Under the pieces are notes generated by a model. The model had not been told where the DNA came from, did not search any database, and saw only the letters and a program-made list of their open reading frames with translations. Of a DNA stretch of 20,050 nt, positions 1-20,050 are shown piece after piece (positions within the stretch are counted from its first letter, which is position 1; every line of letters starts with the position of its first letter). This DNA comes from an archaeon (GTDB lineage Archaea > Asgardarchaeota > Thorarchaeia > Thorarchaeales > Thorarchaeaceae): positions 1-20,050 of the forward strand of contig JAJRZD010000109.1 in the NCBI GenBank assembly GCA_024275415.1. Reading direction: 5' to 3'. A program made the translations under genes and the position numbers.

Positions 1-1
1 A

Positions 2-634
2 TATCTGCTATCAACCGGCATCCTGCAAAAAGCATCTGATGTGCAGGACATCCGTTTTGCCGGTAATCGCTGTAGCGTCAGCATCAAGGAGGGAGCTGAG
101 ATACACGAGCAAAGGGTGTTCTCTCAGATTCGGCGGTTCATCGGAACCGAATGTTCTGCACCTGAACTGCTAAGGGATCTTCGGACTGCCCAAGGGATTC
201 CACGAATATCCAAGAAAGTAGAAGTCCCGTTCAGCAAACTCGTGGAAGGCAAAGAACTCCTAAGAGAATTACAGGTCAACCGGAAGAAAACGGGAGCGTT
301 CCATGGGGCACTAATCCATCATGTTGATGAGGACAGGTATGTCTTAGCGGAAGACCTTGGACGACACAACGCAGTTGACAAGGCAATCGGGATGGCGGTC
401 ATTCAGAAGATTGACCTCACAGAGAGCTATATCATCAGCTCGGGGAGATTGACAGCAGATATCGTGAGCAAATGTGCGTGGACACGCATTCCACTGTTGG
501 CATCGTTTGCCGTGGCAACGGATGCAGGAGTCAAGTTCGCGCAGAAAGCAAACCTTTCGCTTATCGGGGCATTCAGGGGACAGAATATGAGAGTGTATAA
601 CAAAGGCGCCGCTCGGATAATGCATACCTTGTAA
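2..634 (+). CDS. fdhD: Formate dehydrogenase accessory sulfurtransferase FdhD, 5'-truncated
   Basis: Frame is open from base 2 (YLLSTGILQKASDVQDI...), so the true start lies upstream of the window. FdhD motifs: KTGAFHGA, EDLGRHNAVDKAIG, SSGRLTADIVSK, IGAFRG...VY. Confidence 0.9.
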   Translation, partial: YLLSTGILQKASDVQDIRFAGNRCSVSIKEGAEIHEQRVFSQIRRFIGTECSAPELLRDLRTAQGIPRISKKVEVPFSKLVEGKELLRELQVNRKKTGAFHGALIHHVDEDRYVLAEDLGRHNAVDKAIGMAVIQKIDLTESYIISSGRLTADIVSKCAWTRIPLLASFAVATDAGVKFAQKANLSLIGAFRGQNMRVYNKGAARIMHTL

Positions 635-655
635 TTCTAATCAAAAGTCGTGTTA

Positions 656-1438
656 TTAGTCATCGATTATCCGCCGGCGCCCTTCAGGACAGACCCCATA
701 TGTGCAGTCGTAGAAGCCTTCGTCATAGATTATTTCGGTGTGATAATGGAACTTGCAATAGATCTTGTCGCATTTCGGGCAGTATGCATCAATACCATCC
801 TCAAGAGAGGTCTTGTATCGAAGATAATCATGTACATCTCTTAGTGAACGAGTTTCAAGGAGAGCAAAGACACCACGATGCGAAGCCAAATCGAAGGTTA
901 TCCTACATATGATTCCAGAGTAATACAGGGAATCATCGTCTTCGCGCAAGTTCGCCTCGAAAGAAACAGCAACTGCACCACAGACGGCACAATGGAGGAG
1001 ATAGCTGGTGGGACTCATTTTCTCAATGGTATCTTCAATTGACGTATGATGTAACTTCTCAAGGAATGGCAGAAGGGATTCTGATAACTCACTGAGCAAT
1101 TGAGAGAAGACTTCCTTCAATTCCATTGTGAGCCGTTCAGCATCAGGGGCTAAGAATGTTTCAAGTTCGCTCTGAACCTGTGCATACTTGTCCTTTGCCA
1201 ATTCGATGAACTGATACGTCCTCTCAGTCTGTCCCACAATATCTTCATGTTGGCTGGATGAGAGGAGAGTCTTGAGCAGATCCCATGCTGAAACAACAAA
1301 GAAATAGAGGTCACGAGCATCTCTGATCCAAATTGAGTTCTCGTCCAACTCGAATAGTAGAGTGGTTCTTACAATGACTGCTTGAAGTTTGGCAATCATC
1401 TGCTGCACTCGTTGATTGGTTTCTTCATCACTTGCCAT
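656..1438 (-). CDS. Hypothetical protein: helical N-terminal half, Cys/His-rich putative Zn-binding C-terminal domain
   Basis: GAGGTG SD (1444-1449) sits 5 nt before ATG 1438. C-terminal HCAVCG ... CPKCDKIYCKFHY ... DCTYGVCPEG. Confidence 0.75.
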   Translation of the reverse strand: MASDEETNQRVQQMIAKLQAVIVRTTLLFELDENSIWIRDARDLYFFVVSAWDLLKTLLSSSQHEDIVGQTERTYQFIELAKDKYAQVQSELETFLAPDAERLTMELKEVFSQLLSELSESLLPFLEKLHHTSIEDTIEKMSPTSYLLHCAVCGAVAVSFEANLREDDDSLYYSGIICRITFDLASHRGVFALLETRSLRDVHDYLRYKTSLEDGIDAYCPKCDKIYCKFHYHTEIIYDEGFYDCTYGVCPEGRRRIIDD

Positions 1439-1633
1439 CGTCACACCTCAATGCTGCAACGAGTATGCTCCACATTACCATAGGTTGGAGAGGCAAAAAA
1501 ACATAGGTACAAGTTAGAGCTGGGGGCGTCACTGCGTCCACATCGCCACTAGTTTCCTTATCTCTGGCATTCCATGTCAAGGTGAGGGAATGCTTCTTCT
1601 AACAGAGGTGCTTCCCCCACCATGGCTCATGTA

Positions 1634-4138
1634 CTATATGATAAAGGACGTTACAAACAACGAGTCAAGAATGCCTTCTCCTGCATAGAACACGACATAG
1701 TAGATTCCAGTCGTGGGGGCAAGCATCTGAAACGTCGTAGAACTCGAGGTGAACTGGAATTCGAGAACCACAGAGTGATTTGCCGCCAACATGTAACCGA
1801 ACACATCACCACCATAGACCTCCCCAGCAAAAGTATAGCCTCTCGTCGAATCAAGGAAGATATACCCTTGCAGGAAGCCCCCGAAGGGATTCCAGTATTG
1901 ATCATAGGGGGGGCCCCACAAGTCCCACGGGTCGTTCGGAATTATTGGATCTCCTGCATTCCAAGGAGTTTCATTCTGAGGGGTCACCGTCATGGTGATG
2001 TTGATTGCGGTTTCGTTGAGGTTTTCCTTGATGATTACAAGCTTTGTGACAGTTACAGGCCCTGCATCAGGGTCGAGTACATAGCCTCTCCATGTTTCGT
2101 TCACATACTCCACCCTAAAGGTATCATTTGAACCATCTGACCAGAACCGTATGATAGTGAAATTGAGATGCGTCCTGTTCCCGCCAGTCCAGTTAAGGAA
2201 TAGTGAGAAGGATGTGCTATTGTTGATGTAAATGACCTCATAGGCGGATTCCCCTGGGCCGAGTGATACCGTGTCGTTGAGTCCAGTCCCAGTGTATGTC
2301 ATATTCACTACTCGTTCATGATCAGGTATGATCCTCATGGTTATCTTTTCAGTATATCTTGATAGAACACCTTTTACAATCCAAATCCGGGCTATTCGCT
2401 TGGGGTTCTTAGGGTCAATGTGTATCTCACCGACGTGTGATGTTCGATTGATAGGAATCAAGATGGTTTCGTTTGTCCCATCCTCGTAGAATACAAGAAC
2501 TGAAGCCACCCATGTGTTATCTGCATGTGTATAGTTCAGCCGTATCGTGAAAGGTGATTCACCGTGCATCTCGATCTCCTCAATGATAGCTCCTCCACGG
2601 CCTCTCACAGCAGCAGTATCATTCAGCGGTGTGTCGGTATAGTTCATCCTCACATGTGGTTCAGTGTAGGACGGGACACCATTGGCACGGTTTGCATTCA
2701 AAATAAGCCATGACCAGAACCTGATAACGAGATCCGCAAGTGTCATGTTAAGGACTTGCCGTATTGCGTCCTCAGGAGATACATTGCGGGCGTCCCCGAA
2801 ACCATAGTATCTCGTGTGATTGAAAATCTGCAAGAGAGTGTTAAAACCATATGTCTCGTTCAGCCATTTCATGAAAAGATATGAGCCCATGTAGTCGTTC
2901 CATGTCCCGATCCATTCTCCGAACGGGCTGGACTCGTTCAGGTTCCGATAGTGGTCATGCCAGTTTAGACCACCAATCCGACTGGCCATATCCATCCAAG
3001 AATCCAATGTCATGTTCGGATAGTTCTTGAGCATGGACCACATTCCAAAGAATTCTGCCTGTCCCTCTATGAACCATCTGCTGGTGAACCAAATATGACG
3101 ATAGGTCGCATTGGTGCTATCGTTATATCTCTTGAATTGGAAAGTGTGCATGAGTTCGTGTTCTCCGACAAGCTTGAGCTCCTCCCGTGTCGCTCTCTGG
3201 CCAATCCGCAAGACAATGGTACCATTGCTGGATGTCGAGCCTGTCGTGTCGTTGGCACTAGAATTGACCACCCGAATTATAATCCGATTATTACTATCGG
3301 TTTGGGGAGTGCCAAACCCCAACTGACGATAGAGGTTGAGCGAGAAGTTGATGTGCTCATGGATCAGACCAATGACAGTCGCGTTGACTCCAGCACTGGC
3401 TGTGACATTGATGGTTTCACCCAATGCAGCGACATCATCGATTCCCTCGTACTGTAGATCATTGCGAGCACCATTGATAATCCATACCTCTTCTCCTCCG
3501 AACTTCCCAGAGGTAGAAAACGATGCTATGTTCGGCTCGCCAGCTGTTGCAGGAGTCTGCAACCACAGCCCTCTAGGAAAATCTTCTCGGAAGAAAGAGA
3601 TAGAACTGTCGATCCCCGGAAGCGCGATATTGATGTCATTGAGCAATGCAGTAGGGACATCATCACCATTCCCATTGTTGTAACGAACAAAGCTGACCAG
3701 ACTCCCGTTCGCGTCGTGAAGTCCTATCTCATCACCAGCAAGATCAAGAATGGATTCGTTCAGATGAGCGAAGATTGTTGCCTGCCCATCACCCAGATCC
3801 ACATCACTCGCCCCATTCCCAGTGATGATGCGTATGTACGAATTCGAGCGAAGTGATGTAATCTCAGGGATGTTGACCAGTTCTCCATCATATGTCGTCA
3901 GAGTCCAATTCTCCAGTGTCTGCGGAGCATTGTGGACAAATAGCTCAACGAACTCCTCAAGCACATCAGAAGATGGTTTGAATTCGTTTATGATAACATA
4001 TGTCTGTTCGTCTGAGTTGGTCAGATTCAGTTCGGGCTCTGATGGCTTCGGCTCAGGTAGCCCGATATAGAAGAAAACTGCGATTCCTGCACCAACAATT
4101 ATCAAGATTACGAGTGTGGCAGTGACTCCTTTGTTCAT
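1634..4138 (-). CDS. Membrane-anchored extracellular gluzincin-type metallopeptidase with N-terminal lamin-tail-like domain and repeated C-terminal beta domains
   Basis: N-terminal hydrophobic anchor (residues ~5-26); LTD-like VIINEFKP...EEFVELF; HELMH (3146-3160) followed by WFIEGQAEF, which supplies the third Zn ligand Glu; 36 N-x-S/T sequons by hand count. Confidence 0.85.
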   Translation of the reverse strand: MNKGVTATLVILIIVGAGIAVFFYIGLPEPKPSEPELNLTNSDEQTYVIINEFKPSSDVLEEFVELFVHNAPQTLENWTLTTYDGELVNIPEITSLRSNSYIRIITGNGASDVDLGDGQATIFAHLNESILDLAGDEIGLHDANGSLVSFVRYNNGNGDDVPTALLNDINIALPGIDSSISFFREDFPRGLWLQTPATAGEPNIASFSTSGKFGGEEVWIINGARNDLQYEGIDDVAALGETINVTASAGVNATVIGLIHEHINFSLNLYRQLGFGTPQTDSNNRIIIRVVNSSANDTTGSTSSNGTIVLRIGQRATREELKLVGEHELMHTFQFKRYNDSTNATYRHIWFTSRWFIEGQAEFFGMWSMLKNYPNMTLDSWMDMASRIGGLNWHDHYRNLNESSPFGEWIGTWNDYMGSYLFMKWLNETYGFNTLLQIFNHTRYYGFGDARNVSPEDAIRQVLNMTLADLVIRFWSWLILNANRANGVPSYTEPHVRMNYTDTPLNDTAAVRGRGGAIIEEIEMHGESPFTIRLNYTHADNTWVASVLVFYEDGTNETILIPINRTSHVGEIHIDPKNPKRIARIWIVKGVLSRYTEKITMRIIPDHERVVNMTYTGTGLNDTVSLGPGESAYEVIYINNSTSFSLFLNWTGGNRTHLNFTIIRFWSDGSNDTFRVEYVNETWRGYVLDPDAGPVTVTKLVIIKENLNETAINITMTVTPQNETPWNAGDPIIPNDPWDLWGPPYDQYWNPFGGFLQGYIFLDSTRGYTFAGEVYGGDVFGYMLAANHSVVLEFQFTSSSTTFQMLAPTTGIYYVVFYAGEGILDSLFVTSFII
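1966..2647 (-). repeat. Two tandem ~115-aa protein-level repeats inside the gluzincin
   Basis: Units start at 2647 (MNYTDTPLNDT) and 2302 (MTYTGTGLNDT), 345 nt apart. They share F..LN.T, F..DG.N.T, DP and ITM...P. Confidence 0.7.
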
Positions 4139-4174
4139 CAGTACTCATCCGCGCTATGGCAGTGCTGATATGTG

Positions 4175-4196
4175 ACATTAACGATATTAATAATGT
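4175..4196. promoter_or_regulatory. Inverted repeat ACATTA-N10-TAATGT over the AT-rich promoter region of the gluzincin gene
   Basis: 6-bp arms at 4175-4180 and 4191-4196, ~40-60 nt upstream of ATG 4138. Confidence 0.3.
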
Positions 4197-4316
4197 GGTG
4201 GAAAAATTCGTGCAAAAGATTTCGAAATGTAAGTGACGGCTGCATGTGAATGTGTGCATTTGTTACATCATTTGAATTGTGCTGATGGATTTCATTCCAG
4301 AAGGAGCGTGGCGTGG

Positions 4317-5432
4317 TCAGTGGACAATATTCGTACTTGAGCCACGATCAATAAGGCGTAGAGGTGTCAGAACCATCCACTCGAGATCTGTCTTCCATTC
4401 TTTTTTCGTTGTGTCGTAATTCTCTGGATAGAACCAATACAGCCTGCTATGACCTTTAACTGTGTCCATAGTAAAGACCTGAATTCCTTTCAGGTATCTC
4501 CAAAGCGTATAATAGAGGTGATGCTCTTGAGATGGTGGCATCCGGCCCCAAATGATCATAGAGCCGTTTTCAAGTAAATCAACTGAGAGGGGGAAGGGAG
4601 GCGCCTCATCGGAATAAAACGCATTGAACACCCTTGCACGATTATGAGAATCGGGACTGTCACAGTAGAACAGTTTTGTTGAGGTCACATCAAAGATTGA
4701 TCTGTCAATCTGAGCTCGTATGGATCGGATGTAATTCTCGTTTACAGCAATCATCTTTCGACTGGCGGTACTCTGTGAGATTGAGTATTTCTCTTGCAAT
4801 TCACTTTGAGAGATGTTGGCATTGGCCGTAAGTTCCTTCAGAATGTTCAAATCTATGCTATTGAGAGAGGGTGTTTGTATAGCGGGTTCTTGCTCACTTA
4901 ATTCAGCTGATGCCATGTCAATTGCTTGGGACCATGTTTTCCAGTCGTAATCCCAGCGAGATTCTTTTGCATCAAACCTCTCGATGTTGGTCACAGTAGA
5001 AGTTCGACAGCCTGTACTTCGCAAACCTGTGAATTCATCACAAACACCTCGTTCTTTCATGCCCTCTATGAATGCGTGAAGGTTCTGCTTTCCTTTCGGC
5101 GGGATGTCGAATTGAGTGAAAAGACCTGCGTAGGGGCCGTAGATTCTAGTACGATAGTGTGTGTATGGGTGAATATCACAGGCGGCCTCAAGAGAAACCA
5201 GTTGATTCTCCGAATCTGCTCGGAAGAGGATGATATGGCGCTCAAGACCCAGAGTTGCCGGTTCGAAAACAGCGATGGGATTTGAAAGTATCCCCTTTTG
5301 CTTGAGGCGCTCGATGTGTCTGTTTGCTGTTATCCAGCTGATGTTTACTCTCTTGGCAAGAGTCTGGATTGATATCGTGGGATTCAGTTCAATCATATGT
5401 AGTATTCTGACATCGACTTCAGCCAAATTCAT
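4317..5432 (-). CDS. Tandem (duplicated) Lrp/AsnC-family transcriptional regulator
   Basis: Two wHTH units (VDVRILHMIELNPTISIQTLAKRVNISWITANRHIERLKQKGIL; IDLNILKELTANANISQSELQEKYSISQSTASRKM), each followed by a RAM-like alpha/beta segment and an aromatic D/N...W motif. Confidence 0.8.
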   Translation of the reverse strand: MNLAEVDVRILHMIELNPTISIQTLAKRVNISWITANRHIERLKQKGILSNPIAVFEPATLGLERHIILFRADSENQLVSLEAACDIHPYTHYRTRIYGPYAGLFTQFDIPPKGKQNLHAFIEGMKERGVCDEFTGLRSTGCRTSTVTNIERFDAKESRWDYDWKTWSQAIDMASAELSEQEPAIQTPSLNSIDLNILKELTANANISQSELQEKYSISQSTASRKMIAVNENYIRSIRAQIDRSIFDVTSTKLFYCDSPDSHNRARVFNAFYSDEAPPFPLSVDLLENGSMIIWGRMPPSQEHHLYYTLWRYLKGIQVFTMDTVKGHSRLYWFYPENYDTTKKEWKTDLEWMVLTPLRLIDRGSSTNIVH

Positions 5433-5510
5433 CCTTTATCATCATCTCGTATGCGTCACTTGCATTTCTTCGTGTTGGGTAATCAATCGAACGGGATTCC
5501 TGTGAGGGAG

Positions 5511-6005
5511 TTATTCTGTCACTACCAGCACCCCTGCAGGATCAGCATCTCCAGAGCCACCAGGAGGATCAAAGACATATGAGGCAGTGCCGGAAACAAC
5601 TCCTCCAATATAGGAAACCACTTGAACCGAGAAGATGTAGTCCCCAGATTCTAAGGCATGGTTATAAAAATACATAGTGCAATGGACAATACTAAGGCGC
5701 GTGTTGATGACATAGGCATAGGTATATTCTGAACCTGAAGGAAGGGTTAGAGAGGGATAGACATCAATATTATATCGTGCATTTCCCTCGAAAGAAAGGT
5801 CAAAGTATGCTATCACATCATCCTCATTGCCATCACCGTCCGCATCCGTGTAGTAGGCATCAAGTATTTGAACCTTGATAGTAACCTGGTCGTTTGTGCT
5901 CTGAACAGTTACTGTGGATGCAGTTACAACGGGAAGTGCAGATATTGATCCCACCATCATGACGAAAGTCAGTAGTGCCCCGATTGCGAAAGTACGAGTT
6001 CTCAT
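5511..6005 (-). CDS. Secreted ~164-aa beta-rich protein with a DxDxDG Ca-binding-like loop
   Basis: Signal peptide MRTRTFAIGALLTFVMMVGSISA; motif DADGDGNEDD. ATG 6005 is preferred over TTG 6014 because GAGGGTTGA precedes it. Confidence 0.8.
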   Translation of the reverse strand: MRTRTFAIGALLTFVMMVGSISALPVVTASTVTVQSTNDQVTIKVQILDAYYTDADGDGNEDDVIAYFDLSFEGNARYNIDVYPSLTLPSGSEYTYAYVINTRLSIVHCTMYFYNHALESGDYIFSVQVVSYIGGVVSGTASYVFDPPGGSGDADPAGVLVVTE

Positions 6006-6033
6006 TTGAATCAACCCTCAAAGGTAAGAGTAT

Positions 6034-6041
6034 AATATAAA
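6034..6041 (-). promoter_or_regulatory. Candidate TATA box (TTTATATT) for the DxDxDG protein gene
   Basis: Reverse complement of 6034-6041, ~30 nt upstream of the start codon. Confidence 0.35.
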
Positions 6042-6089
6042 TTCTTTGAGTCATCATTGTATAATTTACCCATAATCATTGCCCGCTTG

Positions 6090-6125
6090 AAAAAAGAACA
6101 GGAGAGGCGAGTGGAAACCTCTCCT
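6090..6125 (-). terminator. Stem-loop plus U-tract terminator after the 6142-6708 gene
   Basis: 8-bp stem AGGAGAGG/CCTCTCCT (6100-6107, 6118-6125) followed on the minus strand by GTTCTTTTTT. Confidence 0.6.
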
Positions 6126-6141
6126 TCCAAGATGGCTCGTG

Positions 6142-6708
6142 TTAAGGGGAACCATGCTGCACAGAGAACATAAGATTCACAGGGTCGAGGGTTATATCAA
6201 CAACTGATTGGTCGAATCCCGGTGGTGTGACCTTGACTGTTATTGTTATGGACAGATAGAACTCTCCTTCCGAAGTGAGCCCGTCCTCAGGACCTAGTAA
6301 GACTTGGATTGTTCGGTCACCGGTGCCCTGATCACGTCCTGGTGTAAGTACGAAAACCAAGCTGTTGTTGGATGGAGTTGTCAGGTTGAAAGTTATCGTG
6401 ATTTCTACAAATGTGTCGCCTTCATCTCCCTCATTGACTACCTGTGTTCTTGCAGTATTCCGAGCCGCCATGTATTCGTACGGATTCATTGAACTGACTT
6501 CAACTTGCGCATTGCTCAACCCTGCCGTGAAAGAGGGGATCTGAAGAACATTGACGCCAGTGCTACTTGCCGATACAAGAGGGCCTCCAACTGAAAGTCC
6601 TAGGCTTACAGTTGCTACATCCACCTGAGTACCATAAAGGGCGATGGGCACCAGCGCTATTGCAGCGATTATCACAATAAGAATCGTTCCAGCCTTTGCT
6701 TTGCTCAT
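6142..6708 (-). CDS. Hypothetical exported protein with single N-terminal membrane anchor (188 aa)
   Basis: GGTGA SD 4 nt before ATG 6708 (MSKAKAGTILIVIIAAIALVPIALYG), then a beta-strand-rich body. The longer ORF-track start at 6891 runs through a terminator hairpin. Confidence 0.75.
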   Translation of the reverse strand: MSKAKAGTILIVIIAAIALVPIALYGTQVDVATVSLGLSVGGPLVSASSTGVNVLQIPSFTAGLSNAQVEVSSMNPYEYMAARNTARTQVVNEGDEGDTFVEITITFNLTTPSNNSLVFVLTPGRDQGTGDRTIQVLLGPEDGLTSEGEFYLSITITVKVTPPGFDQSVVDITLDPVNLMFSVQHGSP

Positions 6709-6836
6709 ATCATCACCAAGTCTTTTCGCTTCAATGCACCTGTTTTTCAATGAGTGTTGCATATCATATAAACTATTGCAATAATTGCTGCATAAAATAT
6801 TCAAATTACTGTTCTTGCTTGTCCGGAAAACGCGAC

Positions 6837-6874
6837 AAAAAGAACGCGCGAGGCAGATACTCTCGCGCGTTTTA
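6837..6874 (-). terminator. Stem-loop terminator directly after the phospholipase C gene
   Basis: Perfect 10-bp stem AACGCGCGAG (6843-6852)/CTCGCGCGTT (6862-6871); T-rich tail on the minus strand; 7-10 nt after the stop codon. Confidence 0.7.
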
Positions 6875-6880
6875 TATCGA

Positions 6881-8194
6881 TTACACAACATACGAGTCTG
6901 TCGTTTCTATATTCAGACTCGAGTCATAGATCCAGTTTGTCTTTACAACATCGATGACTGAAACAGTATGTGTTCCTGCTGCAACATCTTGCTGAAGGAA
7001 TCTTGCGATCCCGTTCGAGTCGGTCAAAACAGTCAAAGTGACAATGGTACCATCAGGATGTGCCCACTCAATCTCTACCTCTGCATCGATGACGGGATTC
7101 CCTGCTGTATCATGGATAGTAACAAAACACTCAAGGTCAGTCCTAGGACTTCTACCATGGATGATGGTTTCATCCCATGCTATGTCGTAAACATACATAG
7201 TGTTCGAGGTATCACCACCGCCACCACTTCCAGTGTCGGTCACGCCAGCCGTGGTAGATGCCTGATATATCATCTTCGCGATGGAGTGTGCTCCTAGTTG
7301 CATCATTTCGACATTCCAAGAGTAAAGAAGGTCGGTCGTACCTTCAACTTCAATCCCATGATGAGTTGTGGTGATTGCATTGGTAAAGCCATAAACGATC
7401 TCCTCAAGAACCTCCTGATAGTGATCCCCCACATTTTGCCCCTCATATCCCACAGCCCTTCCACTCCTGTCAGACCCCATGTTTGCGTACTGCGCGACCC
7501 ACAGTGCTTCATCGTGAGCAGTCCCATTCATGAGATTATCTGTCACATCAGGACGAATCGCATCGAAGTCATATTCATAAGCTTCTACTGCCCTAGTCGT
7601 TGCCTTCTCATGACAGCTATGGTAGCTCATCCTGTACGTGTAGGTTCCAATTCTGCCGGTATATTCCTCATGCTCCTTCCCAGAATCTGTGGCATCATCA
7701 TCGGTATGCATCGGATTGCTGATGTCCGAGAGATAATGGACAAGCAGTCCCATAGATTTCCGAGCGTCAGACGCATATTGTGATCCTGCAGGCTGACCAG
7801 CGTCCACCCACAAAGTCAGGTTTCCTACGACCCAGTCATAGCACCTCTGAATGGCATCTGGTGCGCCTCGGTCAGGCAGCCCGCCACGATAGCCATAATC
7901 CCCAAAATCATAGTTGTGATTGGCCCAGTCCTCATATACCATATCTGGAACCTCAGTCCAGTAGTAGTATTCGGAGAGATCCTCTTCCAGCCATGTCACT
8001 AGCTCGGGATAGCTGCTTTTCACATATACCATCCCATACTTGGCAAATTGGTCGTGTGTCCCGTAGTCGGGATCGTTCTCGTTGGTGCTGGCGCCTCCAT
8101 TACTCCATGCAACTGCGTGGTTGGTATTGACAAGTATCACAAGCAATAACAGCGAAAAAACTACCAGCAATGTTCTTTGTTTGATCAATATCAC
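6881..8194 (-). CDS. Secreted Zn-dependent phospholipase C / S1-P1 nuclease superfamily enzyme with C-terminal Ig-like domain
   Basis: Signal peptide ends AVA|WSNGG (mature Trp1). Tri-zinc ligand pattern: THD, PD, NH, HYLSDISNPMHT, HSCHE. Gly/Thr linker, then GNPVIDAEV...TDSNGIARF domain. GGAGGT SD 8 nt before GTG. Confidence 0.85.
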   Translation of the reverse strand: MILIKQRTLLVVFSLLLLVILVNTNHAVAWSNGGASTNENDPDYGTHDQFAKYGMVYVKSSYPELVTWLEEDLSEYYYWTEVPDMVYEDWANHNYDFGDYGYRGGLPDRGAPDAIQRCYDWVVGNLTLWVDAGQPAGSQYASDARKSMGLLVHYLSDISNPMHTDDDATDSGKEHEEYTGRIGTYTYRMSYHSCHEKATTRAVEAYEYDFDAIRPDVTDNLMNGTAHDEALWVAQYANMGSDRSGRAVGYEGQNVGDHYQEVLEEIVYGFTNAITTTHHGIEVEGTTDLLYSWNVEMMQLGAHSIAKMIYQASTTAGVTDTGSGGGGDTSNTMYVYDIAWDETIIHGRSPRTDLECFVTIHDTAGNPVIDAEVEIEWAHPDGTIVTLTVLTDSNGIARFLQQDVAAGTHTVSVIDVVKTNWIYDSSLNIETTDSYVV

Positions 8195-8233
8195 CTTCCT
8201 GTACCTCCGTCAGAGAGCAATGTCATTATATGA

Positions 8234-8279
8234 TGGGTGTAATATGAACTTTTTTACTAATAGTTATATATTACACCCA
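8234..8279. promoter_or_regulatory. Perfect 12-bp inverted repeat in the divergent PLC/subtilisin promoter; candidate operator
   Basis: TGGGTGTAATAT (8234-8245), 22-nt AT-rich spacer, ATATTACACCCA (8268-8279). Inner AACT/AGTT arms are also complementary. Confidence 0.6.
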
Positions 8280-8363
8280 ACACTTATTAGTAGGTGTGGG
8301 GTCTGTCGAGCATCTTGTAATGGAACCATGCGGGTACCATTCACGAGAGAGGTGTGTAAAAAC

Positions 8364-9404
8364 TTGAAGACGAAAGCACTGGCCGGAATGGTGCTACTCT
8401 TTCTGGCTATTAGCATCCTACCCCTAGCATCAAACGCCTTTGTGGTGGTTGATGAGGGATTCACCTTGTATCCTGGACCGCCCTCTTGGCTAGGTGGCGG
8501 AGACGATACAACATATCCATGGCAGGATGATGATCCTGAAACACCATGGGGTATTGAGCGTGTGTTCAATGGAAACTATGACGGAGATCAATTTACGACT
8601 TCTGTGCAGGTTGCAATCCTAGATTCGGGCATTGACCTAGATCATCCAGACTTGGCTCCTAACATTGCTTGGGCAGTCGATGCGACTGGAGGAGGCAACC
8701 CAAATGATTTGAATGGCCACGGAACACATGTTGCGGGTACAATTGGTGCTATTCGCGATAGTGCTGGCGTTGTTGGAATGTATGCCAATGTGGAACTATA
8801 TGCCATCAAGGTTCTAGGTGCAAGTGGAAGCGGTGACTGGGCAGACTTGGTTACTGCAATATACCTAGCTTGTCAAGGGCCAGATGGAATTGAAGGGAAC
8901 GAAGATGATGCTGATGTCATTAGCATGAGCCTTGGTGCTTCTTCAGCCCCAACAGAGGTTCATGATGCAATCATCCATGCCTACAACCTTGGCATTGTGC
9001 TTGTTGCAGCTGCTGGCAATGAAGGTGACGGAGATCCATCAACCGAGGAGATTTCGTATCCAGCCTATTATCCAGAGGTCATTGCTGTAGGTGCGACTGA
9101 CAAGGATGATTCGATAGCCTCCTTCTCGAACACTGGCTCATATCTTGAGGTTGCTGCGCCTGGTGTATCAGTGTACAGCACATACAAGAATGGTGGTTAC
9201 GACACTTTGTCAGGCACTTCCATGGCGTGTCCTCATGTTTCCGGGTTAGTGGCACTCATCATTGCAATCAATGGTAAGATGCCAGTTGGAACCTTTGATG
9301 ACACGAGTACCAGCACGATTCGAGGATACCTACATAGTACTGCACTCGATCTGGGTCCGGCAGGCTGGGATACAGCCTACGGATGGGGATTGATCCAGCG
9401 GTAG
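8364..9404 (+). CDS. Secreted S8 subtilisin, Tk-subtilisin/pernisine-like, apparently without an I9 propeptide
   Basis: GAGGTG SD (8349-8354) before TTG 8364; signal peptide MKTKALAGMVLLFLAISILPLASNA; catalytic ILDSGID, NGHGTHVAG, AAAGNEG, SGTSMACPHV. Confidence 0.92.
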   Translation: MKTKALAGMVLLFLAISILPLASNAFVVVDEGFTLYPGPPSWLGGGDDTTYPWQDDDPETPWGIERVFNGNYDGDQFTTSVQVAILDSGIDLDHPDLAPNIAWAVDATGGGNPNDLNGHGTHVAGTIGAIRDSAGVVGMYANVELYAIKVLGASGSGDWADLVTAIYLACQGPDGIEGNEDDADVISMSLGASSAPTEVHDAIIHAYNLGIVLVAAAGNEGDGDPSTEEISYPAYYPEVIAVGATDKDDSIASFSNTGSYLEVAAPGVSVYSTYKNGGYDTLSGTSMACPHVSGLVALIIAINGKMPVGTFDDTSTSTIRGYLHSTALDLGPAGWDTAYGWGLIQR

Positions 9405-9423
9405 ATTAAACGACACACTAAGG

Positions 9424-9465
9424 GATGGCCGAACTGAAACACGTTTCGGTCATCTTTTTCTTTTT
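9424..9465 (+). terminator. Stem-loop plus U-tract terminator after subtilisin
   Basis: GATGGCCGAA (9424-9433)/TTCGGTCATC (9445-9454), 10 bp with one G-U pair, followed by TTTTTCTTTTT. Confidence 0.7.
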
Positions 9466-9597
9466 GGAATGGCCATGAATTCAGTCAATGGACATGACAG
9501 GCGACAGGTATGCAATGATGGACACCATAGTGCCGATCACGCCTTGACATTTGACGAGGTTTATCTTCTTCTGTAAAAAGGAACGTGATGAGCTTCA

Positions 9598-10305
9598 ATG
9601 AATGATGACATTAATTTCAAGATTCGTGGTCTGCAAGGCATACTGGTATCTCGTGCCCTTCAATTCCTTGACATGCTCCAACAAGGCCATGCGGACATCG
9701 GTAAAATCACAGATTCTCAGAAGCCAAAGGTCGCTGCTGACTCGATGGGTATTGCATATGGCGCAGTACTAACTGTTCTGGCTCGGATAGACCCAGACCT
9801 GAAGAAATCATTCTCGTCCATCTTGAGGGAGAAGCTCAGACCAGAGGTCTCAACTTCAGTGGTGTGGTTCATCCGGATAACAGTCTTCGGCAGTATCTTT
9901 GGTATCATAGTCCTCGTCCTAATTGATTTGCTAGGAAGCTTCAGAATCCTGCCCCTGGAGATTGCCATCCCGATAACGCTTGTGGGTTTTACAATCGTTG
10001 TGATACTTGTGCTTTCTATTACAATCTATGCTTTCAAGAACCAAGGAAAAGACCCGCCTCAGAACGTGATTGACGCCATCTCGGAACTCCCTGTCAGATT
10101 TGAGGCAGAGAGGGCATTTCAAACAATTGTCGAGTTTGTACGAGAGGAAACTCCACATCCCCTGCCAATCCTTGTTATTGGTGATTACGACGACTTCGAG
10201 TATACAGGAGAAGTGTTCACAACCTCAAGAGGATTGACAGTTCGGTTGGCGAACATACCTCCAACACATTGGAACAACGGATTCTCACTGGAATCAATGG
10301 AGTGA
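9598..10305 (+). CDS. Hypothetical membrane protein with two central TM helices
   Basis: Hydrophobic runs VVWFIRITVFGSIFGIIVLVLIDLLG and IAIPITLVGFTIVVILVLSITIYAF, flanked by soluble domains. Confidence 0.75.
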   Translation: MNDDINFKIRGLQGILVSRALQFLDMLQQGHADIGKITDSQKPKVAADSMGIAYGAVLTVLARIDPDLKKSFSSILREKLRPEVSTSVVWFIRITVFGSIFGIIVLVLIDLLGSFRILPLEIAIPITLVGFTIVVILVLSITIYAFKNQGKDPPQNVIDAISELPVRFEAERAFQTIVEFVREETPHPLPILVIGDYDDFEYTGEVFTTSRGLTVRLANIPPTHWNNGFSLESME

Positions 10306-10391
10306 TATGGTCGGCTAGACACCAAGGCGTCATACATCTTGAGATAAAATGGGATCCAAGGCAATGGTGTGCCCTGCATAAGAGATCCCAT

Positions 10392-10883
10392 TCATGACTT
10401 CCGTTTAGAGGGCTTTGCACGGATAGCCACTGAATAGAGGATGTTATTGCTGACAGAAAATAACATCGCAAAGATCAGCAATGTCATGAGGTTCAGAGGG
10501 CCTTCAAGCACATGAACTGCTAGGATTGCAGCCGCCCAAAGTAGGGCATTGGCAATTATGGTCGCACCAAGTTGTCTGTTGATGATGCTCAGGGTCGCAG
10601 CTGATGCAGAATAGGCGGTCATCTTGTTCATGAGGGAATACGCATCCTTGCCGAGTTCTGATAGACTGTAGGTGTCGTCCTTATGAAGTAGAAGTGGAGC
10701 AAGCGCATTGAGATGGTATGAGAGCGAGGCACTCTCATCGATTCTCGTTGCCTTTTTTATCTCAGTGAACTTGGCTTTCTGTGACTCACCTATGACCCGA
10801 AGGATATCTCTTCGGAGCTGATGGCTCAGGGTCTTGAAGATTTCTTCCTCCAAGTTTTTCGTTTCGTTGGCTTCTTCCGGCAT
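10392..10883 (-). CDS. Membrane-tethered ArsR-like winged-HTH regulator (HTH + 2 TM)
   Basis: EEIFKTLSHQLRRDILRVI...FTEIKK...SLSYHLNAL...YSLSELGKDAY, then two hydrophobic helices. Start assigned to ATG 10883 (MPEEANETK). Confidence 0.8.
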   Translation of the reverse strand: MPEEANETKNLEEEIFKTLSHQLRRDILRVIGESQKAKFTEIKKATRIDESASLSYHLNALAPLLLHKDDTYSLSELGKDAYSLMNKMTAYSASAATLSIINRQLGATIIANALLWAAAILAVHVLEGPLNLMTLLIFAMLFSVSNNILYSVAIRAKPSKRKS

Positions 10884-11018
10884 TTGAATCACATGAAGGG
10901 ATAATATTTCAATGAATATAATATAATGAGTCAAGCGTTTTTTACTAAACTCCTTCTTACCTCATACAACCATTAAAATTCTAGTGTGTGAACTGGAATA
11001 GTCCACGAGGAAAACACA

Positions 11019-11351
11019 ATGAGCATTGAAGAGAAGTTTGAGGAAGAGATGTTTGAGATATGCGAGCGGTACTACGAGCTTGACAAAGAACGTGACGCTA
11101 TAGAGGAGCAACTGGAACGGTTGCACGAGTACATGGAGATTACTCTTCGGAAATACGAGAGGGACGAGTTCGACCATCCAAAATCCCCAGTCAAGGTGAA
11201 ACGGCTTGTCTATACAAGTGAACGAATGAAGAGGGGGGGCAAAGACAGGCTGCGAGAGATCCTCACTCCGAAGCAATGGGCAGAGGTATTCGCTGAACCC
11301 AAAGAAGTAGAACGGATTCGAGTCACGCCCCGAAAAAGAAAGGAGAAATGA
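11019..11351 (+). CDS. Small charged hypothetical protein (N-terminal coiled coil, basic C-terminus)
   Basis: 110-aa ORF with protein-like composition, divergent from the HTH-TM gene; heptad-like YYELDKERDAIEEQLERLHEYM. Confidence 0.75.
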   Translation: MSIEEKFEEEMFEICERYYELDKERDAIEEQLERLHEYMEITLRKYERDEFDHPKSPVKVKRLVYTSERMKRGGKDRLREILTPKQWAEVFAEPKEVERIRVTPRKRKEK

Positions 11352-11488
11352 GGTTGTGGTTGCTACCAACCTTGCCGTTCCAATCGTGCGGCTCGTCTCC
11401 TGTACTTGTCCCGCTGTTCGGGGGTTACCAACAGCTGCGCTAGACTTACCCAGACTTGGACATCCCTCAGACGGACATTCGAAGTAAA

Positions 11489-11989
11489 TTATAGGACTTT
11501 ATAGACTCGACCACTCGTACAGGAGTATGAGACCATCCATGACACGACCCTGCCCTCGCAGAGTCCACCCAGTGCCGTTATCTGGGAGTACAACACTCTG
11601 GTGTCCAAGTTTGTACAATTTACAATAAACGGTCTCAGCGGCATCAGCCAGTGTATGAGAGAGCGAGGGCAGGTTGGGACGCATCCTGTAGACTCTATCG
11701 ACTGACTGACCTCAAGGCCAAGGATGGAAACAAGAATGGCTATGATGTGTGTCAGAATGATTGCATATATGTCCATGAGTGCAATAGCAGTCTTTTGTAA
11801 AGTCATGTCTGAAACCGCCCGATGAATGGTGTACGTCACCATTCCATCGTCATCAAGTACCTCTAGATTGAACTCAGAAACCACAGTGTTCTCCGGTTCG
11901 CCACTCCTCCCTGTTCGGACAATATCATAGTCCACCGTATCTTCGGCAACTATCCGTAGATCAATACTTAATTCAACATGAAGGACCAT
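11489..11989 (-). CDS. Possible hypothetical membrane protein; 3' part may be out of frame
   Basis: First ~95 aa look protein-like (acidic beta region plus hydrophobic IYAIILTHIIAILVSILGL). The remainder is Cys/Ser-rich and overlaps a separate 61-aa ORF (11499-11684). Confidence 0.35.
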   Translation of the reverse strand: MVLHVELSIDLRIVAEDTVDYDIVRTGRSGEPENTVVSEFNLEVLDDDGMVTYTIHRAVSDMTLQKTAIALMDIYAIILTHIIAILVSILGLEVSQSIESTGCVPTCPRSLIHWLMPLRPFIVNCTNLDTRVLYSQITALGGLCEGRVVSWMVSYSCTSGRVYKVL

Positions 11990-12198
11990 AATCTTGTTGG
12001 GTATGCCAAGTATTGAAAATTGAGCCTAGGAAAAACCAGAGCCTGGTTATTCATGATTCTTTTTTGGGATATGCACTAGAGTCCAGTATGTTTACACACG
12101 ACCAGCATGACCTGTTGGCATCATACATGCGTGAATGTGCAATGCGTTCACAGATCGTTCAAAACTGGTTATGTTGCCTGCGTCAATCTATAGCCGGT

Positions 12199-12564
12199 CT
12201 AAGTGCTCATCATGGTGATAATCTGATCATAGAACCCTAATGACCCATTCTTCTGGTAGCACCCATTGACACCAATCTCTTGGGCGAGCGGTTCAACCAT
12301 CTCAACTGGATGCCCTGTGATGATGATGAATGGCATGACATACCCTTCCCCCCTGACCGTTTTCAACAGCTCGATGCCGTTCATGCTTGGCATCATGAAA
12401 TCGCTCAGGACACAGTTAACGGTTCGAGTCCTAATGATGTCCAAGGCATCAACAGCTGAGGGGGATGAGATGACCTTGATATGAGGTGCCATCAGTTTGA
12501 AGAAGTCTTCAGTAGCTTTGCACAGTGATGCATCATCGTCAACAATAAGGAGTGTCTTCGGCAT
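12199..12564 (-). CDS. Stand-alone response-regulator receiver (CheY-like) domain
   Basis: LLIVDDD, phospho-acceptor SDFMMPSMNGIELL, IITG, YQK. Starts 9 nt after the stop of the upstream CARF-like gene. Confidence 0.92.
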   Translation of the reverse strand: MPKTLLIVDDDASLCKATEDFFKLMAPHIKVISSPSAVDALDIIRTRTVNCVLSDFMMPSMNGIELLKTVRGEGYVMPFIIITGHPVEMVEPLAQEIGVNGCYQKNGSLGFYDQIITMMST

Positions 12565-12573
12565 TCTATATCA

Positions 12574-13332
12574 TCATCCTCCGATTTCAGACCGTGATGG
12601 AAAGTGGCGATCTCCAAAAATCGTGCCAGACGGTTTTATCCCAATATGTTCGGAGGGATAGCCTTTTTCTGAGCGAGAACCAGACGCCCATACTCTTCGT
12701 TGTCGTAACATCTTCCCGTGGATAACGCTCGCACCCAGAGGAGTGATTCGTACTGTCTTCAGCCGATTGGTTCTGATCCGTTCTACATAACCGGCCTGTT
12801 CGAGATCCTGTAATTGTCGTGATACACCAGAACGCGGAATGTCGAGTTCTTTGGTTATTTCCTTTTGAAGGACTTCCTTTGGTTGTCGGGCAAGGTATCC
12901 AAGTATCTCTTTCTTTCGTTTCGTAAGGTTACTTAGTTTTGCAGGCCGAATTTCAGCGACCATGTCACTGGCTTCGTCCGGCCTGTAGATGATGTTGGCA
13001 TGCATGATTTCAGCAGCCATACATGCAACAATTGTCATCATCGGATTTGCAAAGGACACATTGAACTCAACCTGATGTCCATCAAGATTCCGACAATTGA
13101 TAACTTCAAGGATGCTGGAGAGCATAGATTCGAAATTGTAGTTCGAGAATTGAACCACTGTAGCGTGGATACCAAACTGGGAGAGACCCTCAAGTAGTTC
13201 ATGTACAGATTGTGGTGTGTTTGGGTCAAATGCGAAAATGAGTTCATCGATGGATCGCTTCAATATGGAGCGCATCAGCACTTGATCCCACTCCTTTCCG
13301 ACCAGTGCAATGTGTATCTTTGGGGGTTCCAT
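12574..13332 (-). CDS. DUF6293/Csa3-like CARF-wHTH transcriptional regulator
   Basis: GGTGA SD 7 nt before ATG 13332; KIHIALVGKEWDQVL and EFNVSFANPMMTIVACMAA Rossmann-like segments; C-terminal wHTH LTKRKKEILGYL...SGVSRQLQDLEQAGYV...VRITPLG. Confidence 0.75.
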   Translation of the reverse strand: MEPPKIHIALVGKEWDQVLMRSILKRSIDELIFAFDPNTPQSVHELLEGLSQFGIHATVVQFSNYNFESMLSSILEVINCRNLDGHQVEFNVSFANPMMTIVACMAAEIMHANIIYRPDEASDMVAEIRPAKLSNLTKRKKEILGYLARQPKEVLQKEITKELDIPRSGVSRQLQDLEQAGYVERIRTNRLKTVRITPLGASVIHGKMLRQRRVWASGSRSEKGYPSEHIGIKPSGTIFGDRHFPSRSEIGG

Positions 13333-13491
13333 TAGCTGCTCACCGCTTGTCCTATAATTATGCTCTATGCATTGTGAGGTATGCAACGAACGCTTGCTCT
13401 CTCAGAGTGTGTTACTCCGAAGGGGCCCCTCCATATCTGCTAGTTCGTTTGTTGGCCCTTTTGCATATGCATGTTAACTGAGGAATGTTAG

Positions 13492-13499
13492 TATATAAA
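13492..13499 (-). promoter_or_regulatory. Candidate TATA box TTTATATA for the CARF-wHTH/receiver operon
   Basis: Consensus archaeal TATA on the minus strand; implies a leader of ~135 nt. Confidence 0.4.
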
Positions 13500-13642
13500 G
13501 CAATGATTCGGACTCTGGAAGTGCGGAATATTGAAGCGAGAGCGTGTTCTACGAAGGGCATTCAGGAGCGCTCAGTTACGTGTCGAACTAAAAACATAAG
13601 AATAGTTGATTGCTGTAACTGTTTTAGGGTTGCGGGACATGC

Positions 13643-15304
13643 TCAGACACCTGAACGCCTCAACCGAACGGCAATTTTAGAATCGTTCTGGGCATGGGAA
13701 ACAGGGATCTCTTGTTGTGCAAGCGAATCTAGCCAGATATCTATCGCATCCATTGGTGCGTCCCATCTCTGGGTCTCCACATCCCAGAGGTGTAATGGGA
13801 ACGACCACTGACCCCAGACGCTGCCTCCTAGAAGAGAGATACTGACGGGCCACCCCAGTGAGCGAATCGTCCGCATCATCTTGGAAGAGGCTCCTGTCGG
13901 GAGTTCTGCAATGGCAAGCAGATCTCGATAATCGCTGTAATGGAGGAATACCTTCGGGAACTCGCGCATCCAAGTGTCAATTAGACCAGCAGTTCTACGT
14001 TCGCTACAGCGGATTGCGACCCGTTCGATTAGACCGATATTGTGAAGTGCCCAGGTCTTCCGGATAAGTCCTTCGTATCTTAGTTTTCTGAGGTGCCGGG
14101 TCAGCGGATTCAGCCCGATTCCTAGAGCTTTTCGTAACGCGCGAGAAGAGGTTATCCGATGATTCACATTGCTCAAGATCCGGATGTCGATATCGTCTAA
14201 ATATGCATCCGTCGTCTTAGCAGGTGTGTCAATCCGAGGGATGATATCGTGCAGGGACTCGTCATCAATGCGTTTCCCCCAACCGAGCATCGCAGTCCAA
14301 GGTATCTCCCATTGTGAGCTGGCGACATTATAGTGGTAGAATGAATTTGACAATGCAGCGGATTTGGTTTCAATGATATCAACAGAAATCCCAAGATCAC
14401 TTAGGATGGATTCCATCTCATCGAGTGCGCGGATGCTATGTATGTTATCAGGGACTGCCAACCGTGCAAGGACCTGCCAAGGGCCATTCAGGATGTATTG
14501 CAGGTTGTAGAGGAACGGACATCCCGTAAGATAGTGCCAGGGCTCATCCTGAGGAGGACCTGCAAGGAGCACATGAAAACTTCGAATTCCAATCCTTGAG
14601 AAGGGTGTAGAAACAAAGGCTCGCAGGATGTGCCTCTTCATTAGTCGGTTGATCTTGGCGGAAACCCATGAATCACTGAACCCAAGCGACCGTCCAATCT
14701 CTTTGTTCGATGCGTTCGGATTCTCAAGCAAAATGTCAATGATCTTCACCTCTGTATGGTCGAGTCCAACCTCAATCTCATGAGTCCGGATCGTCAAATA
14801 GTCAACATATTCCTCGAACTCCAGCTGCTTCCCGTACTTTGCCATGCTCAGGAATTCGTGAACTAATGAGTCCAATTCAGAGTCCCCAGCAAGAGAGATC
14901 ATCCATTCCATCATTTTGAATGAGGTGTATTGGAGATTTGCCCGAACCCGAATGGTTGGAATCCGTTTCCATGCCTGTTCCCAGAGGAGCATCTCCTCTT
15001 TGGATAGATTTTGCCTTGCGTATTCCGCAGCTATGTCACGTTTGGCCTCCCAACAGATTAGGTCTGGTAGCACAGCATACAGGCTCTCACGGAAGATGAC
15101 ACCTCTCAAGGGTATGACACCCTTGCATGTCTGCTGTTCTAAACGCAATACGCCAGAGGTATCAATGAATCCACCAAACCGCTCGGTGTTATGGCTGTCG
15201 GAGTGTGTTATAATCTCTTGAGGGCACTCAGGAACCTCTAACCTGAACCTATTATGGATAATCTTTGAGGATTCTGTCCAAAGTTCAGAGATTCGCTGCT
15301 TCAA
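13643..15304 (-). CDS. Tandem Lrp/AsnC regulator with additional ~175-aa N-terminal domain
   Basis: GGTGGGG SD before TTG 15304; wHTH units LDHTEVKIIDILLENPNASNKEIGRSLGFSDSWVSAKINRLMK and LDDIDIRILSNV...SSRALRKALGIGLNPLTRHLRKL; W-rich motifs after each RAM-like segment. Confidence 0.8.
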   Translation of the reverse strand: MKQRISELWTESSKIIHNRFRLEVPECPQEIITHSDSHNTERFGGFIDTSGVLRLEQQTCKGVIPLRGVIFRESLYAVLPDLICWEAKRDIAAEYARQNLSKEEMLLWEQAWKRIPTIRVRANLQYTSFKMMEWMISLAGDSELDSLVHEFLSMAKYGKQLEFEEYVDYLTIRTHEIEVGLDHTEVKIIDILLENPNASNKEIGRSLGFSDSWVSAKINRLMKRHILRAFVSTPFSRIGIRSFHVLLAGPPQDEPWHYLTGCPFLYNLQYILNGPWQVLARLAVPDNIHSIRALDEMESILSDLGISVDIIETKSAALSNSFYHYNVASSQWEIPWTAMLGWGKRIDDESLHDIIPRIDTPAKTTDAYLDDIDIRILSNVNHRITSSRALRKALGIGLNPLTRHLRKLRYEGLIRKTWALHNIGLIERVAIRCSERRTAGLIDTWMREFPKVFLHYSDYRDLLAIAELPTGASSKMMRTIRSLGWPVSISLLGGSVWGQWSFPLHLWDVETQRWDAPMDAIDIWLDSLAQQEIPVSHAQNDSKIAVRLRRSGV

Positions 15305-15461
15305 AAGTCCCCACCGTCTAGGAGGTGTATTAACTGCTGATATATTATGTTATTAGGAGTGAGTTGCCCTTTTGTACTTTCTTGAGGCGAAGTAGAAATT
15401 GCGTTCTAAAACGCAAATCTCATTTGAAATTGAAAAATCCACTGTGCTGACTTGTATTCTT

Positions 15462-15630
15462 TCGGGGCATAATCAGAGCGATAACTATGTACGACCCTCC
15501 TGAAAACCCCGACGAACCATGGTAATTGCCAAGACGGATCTCTTCGGAGATTCCGAGATTATGTGAGAGAAGAGGTACAGGGATAAGCGGCTATCCGAGT
15601 GCCACTGGATCTTCTCTCACCAATTTTCAT
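15462..15630 (+). ncRNA. Candidate structured non-coding RNA (three stems)
   Basis: TCGGGG/CCCCGA (15462-67/15507-12); C(UUCG)G tetraloop hairpin 15535-15555; long hairpin 15563-15620 with perfect 11-bp base GTGAGAGAAGA/TCTTCTCTCAC; U-rich tail. Confidence 0.4.
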
Positions 15631-15721
15631 TTATTCTCAAGACTCCTACCAAGAAATGATTACATATTTCCTGAGTGTGATGATGAACTCCTAATGTTCA
15701 CAAATATCAATAATGATACCA

Positions 15722-15729
15722 TTTATCAT
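15722..15729 (+). promoter_or_regulatory. Candidate TATA box for a leaderless metallophosphoesterase transcript
   Basis: TTTATCAT lies 23-30 nt upstream of GTG 15752; no SD before the start. Confidence 0.35.
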
Positions 15730-15751
15730 CTAAAGCGTGCCCTGAAAAGCC

Positions 15752-16417
15752 GTGAAGATACTGGCAGTTTCTGATGTGCATTGCCCACGACACCTAGGAG
15801 AGTTCAGGGATGCACTTCGAATATGCAAAACACCAGATGTGATTCTACTGGCGGGGGATATGATCGAGGTTGGAAGGTGGACGGAGTACAAAAGAGTGAC
15901 GCACGCCATCTTCAACCAGTTTGATGATGTGCCAGTGCTTGCGTGCTTTGGGAATGACGAACAAGAAATGACAGTTCAGAGCGCGAGGGAACTTGTAGGA
16001 GAGAGTATCACCTTCCTAGACGGAGGAACTTGTGTGATTTCTGCAGGAAAGATGAAACTGGGAGTGCTTGGTGTTCCCCTTTTTGATAGCGCAAGGAATA
16101 CACACAATGGGAGTTTTGACAGAATTATCAGAAGGAGAGTCGGCAAGATGAGGAGAGGACTCGAAGATCTAAGGACAAGATGTGAGAGAGTCATCTTGCT
16201 TATGCATTATTCCCCGCTCACTCCTGAGGCATTTCCGGCGACATTCTCATGGTGGCTGTCATGTTCGTTCGAAAGAGTACGACCCGATATGATAATACAT
16301 GGCCACATCCACTATGCCACCAATCCAAACGTGATGATGCACGGCATTAAGATAGTCAATGTCGCCTTCCCTGCAACGAGAGAGATAATGGAAATAGTGA
16401 TAGAATCGGCAGAATAG
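15752..16417 (+). CDS. Calcineurin-like metallophosphoesterase, GNDE variant
   Basis: Motifs SDVH, AGDM, FGNDE (His of GNH[D/E] absent), MHY, HGHIH. Confidence 0.9.
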   Translation: MKILAVSDVHCPRHLGEFRDALRICKTPDVILLAGDMIEVGRWTEYKRVTHAIFNQFDDVPVLACFGNDEQEMTVQSARELVGESITFLDGGTCVISAGKMKLGVLGVPLFDSARNTHNGSFDRIIRRRVGKMRRGLEDLRTRCERVILLMHYSPLTPEAFPATFSWWLSCSFERVRPDMIIHGHIHYATNPNVMMHGIKIVNVAFPATREIMEIVIESAE

Positions 16418-16486
16418 GATACAAACTTCATTTGAGTTATTCATAACTGTGCAAAGAAGTTTTTTATTGCAGGAATGCCTTGAAGG

Positions 16487-16510
16487 TTCGAGTTCCGATA
16501 TGGACTCGAA
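16487..16510 (+). other. 9-bp hairpin between the phosphoesterase and the surface-protein gene
   Basis: TTCGAGT-t-CC gatat GGACTCGAA, ~40 nt upstream of the GAGGT SD at 16550-16554. Confidence 0.4.
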
Positions 16511-16561
16511 ACAAAATCTGTGAATGGTGGGAAATTTTCAGATTATGATGAGGTACAGAAC

Positions 16562-19500
16562 ATGTTACGCTTAAAGATGCAGCTAATCGTTATAGTATTC
16601 ATTTTAGTGCTCGCGTTTCCTACGCTAACAATCCCAAGTACAAACAATACCCACACATTAATTGAGGATTTCGCCTCGGAAACGCCGGAACATGAGATGG
16701 AATTCATGACCAATGAAACACTAGAGAATTTGCAGATAGATCATAAAGCGCAAAGATTTATTTCGCTTGATGGAACTACTATCGAATCGATGCCCAGTTT
16801 TGTTCTTGACGAAGACAGGTCACAAGGATCGGGCAAATCGCAAACACGCTTTATTACCACTGCTATCGATCAGAGCAAGCCAAATATCACTTCGTTCGCA
16901 TATCAGAATCTGTCGAGTGTGCAGGAAGACTATGTAACTTGGATGAAACCGAATGATACCGTCAGGCTCTGGTTCAAAGTGAAAGGACCTCTTTCACCAA
17001 GTGGGCCTGAGGTACACCTTAGATTTGATGGTATTGTAGATCAAAGTATGGATTGGGCATATTCACCAATTCTGGACGCTCAAATCAATAACCTAGTGGA
17101 TATCACTCAAAATGAGAGTGTATGGTTTTATGCCGAGGTGCTTTTGCCGATGGACACAGGGAGTAACTATGGATGGGGGAACGGGCTAATCAATGCGTTC
17201 GCCCCATCACTTTACCAACCTTATATCCTATTTGTACAAGATTTCGAGGAATTCTATGGAGGATTATATGACAAAAGCTCCTATCTTCACATGTTCGGAG
17301 AGATTCATATCAAAAAAGTGAACTGGTATAACTATACCTACGATGCTGCAAGTCCTGAATACATTCGGTGTACAGTAGCAGAAAGAAACTGGGCAGTGTT
17401 TGCCGAGTTCGAGTTCTGGGTATCTAATGCGCCTGTATGGGACATATCTTTCAAGACTTACTACCACAGAGAAATAGTGTTTTGGCCTGATGAGTCGATT
17501 CTTGTCAGTGATGATAATCTTCTTAGCAGATTAGACCCGGGACTGCACAAATATAGACCAGAACGCACAGGTTCATGGGTAGGATGGTTGCTAGAAGAAG
17601 ATTGGGCATATGGTAGTCTAATTGGGCAAACTCGCTGTTTGTATTCGACGTTGTTGCTCCTGAGTGGAGGACAATGGGGTGAGATATACAACTCAAAGGA
17701 AGAGGGAGAGGTACTGTTCCTTGTGGATAACATCCAAGAACAACCACCTCAGGTCGATATTCTAAGTCCGATGGAGGGGGAGGTGATATCACAATCCATT
17801 GCTACACTTAGAGCAATGATTTCCGATCCTAATGCAAACCAACAAATAACAGATGTGATAGTATACATTGATGGGGCTGGGGAGTCGGCGTATGACCTTT
17901 ATAATCCTATAACAGGTCTGTTTGAATACAACATTGATTTACAACAGAAGCTAGGAAAAGTTAACATCACCATTTTAGCTATTGATGGAACAGGACTAAG
18001 AAGCAATTCAACGGTTCTTGTCATTGTTGATAATCCTCTCAGCTATTTTCCGGCATCTTATACCTCTGAGTACATCCATTATGTTAAGACGCTCTCCAAT
18101 CAAAAATTCGAATGGGAATATCCTCTCAACTTTAACACGGGAACAGACTTGAACATATCTCTAATTCCTCGAGTCGAATTTGGATTCAATCTCTCCATTT
18201 CGCTTGATATTTACCATTCGAAGCCTACACTGACTTTCGCAGGTGAAGAATTCACCTCATATGTGAGCGTTTCGGACCCATCCATTGACCTCCGGATTTG
18301 GTTCAAGGTAGGGGTGGAATATGATATCTACCTGCAAACTTCACATATGGTGGGGGATGTCTACCTGATAGATGAGCAATGGGATTCCTCACAGACCATT
18401 CCCCTTGGTATTGAAATTCTCGACTTGCGGTATGATATTCCTGAATTGTCTAATTTTATCAGACGATACACACATTTTCAAAGAGATTTCCTTGATTACT
18501 TCCCAATATTGGGAGAGTTCGCAGACCTCGAACTGATAATAGACATCATTCCACTCCTGAAAATCTCAAACCTGCTAACGGCAGATGTTATAGGTACAAA
18601 TTGCGTTCCTGAAAAAGACTCGCTGCAATTTGTTAGTGATAAGATGTTTGCCCTAACAGGAGTGGTTGACAGTGCAGCAAGCGGCAACAGGGCGGATATC
18701 ATTCTTAGCAATGTAGCACTGGAATCAATTGTAGGACTTGACCTACGGGTCAATTTCACACTTAACGGTGGAATTTTAGGATACAGTCTTGTTAATATTG
18801 ACATCAATCAGTGGCTATTTGACAATCTCGGAATTGTAGTGCCATATCTGAGTCTTTGGAGCCCAAAGGTTACATCCCCAATCGCACAAGAAATTGCATT
18901 GGGAGTTGATGTTGCAGAACAGCAGCTGGATATAGAGATGATCCAAATATCCGCAGACAAGGACTTGATCAATGTGACCATACTTGTCGAAGATGAGTTG
19001 TATAACGGGGTTTCATCGGCATCAGTCACTGCTTCCAGCGACACGCTGTCGTACACAGTTAGCGAATCTGGGAATGGAAGGTATATGATTGAGATACCAT
19101 ATCGAACAGACAAATTCGATTTAGAGGTCTCCGTTTCCAAATCCGGATATATTGGTACTACTGAAATCTACACACTCTATATAGACCCTGTCACAGTGGA
19201 TTCAACCCCACCCTCAATTGAAGGGGTCACTATCAGTCCGGAAATGCCAAAATCGTCAGATGAAGTGACTGTTCGAGCTTCTATTATTGACGACCTAACT
19301 TACATCGTTGCACCAAGGATGCATTATAGTCTTGATGATGGACATTCGTGGACTGTTGTGAACATGTCTTTAGTTTCCGGGACTACATTTGAGGCCAAGA
19401 TTCCAGTGACATCTGAAAATACCAAGGTGCTACTTTTCATCAGCGTTTCTGATGCAGCAGGAAATCAAATATCATCAGCCCAATATTCCTATACTGTTTC

Positions 19501-19684
19501 AGGAACAGGAACCACTACGACTGATACTACGTCGACTGATACCATGTCTAGATCAGGAGAAACAGTTACATCGGATTCGACCTATCAGCCAGACAATGGA
19601 ATGCTAGGAACAATGGTCATTGGAGTTGCTGTGGGATTGTCCTTTGTTGTCCTGTTGGTCATCCTGTGGAAACGAAACAGATAA
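16562..19684 (+). CDS. Large cell-surface protein (~1040 aa): signal peptide, Ig-like domains, Ser/Thr linker, C-terminal TM anchor
   Basis: GAGGT SD before ATG 16562; signal MLRLKMQLIVIVFILVLAFPTL; Ig-like PPQVDILSPMEGEVIS and DSTPPSIEGVTISP...SDAAGN; T/S-rich spacer; MLGTMVIGVAVGLSFVVLLVILWKRNR. Confidence 0.88.
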   Translation: MLRLKMQLIVIVFILVLAFPTLTIPSTNNTHTLIEDFASETPEHEMEFMTNETLENLQIDHKAQRFISLDGTTIESMPSFVLDEDRSQGSGKSQTRFITTAIDQSKPNITSFAYQNLSSVQEDYVTWMKPNDTVRLWFKVKGPLSPSGPEVHLRFDGIVDQSMDWAYSPILDAQINNLVDITQNESVWFYAEVLLPMDTGSNYGWGNGLINAFAPSLYQPYILFVQDFEEFYGGLYDKSSYLHMFGEIHIKKVNWYNYTYDAASPEYIRCTVAERNWAVFAEFEFWVSNAPVWDISFKTYYHREIVFWPDESILVSDDNLLSRLDPGLHKYRPERTGSWVGWLLEEDWAYGSLIGQTRCLYSTLLLLSGGQWGEIYNSKEEGEVLFLVDNIQEQPPQVDILSPMEGEVISQSIATLRAMISDPNANQQITDVIVYIDGAGESAYDLYNPITGLFEYNIDLQQKLGKVNITILAIDGTGLRSNSTVLVIVDNPLSYFPASYTSEYIHYVKTLSNQKFEWEYPLNFNTGTDLNISLIPRVEFGFNLSISLDIYHSKPTLTFAGEEFTSYVSVSDPSIDLRIWFKVGVEYDIYLQTSHMVGDVYLIDEQWDSSQTIPLGIEILDLRYDIPELSNFIRRYTHFQRDFLDYFPILGEFADLELIIDIIPLLKISNLLTADVIGTNCVPEKDSLQFVSDKMFALTGVVDSAASGNRADIILSNVALESIVGLDLRVNFTLNGGILGYSLVNIDINQWLFDNLGIVVPYLSLWSPKVTSPIAQEIALGVDVAEQQLDIEMIQISADKDLINVTILVEDELYNGVSSASVTASSDTLSYTVSESGNGRYMIEIPYRTDKFDLEVSVSKSGYIGTTEIYTLYIDPVTVDSTPPSIEGVTISPEMPKSSDEVTVRASIIDDLTYIVAPRMHYSLDDGHSWTVVNMSLVSGTTFEAKIPVTSENTKVLLFISVSDAAGNQISSAQYSYTVSGTGTTTTDTTSTDTMSRSGETVTSDSTYQPDNGMLGTMVIGVAVGLSFVVLLVILWKRNR

Positions 19685-19696
19685 CCGTTTCAAGTT

Positions 19697-19736
19697 GAAT
19701 GCTCCGAATACGGGGCATTCTCCCATTTTCTTTTTC
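19697..19736 (+). terminator. Stem-loop plus U-tract terminator after the surface-protein gene
   Basis: GAATGCTCCG-AATA-CGGGGCATTC, 10-bp stem with one G-U pair, followed by CCCATTTTCTTTTT. Confidence 0.7.
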
Positions 19737-19792
19737 TGTGCAAACAAAACATGATTAGAGCCTTTGTGTATATCTTCATGGGATAGATACTG

Positions 19793-20050
19793 ATGAAACT
19801 AAAAGGCATGGAGAAGTTTCGAGAGAAGCTCCCCGGATATCCGGGGAACAGGATTCTGCTTCTCCCATTACGTGGACTCGTAATAGCGACTGTCGGATAC
19901 ATATTTCTCATTGGCCTGGATGTACTCCCTCGTGTGTTCGTGGGTGTTCCCATTCTGGCTGCAATAGAGCCTTTCTTGCCAGTCATTGGAAGCGTCATCA
20001 TTGCAGGGATCTCACTCAGATTGATCGGGATGATGTGGTATCGCAAGGAC
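19793..20050 (+). CDS. Multi-pass membrane protein, 3'-truncated; possibly isoprenylcysteine carboxylmethyltransferase/PEMT-like
   Basis: My translation from ATG 19793: MKLKGMEKFREKLPGYPGNRILLLPLRGLVIATVGYIFLIGLDVLPRVFVGVPILAAIEPFLPVIGSVIIAGISLRLIGMMWYRKD..., open to the window end. Absent from the ORF track, probably because it has no stop. The family guess is weak because the diagnostic C-terminus is outside the window. Confidence 0.75.
   Translation, partial: MKLKGMEKFREKLPGYPGNRILLLPLRGLVIATVGYIFLIGLDVLPRVFVGVPILAAIEPFLPVIGSVIIAGISLRLIGMMWYRKD

Follow-up and report, generated by a model that had tools for sequence, protein, structure and literature searches.

The window analysed here, a stretch of 20,050 nucleotides of DNA from a Thorarchaeota-like Asgard archaeon, carries at 8364-9404 on the forward strand a stop-free open reading frame which translates into a 346-residue subtilisin-type protease of family S8A. 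The protein matches PF00082 alone in Pfam (E 1.2e-57, 195.9 bits, the cut-off being 21.8), possesses the Asp-His-Ser order and the oxyanion-hole Asn of S8A enzymes, and yields an AF2 model (mean pLDDT 93.4) whose fold matches subtilisins with Z scores of 42-49. The features of the gene and of its upstream region are as follows.

8231..8282, strand not assigned: 15-nt inverted repeat (arms 8231-8245 and 8268-8282, 93% complementary) in the divergent promoter region, a candidate operator
8349..8354, forward strand: Shine-Dalgarno-like GAGGTG, 9 nt 5' of the TTG, read from the sequence
8364..9404, forward strand: coding sequence of a propeptide-deficient, Tk-subtilisin-like S8A protease, with a TTG start supported by orthologue starts and the conserved Shine-Dalgarno-like motif
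8364..8438, forward strand: predicted Sec signal peptide, residues 1-25, with K2/K4, a hydrophobic core and SNA before F26
8439..8477, forward strand: putative residual propeptide tail FVVVDEGFTLYPG, residues 26-38, with F33-T-L-Y36 (8460-8471) predicted at P4-P1
8478..8543, forward strand: IS1-like N-terminal segment PPSWLGGGDDTTYPWQDDDPET, residues 39-60, acidic
8622..8624, forward strand: catalytic Asp87 (AILDSG), in an invariant alignment column
8718..8720, forward strand: catalytic His119 (NGHGTH), in an invariant alignment column
8877..8912, forward strand: short acidic loop GPDGIEGNEDDA, residues 172-183, where Tk-subtilisin has its 23-residue four-Ca IS2 loop
9018..9020, forward strand: oxyanion-hole Asn219 (AAGNEG), in an invariant alignment column
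9219..9221, forward strand: catalytic Ser286 (SGTSMA), near-invariant, the sole exception being the crystallised S324A mutant of Tk-subtilisin

The start codon is supported by comparison of nine Thorarchaeota-type orthologues, which share the start position (MK.K...) and all nine of which carry an AGGTG or AGGAG motif 7-10 nt upstream of it. Starting at the in-frame ATG at 8328 would lengthen the protein by only 12 residues ahead of the hydrophobic core, and since the frame upstream of this ATG overlaps the divergent gene, a prodomain would not fit there. The initial annotation, which had seen no frameshift relic of a prodomain upstream, gave the spacer between the two genes as 170 nt; it measures 169 nt. 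A longer in-frame extension, a 440-residue frame opening at 8082, was rejected, as it overlaps the divergent gene and lacks homology. The other sequence statements of that annotation, namely the reading frame, the 13-residue segment at 8439-8477, the motifs and the GLIQR end, were all correct on re-reading, and the features that it listed for Tk-subtilisin (propeptide, mature start, Ca loop and C-terminus) agree with the PDB sequences.

The short N-terminus is common to a whole group of Asgard proteins. About 33 Asgard cluster representatives, 336-361 residues long and 57-84% identical, share this architecture, and the basic-hydrophobic N-terminus of the window protease is present in every Asgard orthologue. 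In a tree, these short-N proteases form one clade of 33 rows (SH-aLRT 99), without an I9-like region in any member, and the sister of this clade is the pro-bearing Tk clade, a placement that comes from a quick search with a non-monophyletic outgroup. Homologues that have the Tk-type loop come from Thermococcales, Desulfurococcales and Archaeoglobales; their length is 413-441 residues, and they have a propeptide. Over the whole gene, dN/dS between orthologue pairs is ~0.05, against ~0.12 for residues 26-60; both ratios are rough, as synonymous sites are saturated in most pairs and only 3 whole-gene pairs have dS <3. The protease gene is thus intact, conserved and under purifying selection, and its catalytic apparatus is complete. 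The proposal of an intact exported subtilase devoid of both an I9-type domain and the DxDxDG part of the loop was borne out, both traits being shared by the orthologues.

The best solved relative is Tk-subtilisin (phmmer against PDB sequences, E 2e-82, 52-54% identical over the catalytic domain). The alignment opens with query residue 36 opposite Tk residue 68, which lies two positions ahead of the mature G70. Structures of Tk-subtilisin (PDB 2E1P, 2Z2X, 2ZWP and others) superpose on the AF2 model with Z 45-49 and an rmsd of 1.7 A. Among the traits of the Tk type, the IS1-type extension (PSWLGGG...PWGIERV) and the PVGTFDD...GWD..YG region, here PVGTFDD...GWDTAYG followed by a C-terminal GLIQR, are present, together with the GPDG...DDA anchors and a site-A Ca loop of equal length. 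The globular propeptide of ~69 residues and the four-Ca loop are absent; only the last ~8-11 residues of the former remain, and IS2 has 11 residues fewer than in Tk-subtilisin and lacks DKDGDG, which in Tk-subtilisin is part of the four-Ca insertion. The window protease further differs by a 6-residue deletion after the ATG strand, a 5-residue acidic insertion (GDGDPSTEE), an IS1 which is 4 residues longer, an IS3 which is 5 shorter and the absence of the C-terminal ~10 residues. The hosts also differ, being sediment Asgard archaea in one case and hyperthermophiles in the other.

The loop difference had been described as the deletion of a Ca-folding loop, a reading that the wider family does not support. 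Where Tk-subtilisin has GPDGVADKDGDGIIAGDPDDDAAEV, the window protease has GPDGIEGNEDDADV in the phmmer alignment, and this 19-residue form of the stretch (query 170-188) was found in 97 relatives, 43 with a long and 54 with a short N-terminus, nearly all with the motif GPDGxxGTxDDA. The 30-residue form occurs in 75 relatives, all with a long N-terminus, and those sampled in the tree constitute one hyperthermophile clade. As judged from these alignments, the 12-residue GPDGxxG[TN]xDDA loop prevails across a wide subfamily, the majority of whose members are long-N, and the four-Ca extension is peculiar to the hyperthermophile clade. "Never extended" is consequently the better reading of the short loop than "deleted", with the polarity taken from a tree that was a quick search and whose outgroup is not monophyletic.

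Thirteen residues, F26-G38 (FVVVDEGFTLYPG, 8439-8477), separate the predicted signal peptide, which would be cleaved after SNA and before F26, from PPSWLGGG...PWGIERV. Both MAFFT and hhalign align VDEGFTLY (30-36) to the end of the Tk propeptide (Tkpro), FDHQAVLL; the hhalign match (E 0.15) is not significant taken alone. Structural comparison points in the same direction. The best matches are to unautoprocessed Pro-Tk-subtilisin (VIA-align, model 29-346 against 2zwp_B 62-389, Z 48.7, rmsd 1.7, 296 aligned), in which 12-13 additional N-terminal residues are aligned (model 29 = chain 62), the match to mature Tk-subtilisin being narrower (model 57-346 against 83-389). The pLDDT of the tail is moderate (64-77), and Pro-Tk-subtilisin structures present in the training of AF2 may be echoed in it. 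Among orthologues, the pattern [FP]-x-[LIA]-[YLMW]-[APVK]-G-P-P is kept and, in the following IS1-like segment, TTY.WQD.DPET is highly conserved within the clade. The tail is not kept universally, because a subclade of the P0019, P0024 and P0029 type entirely lacks the GPPSW segment. From the model, in which the 11 residues after the signal peptide overlie the propeptide tail in the cleft of unautoprocessed Pro-Tk-subtilisin, we read the retained segment as a probable vestigial, substrate-like mini-propeptide corresponding to the last ~11 residues of a propeptide of ~70 residues, and the mini-propeptide alternative raised by the initial annotation thereby gains support. Y36 is followed by Pro, which subtilisins accept poorly at P1', and cleavage of the Y36-Pro bond is therefore doubtful.

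A chaperone domain encoded elsewhere in the genome was also considered. A profile built from 18 Tkpro-type propeptides matched nothing in the window protease gene and found no stand-alone prodomain gene in the 92.9%-complete genome. Its only genome match is in cis, inside another S8 paralogue (C1:7034-7144, E 0.003); this match doubles as a sensitivity control for the search. As had been predicted, PF05922 matched neither the protease nor anything else in the genome, a result which is uninformative because Tkpro itself scores below the cut-off of this HMM (E 0.06). It is the small number of residues available, and not the HMM result, that excludes an I9 prodomain in cis. Among other S8 paralogues, a 622-residue protein (C73) has an N-terminal region of ~70 residues which hhalign aligns to the Tkpro profile in a propeptide-like register at E 0.13; with this E value, its "pro-like" label relies on length and pattern. 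Two others, L004 and L007, are propeptide-less and membrane-anchored: in both, at most 12 residues separate an N-terminal transmembrane helix from the catalytic Asp strand, and a pro-region is absent.

The missing function might instead be supplied in trans, a possibility for which the neighbouring genes provide a concrete candidate:

5511..6005, reverse strand: small secreted protein, 164 residues from its ATG, with a signal peptide and an Ig-like beta-sandwich containing DADGDG (Dx[DN]xDG), syntenic with the protease
4317..5432, reverse strand: 371-residue Lrp-like regulator with two AsnC/HTH_24-type winged helices (Pfam), directly downstream of the small protein gene

According to this explanation, which we hold to be improbable although not negligible, the small, putatively Ca-binding beta-sandwich protein would act as an external chaperone, a temporary inhibitor or both. 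Like the protease, it is predicted to be exported, and its DADGDG motif is conserved. In all 13 loci with enough upstream DNA, a homologue of it is encoded at a distance of 0.2-2.5 kb upstream of the protease gene, even in Heimdallarchaeum, whose copies are only ~28% identical to that of the window. The family is restricted to Asgard archaea and multi-copy (58/201 genomes, 1-9 copies each). An S8 gene lies within ~6 kb of the small gene in 25 of the 46 copies sampled, against ~3% by chance (a rough estimate from ~13 S8 genes in 3.5 Mb), and its immediate upstream neighbour encodes a peptidase in 21/46 (S8 12, C14 7, M29 1, PrsW 1). There is also a precedent. The ASP protease of Aeromonas sobria is described, in PMC9549277 and in the reference list of PMC5638518, as a secreted subtilase without propeptide whose production and folding need the adjacent ORF2. 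The Asgard pair resembles it in that a small, conserved protein, predicted to be exported, is encoded beside the protease, although ASP is a bacterial kexin-like S8B enzyme and the window protease an archaeal S8A enzyme. ORF2 was reportedly found by Kobayashi in 2015 to mimic a propeptide, an alpha/beta fold from which the all-beta Ig/FN3-like fold predicted for the Asgard neighbour differs.

The distribution of the small gene argues further against a propeptide surrogate. Its tightest linkage is to the Lrp-like regulator gene and not to any protease: the two adjoin in 45/46 sampled copies, with gaps mostly <100 bp, and the regulator gene is itself syntenic with the protease in 13/13 informative loci, from Thor to Heimdallarchaeum. 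In 21/46 copies, no S8 gene occurs in the sampled window of up to ~8.5 kb per side. Nor is the small gene specific to propeptide-less enzymes or to serine proteases, as it also stands beside the pro-like C73 paralogue, Big_7-fronted S8 genes, caspase-like C14 genes and a signal-peptide-less M29 aminopeptidase gene. From this pattern of neighbours, the cassette looks regulatory or accessory rather than like a propeptide surrogate. The predicted fold of the small protein is a generic sandwich (best Z 10.8, with many unrelated matches at Z 8-10); a Foldseek search gave no match at E <= 0.001, and its ESM Atlas matches are archaeal clusters only. The B. subtilis intracellular proteinase inhibitor 3isy (E 6e-3, VIA Z 8.4, rank 35) was rejected as a functional lead because it is indistinct from many unrelated Ig-like sandwiches. 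A predicted complex of protease residues 26-346 with small-protein residues 31-164 scored 0.00 in a run without controls and speaks neither for nor against binding. The trans-acting factor invoked by the initial annotation has thus acquired a candidate, while the distribution of this candidate argues against a specific surrogate. A more speculative and rather unlikely idea is that the cassette, recurring beside Asgard S8 and caspase-like genes, is a control system of a new kind for extracellular proteolysis. The small protein would then serve as external chaperone or inhibitor, or else as bait substrate for the regulator; if true, such a system would have allowed the short-N clade to lose its cis propeptide.

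Alternatively, the signal sequence could be an uncleaved anchor, in which case the enzyme would be a membrane-tethered surface protease with its catalytic domain ~12 residues off the membrane and tethering in place of zymogen control. The long hydrophobic stretch of ~18 residues (ALAGMVLLFLAISILPLA), the single helix predicted by AF2 across residues 2-25 and the anchored architecture of L004 and L007 in the same genome are in line with this. We nevertheless consider it improbable: an AXA-like SNA and a helix-breaking Pro (L19-P20-L21) precede F26, the orthologues have small-x-small motifs (TNA, TYA, AFA, SSA) as in cleaved archaeal Sec signal peptides, and what follows the motif looks like a propeptide tail and not like a spacer.

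To explain the short N-terminus as artefact or decay (assembly deletion, mis-called start or inactive pseudogene) is hardly credible: although translation would start at a TTG and automated annotation of the contig took the upstream ATG (358 aa, P0002), the architecture recurs in >20 independent assemblies, two closed Heimdallarchaeum genomes among them, the start and its Shine-Dalgarno-like motif are conserved, the upstream frame enters the divergent gene, and a low dN/dS with intact catalytic residues contradicts decay. Neither a full prodomain in orthologues nor pseudogenisation was found.

We therefore favor, as the probable explanation of the locus, a functional Sec-exported subtilisin of the Tk lineage which has lost its globular propeptide, kept the tail, folds without a chaperone and is expressed under the control of the neighbouring regulator. 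The I9-like part of the ancestral propeptide (~58 residues) would have been lost in the Asgard clade, leaving the signal peptide abutting the last ~11 propeptide residues and then the IS1-like segment of the mature enzyme. Once exported, the catalytic domain would fold without an intramolecular chaperone, as reported for mature Tk-subtilisin, whose folding requires Ca2+ and not the propeptide (PMC3123361). Ca2+ would probably assist this folding, both at the site-A loop, which is retained, and at the acidic segments of the clade (TTYPWQDDDPET, GPDGxxGTxDDA and EGDGDPSTEE). The four-Ca loop being required for the folding of Tk-subtilisin (PMC3123361), this precedent may not transfer to the window protease, which lacks half of the loop. 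In the model, F33-T-L-Y36 occupies subsites S4-S1 as the Tkpro tail does in the zymogen. The retained tail may thus serve as a minimal autoinhibitory first substrate, clipped or displaced, with no foldase role. Expression would probably be set by the double-wHTH Lrp-like neighbour, making the locus an amino-acid-responsive unit of extracellular proteolysis.

Subtilisins are the textbook case of intramolecular-chaperone-dependent folding. More than 30 conserved enzymes, predicted to be secreted and ~52% identical to the best-studied archaeal subtilisin, would provide a natural test of chaperone-less folding, in a clade without the chaperone domain and without half of the Tk Ca loop that has yet retained a substrate-like propeptide stub. 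Comparison with Tk-subtilisin could reveal changes that lower the folding barrier and could be of use for engineering proteases expressible without a pro-region. The clade also adds to the picture of peptide acquisition by sediment Asgard archaea, with a recurrent regulator cassette beside secreted peptidases. A literature search combining Asgard archaea with subtilisin or with propeptide-deficient enzymes turned up no publication about the short-N clade. The architecture had been called unusual among secreted S8A enzymes, which holds by textbook standards, secreted subtilisins without prodomain being treated as rare exceptions (PMC9549277), but is overstated in view of the folding of Tk-subtilisin (PMC3123361), of ASP and the intracellular subtilisins (ISPs), and of L004 and L007.

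With such precedents, we class the Asgard clade as a variant of a known theme. The Bacillus ISPs (ISP1/IspA type) similarly have no chaperone prodomain, and their short N-terminal extension is regarded as a zymogen element; the pro-segment of ISP1 has little effect on the folding landscape (PMC11419036). One ISP structure, 2xrm, is close to the protease model (Z 42.4), but ISPs are cytoplasmic and have no signal peptide, whereas one is predicted for the window protease, and they score E 3e-51 to 3e-54 against 2e-82 for Tk-subtilisin. Neither their N-terminal extension nor their conserved insertion shows a sequence relationship to the tail of the window protease. The mycosins (MycP) are reported (Solomonson 2013, Wagner 2013) to be exported subtilases without a cleaved chaperone prodomain, in which an attached N-terminal extension wraps the catalytic domain. 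They are distant S8 members associated with mycobacterial type VII secretion, with a C-terminal membrane anchor and without sequence relationship to the N-terminal segment of the window protease.

The protease gene (8364-9404, forward strand) comprises 346 codons in a frame without interruption, and every string and coordinate quoted for it in the initial annotation was found in the sequence. Its product contains a single Pfam domain, Peptidase_S8 (residues 80-342, E 1.2e-57), and its top matches among solved structures are, by a wide margin, Tk-subtilisin entries (E 2e-82), bacterial subtilisins coming next (~1e-52). With phmmer, the alignment to the Pro-Tk-subtilisin precursor runs from Y36 of the query and L68 of Tk-subtilisin, two residues ahead of the mature G70, to the C-terminus. 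An automated gene call (P0002) starts at an in-frame ATG at 8328 and gives 358 aa, adding only to the basic region before the hydrophobic core; farther upstream, the frame runs into a divergent gene. Hence, only F26-G38 lie between the predicted signal peptide (K2, K4, a hydrophobic core and SNA) and the Tk-mature-like sequence. The elements which bear on the start are:

8349-8354, forward strand: Shine-Dalgarno-like GAGGTG, spaced 9 nt from the TTG start at 8364
6881-8194, reverse strand: divergent neighbour, an exported protein of 437 aa, weakly matching S1-P1 nuclease/PLC-like and Big_1

The start codon is homologous in nine close orthologues (loci L013-L020 and the window), all of which have AGGTG or AGGAG 7-10 nt ahead of it, and is TTG or GTG in eight of the nine. 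Despite the good, conserved Shine-Dalgarno-like motif, this may be a conserved weak start which limits translation of a protease devoid of a full inhibitor domain.

A homologue search of 5.8 billion proteins returned ~33 cluster representatives of 336-361 aa (57-84% identity), the named sources being Thorarchaeota, Heimdallarchaeaceae and Hodarchaeales MAGs. In all of these Asgard representatives, a signal-peptide-like N-terminus is followed by 10-25 residues and then by ...TTY.W.D.DPETPWGIER. The same short form recurs in genome-contig loci of independent assemblies and in the closed genomes of Candidatus Heimdallarchaeum aukensis and H. endolithica. A propeptide of ~70 residues is present in the homologues from Thermococcus, Palaeococcus, Pyrolobus, Aeropyrum and Ferroglobus, which measure 413-441 aa. 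Conservation across the alignment extends to all three catalytic residues (D87, H119, S286) and to N219 of the oxyanion hole. Comparing Thor-type orthologues in pairs gives a dN/dS of ~0.05 over the entire gene, with higher ratios for residues 26-60 (0.12) and for the signal peptide (~0.27); as synonymous sites are largely saturated, these figures are rough. The missing prodomain, as initially annotated, is therefore neither an assembly deletion nor a sign of a pseudogene, and the sequence comparisons indicate that the short N-terminus is a feature of the clade and no accident.

Part of the propeptide may nevertheless persist. MAFFT placed V29-D-E-G-F-T-L-Y36 opposite F62-D-H-Q-A-V-L-L69 of Tkpro, the 69-residue propeptide of Tk-subtilisin, and hhalign with an 18-member Tkpro profile returned an identical register (E 0.15, not significant alone). 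The AlphaFold model (mean pLDDT 93.4; 64-77 over residues 21-40) has a short strand at 33-35. Residues 29-346 of this model align to 62-389 of unautoprocessed Pro-Tk-subtilisin (2zwp_B; Z 48.7, rmsd 1.7 A, 296 aligned), and residues 57-346 to 83-389 of mature Tk-subtilisin (2z2x; Z 45.4, rmsd 1.7 A, 283 aligned). In this model, the residues following the signal peptide are thus laid along the path which the zymogen propeptide tail takes through the active-site cleft, with Y36 as putative P1 and F33 as putative P4, a placement which may echo training structures. Among orthologues the segment follows [FP]-x-[LIA]-[YLMW]-[APVK]-G-P-P, a pattern which suits the subtilisin preference at P4 and P1; P37 would be a poor P1' residue, and the GPPSW region is lost in one subclade (P0019, P0024, P0029). 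There is moderate evidence that this tail is a vestigial, substrate-like mini-propeptide.

A prodomain acting in trans was also sought in the window's genome (3.5 Mb, 92.9% complete). PF05922 gave no match there, a silence which means little since this model scores Tkpro itself only at E 0.06. A purpose-built Tkpro profile gave one match (C1:7034-7144, E 0.003), located within another S8 gene directly upstream of its catalytic domain. This search is thus able to detect such regions, and it found no free-standing copy in this genome.

Synteny was compared in the 13 related loci whose upstream DNA was long enough, and in all 13 homologues of two neighbouring genes accompany the protease:

5511-6005, reverse strand: small secreted protein, 164 aa, syntenic with the protease
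4317-5432, reverse strand: double-wHTH Lrp-like regulator, 371 aa, syntenic with the protease

A signal peptide and a conserved DADGDG...DD motif mark the small protein, which is modelled with confidence as all-beta (pLDDT 83.7) and whose fold matches are generic Ig/FN3-like sandwiches; it belongs to no Pfam family and its homologues were found only in Asgard archaea. The window's genome holds five copies of the family, and 58 of the 201 genomes sampled from the phylum contain it (1-9 copies each). Among 46 copies examined with their flanks, 45 adjoin an Lrp-like double-wHTH gene (360-410 aa), usually within <100 bp on the same strand, and for 25 an S8 gene is located no more than ~6 kb away; the gene immediately upstream encodes Peptidase_S8 in 12 cases, caspase-like Peptidase_C14 in seven, M29 in one and PrsW in one. 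The cassette is clearly peptidase-associated and strongly enriched beside peptidase genes. The small protein could be an external partner of the protease, as ORF2 is for the Aeromonas sobria protease (ASP). However, this is unlikely, as the cassette also stands beside a 622-aa S8 protein with a pro-like N-region of ~70 residues (contig C73), a Big_7-fronted S8 (C121) and a caspase-like secreted peptidase (C80), and so is not specific to propeptide-less subtilisins. To us it looks more like a regulatory or accessory unit than like a substitute for the propeptide. Further cassette loci lie on C73, C121, C1 and C80 of this genome (G000; L112, L009, L113, L114) and at L072-L111.

The initial annotation had also described a deleted Ca-folding loop. 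In the phmmer alignment, GPDGIEGNEDDADV of the window protease faces GPDGVADKDGDGIIAGDPDDDAAEV of Tk-subtilisin, and the GPDG...DDA stretch was measured across relatives.

Length of the stretch matching query 170-188 in all 226 relatives aligned across it
19 residues (window protease form): 43 long-N, 54 short-N
30 residues (Tk type): 75 long-N, 0 short-N
10 residues (bacterial type): 54 long-N, 4 short-N

The long-N proteins which have the 19-residue form range in length from 389 to 1557 aa, and GPDGxxGTxDDA[DE]VISM occurs in nearly all 19-residue forms listed. A maximum-likelihood tree built from 83 catalytic domains grouped the 30-residue forms in one clade (SH-aLRT 99) and placed the 19-residue forms in the Asgard clade, its neighbours and several deeper branches. 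A deletion is not borne out by this distribution; the economical reading, judged from sequences, is that the Tk loop ("IS2") would be an extension gained in the hyperthermophile clade and the Asgard loop an ordinary one, although polarity is not proven since the tree was a quick search with a non-monophyletic outgroup. Unlike Tk-subtilisin, the window protease has no Dx[DN]xDG site, which in the former is part of the four-Ca insertion needed for folding (PMC3123361).

An I9-like region is absent from every member of the 33-row clade which holds the window protease. Some have a K/E-rich helical N-terminus without signal peptide (P0036, P0037, P0040); others are secreted and, instead of a propeptide, have tandem aromatic pentapeptide repeats over 100-300 residues (PYWSF, PFWSM, PYWSV, PSYAF, PFYTF) and then a K-rich helical linker (P0148, P0150, P0153, P0174, P0038); a third form has a signal peptide plus stub, as here. 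In the window's genome, two more S8 paralogues are membrane-anchored without a pro-region and six have pro-like regions. In the propeptide-less paralogues at L004 (C116:55281-59003) and L007 (C8:26884-30609), which measure 666 and 684 aa, <=12 residues separate an N-terminal transmembrane helix from the catalytic Asp strand. Textbook statements thus overstate the rarity of propeptide-less subtilases where these archaea are concerned. In mycosins, an N-terminal extension is retained uncleaved. Tk-subtilisin folds without need of its propeptide (PMC3123361), Bacillus ISP1, whose zymogen segment is no more than a small one, stays thermodynamically stable in its absence (PMC11419036), and ASP, which has no propeptide, relies on an adjacent gene product (PMC9549277). 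Given these precedents, the protease, first presented as unusual among secreted S8A enzymes, is a real conserved variant of a known theme and no new category. It offers a natural comparator to Tk-subtilisin for studies of chaperone-independent folding and a way into a cassette of Asgard archaea which is associated with peptidases and had not been described.

The promoter region shared by the protease and the divergent nuclease-like gene holds a putative operator at which the Lrp-like regulator might act:

8231-8245 and 8268-8282: inverted repeat, 15-nt arms, 93% complementary, 22-nt spacer

Thor-type genomes are the only ones in which the gene for the 437-aa protein separates cassette and protease, and its orientation varies among relatives (L013, L014, L016 versus the window). 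Downstream of the regulator, an 834-aa exported protein (1634-4138, reverse strand) contains a Lamin Tail Domain and matches DUF6055 weakly; several Thor loci (L013, L016, L018) have syntenic homologues of it.
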